DNA from: Octopus bimaculoides
Taxonomy: Eukaryota
DNA length: 64,000 nucleotides
Assembly (NCBI RefSeq): GCF_001194135.2
Contig: NC_069006.1
Coordinates: 22,097,712-22,161,711, forward strand
Direction of reading: 5' to 3'
The stretch's first letter is position 1, and each line of letters begins with the position of its first letter. The translations under genes and the position numbers were made by a program. Below the pieces are notes generated by a model, which was given only the letters and a program-made list of their open reading frames with translations, ran no database searches and was not told the DNA's origin. Positions 1 through 64,000 of the stretch are shown here, piece by piece.

Positions 1-232
1 GGCACATAAAAGACACCATTTCGAGCGTGGCCGTTTTCGTGCGGGTGACACGTAAAAGCACCCACTACACTCTCTGAGTGGTTGGCGTTAGGAAGGGCAT
101 CCAGCTGTAGAAACTCTGCCAAATTAGACTGGAGCCTGGTGTTGCCATCCGGTTTCACCAGTCCTCAGTCAAATCGTCCAACCCATGCTAGCATGGAAAG
201 CGGACGTTAAACGATGATGATGATGATGATGA
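1..232 (+). mobile_element. 3' end of a non-LTR retroelement (LINE 3' UTR or LINE-tail SINE, possibly RTE-related) with (GAT)n tail; young copy
   Basis: Ends ...CCAACCCATGCTAGCATGGAAAGCGGACGTTAAAC(GAT)n. Near-identical 5'-truncated copies at 703-838 (+) and 36605-36706 (-). Shared 3' end with variable 5' truncation is typical of TPRT insertions. Clade assignment is from memory only. Confidence 0.75.
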
Positions 233-267
233 TATATATATTTATGAGCCAAAGCAGCACCTAACAG

Positions 268-640
268 GCACAGATGTGGCTGTGTGGTAAGAAGTTTGCT
301 TCTCAACCACATGGCTCCAGGTGCATTGCAACTTGGGCAACTGTCTTCCACTACAGTCTCGGTCTGACTAGTTAGATTTAGTAGATGTGATTAGATTCAG
401 TAGATGGAAACTGAAAAAAGCTGTTGTGTATGTGTGTATTTGTCTTCTACCACCGCTTGACAACCTGTGTTGATGTGTTTACATCTCTGTGTTTGGCAAA
501 AGAGACTGACAAAATAAGTACCAGGCTTTAGAAAAAAAAAAAAAAAGTAGTGGGGTTGATTCATTTGACTAAAATTCCTAAAGATGGTACACCAGCCTGG
601 CCAGTCTCATGACTGAAACAAATAAAAGATAAAAGATATA
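268..640 (+). mobile_element. tRNA-derived CORE-like SINE (head + microsatellite + long 3' module)
   Basis: Head GTGGCTGTGTGGTAAGAAG..TTGCTTC..AACCACATGG, then CORE-like CTTGGGCAA.TGTCTTC, GATGGAAACTGAAA, (TG)n, then ACCACCGCTTGACAAC...GACTGAAACAAATAAAAGATAAAAG. The same order recurs many times in the window. Confidence 0.7.
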
Positions 641-702
641 TCACAATCTTGTGCCTGGTGTTGCTGTGCTACAATATACCTTGAGTACTGTACTAATACA
701 GA

Positions 703-838
703 GCTGTAGAAACTCTGCCAAATTTAGATTGGAGCCTGGTGTTGCCATCCGGTTTCACCAGTCCTCAGTCAAATCGTCCAACCCATGCTAGCATGGAAAG
801 AGGACGTTAAACGATGATGATGATGATGATGATGATGA
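703..838 (+). mobile_element. 5'-truncated copy of the (GAT)n-tailed retroelement 3' end
   Basis: Matches 102-232 with only about 3 differences; longer (GAT)n tail. Confidence 0.8.
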
Positions 839-859
839 TATTATTTTACATTTTAACAG

Positions 860-1250
860 AAGGCCAGCAATTTAAGGGAGGGGGATAGCCAATTACATCA
901 ATCCCAGTACTTAACTATTATTTATTTTATAAACCACAAGAGGATAAAAGGCAAAGTCATCGTATGCAGAATTTAAACTTGGAACATGAAGCATGGAAAG
1001 AAATGTAGCTAAGCATTTTGTCCACCTAATGATTCTGCAAGCTCATTACTTTAATAATAGTAACCCTTTCTACTATAGGTGCAAAGCATGAAATTTATGG
1101 GGAGAGCTTAGTTGATTATATTGATCCCAGAACTCAAACAGGTACTTTTATCAACCCTTGCAAAAATGAAAAGTAACTGGATTTGAACTTGTAATATAAA
1201 CTGCTGAAAGAAATATTACTAAGCATTTTATCCAATGTGTTAACAATTCC
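860..1250 (-). mobile_element. Two degraded tandem copies of the second tRNA-derived SINE family (GCCTTTCATCC...GGTCGAT core)
   Basis: Reverse-complement matches to the family seen intact at 54216-54410, e.g. GGATAAAAGGCAAAGTC, GAATTTAAACTTGGAAC, GCTAAGCATTTTG. Confidence 0.55.
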
Positions 1251-1597
1251 ACCACTCACAACCCTTGAGCTGGACCTAATAACACAGGTTTGAATGCTAC
1301 TTGAGCTGATTCGATTCTCTTGTTCAAATCAGTGACATAAGGCTATCATATGAGTAGTTAAAAGAGACTAAGTTGCTCTTGCTACACTACATTAAGTTAA
1401 ATGTAGTCGTTACTCACACATTAAGTGTAACAAGACATTTTAATTCATTCACGTATTTTATAGATATAGGTGATTTCCAAAACCGTTAGTTGCTTTATAT
1501 AGCACCACAAGTAAAATCTAATTTCTCCATAAAATCTAATTGCTTGGCCTACCTTCACCTCAGAAGGTTTTTGACATTCACAAAACTTTTACAGCTT

Positions 1598-1618
1598 ACA
1601 CACACACACACACACACA

Positions 1619-1685
<67 letters not shown>
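1598..1685. repeat. (CA)n / (TG)n compound microsatellite forming a short inverted arrangement
   Basis: Direct reading of the sequence. Confidence 0.95.
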
Positions 1686-1688
<3 letters not shown>

Positions 1689-2294
1689 CACATAGTGTTG
1701 ACGTTATATGTTCAGATATGTGGGGGTGCAAGTTATAAGTAACTGTGTGATGTGAGTGTATACAAATGTATATATCTGTCTATCTATGTGTGTGTGTGCG
1801 TGTGTGCACACAAACACGCATGCACATACTTGTGCACCTCACAACATCACATTTATATATTCGGGGTGGCCCTAAATCTGCACACATAAATAAAGTAGTT
1901 AAATAATTTGCTTAAAAGTCTGAAATTACAACAAATGCTGAAGCTTATGACCTTTGACAGCTAAACATTGTTTTACTTCATTGAATACATGAACTTTGAA
2001 CCATTGTTAGGGTATCTGTGTGGATGCTACTGCAAGTGGGTATGAGTGCCTTCTTTAGTATATCAATAATTGTTGGTAGATTCATATAAACTATTGGCTC
2101 CAATTGACAGCACCACCACGTCTACTACCAACCATCAGCACAACCACCATAACTACCATAGTCACCACATCCATGATGGTTGGAAGGCAATGGGGATGGT
2201 GAGATGTGATGGTCAAAAGAAACGAGAAAGCTAAAGTGAATTCGACTGTTCTCAAAAATTAAGTAAAAAAGATAGGAAAAATAATTCTTGTCCA

Positions 2295-2470
2295 GTACCA
2301 AATCGACCCCCAAATCTAATCAGTTCATGCCAGTCATGAGGCCAAACATCCCTGAAAGCTTCATCCGATTCCATCCAGCGGTTCTTAAGATATTTTGTCA
2401 ACGAACAAACAAACAAACAAATACAACTGAAAAACAATACCCCCACCTTCGCTAAGGCAGAGGTAATAAC
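2295..2470. mobile_element. End of a non-autonomous DNA-transposon-like element with (AAAC)n (possibly Crypton-like)
   Basis: CCAAATCTAATCAGTTC...TTCATCCGATTCCATCCAGCGGTTCTTAAGATAT...(AAAC)n...CCTTCGCTAAGGCAGAGGTAATAA resembles a widespread animal non-autonomous element terminus. Superfamily call is uncertain. Confidence 0.45.
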
Positions 2471-2509
2471 AATAATAATTATTATTATTTTTTCAAATTT
2501 TTGCCACAA

Positions 2510-2663
2510 GGGCAGCTTGGGGAAGGTGGTACTTATTTTATCGATCTCTAAAGGATGAAAGGCAAGGTCGACCGCAGCAGAATTTGAATTCAGAATGTAA
2601 AGACAGACGAGATACCACTAAGTATTTTGTCCAGCATGCTTACAGTTCTGTCAGCTTACTGCC

Positions 2664-2705
<42 letters not shown>

Positions 2706-2720
2706 TAAAATGAGTACTGG
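2510..2720 (-). mobile_element. tRNA-derived SINE (second family) plus adjacent (TAA)n
   Basis: GGATGAAAGGCAAGGTCGACCGCAGCAGAATTTGAATTCAGAA is the reverse complement of the family core and B box. Confidence 0.7.
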
Positions 2721-2830
2721 TAATACACAAGATACAGTTCAGTTGGGTTTCTGTGAGTTTCTTCTTTTAGAAATAGTGACCTCATAACCTCTTTGGCAAA
2801 TATAAACAAAATACCAAACAAACAAACAAA

Positions 2831-2870
<40 letters not shown>

Positions 2871-3572
2871 TAAAACAAAAAAAATAATCAATATTTTCTG
2901 TGAGTCATCAGAGAAGCCAAATCCTGGTCTACTTAGATAAAACTGACACAGGCACTTATATAGCAACACACACGTTCACACAGACACATACACACACATA
3001 AATACACATTCACATAAGCAAGCACATATACATACACATAAACACAAAAGCACACACACACATACACACATATACACATGAATACAAAACATACACACAC
3101 ACGTGCACGTGAGGATATGGAAATATAAAATAATTTGAAATAATTTCTACACAAATTCTCAAATTCTTGACTTTATATTCAGAAGCAGGGCATAATGAAG
3201 ACAATCAAGAAATAAAACTAGAATAAATACAAAGAAAGGAACCAGTCTAAAGCTAACAATTATGGTGAGGTTTTCCTTTCAACTCTAAATTCAAACTGGT
3301 TCTTCAGAGGAGAGCATCTTAATGAAAATAGCTCTTTGGCTGTCAACCTTAATTGGTAGGTATCGGGAATTCAAATACTAATTTATCATCAGTATAGTCA
3401 TCAAGGCAGACACATTTTTATTAGTCCCAACCACGACTACCACCATTGAACACACCATCCATCCATCTATCCATTCAGCTGTCTGTCCAGGCAATGTGTG
3501 CACAATGTGATATGTGTATGTGTTTGTGATTGTGTGTGCCTGATTGTGTATGGCATTGTGCGTGATTGGGTG

Positions 3573-3617
<45 letters not shown>

Positions 3618-4550
3618 NNNNNNNNNNNNNNNNNNNNNNNNNNNNNNNNNNNNNNNNNNNNNNNNNNNNNNNNNNNNNNNNNNNNNNNNNNNNNNNNNNN
3701 NNNNNNNNNNNNNNNNNNNNNNNNNNNNNNNNNNNNNNNNNNNNNNNNNNNNNNNNNNNNNNNNNNNNNNNNNNNNNNNNNNNNNNNNNNNNNNNNNNNN
3801 NNNNNNNNNNNNNNNNNNNAAAAAAAAAAAAAAAATGACCAGCTATTTGTATCATCAAAGCGTCTGCACATATACAAAACCTGTAGTTAGTACCTAATTT
3901 CTGACTTTCACAGGATACTGCCCACATTCTATTTTCTGACCATCAATATTATAATGAGACGTGCCAGGCTATTTTATCAATATTTTATCATTTATACTTG
4001 ACCTCCAGCCGAAATGACAATGCCACTTTTCTTTTCTCTCTTCCTCACTCTCAGACAAAAGGCACAAGGACACCCCCTACCCCTTGAAATGTTCGATTTT
4101 TGTTCATTTCTCACCCAGTATAGTAACAAGTATCAACTCTCATGTGGATGATTAGTTGCCGCTATGTATTATCACTGGTTTCATTAGATTCCAGGAGTTT
4201 ACCCTTGTTTGTTAATATTTAATACTTCAAAGGATGGTTGTATGTCTATGATGTTTGGTTCACAAATACGTGCTGTTCGGTTTGAGTCCCACTGTATGGC
4301 ATCTTCAACAAGTTTCATGTGGAGTGAAATTTTGTAAATGGAAACTGTGCTGAGACACATCCTCTCTCCCTCTCTCTTTATATGCCAGTGAAAAATTAGT
4401 GTTGCTTAATATGTTTTGCTAAAATTACTGTTTCTTTTCAGATATCATCAGAAATAGGTAATGCATATGTATGTACATATATATATATATATATATATAT
4501 AAAAGTCAGTAAATAGTGGGGTTGTGTTAACCGCACATGGAGAAATAATA

Positions 4551-4746
4551 GGAATAATGAAAAATAATAATAAGGCAGAATGCTAAACTGGAAGCATATT
4601 TTAATAAAGATTTCTAACCGGCTTTCCTTGTATAGCAAATTTTCAAGAAGAGGGAGAATGAAAATGTTTTTTACAAAGAAGTACAAAATGAAGAAAATAA
4701 TATATAAAAAAATAAATATACCAATACATCATATTGTCTTTGAGCT
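4551..4746 (+). mobile_element. Terminal arm of an unclassified AT-rich interspersed element
   Basis: Reverse complement of 5201-5392, 35507-35716 and 42631-42707; truncated by a gap. Confidence 0.75.
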
Positions 4747-5111
4747 NNNNNNNNNNNNNNNNNNNNNNNNNNNNNNNNNNNNNNNNNNNNNNNNNNNNNN
4801 NNNNNNNNNNNNNNNNNNNNNNNNNNNNNNNNNNNNNNNNNNNNNNNNNNNNNNNNNNNNNNNNNNNNNNNNNNNNNNNNNNNNNNNNNNNNNNNNNNNN
4901 NNNNNNNNNNNNNNNNNNNNNNNNNNNNNNNNNNNNNNNNNNNNNNNNNNNNNNNNNNNNNNNNNNNNNNNNNNNNNNNNNNNNNNNNNNNNNNNNNNNN
5001 NNNNNNNNNNNNNNNNNNNNNNNNNNNNNNNNNNNNNNNNNNNNNNNNNNNNNNNNNNNNNNNNNNNNNNNNNNNNNNNNNNNNNNNNNNNNNNNNNNNN
5101 NNNNNNNNNNN

Positions 5112-5392
5112 CTCTTTTTTTAAACCTAACACAACTCTCAATTGTCATGCATCCTTATTTTTCCAACCATTATATACATGGATTACCATTGAACTTTAAA
5201 AGCTCAAAGACAATATAATGTATTAGTATATTTATTTTTTTATATATTATTTTCTTCATTTTGTACTTTGTAAAAAACATTTTCATTCTCCCTCTTCTTG
5301 AAAATTTGCTATACAATGAAAGCCCGTTAGAAATCTTTATTAAAATATGCTTCCAGTTTAGCATTCTGCCTTATTATTATTTTTCATTTTCC
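5112..5392 (-). mobile_element. Same unclassified AT-rich element, terminal arm ending ...TTTTCATTTTCC then (TA)n
   Basis: High identity to 35462-35716 and 42547-42707; terminus abuts a TA microsatellite. Confidence 0.75.
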
Positions 5393-5913
5393 TATATATA
5401 TATATATATACAGAGAGAGAGAGAGAGAGAGAGAGATCAAAAGAATACAAGATTGGAAAAGTTTTTGGCATTATTTATTCACTATTACAGATGTTTCGTT
5501 TGCCAATACAAGTTACAGAATTGCATGTGTAGTAGAAAAACATGTAAGATATCTGCTATTACAAATAGAGAATCAAATATTTGATTGTCTGAAAATGTTT
5601 TAATGGGAGTATCTAACAATAATAATAGCAAGATTATTCTTTAATCATGCTCTGCCGCCATCTTCTCAACGCACTATTCCCCAAAATAGGATATATACAT
5701 TTTTGAATATACATATATAAGTAGATGTAGTATATAGTGTGAATACGTAGTGTTTAATGCTCAGCATTGTCACTATCTTTCCAAGTTGTGCAGCAGTTCA
5801 CATGGAATTTTTGCTCCTCCAAAGTTGTCTTGGTGTATAAGTCAACCTGTTATTTTGAGTTGTAAATTTGGGCTTGAAAAATTCGACTTGTATGCCAGAA
5901 TATATGGTGTGTG

Positions 5914-5970
<57 letters not shown>

Positions 5971-6664
5971 GTATGTATAAATATATACTGCCTAAATGAT
6001 GATGCCAATGATGATAATGATGGTATGCATATATTTAAGGCTTGTTGATTAATTAAAACAATAGACAATTGATTAATAATAAGTAAAGGACAATATATCA
6101 AATAAAGAGAAAAAAAAAACGTTTTTCTCACAATTGCTAAGTAGAATATCTACACTTCCTTTTGTTCTGACAATGAAATTTTCATTATTATTATTATTAT
6201 TATTGTAGCTGCTGTTGTTGCTTTTTCATAGTTTCTACAGTGTTCTATTGTTTTGTTGAAACAATAATACATTATCTAAAATTTCATTTGAAATTCGAAA
6301 ATTGTTTAAGAAAAAATAAAAAAGAAAAGAAGAAAATTTAAACTGTTGAAAAGATAAACAATTAAATCACAATAATTGTTTAATTTTTCGGAGGGGCATT
6401 AAAAAAAATATATATATACAAAATAATTTGGAAGATATGTTTACATATAAAGCATATGGTGTGTGTGTGTGTGAGACAGAGAGAAAGAGGATAAAAGAGT
6501 GTGTGCATGTGTGTTTCTAAGAAGGAGTATGAGAGTGAAAGAAATGAGCACAGGCGCACACACATCATCATCCTCATCATCATTTAACGTCCATCTTCCA
6601 TGCACAAATAGTAGATGAGAGAGAGGGAGACTAAGTGTATGTGTTTGTGTGAGGTTCTGTTTTA

Positions 6665-6722
<58 letters not shown>

Positions 6723-7058
6723 NNNNNNNNNNNNNNNNNNNNNNNNNNNNNNNNNNNNNNNNNNNNNNNNNNNNNNNNNNNNNNNNNNNNNNNNNNNNNN
6801 NNNNNNNNNNNNNNNNNNNNNNNNNNNNNNNNNNNNNNNNNNNNNNNNNNNNNNNNNNNNNNNNNNNNNNNNNNNNNNNNNNNNNNNNNNNNNNNNNNNN
6901 NNNNNNNNNNNNNNNNNNNNNNNNNNNNNNNNNNNNNNNNNNNNNNNNNNNNNNNNNNNNNNNNNNNNNNNNNNNNNNNNNNNNNNNNNNNNNNNNNNNN
7001 NNNNNNNNNNNNNNNNNNNNNNNNNNNNNNNNNNNNNNNNNNNNNNNNNNNNNNNNNN

Positions 7059-7091
<33 letters not shown>

Positions 7092-7385
7092 TTGTTTCCT
7101 ATTTGTAAGCTTGCTTGCATACATATATGCAAGTGTGTGTATGTGTGATTGTTTATATATATGCATGAATGTAAAATATGTGTGTGCTTGTGTTCATTCA
7201 CAGAACTGAGTATAGATTTTTAAGCAAGTCTGTTAGTACACAGTATGGAAAAGAAAACTCCCCAAAAGCTGTTCCTTTGTAAATATTTATTTCGATGTAT
7301 ACAGGTGTACGTGTTCATATTTATGCATATTTATATGTGTGTGTGTATGTACACGCACACATACATATATATATTTACGCATATA

Positions 7386-7429
<44 letters not shown>

Positions 7430-8544
7430 CACATATAGAGAAACAAATACATATATATATATTTGCATATATATTCACCTATACACATGTGTGCATATAT
7501 ACACACACACACATATGTATATGCACACACATACATATATATATATAAATATACACACAAACACTCATATATTTACATACGTATATATTTACAAATATGT
7601 GTGTATGTGTATTGAAATTCTAACATTTCATTATTGTATAAAGGAAATACTCTTTCCATGTTTAAAGGTTTTTTTGCGAGATTCTACCTTACATTGAAGT
7701 ATCTATCAATTAGTTAGGAACTATTGTTCCTAACTAATACATACATTAACAACAGCATCAACATCAATAACCATACTGCTTTCATTTATTTATTTAAACT
7801 GAAAATCATAATGTAAACAAACAAACGTGTGTGTACGTAAAATCATTTTATATAACACATACAAATATATATAATACACAAACTCATAGACATATACCCA
7901 AGCACATACACATACACACATGCACTCTAGAATGAGACAATTTGGCACAGCTATTTGGATGCTGATGATCTGGCATGGCTTACAGGACATTCAGCCTGTT
8001 TGGGCAATTGTATATTTTGGTACTGGAGGCAAACATATATACACGCAAGGACGAGCATGCAGACATGTACAGAGTATAAGTGAAAGAGAGAGTGAGGGAC
8101 GGAAAGGGAGACATTACACAAACCTATAAACGTAACCAGATGCTTGCATATATAGACAGAAAAAGAGGAGGGGAGGAAGGAGAGGTAGGAGGAGAAAAAG
8201 AGGGAGATAGAAGAATGAGAGAGAAGGGAGGGAAAGGGATAGAACAAATAAAATATTAAAATGAGAGAAATCTGACCTTGAGATGCCTGATGTTGAATAA
8301 GACAACATGGAATCACCAATACCAAATAGGCAGAGTCAAAATGTCTCATATACTCCACACACACACATATAAACACATATACACCATCACAATCAGTGTT
8401 GCTAACCATGATACTACTGTTTATGTTATAGACAAACGTTTTTTTAAGCATGGTATTATTCCACTTATTGTCAGACAGTAAAACTGATTAAATAACTGAA
8501 CTATGGGACTTTTGTTTACAGGTGAATGTGAACGATGTCACCAT

Positions 8545-8876
8545 CCTGATAACTACTTGACAAGGACAGGCATCAAAATTGTTTCTCAACCTCCCTACAA
8601 TCCAAGCCTTGCTCCCTGTGACTTTTTGTTGTTTCCCAAGCTGAAGGAGAACCTCAAAGGCAGTCATTTTGATGATGAAGGAGACTGTAACAAGGGTCCT
8701 GGACACATTCCCTTTGGATGACTTCCATGGGGCCTCTTACAAAGTTGCTGGGGCGCTACAACAAATACATTGAAGCCTGAGAACCCTACTTTGAAAGATA
8801 TTAGAGTTTTGTACTTCTTTGAAATTAATAATATCTTTCCTCAAAAAGTCTGGAAACTTCTGAAATGCACCTTGTA
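8545..8876 (+). mobile_element. Mariner-family DNA transposon remnant: transposase C-terminus plus right TIR and TA
   Basis: Translates IVSQPPYNPSLAPCDFLLFPKLKENLKGSHF, matching the mariner PYSPDLAP(S/C)DF motif. After frameshifts it gives RYNKYIEA*EPYFE, resembling the mariner C-terminal KCI...G.YFE. TIR-like GTCTGGAAACTTCTGAAATGCACCTTG|TA at about 8848-8876. Confidence 0.85.
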
Positions 8877-9263
8877 TATGTGTGCATANNNNNNNNNNNN
8901 NNNNNNNNNNNNNNNNNNNNNNNNNNNNNNNNNNNNNNNNNNNNNNNNNNNNNNNNNNNNNNNNNNNNNNNNNNNNNNNNNNNNNNNNNNNNNNNNNNNN
9001 NNNNNNNNNNNNNNNNNNNNNNNNNNNNNNNNNNNNNNNNNNNNNNNNNNNNNNNNNNNNNNNNNNNNNNNNNNNNNNNNNNNNNNNNNNNNNNNNNNNN
9101 NNNNNNNNNNNNNNNNNNNNNNNNNNNNNNNNNNNNNNNNNNNNNNNNNNNNNNNNNNNNNNNNNNNNNNNNNNNNNNNNNNNNNNNNNNNNNNNNNNNN
9201 NNNNNNNNNNNNNNNNNNNNNNNNATATATATATATATATATATATATACATACATACATATG

Positions 9264-9400
9264 GTTGGTGTTAGGAAGAGCATCCAGCCATAGAAACCAT
9301 GCCAAAACAAACAGCTGGTGCAACCTCCAGCCTTATCAGCTCCAGTCAAACTGTCCAGCCCATGCCAACATAGAAAATGGGTGTTAAATAATGATGACGA
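9264..9400 (+). mobile_element. Diverged copy of the (GAT)n-tailed retroelement 3' end
   Basis: GGTTGGTGTTAGGAAGAGCATCCAGCC...GTCCAGCCCATGCCAACATAGAAAATGGGTGTTAAATAATGATGACG. Confidence 0.65.
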
Positions 9401-10389
9401 TATATATAACTGACTTCTTTTGGTTTCCATCTACCAAATCCACTCACAAAGCTTTGCTCTCTTATGTTAATTATTCTGGAGTTGCCTAAATAGAGGAAAT
9501 ATATAAATAGTGACAGGGGACATTATCATCCAAATAAGTTGCTTCTATAATTTTTAAAAAATCAAAATCTGTATTTCTGAATTCTTGGAAAGTGGTACCT
9601 CGCATTTTAATAGAAAAATAATACTGTTTATAGAACAAGATCACTTAACATTCTGAAAAGTAAAAAAAAGAACAAAATTGTGCAGATATATACACATATA
9701 TATAAGTATGGAATTGAAGTCATGTAAACAAATTTGTGCCTTGTGGACAGTAATGAGTAAATGAGTGTTGAAGAGAGAGAGAGACAGAGAGAGTCCTTGG
9801 TTAATGAAATAAAGAATCCATGCTTATACTCCCAGGAGCAATTTCAGTCAGAAGCTGCGTTGTTATTGCTCATGCAACTAGACTTAACATGTAATGAAGA
9901 AATTGCTTTTGGGATGATATATATCTGCATATATGTATACATATATACATATAAGCATACATATACATGTGTGCACATGAGTATATATATATATGTGTAT
10001 ATACATACGTACACACATATTCATAGATGGATATATATATGTGTATATGCATATGTGTGTGTATGTGGGTATATAAATTTAACACCAAGATATAATAACA
10101 ACAACAACAATAATAATCCGTATTAGAAAAAAAAATATAATATAATAAATGTCTCCAAAAGCCAAGGGGTTTTCATAGAAACCTGATATTTAGTTTCAGA
10201 TTCAGAAACTAAACATTACTTTAGCGAATGAGGAATTTTTAATTCTTCAAGAAATGTCACCCAAGATGATATCAGAAGTTGATGATCTCAGTTAGATACA
10301 TTGAAGTATGTAGAGTTAATCCATCCTCGACTATCCATAGTTAAAATGAAATGCAATGTTTATGTGGCTGTGGTGGTGGGAGTACTTAC

Positions 10390-10428
10390 TGATGTTGTCG
10401 GTGGTGTTATACTTCAATCCCTTCGTAT
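10390..10428 (-). CDS. Candidate 39-nt symmetric (phase 1-1) microexon, peptide xTKGLKYNTTDNI, gene unknown
   Basis: Minus strand: ...TGTTTAAC...AATGCATGTTAG|ATACGAAGGGATTGAAGTATAACACCACCGACAACATCA|GTAAGTAC. Consensus donor, length divisible by 3, one open frame. No homology recognised. Confidence 0.35.
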
Positions 10429-10971
10429 CTAACATGCATTATAGATTTGGTTAAACAAACAGGAAAATAGCACTCAAAACATGATTGTATATTTTGTTTA
10501 ATTTTGAATCAGTATAAAAGAAATTATTATTAATCAGCAGAAGTTACAGAGTGACTCAATAACTGATAGTTTCATGTACTGGCACGTACCTTAAATTTGA
10601 CAAATGCCAGTGTACAGATTTCTAGTTCCCTTGATTCACACTGTAAATTCTGCTGATTAATGATCCTATTACTGTATGCACAAGGCCTGAAACTTTGTGG
10701 GAGTGGAATGCTAGCCAATTTCTTGACTGATACTTATTTTATTGACCTCGAGAGGATGAAGGCAGAGTTGACCTCAGCAGAATTTGAACTGGTTGTTTTG
10801 CAAGAGCACACACGAAGATGGAAAATGTCAGTGAAGAGATCACAGAAGTGTGATGAAAGATTTCCGGACAATGAACATGAATTAGAATAAGAACAGTATT
10901 AAACGAGTGAAGAATGAATATATAGTGCATGTGTTTTATAGGCAAAAAAAAGACCATCCCAAAATACAACA

Positions 10972-11018
<47 letters not shown>

Positions 11019-11169
11019 TACACATACAAACATATTTATATATATATATATATATACATATACATACAAGCACACACACACACATATATATACACACACA
11101 CATGTACATATATATACACACACAAATATATAACATATATGCATACATACATATATGTGTGTGTGTGTC

Positions 11170-11400
11170 CTTGTCTAGACATTATGCGAACGTTGTAAAT
11201 GAGCATTATTATTATACAAGCCATGTTACTCAGTTCTAGTCTTCCATGTAAAACATATCTGTCCATGGGGAAATATTAGCTTGCTTGGAAACAGGTGAGG
11301 CTTGACAACAGATAGGACATCCAGCTGTAGAGAACCTGGCTCAACAAATTCTGCCAGACATATGCAAGCAAGGAAAGTGGATTTTAACTGATGATGATGA
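11170..11400 (+). mobile_element. SINE 3' module joined to the (GAT)n-tailed LINE-like end
   Basis: TGTCTAGACAT...GTTGTAAATGAGCA...GCTTGGAAACAGGTGAGGCTTGACAACAG..AGGACATCCAGCTGTAG...GCAAGCAAGGAAAGTGG..(GAT)n; same order as 50900-51120. Confidence 0.55.
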
Positions 11401-12457
11401 ATACAAAACAATTGAACCAATAATTCATATGGCTGTCTGAATATTAGCAAACCTACTCCACCCACATTTGAACAGAGAAGGGCTAATGAAAAAAATTTAT
11501 AAAAAAAAAAAAGAAATGCAATTAAATTTTTTTTCCCCCAGAAATATTTAACTACTAAAATACAAATGATTAAAAGCCTTCGTTTCAGAATTAATTTCAG
11601 AGAAATCATTGTAAAAACTAGTTTGAAGGATTCAAATCCAAATGAAAAATTAAACATTTTTGTTTATCATTTTTTTACATTATCTTAAATAGGTAAAAAT
11701 CAATCAATCACTCGCTCTTTCTCTCTCTCTCTTTTCCTCTCCTCTCTTATCATCCCATCTCGCTTCCTCTCTCTCTTTCTTCCTCCCTCTCATATGTATG
11801 TGTACATGGTTGTGTGTATGTGCGTGTGTCATGCATTAAAAAAAAGACAAAATTAAGAACCCCCCACACACACATATATATATACAAACGCTATACGTAT
11901 ATCTTTATATACATATACTCAGTATATACATATATATATTTATGTCTGTTGTGGATGTAATATTTATATATATACTCTCTCTCTATATATATATATACAT
12001 ATATTTATATATACATTCTCTATACAAACATTCATATATACACTCTATATACATATATTTATGCATATGAGTGTGTGAATGTGTGTATATCTGCGTGTTT
12101 CTTTGTGTGAATGTATGCATATATATATATATTTTAAAGAGATTCTTGATTTCGTCTTTTTCTGCAACTTATCTACACAAAATTAAAACTAAACAACTGA
12201 TATCATTTTGTTTCAAATGGGAGAGGGAAAGAAAAAATGGAGAGAAAGAAGGAGAGGAAAGAAGGAAAAAGTAACAATGAATAAAAGAAACCATAAACAG
12301 AAAGGAAAAAAAAATTAAATGAGGACAGTGAAATTTAAGACTAGCCCAACCTTATGCACACACACATATAAATATATATATCTACACACACATATATAAA
12401 TATATATATATCCACACACACACTCACACACACATGAACATTCATACACATAACCCC

Positions 12458-12491
<34 letters not shown>

Positions 12492-13383
12492 CATTAATAC
12501 ACTGCTACCACATATACATGAACACAAATGCGCACACATACACATATGTGTGAATTGTAGTTTGAGATATTTGGTAAAGTTAATGTATCTAAATAATTTA
12601 AATAATTTCAAAACAAAAAAAAAAACAGAATTTTATTTTTTAAAATGTAATTTAGATTAATTTAGTTCTTAAGAGACAGCAAATAACATTATTAAATTAC
12701 GTTATAAAATGTCTTGATGCAATCTGATTTTACAATTACATTTGCATTTTATCATTATTATTATTGTTGTTGTTGTTGTTGTTGTTTGGCTTTTGCTTTC
12801 TTGTAAAACAAGAAAAAAATTCTGAAAGAAAGGAAAAAGAATGAGTGAAAGAAAGAAGCAGAAGTCTGAATGAAAGAAAGTTAAGAAAGAAAAAAATTCA
12901 AAAAATAAATGTTACTAGAAAATAATATAAACTCATTTTCTTGTTCGTCAAGGAAAATGATTTAATAAAAATTCAAAACACTCTCTTAACTAAAATAATA
13001 TTTTGTTTTAAATTACGAATAATTAGCACATGTAAAAAAGATCTCAGAAATTTTCATTTCGTTTTTGTTTCATTTCATATAATAACTTTCAACAGTTATT
13101 CTTTATCTTCAAATTTCATTGCTTCATGAATTAATTTTTTATATTTCTTTTTGTTTTTAGTGAAATGTTAAAAAAAAAAAAAAACTGAAAATATTTTGAT
13201 CAAACACATTGTTTCTTGTTTTGTTTTGTCTAAAAATTATTCAAATATGATATTATAGTACTATTTATTTAATATAGTACTATTATATATAATGTATTAC
13301 TACTATATAATATATTGCTACCATATATATGACAAGTATCTCTCTCTATATACACACACAATATATTACTAGTATATGATATA

Positions 13384-13596
13384 TTGGTTTCAAATTTTAG
13401 CACAAGGCTAGTAGTTTTGGTGGGGAGGGGTTAAGTCGATTAAATTGACCCCAGGGTTCAACAGGTAGTTATTTTATCGACTTTCAAAAGATGAAAGGCA
13501 AAGTCGACCCTGGCGGAATTTGAACTCAGAACATAAGACGGATAAAATGCTGCTAGGTATTTGACCTGACATGCTAACAATTCTGCCAGCTCACTA
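13384..13596 (-). mobile_element. tRNA-derived SINE (second family), near full length
   Basis: Reverse complement reads GTGAGCTGGCAGAATTGTTAGCATG...TTCTGAGTTCAAATTCCGCCAGGGTCGACTTTGCCTTTCATC; A box TGGCAGAATTG and B box GTTCAAATTCC are present. Confidence 0.8.
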
Positions 13597-13604
13597 TATA
13601 TGAC

Positions 13605-13661
<57 letters not shown>

Positions 13662-14030
13662 CACACATACACACACACATATATATATATATGAACTTTA
13701 TCAGGAGAGGACAGATAGCAACTTCAAAGTTTCAACTCCAAAGTCACTGTCATCCTTCTTCTTGTAAAACAATAATAAAAATGTACTCTAGAATAGAAAA
13801 GAGTACTTAGTAATTCTTCAGTTTAATCTAAAATTATTTGTAGCATAACTAAACAATAAAAGACACATTTATATACAAAGTATTACTACTATATAACATA
13901 TTGCTACTATAAAATATATATTCTGTATGCAACCGTTTTATATGAGCGTGTACATATATCCAACAAGTAATATATTATAACTATCCATCCATTTTTTCCA
14001 CCCAATATTTCTGGGAGGGTTATGGGGATA

Positions 14031-14355
14031 GACTGCAACCCCCTTGATTATTATGTGTGGGGCACATTTGAGTGAAAGACCAACAAAACTCCTTGTAACA
14101 CCAAAGATGAACTGAAGGCAAGGATTATGGCAGCACTGAGCAACTTAAACAAGGAGACTATCCAGAAGAGTTGCAGGAGATTCTGAAGTCATCTGGAAGC
14201 TGTGGTTGAAGCCAATGGCGATTTTAGTGAATAAATTTACTGTTTAGTATTTCAAGATATTGTTATGTAATTTTGGTAAATATATCTGTTAAAATGAGAT
14301 GTCAGTGTTATTTTCATTTTTGCATAATTTTGATGACAATATATTTGCCGCACCC

Positions 14356-14358
<3 letters not shown>
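14031..14358 (+). mobile_element. Tc1/mariner-superfamily (Tc1- or maT/DD37D-like) transposon remnant: transposase C-terminus plus right TIR
   Basis: 14031-14234 translates DCNPLDYYVWGTFE*KTNKTPCNTKDELKARIMAALSNLNKETIQKSCRRF*SHLEAVVEANGDFSE*, matching the SPDLNPLD..VWG motif and the C-terminal R..AV..A.G..E. Terminus ATATTTGCCGCACCCTATA at 14341-14359. Confidence 0.85.
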
Positions 14359-14388
<30 letters not shown>

Positions 14389-16116
14389 ATATATATATTT
14401 AAAATCTTACAGAACACTCGCTATGGTATTTCCCCTTTCCCACCCCACAATATATGAATTGTAGGGTTATCTAAATTTCTCAGTTTCATGTAGTTTGTTG
14501 TTGCTGTTCTTGTTTAGTGTCAGGTCACCCATGTTTGAGTAGAACACTGCTCCCATAGAGTTTCCTTCTATCTATCAAAATTTACTGGTATGGTTTCAGC
14601 TGACATAAATATGATATAAAACATTTTCCTATGGCATAATGCAGTCAGATTGAACCTGAAACCAAGGGATTCAGCAAAACAAACCATTTGGTTATGCTTG
14701 CACCCTAGAAGCTACAACAGCATTCTTAGTACCCTGAAATGTAATAAAAACAGGGCTTGAAAGTTATCTAGCAATATTCTAGTGTCAAACGTGCATGAAC
14801 TTTACCATTTCATCTTCATTGAAAGAACAAAAGGCAAACAAATAAAGGTTACAAATTAAGGTGATTATTTTCTACTTTATTCATTATTTCGACCCTCTCT
14901 TCTGCAATTAGCAAATAATTAAAACACTACAATCAACACTAAGTGGATATATAAGTGACTATTGACCAAAGTCATGAGCATAATGTTTCTCATTTATTCT
15001 CTCTAAAAGAGAGCAATTTTGTGTCTCTTTTTTGTTTTCCCCCTTCTTTATATTACTTTTACTCAGAAAAATCGATTTTTTGGCATGAAGTATGAGGGGA
15101 ACATTTATTATGATCAAAATAACACATCAGGTGTATCTCTTTGTAATCATTCCAACAGATAAACTATACCTTTTTCTTTTCCTTTTCCTTCTTTACAATA
15201 GTCTTCTTTATTTCTGTATCATAATTATCAGTCTTATTTCCACATCTAACACTAACAACATACACAGAGTATATATGTGTGTGTGTGTGTGTATATATAT
15301 ACACATACACACGTATATGTACAAACATATACACATATGCATATATATATATATATATACACCCGCACACACACGCATATACAAATACATATATACACAT
15401 ATACTGATAAATATGCTCTTTAGGTCTCTCTTGTAATAAGCTTTTCTCTCTACTCTCCTGTACACACACACTCATGCATGCACTCACAAACACATGCACA
15501 AGCACAAGTACACACACACATGCATGCACACACGCACACACACACACACGCACCTTCGCTCTTCCACTCAACATCAAAAGCTTTCAATGTTTCCGTTCTA
15601 ATCTAATCGGCATTGGCTTTTAATATGATGATGGCTGGCTGATGATTAGCAGAAGCTTATGTATAATACACTTTACTTGCAGTAATGGCAGTAGTAGCAG
15701 CAGTTGTAGTAATAGTAGTAGTAGTAATATTAGCAAGCATGCTGATGGTGAAGGTGCTGTTCATATTATTCTTCATGTATTTGTTGCCACGGTGTATTAT
15801 TTCTTTAAACAGTAGGTGTTTTATAGCAGAGATGTCATGTGCAGCGTAAACTGTTTTGACAGTAAAACAAAACCATGCATATCTATAATTGTAATATCAT
15901 TACCAACCCGTGAAAAAAAAAAAAGGAAAAAAAAGAGAAAGGAAAGAGGAGAAAGTTAGAAAAATAAATGCTTTTTTGCTTATTCTTTGATAAAAATCGA
16001 TTAAATTACACTCACACACATTGATACACACATACATGGATGTATATGTGAGTATGTACACATGCACACACATACATGTTTGTATGGATATATATAAATC
16101 TATATGTATGTATAAA

Positions 16117-16161
<45 letters not shown>

Positions 16162-16187
16162 AATTTATATATACATATGTATATGTT

Positions 16188-16241
<54 letters not shown>

Positions 16242-16347
16242 TACCCATATGCATGCATATATATATATATACATACACAGACTTCTATGCATGCATACAT
16301 ATAAAGTTAGAAATGCAGATAGACAAACAAATAGATCGATCAATGGT

Positions 16348-16413
<66 letters not shown>

Positions 16414-16878
16414 TAGATAGATAGATAGATAGACATAGGTAGATATATATAGAAAGATAGATAGGTAGATAGACAGACAGTTAGGTAGAAAGTTTCACTT
16501 TTTCTTTTTGTCAGAATGTTTTCTTTTCTTCCTAAGTTATCTTACCCAGAATTGAAAAAAAAACCCAACAAAACAAAATAAAAGCGAAACAAAACAATCC
16601 TATTCTTCCTTTCCCTCCCGACTCACAAACTTTTGTGGGTGTTTGTGTTAAGTACTATGTACAGTAAGAAATATAATTATGTAGAGATGTTTAGAGAAGA
16701 TGGAATTTAAAAAAAAAACAAGAAGAAGAAAAAAANNNNNNNNNNNNNNNNNNNNNNNNNNNNNNNNNNNNNNNNNNNNNNNNNNNNNNNNNNNNNNNNN
16801 NNNNNNNNNNNNNNNNNNNNNNNNNNNNNNNNNNNNNNNNNNNNNNNNNNNNNNNNNNNNNNNNNNNNNNNNNNNNNN

Positions 16879-16928
<50 letters not shown>

Positions 16929-17542
16929 GATATGTGCAGTTGTATATATGTATATATGAGTATTTATGTATGTATATATGTGCACACAGACACACACACA
17001 CATATATATAATATTGTATGCATATAAACATCTATTTTTGAAATACCCATGTCAATGGGATTACTCAAAATAGAATGTAATGACAGTGAGAGAGAATTAT
17101 TATATATTGTAAACTCTTCAGAGGAATAAATCATAATATTGAAAGTGTTGATATAATAACTGTTAGTTATACTGAATTCATACTATAATAATATTAATTT
17201 TTATTCTTAGCACTGTTGCACTGCATCATGACCAAAGTTACTGGCTCTTGGGAACTGATTGTTCTACATCTTTAGAAAATAATAACATCTGTTATTGTAC
17301 CACCTCTCAATGACATCAACACCGCCATCTTGTTTTAAAGAGGAATTGTGGTTTTCTACTTATTTTATGATTCACTTTTTTAATTAGTGCACTGATAGGA
17401 AGATTAACATTGCAAGTGAAAGTTGGCAAAGGTTTCAAAACCTGGCAACAATAATATTAATATGGGAATTGAACTTGGATATAAAGAGCTGAAAGATATA
17501 CTGCAAGGCATTTTTACCAACTTTGCTAATAACTATAGGTGC

Positions 17543-17720
17543 AGGCATGGCTGTGTGTTTAAGAAGGTTGCTTTCCAACCATGTGGTCTTGGGTTCAGTT
17601 CCACTGTGAGACACCTTGGGCAGGTATCTATTACTATAACCCCAGACCAACCAAAGGCTTGTGAGTAGAGTGATGTAGATTGGATTTGGGAGATAGAATA
17701 CAGGAAACAGCCTGTCGTGT
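17543..17720 (+). mobile_element. CORE-like tRNA SINE
   Basis: GGCTGTGTGTTTAAGAAGGTTGCTTTCCAACCATGTGGTCTTGGGTTCAGTTCCACTGTGAGACACCTTGGGCAGGTATCT. Confidence 0.75.
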
Positions 17721-18115
17721 ACATATATGATGGATTCTCTTTGACATTCAGATTACTCTGTCAAATGCAATGCTTATTTACTTAAAGGTTTTAAAACTAG
17801 TCAGATATTATCTTGTAGCATTCAGATTTTGATAATGTGACTGTTTATTTTTAGAATCACATTGGTGTGAGAGGCTAAGCTGCTTAGTGTGAACATAAAA
17901 CAGAATATTAGGGCTGGGTATAGCTGATTTAAATGCTCATGGGTTAAAACTAAACAATCACGTCATAAAAATGTTGAAGTTACAAGATAATACATGATTA
18001 ATTCAACACAATGTGAATAAATAAGCATTGCCTTTCATAGAGTAATGTATATGCAAAATTGACTATCACGTAAAGGAGAACTTTTGGTTATATAAATCTG
18101 CTTGCTCAGGTCTAC

Positions 18116-18121
18116 CTGGGG
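18116..18121 (-). CDS. Candidate 6-nt microexon CCCCAG (or AG|GT ratchet site)
   Basis: Minus strand ...GCTGTTTTTTTTTTATGTTGTTCATATTTAG|CCCCAG|GTAGAC. No AG for 125 nt upstream (18124-18248). The donor GTAGAC is weak. Confidence 0.3.
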
Positions 18122-18519
18122 CTAAATATGAACAACATAAAAAAAAAACAGCATGATATAAAATGAAACGATGTAAATAAACAGATATACAATGAACAGA
18201 GATCAGTATAAAATTAAAGCAGATAAGACATATGAGAAGAGGTGACAACTAAAGGAGAAATATGAGCAGGAGAAAACCTCATGGGAACAATTACATCAGT
18301 TCTTGTTCGAATGTCAAACCAATTAGCAAATGAAAATATAAATAAAAAGCAATTAATTAAGAATTGAAAGAGGCCAAAACTTCATACCTTGTATCAATTT
18401 ACAATTATGTAAAAAGCCCCTTGAATGAATGGGTGATAGCGAATTCCATGATTTAGTAAATTTATATTTTAAATCTATTCTTAAACTTATTTACTGAATA
18501 TATTCCATTGAGATGTACT

Positions 18520-18832
18520 TTTGTGAATATGTGTGAGTATAGGAGTAAATGCAAGTGTGAGTATGTATGAATTTGTGTATGAGTTTATATGCACATGTGG
18601 GTACAAGTTTATATGAACATGAGTGCATGAGTATATTCAAGTATGAATGTGTGTATGTATGAGTTTACATACATATGTGTGTATATGAGTTTATATACAC
18701 ATATGTATGAGCTTTTATGTACATATGTAAGTGTATAAAAGTTAATATGCACATGTGTATATGAGTTCATATGCATGTGCGTGTGAGTGCATATGCATGT
18801 GTGATGTGTGTGTGTGTGTGTGTGTGTGTGCA
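18520..18832. repeat. Degenerate (TGTGTATATGAGTTTATA)-like minisatellite / microsatellite mosaic
   Basis: Recurrent ATGAGT(T/G) units spaced about 20-24 bp. Confidence 0.6.
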
Positions 18833-19559
18833 TATTTGTTGAAGAGATGTATATAAGATCATTTCAACTGGAAAGTATTCACCAATTAAAATAACAACAT
18901 GAACAAAATAATTTCTGAATAATTAGAAGGCTTATATTAGAGGAGATTAAAACAAAGAAACATCAATGTTATGTATTAACAATTAAGTACATTTTGCAAG
19001 CACAAGGGTCTTGGTTCAATTTCACTGGGTAGCATTGAGGGTAAATATCTTGAACCATAGTCTCAGATTGACCAATATCTTGTGATGGAATTTGGCTGAC
19101 AGAATCTGTCTAGAAGCCTGCTGTGCATGTATGCATCTGTTTGTGCATGCATCCTCATGCACACACACACACACACATGCATGCATCCTATTTCTAAGTA
19201 AGGTAATATTTTCCTATGACCAGATAGATTTTCATGGACACTTGGTAGTGAAGGACACTGCTTAGATGACGGTGACACTTGTTTACAACTATCATCCAAT
19301 GTGAAGACAAGGAGACAATAACACACACANNNNNNNNNNNNNNNNNNNNNNNNNNNNNNNNNNNNNNNNNNNNNNNNNNNNNNNNNNNNNNNNNNNNNNN
19401 NNNNNNNNNNNNNNNNNNNNNNNNNNNNNNNNNNNNNNNNNNNNNNNNNNNNNNNNNNNNNNNNNNNNNNNNNNNNNNTATATATATATATATATATATA
19501 TATATTTTTAAAATTCAGTATATGATTTTATGAGCTACTATTAGTTTCATGTCATGAAA

Positions 19560-19680
19560 GCATGCCAAACAAGGCTTTGGTTGGCTTGGGGATACAGTAG
19601 AAAACACTCAAAGTACCACAGTGGGACTGGACTTGGAGCCATGTAGTTGGGAAGCAAATTTCTTCTCACAGAGCCACGCT
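19560..19680 (-). mobile_element. CORE-like tRNA SINE
   Basis: CAAGGCTTTGGTTGGC...CAGTGGGACTGGACTTGGAGCCATGTAGTTGGGAAGCAAATTTCTT. Confidence 0.7.
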
Positions 19681-20039
19681 TACATCCTCTCACATGAATT
19701 TAAATAAAAAATAAAAACAAAAATGACAGCTAGATATCTTCTGACAATTTATGAATTTGTGTTTATAATATATACAAATAGCTCTGCTGTTTATACAAGC
19801 AGTGAGATATGTTTATATGAGCTTCTATGTAAAGAGCAAGTATGATATCTGTGTAAAAAAAAATCTTTGATTTGTTTTGCTTATGATTAATGAATAAATA
19901 AATAAAGGTTTTAGTTTTGATTCAAAATTATAGACCCTAGCTTTCTGAATGAAAAATGTTTGCTGTTTTTGATTAAAATTAAGACTGACATAATTAGATA
20001 TATATCTAAAATTATTATGTGTATGGGTGTGTCTTCGTA

Positions 20040-20078
<39 letters not shown>

Positions 20079-20379
20079 GTACATGTGCATCTGTGTAGAT
20101 ATACATTTTTTATTGATTCCTGTCATTGTACAGAGGCCATGCTGGGGCACTACCACAAGGGTTTCCAGTTATTCAAATCAATAGATTTGTTTCAATCGTG
20201 CATTTATTCTATCAACCTCTATTTATACAATGGTCATATATGTCTATATATCTTTTGACATATAGAGATGTAATTCAACTCACTGGCTTACACCTGTACA
20301 TGCAAATTTACACAGATATACACACACAAATGTATGAGTACACACACACACACTTATATACACACAAATACATGAAGGT

Positions 20380-20550
20380 GCATGGCCTGGTTGATAGAGT
20401 GTTGTATATATAATCATATGATTGTGGTTTTGATTCCCAGATCAGTGGTGCATTGTGTTCTTGAGCAAAACACTTCATTTCATGCTGCCCCAATCCACTC
20501 AGTTGTAAACAAGTAACACTGTAATGGACTGGCATTCTATTCAGTGGGAA
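20380..20550 (+). mobile_element. Third tRNA-like SINE variant
   Basis: CATGGCCTGGTTGATAGAGTG...GATTCCCAG...TGTGTTCTTGAGCAAAACACTTCATTTCATGCTGCCCCAATCCACTCAG; related copy at about 62975-63100. Confidence 0.5.
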
Positions 20551-20859
20551 GAAGACCTGCATTATATCTATTTTTCAAGTTCCTCCATGACTGTTAGAAT
20601 GAAGGATGGGTATTATCTTTAGACAGGAGATCTTTCCCAAATGCCTGCAGTAGATGGAACTCTACTAAAGGCATCCATATGTTTGGTGGTGGTGTTTCTG
20701 AACAGTTTCTGTCTTTCTAGTTTCACTCACAAAAATTTGGTTGATCTGATGTGGTAGGAGTTATTTTTCAAGAAGCTGTGCAGTTGGAACAACCTCCAAG
20801 TTTCAAAGCAAATCATCTTAAACACACAGCCATTCCCCATGGCCTTTGCAAACCATCCA

Positions 20860-21110
20860 AACATTGATGATATTGATATGGTTAATGTTTCTATAGAAGA
20901 AGTGAAAGTTGATGGTTGTAGGAAGGGAATTGCAGAGGGTTGATACTCTGGTGGGAAGGAATGACTATAGCCAAAGTAGTTGCTCCAAAGCTGATGGGTT
21001 GGACATAATATAGGTTATGAGAGGTGAGGAGTGAGTAGGAACAGTATGAGATCAATCAGCTCTGTGGTCACTGTAGTAGTTATAGAAGAGGCAGAGTCTG
21101 GAATACTACT
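20860..21110 (-). mobile_element. Degraded CR1/L2-like LINE ORF2 C-terminus
   Basis: Minus strand gives FLPTRVSTLCNSLPTTINFHFFYRNINHIN, resembling the FFPRT..LWNSLP motif at CR1/L2 ORF2 ends. Confidence 0.5.
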
Positions 21111-21465
21111 AATTCTGGCTATAATTAAAAACTAAAACATTAAACAACATAAAAATCAATATCTTTAAAAGCCATAACTACATCAATGATAGATTGTTAT
21201 CTATGAAAATGTAGATATTTTTGGTGTAAGACTTTTCAAAGTTGTAACGCTACCCTGGTACTTGCAATATATCTTTTATATTTTACTTGTTTCAACCACT
21301 GGATTGCAGCCATGCTGGGGCACCATCTAGAAGGGTTTTGTTAAACAAATCGACCCCAGTGCTTATTATTATTATTTTTTTAAAGTCTAGTACCTATTCT
21401 ATTAAATAATACATGTAACTCATGCTAAATGTGTTGAGTTTCCTTTTCTTTCGTTTGTCCACTCA

Positions 21466-21526
<61 letters not shown>

Positions 21527-21741
21527 CCTGAGTTGTCTGACAGATAGGTTTGCTTTTTTCCCCTTCATTTGAATTAACACAAAAAATATTTTTATCATAA
21601 TGTTTTATAGGCTTTTTTTTTTTTGTAGCTCTATTTTTCTTATACAACTTCTGTTTACCATTTTTGAAACTTGAATAAATTTCATCACTTTTCAGACATA
21701 TGATGATGGACTGGCAAGTAGAAAAAAATGAAGAACAAATT

Positions 21742-21774
<33 letters not shown>

Positions 21775-22316
21775 CACTCACAAGGCATTGGTCAGCCCAT
21801 AGCTGTAGCAGAAGTTTAAAGAAATTTGCCCAGGGTATCATGGTGTGGGATTAAACTCTCCCACACCCATAAAAAAAACGCAGTTGCAAAGCAAACCATT
21901 AAATAACACAACCATTAGAATGCTTAAAAGTTGTGAAACCACCCTGACATTAGTTGTAACAATGATATAGCTGTAACACATTCCTCTAATTGGTGTAACA
22001 AAGATAAGGATGTAACACCGCCCTGATAATTGATGCAGAAATACTAATGTTGCAACTACTCCTCTCTGATACTTCTAACAATGGTAAGGCTTTAACACCA
22101 CCACATCCTCACTCACTAAAACAGTAATAGCTATACATAAAATAATTTGATTTCTTTGATAGATTCAATAAGATTAATATTTTCAATTTGTGAATTCCTA
22201 AAATAGATTAGAAAAGACAATAAATTCACACAAAGATATATACACAAACAGCACATACATATGCATACATTTAACCATACACACACACACATTTACAAAC
22301 ATATACACAATATATA

Positions 22317-22394
<78 letters not shown>

Positions 22395-22431
22395 TTATTT
22401 ATAAACATATATATTACAATTATTACACACG

Positions 22432-22470
<39 letters not shown>

Positions 22471-23249
22471 TCATATGTATACATTTATATACATATTCAT
22501 ATATATACACGTATAGTTCTGTGTGTATATATTTGTGTCTGTATATATAACTCACTCATACATAATATATACACACAATATATACATATACAGACAAGTA
22601 AATATATAAAGTATGATGTTGAATATTTCAGGGTTATTTATTTATTTATTTTGTTTCTTCCAGTGTTATGTGCAAATCTTTTGAATCGTGTCTAAGAAAT
22701 TGAAATGGTTCAAACAATTTTGAAATAAAATTTCTGAAATTATATGAAAAATTTTTGCTGGAGTAAAATATTAAAAAAAATAAAAATAAAAATGTAGTAA
22801 TTTAAAGTAAAAAAAAAAAAGGAAAATAAAAAGACATATTTATAACAAAAAAAAAACAAAGAAATGGGAAAGAATTGTAAAATGTAAATATGAAATTGTG
22901 TTTAGCAAAACACATCATAGTAACAACTATGCTACCTTTCATCAACAATAAACTTCAACACAAGTAGGGAAAAAAATATCAAGTTGAAAAGCCTTTCCAG
23001 TTGTTATATGAAGGTGCTAAGTTCAAATAGATATAAACATGAGATAGAGTGAACACATATAGAGATAGAAAACACATGAGATAGAGTGAAAACACACAGA
23101 GATTGGTGAGATATGATAAGGTTATGGCAACCTTGAGTAAATGTCATATTTTACAATGAGATTTGTGGGAGAGAAAAAAATAATACCAAATATCTACTTC
23201 TCAGCATCTTCTCCATGGAAAAATTTGAAATTCAGTTTAGTACACTGTA

Positions 23250-23925
23250 CATATAAGGAAATGTCAACAACGATTTGAGCTGGACAAGCCAGATCTCTAA
23301 AATTGTAAGACTTTTGTCTCTTCAGCTATTTATTTAAAACTGTGTATGGCTATGGTGTGTCCACTGAGTTTGAAACCCCTATCTTTCTCAGTATATCAAT
23401 CTCCTGGAAACTGTTCAGAAACATGCAACCGGATGAATACCCACCATCACAGGCATCTACCATACTCTGAATGTCTTGTTTCCCTGGGCATAGAGACATT
23501 AAGGCTCTGACATCTGGCAACTAACTTGGTAGACCCCCACAAAATTATCCACCATCTTTCCATTAACAATCTTGGGTACCTTTTGAATTCCATATGTCTA
23601 ACACTGGTGGATATGCTTACAAATCAAAAAACAACGCAGCACCCATGACTTTCAGAAACATTTTTTGATGCTAAGAATAGCTGAAGCATTGAATAGAGTA
23701 CCTCCATCATTGTTAGCTGTCAGGACACCATATCCTTCAAAACTTCCATACTTCCTGAAATTTGCCAACAAGTACACCTGATGCCCTCACCACACATGTT
23801 TGTAATGACTCATTCACTGTTCACTTCCTTTGCATTATTCTATGTACTGTTCATGCATTTTTGGCTACATTTTTCTGATGAGTTATAGTGCACCTGAGCA
23901 ATATAAGTGCATTATATTATATTAT
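23250..23925 (+). mobile_element. CR1-clade LINE 3' fragment (RT C-terminal region, 3' UTR, (ATTAT)n tail)
   Basis: Translated pieces NDLSWTSQISKI, NPYLSQYINLLETVQKHAT and QIKKQRSTHDFQKHFLMLRIAEALNRVP match the CR1 ORF2 end (WNPY...LE.VQ..AT; F..R....WN.LP). Multiple stops and frameshifts. Confidence 0.8.
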
Positions 23926-25024
23926 ATATAAATCATTATATCTAAAGTGTTCAGCAACTAATTAATATGTTCATTACTCTTATTGTTTGAATTAATATCT
24001 GCATTACAAATCTTGTCCCATGAATTTCTAATTACATTAATCGCTTTAGTACCAACCTGTCCAAGACTTCCTTTTGTTCCGTGATGCTAACTGGCTGCTT
24101 TAAAATGACGCAAATTCAAACCTCCCATCAAAATTCAATGTTAATTTGTTTCAGACACCATCTTAACAATGACAAAGTTATTTTGCTAAATACTTCATCA
24201 TTTTCTAAATTAATTGAAAGAAAAGCAGTCTTTCAAAAGAAATTTGGTAATGAAAGGGCTAAAGACATTGGAGTTTGGTCTAGTCCTTTGGCTTGTCAGC
24301 TCTTGTCAAACTGTCTGACTCATGCCAGCATTGAAAATGAAAGTTAAAAGATGATGATGACGATTGAAAGTGTCATCAACTTAACTGATAATGATATTTC
24401 AACTCTTATCCTCTGAATTGCTAAATAAAGGCACATTGTTTTTGACTTTGTTGCTTGTTTTAAGAAATTAATTGCAAAAATAAACCTTAACTTCAGTTGA
24501 TTCATCTGACTTTACAGTGGTCTCTGCAAACATATTTAAAAGCATAAAAATTTTTTAAAATACACCAACAAAAACCTATACTGAAGTGGAAAATCAAATA
24601 AAATACATGTGAAAATATGTACAAACCATTTATAAAACAGATATAAACTAATTAATTTTTAAAATGTTTTCTCATGTTACACTGTTTTTCAAGTTAAGCT
24701 GCATGTCTTGAAACCAATTATCAACTAAGGTGATGTATGCCTGTGTATTTTAAACCTGATCCCTTAAGTTGCTACATGCATTATAACTGCCACTATCTTA
24801 ATTGTTAACCTGTTAACATGTAGCAGCTCTCTCAATGGCTTATCAAAATACACATGAATCATACAGATGTTGAATTATGTCCACACACCATTCCCATGAC
24901 TATCCAAACCAATTATAGATACTGACCCACACACCTTAAATAAGACAAAAACGAGGTTTTATGTGATAACTTAACCTGCAAAAAATAGCAGCCAAATCTC
25001 CATCAAACAAGAATGCAACTAGTT

Positions 25025-25055
<31 letters not shown>

Positions 25056-26176
25056 GGAAGATCTAACTGGATTAATGTATAAGGCAGTACTGAAAAGTTC
25101 TCCCATACAATTAGCCTGTACATTGGACAGGAAGACATTTCCATCATCTCAGTTCTGAGCAGAGTTGCCTGCAGCTTTCCAAATGATGCTAAGTTGCATC
25201 AGATCTTCTTTGACGGTAGCATGCCATTTCTTCTTGGGTATCAGTTGGAAAACATTACTTGCAACTCTTACTCTTCTCCCCACTACAATCTCCTGCAGGT
25301 GAGGCCGTGCAGACAGGCTCTTTTCAGGACTTCAGAGTTTATGACTGTCCCTGTAGATCAATGTGTTTCCCAACCTATTTTCCCTCAGGCCTTTCTATAA
25401 CTTTCTAGAAAAATGTAGGCCCCCACCAGTGGTAGGAAAAATCAACTTTATTTTTAAGATTTTGATCACAATTATTTAATAGAAAAGAATCTATCAGTAA
25501 CTCTTTTATTAAGTACTGAGTATAAAAAGAGTACATTATTGACTAAGAAAAAAAAGTGACACACTTTAATAAGAACCTTGTACCTGACAACTACGGCACC
25601 ATGCCCCACCACAATTTTCCAGGTCCCATGCTGGGAATCACTGTTGTAGTTGATTCTGAGCATTCTGCATAAACACTATTGGTAGAATGCATTCAACTTC
25701 TGAGTGAACCTGGCAGTCATTTTCTAAATTACAACTAAAATAAAAATAGCAGAGTAGCCAAGAAGATTGCTTTCTATCCTCATAGCTTCTAGTTCAATCC
25801 CAGTGTCTACCATTACAAGAAAGTGTCCTCTATTCTAGCCTCACATTGAACAATATGATGGGAAACAAAACTTGCTTTTGCACACTATCTAACCAAACCA
25901 ATCACTCAGCCAAACTTCAAAGTCACTATCAATAAAATTATTAGAAATATCAAACACTATGCTTGTACTGAGTCTCCTTTATTCAGTTAATGTCTGCTGT
26001 TTTTATAAATATAAAAAGCATTCCTTTTAAAACTGTGTGCATGAGAGAGAGAGAGAGAAAGTAAGAGTGTATGCACACACATCCATGTATACAGATATAA
26101 ATAATTGGTGTGTTGAATTATGGCCCTTTATAATAAAACAGAGTAAACATTTGTATATTTGTAATATATATATATA

Positions 26177-26213
<37 letters not shown>

Positions 26214-27055
26214 AGAGATCAATAAAGTAAGTACCAGACTAAAATAATTACTAGAGCTGATACGATCAAAACTAAAAAAAAAAAATCCATCAAGGTGGTT
26301 GCCCCAGCATGGCCTCAGTCCAATAATTGAAACCAACCAGTAAAAAATAAAAAAATAAATAAAGAATTTTTAAAAATGAATAAATAAAATGTGTAAAAAG
26401 AAACAAAATATAAAAATCACTCAGAAAGAAGTTGAAGGAAAAATGTAAGAAGATGAGGAGAGACTGAAAGAGGTTTTATGAAACGTAAGAAAACAAACAG
26501 AAAAACTTGGTGTATTTCTCTAAGATTTATAGGAGATTAATTGAATAAGGCTTTTGAGTAAGCAATCCTATAGAGAATAAGATATTTTTATAGTAAATAT
26601 AGACATTATTTAGTAATATTTATAACTGTTTCAATATGCCATCCACCACCTCAGCAAAATGCTGGCGGTATTGTGGGTGGTTGAGGTGGTGCTGGTGATG
26701 GTGGGCTCATAGCAGAAGTCGTAGTGGTTGGTAGTGATGGTTGTTGTGGTAGTGGTGATGATGATTGTGGTGGTGATGGTTATTGCTAGTAACCCATGGT
26801 GGTGATGTTGGTGGTGTAGGTGGTGGCTGTGGAGGTTGGTGGTAGTGGTCAGTGGTGTTGATGTTGGCAGTGGAAAATGGCAGCAGTTCTGTAATGGTAA
26901 TTAGCCATCATGCAGCAATTGTCCACTCACTCAGGATTTTCCAGATGTGGCTGGCTAGCATTTAACGAAATTGGCGCCAGCCTGATCAGTCCGAATGACC
27001 ATCAAGATGTGAAAAGTGACTGCTTATAAAATATAGATCATGGTTATGGATGCAG

Positions 27056-27109
<54 letters not shown>

Positions 27110-27479
27110 TTGTAGAGAGTGGGAAACAGAAAAAAAAGAGGAAAAGGAAATAGTAAGGAAAGAGGGGAAAAGGAAAGGGGGAGAGTAAGTAATGGGAAGA
27201 AAGTGGTAGAAGGAAAAAGAGAACAGAAAGCTTAAAGTCGTGGTGGGGAAGGGCTGAGTGACTGAAGCATTCAAAGGGAGCAGACAATATCATCTGATCA
27301 ATACATGTAATATCAATGTGAGGAGGTGGTGGGTAGATATTTCACCACACTCTTCCACTTGTGTTAAGGGTTTTCAGTTTTATATATCATTATTTATATA
27401 TAGATATCTCTGTGTGTTTATGTACATATTCATCTATCTATCTATCTATCCATCTACCTTATATGTATATCATTTAATA

Positions 27480-27690
27480 ATCAGTCATTGGACTGTGGCT
27501 ATGCTGAGGTACCACCTTGAACAGTTTAGCCAAAAACGTTTTAAGCCCAGCACTTATTCTATTGGTCTCTTATGCTTAACTGCTCAGTAATGGGGACATA
27601 AACAAACCAACACTGGTTGTCAAGTGGTGATGGAGGACAAATACAAATACACATATATATATATATATATATATATAAAAGCCCATCAAA

Positions 27691-27759
<69 letters not shown>

Positions 27760-27920
27760 ATATACATATATATGTATAAATATATACACACACACACGTA
27801 ATGAGCTTCTTTCAGGTTCCATATCCTAAATCAATTCAGTTTTGATCACCCAAAGGCTTTAGTAGAATACAGTTGCTCAAGGTGCCATATAATAGAATTG
27901 AACTGATGAGAACCACATAG
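27480..27920 (-). mobile_element. Composite CORE-like SINE with internal (TA)n/(TG)n expansion
   Basis: 3' module (CAGTCATTGGACTGTGGCTATGCTG...GGTTGTCAAGTGGTG), then microsatellite, then head, in reverse orientation. Confidence 0.65.
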
Positions 27921-28733
27921 GTGAAAAATGGGCATCTTAAACTCCCAGTCATGCACGTATGTGTNNNNNNNNNNNNNNNNNNNNNNNNNNNNNNNNNNNN
28001 NNNNNNNNNNNNNNNNNNNNNNNNNNNNNNNNNNNNNNNNNNNNNNNNNNNNNNNNNNNNNNNNNNNNNNNNNNNNNNNNNNNNNNNNNNNNNNNNNNNN
28101 NNNNNNNNNNNNNNNNNNNNNNNNNNNNNNNNNNNNNNNNNNNNNNNNNNNNNNNNNNNNNNNNNNNNNNNNNNNNNNNNNNNNNNNNNNNNNNNNNNNN
28201 NNNNNNNNNNNNNNNNNNNNNNNNNNNNNNNNNNNNNNNNNNNNNNNNNNNNNNNNNNNNNNNNNNNNNNNNNNNNNNNNNNNNNNNNNNNNNNNNNNNN
28301 NNNNNNNNNNNNNNNNNNNNNNNNNNNNNNNNNNNNNNNNNNNNNNNNNNNNNNNNNNNNNNNNNNNNNNNNNNNNNNNNNNNNNNNNNNNNNNNNNNNN
28401 NNNNNNNNNNNNNNNNNNNNNNNNNNNNNNNNNNNNNNNNNNNNNNNNNNNNNNNNNNNNNNNNNNNNNNNNNNNNNNNNNNNNNNNNNNNNNNNNNNNN
28501 NNNNNNNNNNNNNNNNNNNNNNNNNNNNNNNNNNNNNNNNNNNNNNNNNNNNNNNNNNNNNNNNNNNNNNNNNNNNNNNNNNNNNNNNNNNNNNNNNNNN
28601 NNNNNNNNNNNNNNNNNNNNNNNNNNNNNNNNNNNNNNNNNNNNNNNNNNNNNNNNNNNNNNNNNNNNNNNNNNNNNNNNNNNNNNNNNNNNNNNNNNNN
28701 NNNNNNNNNNNNNNNNNNNNNNNNNNNNNNNNN

Positions 28734-28774
<41 letters not shown>

Positions 28775-28807
28775 CACACACACACATTATATGCAGGTGT
28801 TACACAG

Positions 28808-29250
28808 GCATGGCAGTCAGGTGAAGCTGATTGCTTCGCAACCATATGGTTTCATGTTCAATCTCACTGCATGTCACCTTGGGCAAATGTCTTCTACTCT
28901 TACCTGGGATCAACCAAAACCTGGTGAGTGGATTTGGTTGACTGAAGATGAAAACTGAAGAAATTCCATTGTATGTATGTGTGTGTATGTGAGAGAGAGA
29001 GTGTGAGTGTGAGAGTATGTATATTTTTGTGCCTCCTTATCTTGACATAGCGTAGTAGTTGTAAATGAGTGTCACTCTCATACAAGCAATGTCATACAAT
29101 TCCAATATTTGGTGGAAACATGTCTAGCCATAGGGAAATATTACCTTGCTAAGAGACAGGTAAGGGTTGACAGCAAGAAGGGCATCCTACCAAAGAAAAT
29201 CTACCTCAGTAAACTTCATTCAACCATTGCAAAAAGTGATGTTCAAATGA
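28808..29250 (+). mobile_element. CORE-like SINE head joined to the LINE-like (GAT) tail
   Basis: CACCTTGGGCAAATGTCTTCTAC...GAGTGGATTTGGT..GAAACTGAAG, (TG)n, GTTGTAAATGAG..., GGTTGACAGCAAGAAGGGCATCC...ATGATGACG. Confidence 0.6.
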
Positions 29251-29582
29251 TGACGATACACACACACACACACACACACACACGCACGTGTGCACACGTG
29301 TGTATACATGAAAAAAGCTCCTGCTTCACTGGAAGACTTCAAATAATCAAAAACTGAACAAAACATGCATACATATAGATGTACATATGCATACATACAA
29401 ATACTTACACACACACGTTCATATGATTTGTTAATATATATTTCGTGTGAGCATAATCAACTTTATCAATTTCATCTGAGATTTTCCATGGACATGTCTT
29501 CCACAACACAGCATCTCACTACTTCTCACACTCCTATGTTGTCATTTTTGTGAGATTCAGCTTCCTGAAAAGAGTTTTCACA

Positions 29583-29648
<66 letters not shown>

Positions 29649-29721
29649 CACACACACACACACACATACCCAGTGCACAACCACATATATATATGAACAC
29701 ACCCTACCACACAACCATATG

Positions 29722-29769
<48 letters not shown>

Positions 29770-30508
29770 AGTACCCACTATCCACATACACATCTATATG
29801 CACACACACACACACACACATACATTTCTTAACAGGATACTGCACTACACACATCTTTTTCAATAATTCATTCTTCATTTACATGGCCAGGCAGGTAATT
29901 AGACAGTTAACCAACAAAACAATAAAAATATTTAAAATGGCCATTAATTTAATATCAGCTTTCAATGTAATAATTAAAGGTAAAAACACCTAATCATAAC
30001 TGTATAAACAATGGTTGACTTAATAACTTCATTCTGATGCTATTAGTTCGTTAGTTATGCAGATAGATCTATTAAATAAATCTACAATTGGTGATTGTGT
30101 AACAATATACTTTTGTGACTTGCTTTGCTTTTAAGCCTCATTGTCAAAAGAATTCACAATTTTTCCTATTTTTAAACCATTATTGTGGTTGTTGTTATTG
30201 AGGAAACCAATATTAAACTTTATTCTTTGGAAAATTTGCATTTTTAAAAATTCATTTTGTGAATGTTTTTTTTTTTCTTTTTGGTTGTTTTAATGGGTCT
30301 TTCTTTTCACGTTTCTTTGAACTTTGGAATTTCAATTATTTTAAGAGTGCAGAACAAAATGCTTTAAGACAGATATATACATACAGTCTGTTTGTATACA
30401 TATATACATATGCATGGATCTGTATTTTCACAGTATATATATGGAGGCACACATATATGGACATCCTGTTAAAGATATGATGATGATGTGTGTAGGTGTG
30501 TGTATACA

Positions 30509-30562
<54 letters not shown>

Positions 30563-30897
30563 AATTTGTAGTGCAATATTTGGGTTCATAGAATCCTGTA
30601 GCAGAGTAGAAGCATTGGTGTAACCATGGTGTTCTGTTGATCTGAAGAGCTAACCTTCTATATAACCATTGGTTTATAAATGTACACCAGTACTGTGCTA
30701 TGTGTAGCATGCATATTGGTGCAGACATGTAATTATTATTACATTATGAAGACTGGAACAGCCAACATCCTGCAGATATCAAGTGGTTAAATGGTTACAT
30801 TCACCTCTCATACCTACTCACCTTTTATGATTTATGTAAATTTATATATCATCATATGCTTGTCCACATAGGTCAGACAGAATCCGTCTCAGCAGAT

Positions 30898-30934
<37 letters not shown>

Positions 30935-30939
30935 CTTAC

Positions 30940-31135
30940 ATTTTACTTGTTTCAGTCATTGGACAGCAGCCATGCTGGGACACCACCTTGAAGTACTTTT
31001 AGTTGAATGAATCGACCGCGTTTTTTTAAAGCCTGGTACTTATTCTACCAATCTCTTTTGCCAAACCACTAAGTTACGGGGACATAAACACACCCGCACC
31101 AGTTGTCAAGTGGGTGGTGGGGGACACAGACACAT

Positions 31136-31189
<54 letters not shown>

Positions 31190-31310
31190 GGTTTCTTCCA
31201 GTTTTCATCTACCAAATCCACTCACAAGGCTTTGGTTGGCCCAAGACTATAGTCGAAGACACTTGCCCAAGGTACCACTCACTGGGACTGAACCCTAAAC
31301 CATGAATATG

Positions 31311-31363
<53 letters not shown>

Positions 31364-31500
31364 GTATATATATGTATATATCCACTGACAAGGATTTGGT
31401 TGGCCTGGGGATAATTGAGCAGGTACTTGCCCAAGGTGTCACACAGTGAGACTGAACTGAAGACCATGTGGTTGGGAAGCAAACATTTTATCACACATCC
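30940..31500 (-). mobile_element. Cluster of CORE-like SINE copies (one composite, one head only)
   Basis: TTTTACTTGTTTCAGTCATTGGACAGCAGCCATGCTGGG...; CTACCAAATCCACTCACAAGGCTTTGGTTGGCCC...CACTTGCCCAAGGT; second head at 31380-31500. Confidence 0.75.
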
Positions 31501-31811
31501 AGGCTTGTTCCTATTAAAAAGAATTATATAATGCAATAAATAACAAAAAAAAAATATATGGGGTTTTTGTGATGACATGTAATAAATCAAATTTAGTAGT
31601 CTGTATATGTAATAAGAAGTGATTAGTTCAGTGGGTCTTAGGTCACAGAGAAACAGAAATTGTGGTTAGAATCCGAGTGGGAATGGAGAGTTAAGTGGAG
31701 GGTGTGTGGTGTCTGTTAAAAATATGTTCATTGGTGAAGTGGATATACTATGTTAATGTTGGATAAAAACAAGAAATGGGAATATATATATAAGTGTATA
31801 AATTGTGTCTT

Positions 31812-31850
<39 letters not shown>

Positions 31851-32559
31851 TGTGTTGATTTACTCACAAGAAACAATAAATTACAAAACTTAATACAAAT
31901 GTATGGTATTCTTTGATACAACATAACTGAAAGGCTCTGATTTCTAGTACTCAGAGTAATTTATTTCTGATCATCAGCTGGTAAATCAGTCCTGGTTTTC
32001 TTTTGAAATATGCACTGTCTGAATATTTTTTGAAATAGAAGTTTGAAAAAAATGCTTATCTTTTGGTTCTTCTGTTTGAAAACCTTTGTGAATGGCATGT
32101 GCAAAAACAGCTGCTCCAAGCTCATGCTTTTGATTTCATTTCTGGTTCTCGTGATAATATTATTATAAATGTCTTAAACTCCATACAAGTGAAGTCATGA
32201 AATTGTGTTGCTGTTTAAGCAATGTGTCAAAGTTATACTTTGAAGTAATACTTTTAATTAATGAACCTGAGAAAACACATGCATATACATATGCACATAT
32301 TGACATGCACCCAGACATATTAAAATATACATCAATAAAGCCTATTGATCAAATATTTTGAAATGAATGTTTTTTTCCTGAACAAGAATGAAATTCAAGG
32401 TGGCTTGTATTTGCATAGAAGATACTTAGCCTCATGCATACAAGGCTTAACAGCTCAGTTCTTTTGTTCAAACTACAACTGCCTTGAGTCAAAATTCTCA
32501 ATTTTCACTCAAACAAAGGTCACACTGCATCTTTGATTTGAAGCTCCAATTCTTGTATG

Positions 32560-32765
32560 GTTGCAAGATAAAATCATTAGCAAGCCAGATAAAATGCTTA
32601 GCAGTATTTCTTCTGACTTTATGTTCCAAGTTTAAGTTCTATCAAGGTTGTCATTGCCTTTCATCCTTTTGATGTTAGTTTCATAAAGTACCAGTTAAGC
32701 AGTGGTGTTGATGAAATTGACTAGCCCCCTACCCACAATTTCAAACCTTGTGCTTTTAGGAAAAA
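32560..32765 (+). mobile_element. tRNA-derived SINE (second family)
   Basis: AAAATGCTTAGCAGTATTTC...GTTCCAAGTTTAAGTTC...TTGCCTTTCATCCTTTTGATG...AAAGTACCAGTT. Confidence 0.7.
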
Positions 32766-35461
32766 AGATTATTAAGATAATGTTTTATAGCCATATACAT
32801 CCCTCGTTCTTTAATCATAACCTGCTTTATAAATAAGGGGCTTCTTACTCTACACATCATTCATGGAGACAGTGAATTATTCCTTGATATAAACACAGCA
32901 ACACCGGTTGTATAGCAGTGGCAAGGAACACACACACACACACACACACACACATTTATATGACAGGCTTCTTTCAATTTTGGTCTACCAAATCCACTCA
33001 CAAGGCTTTGGTTGGCCTGAGGTGCCATGCAATTTATATAGTTAGTACAGCATAGCAATAATTTTAATGGTTTCTAAAAGACGAGGTTTTTATATCTGTC
33101 AACTAGATACAGTGACAGTAGAAAATTTACAGATATACTCTGTAATACCAAAATAGTAATATGGTTATAAAGTAATTAACTTCAGTGTTTTTATTATTTA
33201 AAGTTATTGTAACTCAACAAGTTGACTTAGGGGTGGGAATGCATGGTGAGTAAATGGTTTAATTTTCTAATACATCTCTCTTTGTTTTATTTCTATTTAT
33301 TAATATCTGTCTCATTTTCAAATTCATCTACTTTCTTGAGAAAAAAGAAAAAATAAGAAATAATCTCANNNNNNNNNNNNNNNNNNNNNNNNNNNNNNNN
33401 NNNNNNNNNNNNNNNNNNNNNNNNNNNNNNNNNNNNNNNNNNNNNNNNNNNNNNNNNNNNNNNNNNNNNNNNNNNNNNNNNNNNNNNNNNNNNNNNNNNN
33501 NNNNNNNNNNNNNNNNNNNNNNNNNNNNNNNNNNNNNNNNNNNNNNNNNNNNNNNNNNNNNNNNNNNNNNNNNNNNNNNNNNNNNNNNNNNNNNNNNNNN
33601 NNNNNNNNNNNNNNNNNNNNNNNNNNNNNNNNNNNNNNNNNNNNNNNNNNNNNNNNNNNNNNNNNNNNNNNNNNNNNNNNNNNNNNNNNNNNNNNNNNNN
33701 NNNNNNNNNNNNNNNNNNNNNNNNNNNNNNNNNNNNNNNNNNNNNNNNNNNNNNNNNNNNNNNNNNNNNNNNNNNNNNNNNNNNNNNNNNNNNNNNNNNN
33801 NNNNNNNNNNNNNNNNNNNNNNNNNNNNNNNNNNNNNNNNNNNNNNNNNNNNNNNNNNNNNNNNNNNNNNNNNNNNNNNNNNNNNNNNNNNNNNNNNNNN
33901 NNNNNNNNNNNNNNNNNNNNNNNNNNNNNNNNNNNNNNNNNNNNNNNNNNNNNNNNNNNNNNNNNNNNNNNNNNNNNNNNNNNNNNNNNNNNNNNNNNNN
34001 NNNNNNNNNNNNNNNNNNNNNNNNNNNNNNNNNNNNNNNNNNNNNNNNNNNNNNNNNNNNNNNNNNNNNNNNNNNNNNNNNNNNNNNNNNNNNNNNNNNN
34101 NNNNNNNNNNNNNNNNNNNNNNNNNNNNNNNNNNNNNNNNTATATATATATATATATATATGCATATACATTAAGAGAGAGAGAATTGTAGTTTATGAAA
34201 TAATTTCATTTGCATCAGAAATTGCATCTTTGCTCATCCTCCCACTCTTTGATAAGAAACCTTATTAACCCTTAACGTTCATAGGTAAGGTAAAAACCAT
34301 ACAATTTTCATATTTTTCAATTGTATGTATGTACATATATGTGTGTGATATTTGTGAGAGAGAGATAGAGAGAGAAAGTGTGTGTGTGTGTTTGAATGCT
34401 TGTGTGTGCATGTGCAAATTGCCATATTAAATTTATTTTTTTCACTGCTAACATTGGGTAAGATAGGATTATTTGTGAAATTTTTCACGTCTGTACATCT
34501 GCATATTAGTGTTCTACAGCTGGTATATATCTGCAAACTGAACTTGAAAGAAAAAAAAATGCACTAAGGCTTCTCCATGATGGAAATGTATTCCATACAA
34601 ACACACACATACAAAATAATCATAAATGAAAACATAAATGCAAACATGCACACACACAAATATATATATATATATATATNNNNNNNNNNNNNNNNNNNNN
34701 NNNNNNNNNNNNNNNNNNNNNNNNNNNNNNNNNNNNNNNNNNNNNNNNNNNNNNNNNNNNNNNNNNNNNNNNNNNNNNNNNNNNNNNNNNNNNNNNNNNN
34801 NNNNNNNNNNNNNNNNNNNNNNNNNNNNNNNNNNNNNNNNNNNNNNNNNNNNNNNNNNNNNNNNNNNNNNNNNNNNNNNNNNNNNNNNNNNNNNNNNNNN
34901 NNNNNNNNNNNNNNNNNNNNNNNNNNNNNNNNNNNNNNNNNNNNNNNNNNNNNNNNNNNNNNNNNNNNNNNNNNNNNNNNNNNNNNNNNNNNNNNNNNNN
35001 NNNNNNNNNNNNNNNNNNNNNNNNNNNNNNNNNNNNNNNNNNNNNNNNNNNNNNNNNNNNNNNNNNNNNNNNNNNNNNNNNNNNNNNNNNNNNNNNNNNN
35101 NNNNNNNNNNNNNNNNNNNNNNNNNNNNNNNNNNNNNNNNNNNNNNNNNNNNNNNNNNNNNNNNNNNNNNNNNNNNNNNNNNNNNNNNNNNNNNNNNNNN
35201 NNNNNNNNNNNNNNNNNNNNNNNNNNNNNNNNNNNNNNNNNNNNNNNNNNNNNNNNNNNNNNNNNNNNNNNNNNNNNNNNNNNNNNNNNNNNNNNNNNNN
35301 NNNNNNNNNNNNNNNNNNNNNNNNNNNNNNNNNNNNNNNNNNNNNNNNNNNNNNNNNNNNNNNNNNNNNNNNNNNNNNNNNNNNNNNNNNNNNNNNNNNN
35401 NNNNNNNNNNNNNNNNNNNNNNNNNNNNNNNNNNNNNNNNNNNNNNNNNNNNNNNNNNNNN

Positions 35462-35716
35462 ATTTTTCCAACCATTATGTACATGGATTACCATTGAACT
35501 TCAAAAGCTCAAAGACAATATAATGTATTGGTATATTTATTTTTGTATATATCATTTTTTTTTAATATTATTTTCTTCATTTTGTACTTCTTTGTAAAAA
35601 ACATTTTCATTCTCCCTCTTCTTGAAAATTTGCTACGCAAAGAAAGCCGGTTAGAAATCTTTATTAAAATATGCTTCCAGTTTAGCATTCTGCCTAATTA
35701 TTATTTTTCATTTTCC
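35462..35716 (-). mobile_element. Unclassified AT-rich element terminal arm, between a gap and (TA)n
   Basis: Copy of 5155-5392. Confidence 0.75.
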
Positions 35717-36604
35717 TATATATATATATATATATATATATGAGTAAGTGATGAAAATTTCCTGGCTTTAAGGGTATTGCAAAAGGCATGGTTGGCAGTC
35801 CAACATTCTGAGTTCTTTTTCAGGGCTTAGAGAAACTAAAGGACTGTTGCAATAAGTGTGTGAATCTGAGAGGGGAATATATTCAATAAAATCATAACTA
35901 ACTGATCCTCCTGAATTTTCTTTTACCCAAAGCCAGGAACTTTTCAGCATCGCCTCATATGTGTGTGTGTGTGCATACACAGATACATGTAAATTTGCTA
36001 AGTGCCATGCACAAAACTCTCGCATCTTATGTCACATTTGTAACTTTCCAATTAAAAATAATATAACGGTGGTGCCCCAGAATGACTGCAGCTTTGAAGG
36101 TGAAACATTTTAAAGAATTAAATATACACACAGGTATATAGTACACTTACCTATATACATCTATCTCCATTATATACACATTAGATATAAACATTATATA
36201 TATCTTGCTCATACACTATACATATATATATAAACACACACACACATACACACACTGCATATACTCCTGTGTTTCATCATTGTTTTTGTCATCACTTTAC
36301 CATTATGCCCATTTATTCAATGCTAGCATGAGTCAGACAAAATTTGAGGCAGATATCCTATACCAAGATGTTCTTTCTGTGACCAACCCTCATCTGTTTC
36401 CAAGCAAGTAATATTTCCCCATGGCTGGATATGTTTCCATGGAAGACTGGATGAATGGTTTATTCAAATGAATTGACACCAGTATGCATTTTAAGTTTAG
36501 TTTTATTCTATTGGTCTCTTCCTAAGTTACAGGGATGTAAACAAACCAACATTGATTGTCAAGTAGTGGGGCGTAACATACACAGAGGCAAATACACATA
36601 TGTA

Positions 36605-36705
36605 CATCATCATCATCATCATCATCGTTTAACGTCAGCTTTCCATGCTAGCATGGGTTGGACGATTTGACTGAGGACTGGTGAAACCGGATGGCAACAC
36701 CAGGC

Positions 36706-36706
<1 letters not shown>
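36605..36706 (-). mobile_element. Young 5'-truncated copy of the (GAT)n-tailed retroelement
   Basis: Reverse complement nearly identical to 133-232. Confidence 0.8.
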
Positions 36707-36756
<50 letters not shown>

Positions 36757-36759
36757 ATT

Positions 36760-36900
36760 TACTACCAAATTCACACTTAAGGCACTCAGAGAAAGAGAGA
36801 GAGAGAGAGCAGAAGACACCTGCCCAAAGTGCCACACAATGGAACTGAACCCAAAACCAAATGGCTGCAAAGCAAGCTTCTTAACCATACAGCCATGTTA
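36760..36900 (-). mobile_element. CORE-like SINE head
   Basis: CTACCAAATTCAC...GAAGACACCTGCCCAAAGTGCCACACAATGGAACTGAACCC...GCAAGCTTCTTAACCATACAGCCA. Confidence 0.7.
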
Positions 36901-37446
36901 TAGTCCTTTAATACAATATGGTGTTACAAAGTATCATTCCATTTTTTTTTTTCTTGAAATAATATAGTGTGTTATGAAGGCATTATAGTTGCTACTTTTA
37001 GTGATCCTAACATAAAGAAGCCGTTTCATGGCTTACTTGGCTTACAAGAATGTGATAAAATCTTGCATTCTGTCAGTTATGACCATGAGGGTTCCAGTTG
37101 ATCCAATCAATGAAACAACCTGCTTTTGAAATTAACATGCAAGTGGCTGAGTGCTCCACAGACACACATACTCTTCATGCTGTCCTCAGGGAGATTCAGT
37201 GTGATACAAAATGTGACAAGGCTGACCATTTGAAATACAGGTACTACTCATTTTTGCTAGCTGAGTGGACTTTAATAGGAGCCAGAGATGCTATCAACGG
37301 GATTGAACCCAGAGCTGCATGGCAGCGAAACAAACTAGTTGATTACACAGTCATATCTAGTTAGTAGAATGGAAAACTCAAACTATTCAAGTATTATTAT
37401 ATGTATATTTTATATATATATTGGAGGCAATGGAAGATAAAGAAGT

Positions 37447-37490
37447 TAATACCTGTAAGTTGAAAAGTAAAATTGAAAAAGAAAAAGTAT
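37447..37490 (-). promoter_or_regulatory. Strong 3' splice site directly followed by GT (CAG|GTATTA): possible recursive splice site
   Basis: Minus strand ACTTTTTCTTTTTCAATTTTACTTTTCAACTTACAG|GTATTA; about 80 nt AG-free upstream; donor is non-optimal. Confidence 0.3.
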
Positions 37491-38831
37491 TTTCATTTAA
37501 AAAATATATTAATATATATATATATTGATTTTAAGCTTAAATATTATTATCAACTGAAAATTAGGTTTGATATGAAGAAATAGGAAACATTATATAGTTA
37601 TTCTCATTATTATTGCTGTTATTAAAGCATTATTATTATCATTGCCATAATTATTATTACTATTATTATTATCATCATATCATTCAACTGTTCATTTGTG
37701 AGGAGTTGAAATGATAATGGCATGAAAAAATGGAAGAAAAAAGGGAAAGTAATACTGACGTGTGTGTGTGCAAAATATATACATATACATACATACATAT
37801 ATATACACATAGAATATATACATGTGTGTATATATATATGTACATACACTTACACACACATACATATGCATACACACACATACATACATCTTGTATCAAT
37901 TTATTAATGTATGAAACAACAACCACCAAAACGAACTGTGTACATTCGTCATTCATTTCAGAACTGTTATATAGCTGCAATGTTATATTATTAACATACT
38001 AAGTTTGAATGAATATCAAGTACAAGAGAATAATATTCTTAGAATATTTATTATTTTTGAAAACATTTTTTTTGTATGTTATTATTGCTATATATTTTTT
38101 CGATGGTACTAATTCATTTAACGGAGGAAATTGCATTATACTGTCCATATAAATTACATATGAACAAAAGTTTAGTGCTTTCTAAATTTATGAAGAAGAA
38201 AAGCAAAACAATAAAATAAAATAAAAGTCTATGAAAAATGAAAAAAAAATAAAATAAAATTCAAAAATAAATTATAAGCTAAAAAAAAACATATATGAAA
38301 TAAAATAAAGGTTTCACCTTAATAAAAATGTTTTATACAATAAATAACCTAAGCTAAGTTAATAAAAATAAATAAGATGCATTCATCCGATTCAATGACA
38401 GATGACACAAAATCAATTCAAAAACAATGTAAAACAAGAGAAAAAAAACTGGCAGAAAACGCAAAACAAAAATCATAACAAAACAAAACAAAAGGGAAAT
38501 AAGAAAATCATCAAATTAGATTTCAATAATAATAATAGTAGTAGTAATAACCATGATGATAATGAAAGTGGAAAATATTTTTCTTAGCTTCATTACATTG
38601 CCTCTTTCTTAGAAACAATACTTGTAATCACAAACTATTGTATTATTTCAGTTGATAGGCCTCTACTCAAGCACATAACGGATTTGGCTTTGAGGGCTAT
38701 TTATTTGTTGCTAAGAATGGAATATACATACATATATATATATATATATATACACATACATACACACATATATACATATATATATATATACATATATATA
38801 TATACATACATACACACATATATATATACAC

Positions 38832-38885
<54 letters not shown>

Positions 38886-39359
38886 CATGAACTAGTACTA
38901 AATCTGCCATGTAAAGTAATGTCATACATTTCGTACAGTTCCTTTTCTTTCTTTTGCTTTTACTCCTCTCACTACTTACCCACTTTTTTTTTTCATAAAG
39001 ATTATCACCTAATTCATTATGGCCTGTCTCTTTCATCGGTGTATTTATTTTCATTGGACACATTCTACCATTGCTTTTATTTTGCTTCATATGCAAATGC
39101 TTTTTAGTGACACATGCTTTGCTTACCTAACTTTATGTATATTTGTTTTTGGATGATAGATCTAATCCATTGTTCAGTTTAACCAGACCCTTTGGCTTTT
39201 TAGTTGCACTGTGTGCAACTATTCAGACCAGGTCTTCAATATGAGGATAACCGCTTCCCATTTTTCAACCAGTTATGCAAGCTCTGAAAGAATGGGAGTC
39301 ATTGATAGGGGGTGGTGCTAATCTTCCTGACTAAGTGGTAGCTTTTTTCTTCTTTTACC

Positions 39360-39750
39360 TGCTTCAGTCATTAGACTGTGGCCATACTGAGGAACTGCCT
39401 TGAATGGTTTTAGTCTAAAAGATTGACCCTGGAACTTTTTTATGTTTTTGATATTTGGTAGTTATTCTATTGGTCTCTTTAGGTAAGCTTCTACAATATG
39501 GTGACATAGGCAAACCAACATTGATTGTCAAGTGGGCAGAGGGACACAGAGGAACAAAGATACGCACACACATGCACATATACATACATACATGATGGGT
39601 TTCGACATGGTCTCTGTCTACAAAATTCGCTAACAAAGCACTGATCAACTGAAGGCTATAATAGATGACATTTGGCCAAAGTGTCATGAAGAGAGGCTGA
39701 ACCCTAAACTACATGAGTGCAAAGCAAGCTTCTTAACCACACAGCCATGA
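39360..39750 (-). mobile_element. Composite CORE-like SINE
   Basis: 3' module, (CA/TA)n and head in reverse orientation. Confidence 0.65.
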
Positions 39751-41339
39751 TTGATCTCTTCTGTTGGAATGTCTGTGAGTTGAAGATCTAGAACTAAAAA
39801 TTATTGGCAAAAATGGAATGGAATACCAAAGATTTGGCATTTTGTGAGGGAAACACTGAGAATAGCAGTTAGTGTAGAGACAAGGGCCAGGGAAATGGGA
39901 GAAGGCAATAAATATGACTAGAGGAGGGAAGAGATGGTTGAATCATATAGGCTTGGATGCAGGTGGTTTGAAACTACAACATAAAAATTAATCTAAAATG
40001 AACAAACACTTAAAAGTTGAAAAAAAACAAAAAAAAAACTGTTTGAATCAAAATTAATATCATCAGATGCAAAAGTTGCTAATTGCAACAGATCTATTAA
40101 ATTAGAAAGCAATGTTAAGCGTATAAACTAATTTCCATAATTTTGATAATTAGAAAAATAAATTGAGAGAAGTATGATCACAGTTATTTAAATTATGGTC
40201 AATAGTAATGTCTTTAATTATCTGCAGTAAAATTTTTTAAAAAGTTGAAGTCCTCTTACGTATGTAGTAGCACAACCAGTTAGAAACTGTAGGTAAATCT
40301 CCCTGAAATCACACCCTATTCATCATCCTCATCATCATCATTTAATGTCCACTTTTTTTTATTTGCATGGGTCAGAGAGAATTTGTTCAAGCAGATTTTG
40401 TACAGTCAGATATATAATTCCTGCTGCCAACGCTCACCTGGTAATATTTCCCCAGTCATGTTTTACACTGAAGTCTAGAAACAAACAACTTCACTTGTAT
40501 GACAACGATGCTCATTTACAGCCATCACAGATGACAAGACAAAAGTACACACATACACATACACACATAAAAGTACACATGTATACAACAGGCTTTGTTC
40601 ATATTCTGTCTACAAAACTCACTCACAAAGCTTTGGTCAGCCCAGAGTTATAATAGAAAACACTTGCTCAAGGTACTGTGCAAAGAGATCACATGACTAG
40701 GAAGCAAACTTCTTAACCATACAGCTATGATTGTGCCTATTGCAATGTTGTACCTATTGCAATGTTGTACCTATTGACATGTTTGCACCTACTGTCTATG
40801 AAATATAAATGAAGGACACATTGAATAATGTGGTCCTCTATACATTAGGACCTATAAAAGGATGTGATGGTCATAACTTAAAAATAAAAGTTGAAGTAAT
40901 GCTCCATGGAGGCCAGTCACACTGGTAGAAATAGCAGTCAAATATCCAGCAAATCATAAATCTTCTGAATTTTGCAAACTATCTTCTGAATTTTGCAAAC
41001 CATCTTCTGCAAATTCTTTCATTCAAGCATTCTTTCCCATAAACTGAGTGTATGTTTTGAGTCGCTTTGGCTACAGAGTTTCCTGTTTTGTACTCATAAA
41101 GCAAATGCTCTTTGGATACTTCCATGTTAGAAAGGGTTTAAATCAAAGAAATTTTAATTCTATTATTCTGTAAAATAATATTTAATTAATATAAATGTAC
41201 ACAAATGCATAAAAATAATTTTTAATTCCATTAGACATTCTAAAGTATTTTAAAATTTCATTCAATTTTAAAAAAGGTAAAATCAGACAGAACTTATGGG
41301 ATGACCTGATATATATATATATATGGATATATATACTTA

Positions 41340-41670
41340 TATGTTGGGCTTCTTTCAATTTCCATTTACCAAATTCACTAACAAGGCTATAGTAGAAGAC
41401 ACTTGTCCAAGGTACCATGCAGTGAGGCTAAATCCAGAGTCATGTAGTTAGAGAAGAAAACTTCTTACCACACAGCCATGCCATCTTTATACATACACAT
41501 ATATATAAATATGAGAGAGGGTCTTCCATGCAGTTTCTATCTACCAAATTCAATGACAAGGCATTGGACAGCCTGAGGCTATAATAGAAGACACTTGCCC
41601 AAAGGTGCTGTGCAGTGGGACTGAACTCAAAAACCATGAGGCTGAAAAGCAAACTTCTTAACCGCATGAC
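41340..41670 (-). mobile_element. Two tandem CORE-like SINE heads
   Basis: GAAGACACTTGTCCAAGGTACCATGCAGTGAG... and GAAGACACTTGCCCAAAGGTGCTGTGCAGTGGGACTGAAC... Confidence 0.75.
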
Positions 41671-42319
41671 CATTACTGTATCTGTAACTTCTTAACGATA
41701 CAGCTGTCTGCTCCAGTATATTGAACAATATATATACTGTGCAGATGACTGACCCTGGCTTACTTAATCAGAAATATCTGCTAAGTAAATGCAACAGTAT
41801 GAGAACAAGTCAGTATAATAGTAGGAGTCATTAGCATGTAGATTGTGAACTTCTAGTAATATTGTAATGTTTAGCCACCATTTTATTTTTAAATTGCATC
41901 ATGTGTGTGTGTGTGTGTATTCCTATATTTTGACATGCCCTGAACCTGGAGATCATACTGTCCATTTGATACAGAACACAGAATACAGATAGAAGAGAAG
42001 ATAACAGATATTCAAATGCAGGCATAATTCTATTCAGAATTCAATACAGAAATTTGCTCTAAGAATGAATACAACCTTGAAAATATTTCTTATGAAAACA
42101 AAAAGAAAAACATAGAAAGATGTCCAAAGTATCTGCGCGAGTAGCATAAAATTGCAGAAACATACACAGAAAAATACACATATAGTTATAGACATATGTA
42201 TATGTATGATCGCATCTCTCTCTCTACATATATATAAATTCAAATGTGAATTAAAAGCAGTTTGAGGTATATAAACAAAATCAAACACACATACACAAGG
42301 TGTGCATGTTGTTAGTTAT

Positions 42320-42707
42320 AAAGACAGAATCTCCACACAAGAAAGAATCAACAAGGAGAATCTTTTCATAGAGAAATTCCAACCATTTCTTAACACACAT
42401 ACCTCTCAGTGACCTTATTTCTCTAGGAACAGACATAAACTTCCTGTTGAAAAAGAGTTCATAACTCCAACTGAAAAGATTTGTCTCCCCTTACACACAC
42501 TTCCTGTTTTGACGCCACACTTCCTGCTTAACACAAACTTTTAGCCCTTTTCTTAAACCTAACAACTCTCAATTCTCATGCATCCTTATTTTTCCAACCA
42601 TTATCTACATGGATTACCATTGAACTTTAAAAGCTCAAAGACAATATAATGTATTGGTATATTTATTTTTTTATATATTATTTTCTTCATTTTGTACTTC
42701 TTTGTAA
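42320..42707 (-). mobile_element. Longest visible piece of the unclassified AT-rich element, including probable internal sequence
   Basis: 42547-42707 matches 5112-5270. Upstream sequence with three (C)ACTTCCTG motifs is probably element interior; the left boundary is uncertain. Confidence 0.6.
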
Positions 42708-43560
42708 NNNNNNNNNNNNNNNNNNNNNNNNNNNNNNNNNNNNNNNNNNNNNNNNNNNNNNNNNNNNNNNNNNNNNNNNNNNNNNNNNNNNNNNNNNNNN
42801 NNNNNNNNNNNNNNNNNNNNNNNNNNNNNNNNNNNNNNNNNNNNNNNNNNNNNNNNNNNNNNNNNNNNNNNNNNNNNNNNNNNNNNNNNNNNNNNNNNNN
42901 NNNNNNNNNNNNNNNNNNNNNNNNNNNNNNNNNNNNNNTTATATATACACACACATATATTTATATATATACATACGCATACCATCAAATACAGCACATA
43001 TATGATGCATTTTTTATTCCAAAGAAATGTTAAAAAAAAAATACCCCAGGTTCTATATGCAAAGTTAAGCCTACTTTACATGCTTTAATGCTCAAAAAAA
43101 AATCTTATTGAATATGCACTGCTGAAATTAGGGCATGTCCTGCTTGTGCATCTTGTATGCAATCAAATACATTACATACACACACACACGTTCACTCACA
43201 GAGATAAACAAACATTATTATTGTTATTTTCATTTAACAGTTTCAGAACCTTTAAACAGATTGAGAATTTAGCTTATGGACCGAGCTGAAATTTGAAAAG
43301 ATACTAGTTGAATGGCTAAGATCAAATACACTTTATAAAAATTAAAATCAAAATATGTCAAAGCATATGATATATACATAAAGGTTCTTCTATATTCTTG
43401 CACACACACACACACAAACAATAACACAATATTATTATAGTGGGAGAGAAAAAGATTTATGAATGAAGCATGTATTTCATACCCTTTAATATAAAAAAAA
43501 CAAATTAAGTCCAAACCTTGTAAAAGCAGGCATGGAAGGCAGATGGAAAAATATCAATGT

Positions 43561-43600
43561 TTACTCACCTGAAAAAAATAAAAATAACAAGAAAATTAGA
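43561..43600 (-). promoter_or_regulatory. Candidate recursive splice site (ratchet point): branch point, poly-Y, CAG|GTGAGT
   Basis: Minus strand TATCTAATTTTCTTGTTATTTTTATTTTTTTCAG|GTGAGTAA; junction between 43569 and 43568; CTAAT about 27 nt upstream; about 93 nt AG-free. Confidence 0.55.
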
Positions 43601-44964
43601 TACATATATATGAAGAGAGAGAGAGAGAGAGAGAAGGATACATATATAGATATGATATTAATACTTCAATTTTAATCAAAACTTTATATATATCAAATGT
43701 TTACATATATGTATCTGTCTATTTATCTATACATTAATAATTAAAATTTGGCACAAAGGACAACAAAGGAGCATACGGAATAACAGGAAAAACACACACA
43801 ACAGAACACACACACTCTCATTGACCAAATATGACCACAATTTTGATGATATTTTGAATTTGGCAGAGTCCACTTGCATGCATGCATACATGATGGCCAT
43901 CCACTTGTGACTGAGGAAGACCATTGCTGACCTTTAGATTTGTGCACAAACCAAAGATCGCCAAAATGTCCAATGCCATTCCCTGCATATGTGATTTTAT
44001 ATCAGAGTGACCTTTTCTTAGAGACACGCTTTAACAGAAGCTGAGGGGTGCCTCACAAACAGTGGTCTTCTAGCACACTGGACACCGATAGCTGTTGAGC
44101 CTCCACTAGGTTCATTGCTCCAAAACACAACGCACTGCCTAGTCTTGGAATTGAAACTATGATCTTGTGATTGTGAATTTAAGATCCTAACCATTACGCC
44201 ATGCACCTTTACAACCATGTAAATAATAATATAGTTCTATATTTAAGAGATGAGGAATTATGTACATTATTTTCATTTGTTTTGGTTGACACTTGCCCAA
44301 GGTGCTGTACAGTTGGATTGAATCCAAAACCATGTCGTTAAAGCAAACTTCTTAAATGCATAACAATGTCTATCAGATGTAAACTCCTTTACAAGCATAG
44401 TCAGGGATTCAGGAATTAGTAATCATAATAATAATGTATATAATGTTCTTTATAATGTTCTGTATTCAAATTTCCATGATTGTGTGATGACTTGAACAGT
44501 GTGCGTGAGAGAGAGAGAGAAAGAGAGGTACAAACAGTTATACAGATAGATAGATGTATGTGCCTACCAAATTTCACTAACGATGTATTGGTCTATGCCA
44601 AGCTAAGTAGCTAAGTTCACCTATATTTGTGTGACATCTTTTAGGGACATAAATATCACAAAGCTCAATTTACCAATTTAAGCTAGTTATACAAGTATAT
44701 GTATAAAAACACATGCACACATCTATCTGTGTGTCTGTCTGTCCATCTCTTTCTTCTGCATTCTCTCATATAGATATGCATATATGCATACATTCACATA
44801 CATCTATCTAGCTTTTTGTCCATCTATTAGTACTCCCCATCTCCTACACACAAATATATACACAATGTGCAACCATACAGTTTCAGTCTACAAATTCCTA
44901 CTCACAAAATATTAGTGAACCAAGACTACAGAAGAAGTGCCCTATCCATAGAGACACACATAAT

Positions 44965-45310
44965 CATCATTATCATTTAACGTCCATTTTCCAATTTGAC
45001 CAGAGTTGGTAAGACCAGAGTTGGTAAGACCAGGGGTTGCACCAGGCTCCGTTGTCTGTTCTGGCATGGTTTCTATGGTTGGATGCCCTTCCTAATGCCA
45101 ACTACTCCACAGAGTATACTGAATGATTTTTATGTAGCACCAGTACTTTTAATGTGGCACCAGCACCAGCACTTTTAATGTGACATGAGTACCATTGCTT
45201 TTTAAGTGGCACCAGCGAAAGTACTTATGTGGCACCGGCACCGGTATCAATTCTACTACGGAGGACAAGTCTTCTTGAGTACAGCAGCGGACCAGACATC
45301 TTGATCCTTA
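44965..45310 (-). mobile_element. Longer diverged copy of the (GAT)n-tailed retroelement with internal degenerate GTGGCACCAG minisatellite
   Basis: CATCATTTAACGTCCATTTTCC...GGTTGGATGCCCTTCCTAATGCCAAC; internal 15-bp tandem duplication at 44998-45027. Confidence 0.65.
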
Positions 45311-45999
45311 ATGTAATCAAAATTGGAACTTTGGAACCACATGGTTGTGAAACAAACTCCTTAACCACATAGCCACGTCTGCTTCCCTTGGACCTGTTTT
45401 ATGTCAATCAGGTCAGCTGGAGCATGTAGCAGAATTATATTACTACTACTCAGGCAAAGCACACGCAATAGTTGTAGTAGTAAGGTTGGCAATCTGGTCA
45501 GTATGTGGTCCAACACCTTAACAGAAAAAAATCAATTTGAAATTGGGTGAAATAAATATAATTTTTACCCTAATAAAAAAAATATTATTACAGTCACTTC
45601 CTTTTCTTTTACTTTTTGTTTTTCTTATTTTCTTTTCTGTTTTATAGAGATCTTGTTATGCTCTGGTTTCAGTAATTGAGTCTATCTATTTCAGCTTACT
45701 TGCATTGTTAATACTCTTGAGAAAGACATCAACATTGAACAATTTTATTATCTCCACTCACCTATAAGTCTGAGGCGTCATGCCAATAATAAAAAATAAC
45801 AATAATAAAAAATAAGTAAATAGAGGGAAAAAAATCAATATTTACATTTACAATTTTCATACTTTAACTAAAAGGTCTTGTTTTCGTAGTCTATGGTTAC
45901 CCAGGTGATCACTGAACCCTTCACGTGTCCCAGATCTCCCCTACCATTCCACCACTTCTCATAGAAAACTCTCAAAAATGATATTTTGGCCATTATTAA

Positions 46000-46180
46000 T
46001 AAAATATCAATAAATGGATGAATGGTCAATGTTTCAAAGAAATGCCAAAATATCTGAAATAATAAGTTCTTTCCCATCGCTGAAAAAATATGATTAATTT
46101 ATTATTGAAAACATCTGTCTAAATGGCACCAGCATTCCTATTTTTGATGAGGCCAAAAGTCTTGGTGTTGCATTAAATAT
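46000..46180 (+). mobile_element. Ancient LINE reverse-transcriptase fragment
   Basis: MDEWSMFQRNAKISEII...NICLNGTSIPIFDEAKSLGVALNMNLK resembles the non-LTR RT thumb region (W.....lN..K; i.lnG..I......K.LGV.L). Confidence 0.4.
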
Positions 46181-46599
46181 GAACCTTAAGCAATAGATCA
46201 ATCAACTGATCAATCACTCATACACCACACTAAAACAATATTTGGATAACCAGAAAATTCCTTACTCTAGGTCAGACAAACTTGTATTTGTTATGTCTAG
46301 AATCATTTTGAAAATTGACTATTATAATTTCACTTTCAGTTAATACAATTTTCAAAAAAAACAAAAAAACACTTGCAAATATATTTTCTAAAAGTCTTTA
46401 TCACAAAGTTGCTAAGATTTCTCTTGAAATGCAAAATATATTTCCAGCAGTAGTAAGCCTACATTTAACCATCAATAAAAGACAATATAGGCATGCCTAC
46501 TTGTATACGGTATTGTATATCTACATAATGATTCTCTCATTGCTGCAATTTTGTAAGTATGGTTTTACCATACTTAAGCAGCGAAGTAGTATGCCAAGC

Positions 46600-46790
46600 A
46601 AAACTCTTAGTGGCATTTCGTCAGTCTTCACATTTAAGGTATAAATTCCACCAAGGTCGATTTTGCCTTTCATTCTTTCAGAGTCAATAATCTAAGTACC
46701 AGTTGAGAACAGGGGTTGATCTAATTGACTAAACCCCTCCTCTAAAATTGCTGGCCTTGTGCCAAAATTTGAAACCAATATTTATTCTGG
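46600..46790 (+). mobile_element. tRNA-derived SINE (second family)
   Basis: AAATTCCACCAAGGTCGATTTTGCCTTTCATTCTTTCAGAGTCAATAA..AAGTACCAGTTG. Confidence 0.75.
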
Positions 46791-46859
46791 TTCTTTACTT
46801 TCTGGGTTCAAATCTCATTGTGGCTTATGCAGTTGATAAAGTGAAATTTTTCTTCTATA

Positions 46860-47110
46860 CACAATTCTGTCCCAAATAAGGCTTGGTGCCACTGTAGTGT
46901 AAGGGACTACAGAGAAGGAAAAGAACGGATCTACAAACGCAAAAGATGCTGACTGACAGAAAAACTTAAGGACTGAATATCATAGACCACATGAAAACAA
47001 GATGATGGTAGTAAGTTCCAAAGAGCAGCAGTTTGAGGAAAGAAGCAATAAGAATAAAATGACTTATGACTAACAGCAATGGTTAAAAAGATTGCTGAGA
47101 GAGTTTAAAG
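46860..47110 (-). mobile_element. CR1/L2-like LINE 3' end
   Basis: Minus strand encodes approximately SYCFFPQTAALWNL.PSSCF.VVYDIQS, matching the FFP.T..LWN.LP motif, followed by a short 3' UTR. Confidence 0.55.
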
Positions 47111-47717
47111 AGATTGAAACATACCTGTAGTTTGGAAACTCATTAGAGATTTTTTATGTGTTGTTATTTAGCCCCGAGTCAGGTCTAAATAAGCAGACCA
47201 ATGATAGAAAAGTATTCCAGCCGTAACCATGCTGTCTCCACACTATTCATAATATACCAAGTGAGTCAACAGTGACTTCTAATGGTGATATTTATTTTTT
47301 ATGAAGCCTCACATAATATTGAATGCATGTGACCAGGGACCACATGTGAACTTGTATTGCCATTGAAACTCCAAACATGAACTCGTTGGTCAGAGCCAGC
47401 TCAACCCACCCCTGATAAATGTCACTGCTAGTATGAGTAAGTAGTACATTACATTGCAATGCGAATGATCTAGCTTGAACTACATTATTTCAATTTCAGG
47501 AAATTTGCAAAAGACGTTTCTTTGTATTTCTTGGATTGTTTTCAATTTCAATCAATTGAAGTTGAGATAGAATCTGGTAAAAAAAAATATTGTTGATATA
47601 TAAAACAATGCCACTTTCTAGGCTTTATTGTAATACAATTGTAATGTATTACTGGAATATAGTGCAATTTCAATAAAATTAAAAATGTGAAAAACTATCC
47701 ATTAACACAATACATAG

Positions 47718-48030
47718 AGGATGTGGCTGTGTGCTAAGAAGCTTGCTTCCCAGTCACATAGTTTCAGGTTCAGTCCCACTGCATGGTATCATGAGCAAGT
47801 GGCTTCTACTGTTGCCTCAGATTGACCAAAGCCTAGTGGGTAGATTTGGTAGACAGAAACTGAAAAGAGGCCCATCATATTTGTGTATATGTGTGTGTGT
47901 GTGTGTGTGCGTGTCTCTCTCTCCTTTTGTGTCTGTGTTTGTCTCCCACCACCGCTTGACAACTGCATTGCCATAATTTAGCAGTTCAGCAAAAGAGACT
48001 GATAGAATAAGTACCAGTAAAGACTGAATC
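47718..48030 (+). mobile_element. Composite CORE-like SINE, well preserved
   Basis: GTGGCTGTGTGCTAAGAAGCTTGCTTCCCAG..GGTTCAGTCCCACTGCATGG...GGTAGACAGAAACTGAAA, (TG)n, CACCACCGCTTGACAAC...GCAAAAGAGACTGATAGAATAAGTACCAG. Confidence 0.8.
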
Positions 48031-48219
48031 AAATAAAAGATAAGAGAATTGGACAGCTGGTGCAGAAGAAAATAGAAAATATGGCACAAAATGGGCTTGG
48101 TCAGCAATGGGTTATTCATACTGTACCTAGGGTCATATTTGATGGAGATTTGGCTGCTATTTCTAGTACCTCAAACAACCACACTGCATCCCTCAGTGGT
48201 TATATATTTCTAAGAATGA

Positions 48220-48256
<37 letters not shown>

Positions 48257-48469
48257 AAGTCATGTCTAAATAACAAAAACAGGTGTGATGATGATATGAA
48301 TGATAATGGTTTGTTTTACTACCGTGCAGTTCAGCTGTACTATAGTAAATCTATTTCCATGAAACCATGAAGTTGATCTTTTCGTTAAAATATAATGAAA
48401 CTGAGAAAATGAAAATATAATTGTTTTCTAACACAGCATTAGGTTAATATATCTCAGTCAGATTTAAAA

Positions 48470-48725
48470 GCTATTTGCAATGTACACGTATGGACACAGA
48501 CACAGGTAGGTAAATACATACACACATATGCAAATAAACATACATGCATATAGACAGGTAAAATACATGCACGAGAGATAGGTAAATACATACACATATA
48601 AATAAACATAAATACCGACACAAACAGACACACATACATACAGAGGCATACATACACAGATAAACACACAGATGTATACATACAAAGATAGAGACAGACT
48701 GTCATGAACATATACTTATATATAC

Positions 48726-48820
<95 letters not shown>

Positions 48821-48888
48821 CACATATATACATACACACACAGATACATCTAAATATAGATACCTGCTCACCTACCTACCTTCAAAAT

Positions 48889-48930
<42 letters not shown>

Positions 48931-48993
48931 TATACATATATATACACATACATATATATATACATACATACATATATATATATACATATATAT

Positions 48994-49024
<31 letters not shown>

Positions 49025-49025
49025 C

Positions 49026-49068
<43 letters not shown>

Positions 49069-49130
49069 TATACATACACATATATACATATATATATATA
49101 CATGTACCAAAACACACACATGTATAAATA
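48470..49130. repeat. Long compound (TA/CA/TACA)n microsatellite field
   Basis: Direct reading of the sequence. Confidence 0.9.
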
Positions 49131-49981
49131 TATACTTAGAGATGAATAATACTTCTTAATTTCTTGATTTGTATATTTCCTGAGGCAGAATACAGCTTCA
49201 GAAAATTAAATCAGAATGCGAAGTCTTTCTGCTTACCATAATTTGGTACCAAGAAAAATTTATTTGGCTAATTTCTATAATTGCTTTTTTCGAATATTTT
49301 CTTCATATAGATTTAGAAAAGATAAGAAGATTCTGAATCAATTCAAGATGAATTTCATTCATTATTTTAATTTCAGAATTTCTTTTCCTTTTCTTCTTAT
49401 TTTCGAATTTTTGTATGTGTTTCTTAAATTTAACTTTTAAATATTCCTTATTTCTACTTTTAAATTTTCAAGTCAATCATTTCTAATAGTCTCAGAAATC
49501 TATTCCAAATTTCAAACCCTTAGTTTTATGAGAAACAGCCATGAGGATTTTGTTGTTTGCAAAATATTACCATTGAAAAATAATAAACACATTTTAACAA
49601 GATAGACTTTACTTTGCTATTAAATAAAAATCAAATTCTAAATTATTTCTTATTTAAATATTATTTCTTCACCCCTCCACCACCATTTCAAAGATTTATA
49701 TCTAAACTAAATATTATTTGTTATCATTTAATTTGAATTTTAAATTTGCTTTAACCAAGTACAAGGTCAATGTTTTAACATTTCATAACTATATTTCTAA
49801 TGAATTACATCATTTTACTTGTTTCAGTCATTAGAATATGGCAATGCAGAAATCACATGGTTTGAGTCTCTGTCATACAGTCCAGCACCACAGGCAAATG
49901 CCTTCTACTGTAGGCCAACCAATGCTTAGTGAGTGAATTTCGTAGACAGAAACTGTGCTGAAACCAGTTGTGTGTGTTTGT

Positions 49982-50032
<51 letters not shown>

Positions 50033-50799
50033 CTAGGTCAATCCCATAAGTTCTGTCCGAATTTTGAATAAAGAGACCAATAGAATAATGCCAGGTTTTA
50101 CAAAAAAAAAAGAAAAAAAAAGCGCTGGGGTCAATTTCTTCAACTAGAGCCTTCAAGGTAGTGTCCAAGAATGGCTGCAGTCCAATGACTGAAACAAGTA
50201 AGGTCTAAAAGATAAAATATCAACCACTTCACTAAGATGTTTTTTATTCACATGATATTGGCAGTAGTTGTAATAGTGGCATGGTTTATTCATGAACGTT
50301 CGTTCAGAAAAAACAAAAACAAAAAGAATTAGAAGCACATGCATACATAACTTGTTCACCTTTTTGGAATGAACATACATACACGCAAAGTATTACTGAC
50401 ACAAAATAGACAAGACTAATGATGGAAAATTTCCATAACACACATAAAAGTTAAATTGTTAACACTACTGAAGAAAGCAATCACTTACATAATTAATGAT
50501 TTTTTTTACTTTTGAAAAGAATTATCTTTCTAGGATCATATAGGTTTAATAAGTTTAGTAAAGTTAATAATATATGTAATGCAATGGCACCAAGAAAGTT
50601 TAATTAAAATTATATCTGTAGTGATGAGAGAAAATAATTATCTTAATGATTAATTCTGGTCAATTGGTTGAATATTCCACATTTAGAATACCTTTTGATT
50701 TTTCATGTCTTTGAGAAGAGCAGATAGTGCTCATGAAATTTGCTAATATTCCAAGAATGATAGTGCAGATGAGGGAGGTTATGTCTTCTACTTGAATCC

Positions 50800-51120
50800 T
50801 GGGCCAACAAATGCCTTGTGAGTGGATATGGTAGATGGAAACTGAAAGAATCCCATTGTGTATGTGTGTCTGTATGTCTGTGTATGCATGTATGTTTGTG
50901 TCTACCCTGTCTAGACATCATATGGTGGTTGTAAATGAGCATCATTGTTATACAAACAGGGCTATATATTTCCAGTCTTCTATGAAAAGCATGATTGGCT
51001 TGCTTGGTATAAGGTGAGGGTTGGTGACAGGAAAGGCATCCAGCTGCTAAAAAAAAAACTGCATCAACAAATTCCATCTGACCAATGCAAGCATGGAAAT
51101 GTAGACGTTAAATAATGATG
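50800..51120 (+). mobile_element. CORE-like SINE 3' part joined to the LINE-like (GAT) tail
   Basis: GCCTTGTGAGTGGATATGGTAGATGGAAACTGAAAGAA, (TG)n, module, GGTTGGTGACAGGAAAGGCATCCAGCTG...GCAAGCATGGAAATGTAGACGTTAAATAATGATGATG. Confidence 0.65.
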
Positions 51121-51959
51121 AGTTCCTTCCCTTGTCTTTCTTGTTAATGTTATAATGACTATGCTTCTCATTATGGGTGTAACTTCAATTGATTCAAATT
51201 TCTTTTTAGTTTGCTACATTAAGTATTTCAGACTGCACTTAACCATCAGGAAGCCAGACTATTAACATTAAAAACAAAATGAATATATAAAATACAAATA
51301 CTAATCAAAATTATGCCAATAATCATGTTTTCCAAATTAGTTAATTAAGCTGACCTTTGAAAAAAAATCTATGTTTAGTAGTCTTGGCAAATACAAGAAC
51401 ATTGTGGCAACTTGTATATTTGTTATTGCAGAGATATCTTGGACAATATCATCATTTAAAAGTTTGTTAAATAAGTCCTTCTCTGAAGATATAGATAGTA
51501 GGGTATGTTTTGAGAGAAATTTAGCTGCTATTTCCAGGAGATTAAGCAGCTCCATAGAATTTCTCTTGTTAAACATGTAATAGATTCCAGATGTGTATAG
51601 CAAGATAGAGCAGAGTGACTTACACCCACATAACACGCTGATTGTGATAGGATTTCAATAGCAATTAGAATTGCTATAAACCACTATCCCATTAGTTTGG
51701 CTATATCATTTATCTTTTACTTGTTTCAGCCATTGGACTGCAGCCATGCTGGAGGGCTGCCTAGCAGAGATGTAACTGAACAAATCAACCTTAGTACATA
51801 GTTTTTATTTTTACAGCCTGAGGCTTATTCTCTCAGCCTCTTTTGCTGAACCTCTAAATTACAGGGACATGGAGAAACCAACACCAGCTGTTAAACAGTA
51901 CAAGGGAGTGGGGAACGAACACTAACATTAAGACACATACACACACAGACATTAATATG

Positions 51960-52185
51960 ACAGAATCATTAGCACACCAAACAAAATGCTTAATGGTATT
52001 TCGTCTGTCTTTACATTCTGAGTTCAAATTCCACCGAGGTCAACTTTGCTTTTCATCTTTTCAAGGTCGATAAATTAAGTATCAGTTGCATACAGGGGTC
52101 GATCTAATCGACTGGCCACCCCCCACCAAATTTCAGGCCTTGTGCCTATAGTAGAAAGGATTATTATTATTATTATTATTATTAT
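51960..52185 (+). mobile_element. tRNA-derived SINE (second family) with (TTA)n tail
   Basis: CAGAATCATTAGCAC...TTCTGAGTTCAAATTCCACCGAGGTCAACTTTGCTTTTCATC...GGTCGATAAATTAAGT...GGGGTCGATCTAATCGACTGG. Confidence 0.8.
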
Positions 52186-52910
52186 TTAAAATATGCAATC
52201 TAAAGCTCCATAGGCTTGTTACAAAAACCTAGCATAGGTCTGAATCAAACTGTTTTAAATAATAATATATCTAACTCCTACTAAGTGTACTGAGAGACTC
52301 TCCCTTTTGTTTGTCCACTCACTCATGTGCACACACACACACACATACACACACACACGTGCACGAACACACACAGAGTTACAGGTTCATTTCCACTGCA
52401 TGGCACTTTAGTGACTGCATGGCACTTTAGTGACTTTGTGACTGAATCTGGTCAAGAGAAACTGTGTGAAGATCTGTCATGCATTATTTTGTAGCTTTGA
52501 GATTCCAATGATGTGATTGTTCATTTTTAGAATGACCTTATGGGGATGATGTAGTGGAAGCTGGATCTAGCTGGGTTAAACACAAAACAGGTAGAATATT
52601 TTTTGGATACAATCAGTTAAAATGCTAAAGGGTTAATCATACATCTGTTATATGAGAGCAGGGGAACTGAACGAGATCAGCAACAATTTGGTCTTCTTAC
52701 TTTTACATAAAGATGGAGTGTTCTGTGTTGCGCCCAATTGCACAATGAATTATAGTAGGGGTAGTGGTGGTGGTGGTGGTGGTGGTGGTAGTAATACCAA
52801 TATACAAGAGTCTAATTTACTATGCTGAATTTATGCACCATTATTTAGAGTTCTTATAGGAATTCCTGTAGCCATAGACTTGACTGTTTTATAAAAACCA
52901 AAATCCAGCG

Positions 52911-53030
52911 AAGAAGAAGAAGAAGAAGAAGAAGAAGAAGAAGAAGAAGAAGAAAAAGAAGAAGAAGAAGAAAGTGATGGAGCAAGATGATGATGGCAAT
53001 GGAGATGTTGAGGAGGAGGAGGAGGAGGAT
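52911..53030. repeat. (GAA)n then (GAT)/(GAG)n trinucleotide repeats
   Basis: Direct reading of the sequence. Confidence 0.9.
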
Positions 53031-53296
53031 AAAGTAACATTTAAATTATTTGCAACAAAATTTCAATGGCTACAGTTGGGTTCCGATTAATACAAAGGGA
53101 AACTGCTAAAATATATTAAATTTAGATAGTATTAAAATTGTTTATCCTCATCAATAATGCACAACAGTGAGAGAGAAAGGGAGAGAGACAGACAGATGGA
53201 GTGAAAGAATGTTTTATTTTACATTGAGCTGAACAAGTAATAATAATAATAGCAATAATATTAATAATACCAACAATAATGATAGTAATACTAATA

Positions 53297-53329
<33 letters not shown>

Positions 53330-53758
53330 ATAATAATAATAATAATAACAATCATTATTAAATCAATAGCAGTGGATAAAACAAATTAAGATGTCATTAG
53401 GGGGAGGGGAAAATGTTGTTGCGTTCAGCAATGTAATTGGTAAAAACCAAGTGGCTGCAACATTGGCTATCGAGAAGATCTTCAATGTTGTAGTGTGATG
53501 AGCAATGAGAATATTAACCATGATTGAATAGGCCATGGCTGTCAAATCTATATTCCATCTACTATTTATTATGGTAAAAAAAGAAAGAAAGAAAAAATTT
53601 TAAATAAGGAAACAATCACAATGATGATCACGTGGAATAGCATCGGACCTTAAAGTTGATATTTAAAGAATTATAATTTTTCTGCAGATCAAGCTTTAGC
53701 ATTAGATTTTTATAATGTGATAGACTCCGCAGCCTTTTAATAAAACACTTAATATGAA

Positions 53759-53866
<108 letters not shown>

Positions 53867-54215
53867 TGTATGATATATATATATAGAGAGAGAGACAGAC
53901 AGACAGACAGATAGTTATTAATCCATACAAATGAAGTTTAAAATGCACAGAGTGTAGAAGATTTATTTATATTAATACACTTAACTGGTTTCACATTTGT
54001 ATGAGCTTCAAAAGTGTATGTTTTGAGGGACATGGAGTTGTGTCAAAAACTGTATTTTTCATATCACATGTACACTACATATCTATAATACATATAATAC
54101 ACATAGATGTGTATAGGCATGTCTATGTGATTAAGAAATCTGCTTCACAGCCAAGTGGCTCTGGGCTTGAATCAAGAATGTAAAGATGATAATAATTGTA
54201 ATTATTATTATTAAA

Positions 54216-54410
54216 GGCGGTGAGTTGGCAGAATTGTTAGCAAGCCAGGCAAAGTGCTTAGCAGCATTTCATCTGTCTTGGTGTTCTGAGTTCAAATTCC
54301 GCCTAGGATGGCTTTGTCTTTCATCCTCTTGAGGTCTATAAATTAAGTACCAGTTAAGTACTGGGATTGATGTAATCAACTTTTCCCCTCCCTCAAAACT
54401 GGTGGCCTAT
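54216..54410 (+). mobile_element. tRNA-derived SINE (second family; core recalls the MetaSINE domain)
   Basis: GGCGGTGAGTTGGCAGAATTGTTAG (A box), GTTCTGAGTTCAAATTCC (B box), CTTTCATCCTCTTGAGGTCTATAAATTAAGTACCAG. The Meta-domain attribution is from memory. Confidence 0.75.
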
Positions 54411-55383
54411 ATATATGACGGTGGTGAGCCCGAGGTTTGTTTTGTGTCGAAAACATTTGCCCAAGGTGCCATGCAGTGGGACAAACCTGGAACCATGTGG
54501 TTGGGAAGCAGGTTTCTTACCACACAGCCATGCCTGCACCTATAAGTTAATTTTAATCCAGACAGTCTCTTCTACCTAGCCTGACTCCATATTATTTACT
54601 TCAACATTATTACTATTATTTGTATTGTAAAAGGGATTATCATAACAATGGACTGCTAGATTCTTTTAAATATTACACACTTTAATGTAGTAAAAACTTT
54701 TTATACCTGTAACTGGTGTATGTCTAACAAGCCCATGCATTTTTTATGCCATCAAATACAGTATCTTTTGTAATAGGCCAAGTGAACATATAGTTGATTC
54801 CTCGTTAAAACATGTCCATCTTAATTAGGCACCAAAACCTATCCAAATTTATCACTTTGCACTGAAGAATAGGTGGGGATTAGAGGGGAGAATAGGGTAG
54901 AAAAACAGACAAAACAGAATTACTGAATAGTTGAAGAACAATCCACAAGAGAGACAAACATCTGTTTTGTTCAAATTTCTGTTTTGTCTTCATTTAAAAA
55001 AAATTTTTTTAGCTGGAACAAACTTAAGAGAATGGAAGTGATCATTCTTAAATAGATATCTGAACACACAATTGAAGAAGGTAATTAAAAAAATGGCGAA
55101 AACACAATAATATCAATTCAGTAAACCATCTATACACACACACACACACTCAAACATTATATACATATATATACGCCCATACATTTGTTCATATCTGCAT
55201 ACATACATATAAACACACACATTACATACATGCTTACAAACACAAACAGTATATACATAGACATATACAAACACACACACACAGGCTTATATACTCACGC
55301 TTACAAATGACTACACACACATATGTAAACTCATATAATTTCATTTCTAGACAAAATTTTTTCTTTATTTTTTTAATGGATAA

Positions 55384-55421
<38 letters not shown>

Positions 55422-56204
55422 CATCATCATCATCATCACTACCACCAAAACTATTTTATCAACTTAACAAATAAAATTGAATTTTTATTGCATTTCTAGA
55501 AATAAATTGTAAAAGTATTTATGTATGGCATTTATAAATGTAATTTCACTAAAACAATAAAACCATGATAAAATGCTGAATTTGCATGTATTTATACCTC
55601 TATATACATTTTTAAANNNNNNNNNNGAATTTTTTTTTATTTTAAATTTAATATTATATTAAAAAATGGCAAGTTTCTATCTGGTCAATTTAATAACTTA
55701 TATCATGGTTTGTATGACTCTGCCAGCCGCTAAACTAGAGTCAATGAACTAAAGCATTCAAATTTCATGTAATTCATTGTTAGACTGGCTAGAAATAGCA
55801 GCCAAATCCCTCTCATATCACACAATACTGTCTTTAAAAAAGAAAGGACACATTAAATAATGTAGTCATAGAAGTACAAAAGGACAAGTCAGTTGTGACT
55901 GGATTGCATTTGATCAGAAATCTATCTGATTAAAGCTGAAATGAAGGCTCAACAACAGCTTTTGAAAAGGGCCAATAAAGGAAATTCTATATGGTTACAT
56001 GGCTTGCTAGAAATAGCAGACACATTTCCATTAAATTAAATGCTTAAGAAAGATGAAGGACATAGATACAGAAGTTTGAAATAATGGATTAGTCACAACT
56101 TAAATTGCATCTATGGTATTATTATACCAATTAGAAACAGCAGCCAAATCTCCTTTGCATGACATATGACTATTTTAAAAAGGACTTATTAGATAATATA
56201 GTCA

Positions 56205-56460
56205 GGATGGGCTTCTTTCAGTTCAGTTTGTATCAGCAAAATCTACTCACACCAACACCAGTTATCAAGCAGTGGTGGGGGACAAACACACACGCACATG
56301 ACGGGCTTCTTTCAGTTTCCATTTACCAAATCCACTCACAAGACTTTGGTTGACCTGAGGTTATAACAGAACACATTTGCCCAAGGTGCCACACAGTGGA
56401 CTGAACCCAGAACCATGTGGTTGGGAAGCAAGCTTCTTACCACACAGCTACACCTGAACC
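56205..56460 (-). mobile_element. CORE-like SINE(s)
   Basis: GACGGGCTTCTTTCAGTTTCCATTTACCAAATCCACTCACAAG...TTGCCCAAGGTGCCACACAGTGGACTGAACCCAGAACCATGTGGTTGGGAAGCAAGCTTCTTACCACACAGC. Confidence 0.8.
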
Positions 56461-57739
56461 TATATTATACACCCCCCCCCCCCCAGCAGATATGCGTGTA
56501 ACAGCAGTTTCATACAAGCATGATACACAGCAGCAGAAACTCTGTTCTCCAAGCTTAATAGAGCAACTGATATTGTGAAAGTGTTTGTAGGATGGAAATA
56601 AAGAACTTAGAGACATGAGAAAATAGCTGTAAAATGGCTGTAAAAACCAAATGTCACATGAGTCAATTGCATCGTCTGTTTTTACTTTATTTTTATGTTT
56701 GCAGTAGAATTTCTATAGTTATGGTTACAGAACGAGAAAATAATCCTCACTGATTACTATGAAGTTAATCTCCAGTTTATTAGACTTCTTAAACGTATTT
56801 AAAATATTACCATGAATTGGAAAGTCAACTTTGAATTAGAGTGATATTCATGATCCAGTCAAATATGACAATTGATCACAGAAAAAATAAATAAATATGG
56901 AGTGCTATATACTGTTTAGTAAAACAAGTTCTCGATGTTGATAAAATGAACTTTTTTCATCTTTAGCTTATTCAATGACAATTAATCAAAATAAAATGAA
57001 AACTGGACATGAAAATTTATATATTTTAAAAAACAAAAAAGAAGAAACTGAACAAGTAAACCAGAGAAAGATGTCTTCCAATTATATCATTAGCTTCAGC
57101 GATTGTCAGAATAAAGTGATATGAATTTGACTGTAATACTTAAAACACTGCAGTATTTTGGTATAGTCAACCACATAAGACATAAAACATACTATGGTTA
57201 TTTTGTTCCTTATTAATTTATATAAGTGAGAAAAAGATTGTGGCTTTTGAAATGAAAAGTTGTTGAAAGATACTTTGTGTTTCGTATTAAACTAATGAGT
57301 GTGTTCAGAAACAAATTGAGAAGACAGTAACATATGAATCTCTTTTACATCTTGTATAAGTAAGGAAAAGACTGTGGCTTCTGAAATAAAATATAATGGA
57401 AAAGCATTCATTTTTTATGTAAAAAGACCTCCTCTGATCATGAATGACTATAGAATTGCACCTAGAAAGTTCCCCTCAAGAGAAAAAAAAAAACAAAAAA
57501 CAGAGCAAGATGGGAAATGAAGATTTTGCAAGCTACAAGGTAAACTAACCATCTAGGAGGGGCAGGAATTAGGAGAACTGATATGGAGGAGAAGTGACTT
57601 AATTTTTTTTTTTGCTGTTTTCATATAGCAGAAAACTTCTAGCCTTCTAACACATAGCATAAAACCATCTCCTTCTCTGTCACTCAGTTGAAGGGGCTTT
57701 TTCCGCCTCATGTCTTGCAAGTTACTTGGGAACCTCACT

Positions 57740-58090
57740 AGTGCAGGTGGCCTTTAAAAAAAGCACCCATTACATTCTGTAAAATGGTTGGCATTGGGAA
57801 AGGCATCCAGCTGCAGAAACCATGCCAAAGCTGACACTAGAATTTGATACAGTCCTATGGTTCATTGGATCCCATCAAACCATTCAGCCAATGCCAGTAT
57901 GGACAAATGAATTAAATGATATATAGTCTAGGGGGTCTCACACAGCTTGCATCTACCAAATTCACTCACAAGGCATTGGTCAATCCAGGGCTATTAGTAG
58001 AAAACACTAGCCTAAGGTGACATGTGGAACTGAATCTAAAAACATGTGGTTTCAATGTAAGCTTCTTAACCACACAGCCATTCCTGCACG
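57740..58090. mobile_element. (GAT)-tail retroelement fragment (+) followed by a CORE-like SINE (-)
   Basis: AAAAAAAGCACCC...GGTTGGCATTGGGAAAGGCATCCAGCTGCAGAAACCATGCC; then CTACCAAATTCACTCACAAGGCATTGG...CTTCTTAACCACACAGCCA. Confidence 0.65.
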
Positions 58091-61000
58091 GATAAAAATC
58101 TACTACATTGCAATAAAAAGAAAGAAAGAACTATATAGAAAATATACAGACTCCACTACTAACAGTAAATCAGTAAATCCATTCAGACTTGGAAAATTAG
58201 ATGTCAAATGGTAACAGAATTTTAATGTTTTATGATTTACTGAAGGTCAGCCCTGATCAAGCAAGTACTATCATTAAGGTGTTCCTGTGGCAAGCATTCT
58301 ATTTGTTGGTGTTGTGCATCCATTACTAATATTTATTATATAATCTTTTCTATTTCTGTAATAAAAAATGATATGGTTTGATTTAAAGGAAATCTGGCTG
58401 CTATGTCCAAGTGATTAAACAAGCAGAAACAAACACGTTCATTGATTTGTTTATCCATAGGCTGACCTTCAATGATCAAACATATAATAAAAAGCTTTCC
58501 AGCAGTGACCCTCCTATCTTTTTTGAACAGCTACAAACACATACCATGTTTACTTGTGTCAAAGATGCTTTTTTGTTTTTTTCTTAAAATATGTCTCGAA
58601 TATTTACTATGCATCCAAGAGAATGAACATTACGTTTTTATACATCAATTTTAACCCCAGAGGTGGGTTTACCTAGCATAGCTGTAAAAGTAAAAGATAA
58701 TTGTTGATTATGAGAGGTATCAATATGATCTATATGCTATTGAGGCACTAACTAAACATTTTGGTAAAATAGGTGAAAGTACTAAGGTTTGATGTTTACT
58801 TCTTTCAAGAAGGTGCAGGAAAGAACTGCAAGATGAATTATTCAAGTCAAGCCAACTAACAGGATACCTAACAGTAGGCCAAGAATGAGATAGTTGGATA
58901 ATATCCATAGTCTCAGTTGGTTGTGTTTGGGAATCCAGCAGCAAGGCATTATGACAGTTGCTTCTCATTGGACCCTATGAAGACGGTGCCTGAAAACTGT
59001 ACTCCCACGACTTTACCAGGAATAGTGGACAAAAAAAATAGATGGATGGGTTTCAAGATTTTAAGGTAAAAATTGTGTTGAATCTTAAAGGATGGCACTT
59101 CTTCAGAACCAGAAAACATGGTAATCCAAATCTGTCTTTTGCTGTTTTTGTAGATGGGTAGAATATGGTTTGAGGGAAATTTAGCCATGATTTCTAACAT
59201 GTGAAGTGACTGTGCCATGATTGCTTCTGATTAAATACAATAATTGTATGCTGTAAAAATCCAGTTTTGAACAAGGTTTTTCAAAACAGTTAAAATTAAC
59301 CAGTTTCTTCTAATACACTTCAAAATTTGAAGCAGCAAATTAGAAAGAGGAAGGGCATCTGGATGTTGAACATATGCCTCAATAAAACTCATCCAATCCA
59401 TGCAAGCATGGAAAACTGGACACTAAAATTATGATAATGATGCTGATGCAAAAAAACCAAGATCACATTATCTAAGCTGTGACCTTAAAACAGTTGGTGT
59501 AAATTGATAAATATTTGGCTGCTATTTCTAGCATGTCCTATGACCATAAAAGGTTCCCTCAATGGCCTGTTTATTAAAAAGTGTTTAGATTTCAGTGCCT
59601 TAAGGGAATAAAATAAAAGAAAGCAAACAATAGGCAAGAAGGAAATTGAGGAAAAAAAAAAATGTCAGATGTTAGCTTCAACATGTGTGCTACACAAAAA
59701 CTTTCCACAAAAATACCCCATCACACACAATCATCATCATTGCTTTAACATCCACTTTTCCATGCTTGCATGGGTCAGATGGAATTTATGGAGGTGAATT
59801 TTCTACAGCTAGCTGATCTAGAAAAATATTAAAACAGACAGATTTGTATCATAGGAGCAGAAGTGGTCTTAAATGGGTTGCTGTGAATATGGTCACCAAG
59901 AAATGAATGAGTTAATGGTGAGAGCCAACCATATTGAGGAATGTAGCTACATAGTAATAAAATGTTGATTGGCTAGTAAGAGTTTTTCTGTTAATAAGCT
60001 GTTGTTGTTTGTTTTTAACTAAGAATGCAATGACTTACAGCTGTTGGTTGTAATTTTGTAGAAAAATAGAGTAAGCTATCCTTATTTTTTAATATAAACT
60101 ATTACATTCTTCTTTCTAAATGAGTGAATTACAGAAATATAATGCAGAAGAAAAAAATGTAGAATCTGAAATTATGTTTCTTTCATATGAAGTTATGTTT
60201 CTTGCGAATAGAAAAGAAAACCAACTAAAAGCATGTCCTCTAGTTTACTTTAAAAAATCCCCAAAACCCCAACAGTTAATTGGTTAATAATAAGGGTAAT
60301 GTAACACAGTTGACACAAACAGTTGAGTGTTGCAGTGCATACTACTATCTGCTATCTAGTTTGATATCTGATGTTATTAAATTCACTTTGCACTTCTGAA
60401 GGTCACCTAATTTTTTCACAATGCAATGAGAGAAATTTTTTCCACAGTGACTTAAAGACGTAGAAAGGATGGATGAACCTCATGTAGGCTCAACGACTAC
60501 CTAGCAATAGCACAGGCCCTTAGAAATTCTGAGTTGGTGTCCAATGTGCTGGAAGATCACTGTGAGAGAAGCATCCCTAAGCTTTTGTTAAAGCATGTCT
60601 CTAGAACCTGTTTCAAATCCAGTTTATGTCTGCTTGGATAATGGGTGGTGACTTGGTCAGTGAATCCTCTGCAAGAGACAACAATTGATGGCAAAATGAG
60701 CTACTATAGATCACACTATCCCAAAGTGTGTGTGTATGTGACCAGGCATCACATGTTAACTTGTATTCCCACTGAAATTCTGAACAAACAATTCATCAAG
60801 GCCAGTTCAACCCACCCTAGGTGAGTGCCACTGTAAGTACAAGTACAGTAAAGAGCTAGAAACAGCAGCAAAATATCTCAGAACACACCCTGTTGTTTTA
60901 AAACATGGAAGGAGGATACATTCTTCTATTCTTTTTTTTAATCATACTAAGAAAACCAGTAAGTTATTAGTTGCATGATAAGGCTTCTATATAGTTTCCA

Positions 61001-61539
61001 CCTACCAAATTCCATTCACAAAGTGAGGACATATGTTAAAAATTAAAAGTTCTTCTAGTCATAACCATGTCATTTTTTTTTTTTTTTGCCTATCTAGAAC
61101 ACATTTCAAATGTAGCCTTCTATGTCTTTTTTTATATTAGTAGCACATGATTACAGGTAGTCAGCTTCTATTTCTAGCAGTTTTAGTGGCCACATGGGGT
61201 TAACTTATTGGCTCATCTTTTATAATAGGAAAATGTTGGTAGAACTTGTTTCTTAAACAAAATTTTCATTTTGTAAAGTAGGGGTGTGTATGTATATATA
61301 TATATATACAAACACACAATAGATATAATATATTCACACACACACACACACACACGCACACATATGTATATAGGTGATCAATATGTCTGATATATTATTG
61401 TTATTGATTTTACAGTCTCTGGAATGTTGAAAGCAAAGTTGAATCTGATAAGATTCAAGCTGAAAATTGGTATTTATCAATAAAACTATCATGTAAAATA
61501 TAGTTTAGTTGTGCACAACTGTTGCTGTTTGTATTGGTT

Positions 61540-62470
61540 TAATTAGCAATACTATTAATGAAAACAGCACTGTAATTAATTAAGATAATCTCATTAACTA
61601 AATTAGTATTGTTATTTAATAAAATAGTATTATCATTGACTAAAATAATGTTATACTTTAAAATAAAATTGTAATTAAACAGGGTTGTTATTTAACTATA
61701 ATATCATTAATATTAACTAAAGTATTGTTACTAAATAAATTAGCTTGGTTATTAACTAAATCAAGATTGTTATTAATTAAGATAATATTATTAACTAAAA
61801 CATCTTTAATATTAACTAAATTAACATTGTTTATAAATGAACTAGCCTAATTATTAGTTAAAACCAACATTATTATAAGCTAAACTAACATTGTTGTTAA
61901 TTAAAAAAATATTGTTATTAACTGAATTAACATTATTATCTCATCTGGTATTATTTTAAATTAAAATGGCATTAAGCTAACTAGTTTTGTTATTAACTAA
62001 AGCAGAATGGTAATTAATTAAACTCACCTATTGTTTAAATTACTATTGTTATTGGCCAAAAGAGCATTATTATAAACTAAGCTAGTATTGTTATTAATTA
62101 AATAACATAGTTAACTAAAGCAGAGTTGTTATTAATTAAATTGGCATTGTTATTAATTAAATTATCATTGTTACTAATTAAACCAGGTTTGGTATTGTAA
62201 ACACTATTTTATACTCGATTTTATATGAAAAAATTTTACCAAAAATTGTACCAAAGTTGTACCAAAAAGTGTACCACATTTTGTACTAAATTATGGGTGT
62301 GACTTAGCAAGCTGTTAACTAATTTAACATTATTTTTTAGTCAATCTTCTTATTAATTAAACTAGCAGTGTTATTAATCGAAGTTGCTTTAGTATTAACT
62401 AAGCTATTTTGTTATAAAATAAGATGGGCTGCTTTCATTAATTAATAAGGTAATATAATTTATTATTATT
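61540..62470. repeat. Degenerate ~21-bp AT-rich minisatellite (ATTGTTATTAA(C/T)TAAATTAGC-like) interrupted by a (TGTACCAAA)-like island
   Basis: Adjacent units TTGTTATTAATTAAATTGGCA / TTGTTATTAATTAAATTATCA at about 62126-62170; the motif recurs from about 61540 to 62185 and again at 62310-62470. Confidence 0.75.
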
Positions 62471-63279
62471 ATTCTGCCAAGGATGGGAAACAACTCAGGA
62501 CATATTTAAGTTTATTGTATCTTCATCAACAATGCAAAGATTCCACCATACTTTCTGAAGAATTGATGAGAGAATAACTAAGTAAATCTACAATATTATA
62601 TATATATTGATTGGCAAAGGAAAATAAAAATGTTAAGAGAAAAATCAATGAATAATTCAGAGATGCTATCTGCTTAAAAAAAAAAAAAGATCAGTTTGAA
62701 AAAACATGAAAATATTATTATTAATAAATTTAGTTTTTCTTTACCAATTTACATTAGTTTTGTTTTTTAATGTTCACTACATTGAACAGGTTAACACTAA
62801 CTTAATTATTCATTAACTAATATCGTCTTTCTATACTGCATAATTATTTCTAGTTAGCTTTTTAATGCTCACTGCATTGAACATGTTAATATTAACTTAA
62901 TTAGTCCCTAATTAACATTGTTTGTTTCCTCATTGCATAATTATTTTCTTTCTAGTTAGTAGTTTATTGGGAAAGTACATAGCCCAGTAGTTAGGACGCT
63001 AAACTCCAGATCATAAGATTCTGTGTTCGTTGGTTTCCTGCATTGTACCCTTGAACAAGACATTTCACTTAATGTTGTTCCAGTTTAAACAGCTGAAAAT
63101 AAAGACCAGTCTTGTGCTAGTACAGCTCTTTCTCTCCTGTCACTTGTCATCACATCTTAGATGTTCCACTAAGCCATAGGTTGAGTGTCTACTCGAAATT
63201 GCATATTCATCTGTTGCAAAGATAGAGACCATCTAGTTATCCTGAGTGAAGAATGACTGATGACTTGCATGGTGACTTT

Positions 63280-63660
63280 GTTTAAAGTGAAGAAGAGATG
63301 AGCACTTCCAACCTCACTCTCTCATTCAGAATGATCTTCAATCCAATGGCAAAACCAAGTCAAAATGACTGGGGATGGAGCCACATCCAGTGGATGATCA
63401 AGAATATCTTTTTTGCCTCATCTTGCTCTCTACACTCTACAATGCATTGCAGCAGCCACTTTCCATTTCATTTGATCATGACAATTTTTTTTTTCTACAA
63501 AGTCCACTGGATCTAGTCTTTGCATGCATAGGTAAGCAAGTCCTAACTCACCAAGAGTTACATGCTTGCTGGCTACTCTCATCCAGTTTTGCCTGGTAGT
63601 CAAAGCCGTTTACCAGGGTATGGATGCTGTTGCATGCAAACAGGACTTAGAGCCACAGGT
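63280..63660 (-). mobile_element. Degraded RTE-like LINE 3' end
   Basis: Minus strand frameshifted pieces GKRL..P.KNWMR...DLLTYACKD..QW resemble the RTE C-terminal G.R..GRP...W....D.......DR..W pattern. Confidence 0.4.
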
Positions 63661-64000
63661 GACAGTGGTATCTATACCAGCTTGCAACTACATAACTACT
63701 TACAACAATTAGTGAAAGCATGTTACACACTATGAAATCATACTCACTTGTGATTGACAGCTGTGATGTCAGTAGTTTAATGGTTTCTTCATTAAATATG
63801 TTTTCACAGACTTAATTATAGAAAAGATGTACCTAATCAAATGAATGTTTTTATTGACACACCAACTGTAACCAACACATCACCATTCTTTCTGTACTTG
63901 TAATTGTTTAATTCTTTTACTATGGAGATCAGATATATCCAGTCAAAATTTAATTACTTTTAACTTCAGAAAGCAGTTTATATACCAATCCATATTTTGT

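What the first reader, a model, noticed from the sequence alone, without database searches (positions are those of the whole stretch)
43517..43600. Textbook recursive-splicing (ratchet) site AG|GTGAGT on the minus strand with a 52-nt cryptic poison exon
Seen: the minus strand reads TATCTAATTTTCTTGTTATTTTTATTTTTTTCAG|GTGAGTAA. This is a CTAAT branch point, a long U-rich tract and CAG, immediately followed by a consensus 5' splice site, with about 93 nt free of AG upstream. It lies in unique sequence, not in a SINE. The sequence after the AG has stops in all three frames within 15 nt (TGA, TAA, TGA), so it cannot be an internal coding exon. A possible second donor AAG|GTTTGG at 43517/43516 would define a 52-nt exon. 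Known: long introns in Drosophila and in vertebrate neuronal genes are removed stepwise at such AG|GT sites, which are defined through short cryptic, often stop-containing RS exons. Inference: this is a cephalopod recursive splice site in a giant intron. I am not aware of recursive splicing being characterised in molluscs, but I cannot check that.
Basis: partly seen in the sequence, partly recalled or inferred. Interest (0 to 1): 0.72.

Follow-up and report, generated by a model that had tools for sequence, protein, structure and literature searches.

The report
Used splice acceptor followed by GTGAGT
The predicted splice site is really used: RNA contigs join a distant upstream exon exactly onto it. 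What accumulates looks like a long non-coding alternative exon, and stepwise (recursive) intron removal is not shown.

Summary
The sequence is as described. On the minus strand there is a CTAAT branch point, 17 of 20 pyrimidines, a 93-nt AG-free zone and CAG|GTGAGTAA, with AG at 43570-43569. It is the only such site in the window, where about 0.01-0.08 are expected by chance.

Assembled contigs of four public runs (two samples) cover 42943-43570 without a break. They then leave the genome exactly at the AG, continuing into a GC-rich 28-nt tag that is absent from the window. So an exon more than 20 kb upstream (or hidden in a 10-N gap) is spliced onto 43568.

Those RNAs keep the GTGAGT and at least 626 nt of AT-rich sequence. 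Coverage is a block of 12-19x. It is about 0 just upstream and 3x or less within about 1.4 kb downstream, so it looks like an exon and not a saw-tooth. No contig uses the 43517/43516 donor, so the 52-nt exon is unsupported.

Best reading: an alternative, probably terminal, ORF-truncating exon (about 0.5). A true recursive site remains possible (about 0.3). The library type of the four runs, poly(A) ends, lariats and the host gene could not be determined.

The parts
43595..43599 (-). Candidate branch point CTAAT (branch A at 43596, 27 nt from the AG)
   Evidence: Read from the sequence. Function is inferred from the consensus only.
43571..43594 (-). Polypyrimidine tract (17 of the last 20 nt are C/T), inside a 93-nt AG-free zone
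   Evidence: No substitution is listed here in the orthologous contigs of two related species.
43569..43570 (-). 3' splice site AG, shown to be used
   Evidence: Contigs of X12, X13 and X14 match the window up to 43570 and then continue into non-window sequence (28, 12 and 28 nt). The X15 contig aligns only to 43561, with 36 nt left unaligned. On the plus strand the break has no GT/GC donor, so only the minus-strand reading is canonical.
43561..43568 (-). GTGAGTAA, a consensus 5' splice site motif (CAG|GTGAGT in the genome, AAG|GTGAGT after ligation to the upstream exon). Its use as a donor is not shown.
   Evidence: The motif sits inside the assembled RNA contigs, unspliced. It is kept in species B and C, where a 1-nt deletion at 43560 shortens AAA to AA without touching GTGAGTAA.
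42943..43568 (-). Observed transcribed block contiguous with the upstream exon: at least 626 nt, 29% GC, stops in all frames. Its lower end is undefined because it runs into a microsatellite and then the assembly gap.
   Evidence: X12 contig of 656 nt at depth 19.3; X13 641 nt at 12.6; X14 503 nt at 12; X15 500 nt at 6.5; depth is 0 at 43572-43612 in X12 and X13. GC content and uniqueness.
43511..43516 (-). GTTTGG, the proposed donor of the 52-nt exon. It matches 6 of 9 positions of MAG|GTRAGT and is not supported.
   Evidence: The contigs pass through it without a break or a loose end, and only one contig per run was laid on 43425-43612.
43013..43018 (-). AATAAA inside the block. It is not the main 3' end, because sample S11 contigs continue 70 nt past it.
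42708..42938 (.). Assembly gap (231 N) that hides the downstream end of the block. It is flanked at 42560-42707 by a repeat that abuts three other gaps.

Best explanation
The CAG at 43570-43569 (minus strand) is a genuine, used 3' splice site deep in an intron of a minus-strand gene. A GC-rich, probably coding, upstream exon ending ...TATTACCGGGATGCTGGGAACGGATGGAAG lies outside the window, more than 20 kb away, and is ligated to 43568. The RNA that accumulates then reads on through GTGAGTAA and at least 626 nt of AT-rich sequence. Whatever the reading frame, translation would stop 0-4 codons after the junction (...GWK-VSKH*, ...DGR*, ...MEGE*). I read this as an alternative long exon that truncates the ORF, most probably an alternative 3'-terminal (intronic polyadenylation) exon whose end is hidden in the assembly gap. 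Shown: the use of the acceptor, the strand, the continuity of at least 626 nt, the block-like coverage, and that the upstream exon has at least one other continuation. Inferred: that the exon is terminal and polyadenylated, and that the upstream exon is coding. The GTGAGT at the start of the exon is a latent consensus donor whose use is untested.
For:: contigs of X12, X13 and X14 align without mismatch from 42943/43094 to 43570 and then continue into non-window sequence; the 28-nt and 12-nt tags read for X12 and X13 agree. The X15 contig aligns to 43561 with 36 nt unaligned. The four runs come from two samples; the tag is not in the window. The contigs stop 28 nt past 43570, and 2 further nt fit both sides, which makes 30 = k-1 (31-nt minimal contigs). 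This means an assembly-graph branch inside the upstream exon, so the junction is one of at least two fates of that exon. Coverage is exon-like. The block is at 12-19x. At 43572-43612 depth is 0. No piece of 45 nt or more lies in the next ~0.65 kb upstream in any of the four runs, and upstream pieces are otherwise only repeat fragments or a 3.2x contig. Depth is mostly 0 at 45250-47880. Beyond the gap, unique contigs reach only 2.7-2.9x at 41950-42164. Base rate in PMC8797253: of 84 junction-supported intronic AGGT candidates in mouse, 46 were unannotated exons and 19 were recursive sites.
Against: No poly(A) tail or 3' end was seen; the block runs into a microsatellite and a gap. The library type of X12-X15 is not on record, so the coverage shape could be distorted, for example by 3'-biased priming. 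Three deep RNA-seq runs (6% sampled) show zero reads on the block, and 15 other RNA runs of the species hold 0.00-0.01 of the words. It is therefore not a common mature mRNA feature. Contigs show presence, not absence, so minor spliced forms could be missed.
Confidence: 0.5

Rival explanations
1. It is a true recursive (ratchet) splice site. The upstream exon is first spliced to 43568, regenerating AAG|GTGAGT, which then serves as donor to remove the rest of the intron. On this reading the contigs are first-step intermediates.
For: The juxtaposed 3'/5' motif is a perfect match, with a branch point, a 93-nt AG-free zone and 17/20 pyrimidines. The site is more than 20 kb from the upstream exon. 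The exact first-step junction was observed in two samples. The downstream sequence is non-coding. The block is absent from 18 other RNA runs, as expected if mature mRNA lacks it. The motif is unchanged in two related species against about 5% background divergence. The regenerated donor matches MAG|GTRAGT at 9 of 9 positions, so it should be recognised whenever transcription reaches a downstream acceptor (inference).
Against: There is no saw-tooth. Coverage falls from 12-19x to 3x or less within about 1.4 kb, whereas a long downstream intron segment should stay near peak level. No lariat, second-step or RS-exon junction evidence exists. The conservation test is underpowered: about 2.5 changes are expected in 52 nt, P(0) is about 0.08, and species B and C share nearly all their differences. 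In mouse most such candidates are exons. The host gene and its downstream exon are unknown.
Confidence: 0.3
2. It is a long internal cryptic or poison exon. The acceptor at 43569 is paired with a donor further downstream, for example the GTGAGT at 43199 or one hidden in the gap, and the contigs are partly processed RNA.
For: The acceptor is used. A second GTGAGT lies at 43199. Stops in all frames would make any inclusion NMD-prone.
Against: Contigs run through 43516 and 43199 without branching, and no downstream junction was seen. An exon of 370 nt or more is long for exon definition.
Confidence: 0.1
3. It is an artefact. The break at 43570 would then be a DNA structural variant, a chimeric contig or contamination in study P5, not splicing.
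For: The kind of X12-X15 is listed as '?', and the tag was found nowhere else.
Against: The break falls within 0-2 nt of a site predicted beforehand from sequence alone; for a random breakpoint in a 628-nt contig that has a chance of about 0.5%. It recurs in two samples. The tag ends in AAG and is 53% GC, like an exon end. DNA contigs of other individuals are colinear through the site (X4 contig 42973-43633).
Confidence: 0.05

Closest known systems
Recursive splice sites: Drosophila ratchet points and vertebrate RS sites in long neuronal-gene introns (PMC8605326, PMC8797253, PMC6110456)
   Same: A juxtaposed strong 3' splice site and consensus 5' splice site (YnCAG|GTGAGT). The location is deep in a long intron. 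A junction joins the upstream exon to the GT. The downstream sequence is full of stops.
   Different: There is no saw-tooth profile, no lariat or second-step evidence, and no enrichment test between nuclear and poly(A) RNA. The spliced-but-unprocessed RNA accumulates as a discrete block of at least 626 nt.
[quoted passage not shown]
   Same: An AGGT site with upstream junction support and an exon-like rather than saw-tooth profile. In mouse this is the commonest outcome for such candidates (46 of 84).
   Different: RS-like cryptic exons are defined by having down-junction reads as well; none is seen here. This block is also much longer than typical cryptic exons.
Annotated RS-exons whose regenerated 5' splice site is repressed by the exon junction complex (PMC6224609)
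   Same: An exon that begins with a functional-looking GT donor and is nevertheless retained in the RNA.
   Different: Those are mostly constitutive coding exons with a used downstream donor. Here the exon is non-coding and rare, and it has no observed donor.
Alternative last exons and intronic polyadenylation isoforms (general knowledge)
   Same: An acceptor inside a long intron opens a long AT-rich exon that truncates the ORF. Coverage is block-like, and the upstream exon has alternative fates.
   Different: The poly(A) site and tail were not observed (assembly gap). A consensus U1 site at the very start of the exon is unusual for this class.

Membership tests
Recursive splice site (ratchet point / RS site) | Juxtaposed polypyrimidine-AG and GTRAGT (AG|GT) on the transcribed strand | tested here: met
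   CAG|GTGAGTAA with 17/20 pyrimidines, a 93-nt AG-free zone and CTAAT 27 nt upstream; 0.01-0.08 expected per window.
Recursive splice site (ratchet point / RS site) | Lies inside a long intron of an expressed gene on the same strand | tested here: inconclusive
   The upstream exon tag is absent from the 20.4 kb upstream, so that intron segment is longer than 20 kb unless the exon is hidden in the 10-N gap at 55617-55626. The host gene and its downstream exon were not identified.
Recursive splice site (ratchet point / RS site) | Junction reads joining the upstream exon directly to the GT of the site (first-step intermediate) | tested here: met
   The evidence is assembled contigs from four runs of two samples, not raw reads.
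Recursive splice site (ratchet point / RS site) | Saw-tooth intronic coverage in total or nascent RNA, with a step at the site | tested here: not met
   There is a step at the site (0 upstream, 12-19x downstream). However, coverage is back to 3x or less within about 1.4 kb. Caveat: the library type is unknown and a gap plus a repeat intervene.
Recursive splice site (ratchet point / RS site) | Second step: the regenerated 5' splice site is used (lariats with a 5' end at the site) and the site's sequence is absent from mature mRNA | not testable with these tools
   No raw reads of the expressing libraries were available and all read-laying runs were used. The three raw RNA runs have zero coverage here.
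Recursive splice site (ratchet point / RS site) | Junction reads enriched in nuclear or total RNA over poly(A) RNA | tested here: inconclusive
   The junction is present in X12-X15 only. It is absent from X24-X26 and from 15 other RNA runs. Library types and host-gene expression are unknown.
Recursive splice site (ratchet point / RS site) | Motif conserved above the flanking intron | tested here: inconclusive
   No substitution is listed at 43535-43630 in species B and C, against 17 listed at 43240-43534. P(0 changes in 52 nt) is about 0.08, some differences were not displayed, and the two species are not independent.
RS exon / 52-nt poison exon | A downstream 5' splice site at 43517/43516 is used or competes | tested here: not met
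   Contigs pass 43516 unbroken and no loose end lies there. The donor GTTTGG matches only 6 of 9 consensus positions. Rare forms could be missed in contigs.
Alternative 3'-terminal exon (intronic polyadenylation) | A used internal 3' splice site, with the upstream exon having alternative fates | tested here: met
   The contigs end k-1 = 30 nt into the upstream exon in both samples, which indicates a branch there.
Alternative 3'-terminal exon (intronic polyadenylation) | Poly(A) signal with cleavage and a poly(A) tail at the end of the block | not testable with these tools
   The block runs into a microsatellite and the gap at 42708-42938. The AATAAA at 43018 is read through.

The most novel reading that the evidence does not exclude
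This is a bona fide recursive splice site in a giant intron of a (presumed) cephalopod. That would be the first site with first-step junction evidence outside insects and vertebrates. It may also double as a switch between recursive removal of the intron and premature termination in the sequence just downstream.
Probability: 0.3. Interest if true: 0.6.

Novelty: new member of a known kind. Interest (0 to 1): 0.4.

Why it matters
A splice site predicted from raw sequence alone proved to be used, and it joins an exon more than 20 kb away. If it is an alternative terminal exon, it marks an unannotated isoform encoding a truncated protein. That is useful for annotation but ordinary. If it is recursive, it would extend stepwise intron removal to molluscs, whose genes have very long introns. 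The searched library holds no paper that treats recursive splicing in octopus, molluscs or cephalopods: two searches found nothing, and the third found one paper that mentions each term once in passing. Either way it gives a concrete, cheaply testable locus.

Tried and rejected
1. Chance motif without function: rejected because of the junction contigs.
2. SINE or repeat origin: rejected.
3. Plus-strand transcript: rejected because no GT/GC donor exists at the break.
4. Raw RNA reads of X24-X26: no coverage of the block, only microsatellite pile-ups.
5. Locating the upstream exon: the 28-nt tag is absent from the window with up to 3 mismatches and from metagenome contigs. It is too short for protein searches.
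6. Finding host-gene exons from ORFs or stop-free stretches: only low-complexity and transposon-like translations.
7. Rfam scan of the whole window: no match.
8. Classifying the X12-X15 libraries by description words: their metadata are not on record.
No wide view of the 20 kb on either side was therefore possible.
10. Constitutive last exon: disfavoured, because the contigs stop exactly k-1 nt into the upstream exon in both samples, which implies a branch.

Full report
THE OBSERVATION

The minus strand reads tatctaattttcttgttatttttatttttttcAG|GTGAGTAAacattga. AG is at 43570-43569 and GT at 43568-43567. CTAAT is at 43599-43595, with the branch A 27 nt from the AG. The second AAG|GTTTGG lies at 43517/43516, 52 nt downstream. 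Stops occur in all three frames within 15 nt.

One search gives 17 of 20 pyrimidines and a 93-nt AG-free zone. The window holds six AGGTRAGT sites on both strands, and this is the only one with a real polypyrimidine tract. Markov simulations expect 0.077 such sites per window with at least 15/20 pyrimidines, and 0.01 with at least 17/20. The sequence is single-copy. On motif alone a Gb-scale genome would still hold many such sites by chance (inference).

RNA EVIDENCE

Four runs (X12-X15; two samples; one 2022 study; kind not on record) hold 35-42% of the sampled words of 43000-44200, although each is only 0.2-0.4 Gb of contigs.

Laid on the window, their contigs cover 42943-43570 (X12 at 19.3x, X13 at 12.6x) or 43094-43570 (X14 at 12x) without mismatch. 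They then continue into sequence that does not fit the window. The X15 contig (6.5x) aligns from 43096 only to 43561, with 36 nt left unaligned. On a microsatellite-free stretch the overhang reads, on the minus strand, TATTACCGGGATGCTGGGAACGGATGGA followed by AG|GTGAGTAAAC.

The break is at the predicted acceptor, with a 2-nt AG ambiguity. The overhang is 53% GC against 29% for the block, and it ends in AAG like an exon end. Read on the plus strand, the break has no GT or GC donor. DNA contigs of another individual pass through the site colinearly.

This is an exon-exon type junction on the minus strand. The tag is not in the window. The upstream exon is therefore more than 20.4 kb away, or hidden in the 10-N gap at 55617-55626.

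The contigs stop 28 nt past 43570; with the 2 ambiguous nt that makes 30 = k-1, since 31-nt minimal contigs are visible. This happens in both samples and indicates a graph branch. The upstream exon therefore has at least one other continuation.

WHAT THE RNA LOOKS LIKE

The contigs keep GTGAGT unspliced and run on for at least 626 nt, through the proposed 43517/43516 donor and a second GTGAGT at 43199. They run through the AATAAA at 43018 as well, and end in a microsatellite at the edge of the assembly gap 42708-42938.

- Immediately upstream, depth is 0 at 43572-43612.
- No piece of 45 nt or more lies in the next ~0.65 kb upstream in any of the four runs. Further upstream pieces are only repeat fragments or a 3.2x contig.
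- At 45250-47880 depth is almost entirely 0 at 98% likeness, apart from one isolated block.
- Beyond the gap and a repeat, unique sequence carries only 2.7-2.9x contigs at 41950-42164 and 0-6x at 41662-42017.

The elevated coverage is thus a discrete block of 0.63 to about 1.4 kb. That is exon-like and not a long saw-tooth.

Three deep RNA-seq runs (6% sampled) have no read on the block. Fifteen other RNA runs of the species hold none of it.

CONSERVATION

Orthologous DNA contigs of two related species span 43200-43630 at about 5% divergence. Seventeen substitutions are listed at 43240-43534. None is listed at 43535-43630. A 1-nt deletion at 43560 leaves GTGAGTAA intact. The motif is retained, but the test is weak. 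About 2.5 changes are expected in 52 nt, so P(0) is about 0.08. The two species share nearly all their differences, and some differences were not displayed.

INTERPRETATION

Shown:
- The acceptor is functional and lies on the minus strand.
- Its partner exon is far upstream.
- The junction is an alternative fate of that exon.
- The accumulating RNA includes at least 626 nt of non-coding sequence. In any frame this ends the ORF 0-4 codons after the junction.

Most likely (about 0.5) this is an alternative long exon, probably an alternative 3'-terminal exon whose poly(A) site is hidden in the gap. In mouse, 46 of 84 junction-supported intronic AGGT candidates were unannotated exons and 19 were recursive sites with saw-tooth (PMC8797253).

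A recursive site remains a live rival (about 0.3). The motif is perfect. The regenerated donor AAG|GTGAGT matches the consensus at 9 of 9 positions. The first-step junction is exactly what an intermediate would show. The block is missing from ordinary RNA-seq runs. If the X12-X15 libraries are 3'-biased, the block-shaped coverage would not argue against recursion.

The 52-nt poison exon has no support. A DNA variant or chimera is unlikely (about 0.05), given the exact coincidence with a pre-specified site in two samples.

KNOWN SYSTEMS AND NOVELTY

The site works like, and may be, a ratchet point. It passes the motif and first-step-junction criteria and fails the saw-tooth criterion. The second-step, lariat and nuclear-enrichment criteria could not be tested.

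It equally fits an unannotated or RS-like exon at an AGGT site, an exon beginning with a repressed donor (PMC6224609), or an intronic polyadenylation exon.

Two literature searches (recursive splicing with octopus, and with mollusc) found no paper. The search with cephalopod found one paper, which mentions each term only once. A confirmed case would therefore be a new member of a known kind in a new phylum. The organism itself could not be verified, because run labels are coded.

LIMITS

- The evidence comes from assembled contigs, which show presence but not absence.
- Library types are unknown.
- Of the 8 counted read-laying runs, two were lost to filters.
- The host gene was not identified.

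Noticed in passing
window 45670-46035: An isolated 366-nt block is covered at 17.4x (X12) and 9.7x (X13) in sample S11, but at 0 (X14) and 2.2x (X15) in sample S12. It has no loose ends and zero coverage on both sides. On the minus strand a 60% A tract (45590-45669) lies immediately downstream. The block may therefore reflect internal oligo(dT) priming on a minus-strand intronic RNA, or it may be a small independent transcript.
   Followed up: partly
window 42560-42707, 5131-5268, 35462-35597, 4671-4746: A repeat of about 140 nt (86-99% identical copies) abuts four assembly gaps. Three copies touch the gap edge directly and one (5131-5268) starts 20 nt from it. The gaps probably hide the interior of one repeat family, including the gap that cuts off the downstream end of the transcribed block.
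   Followed up: partly
window 40985-41134 (minus strand): A stop-free 50-codon stretch matches the HTH_48 domain of Mos1/mariner transposase (Pfam PF17906, E = 4e-15). It is a mariner fragment about 2.5 kb downstream of the site. A mariner-like C-terminal motif at 8500-8718 (+) gave no Pfam hit.
   Followed up: partly
window 41306-41661, 44176-44278, 45000-45102: These short segments have contig word depths of 20,000 to 80,000 in X12-X15 and very high depth in DNA runs. They are high-copy SINE-like repeats that are also abundantly represented in those libraries.
   Followed up: no
window 45761, 62027, 36150, 30821 (minus strand) and 60821 (plus strand): Five other AG|GTRAGT sites exist. All lack a polypyrimidine tract (7-12 of 20) and have short AG-free zones (6-35 nt). 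X12, X13 and X15 contigs run through the one at 45761 unbroken.
   Followed up: partly
window 43094-43570 in sample S12 (X14, X15): Contigs of sample S12 carry two 1-nt gaps relative to the window and end at the T9 run near 43094. This suggests indel polymorphism in homopolymer runs between individuals.
   Followed up: no
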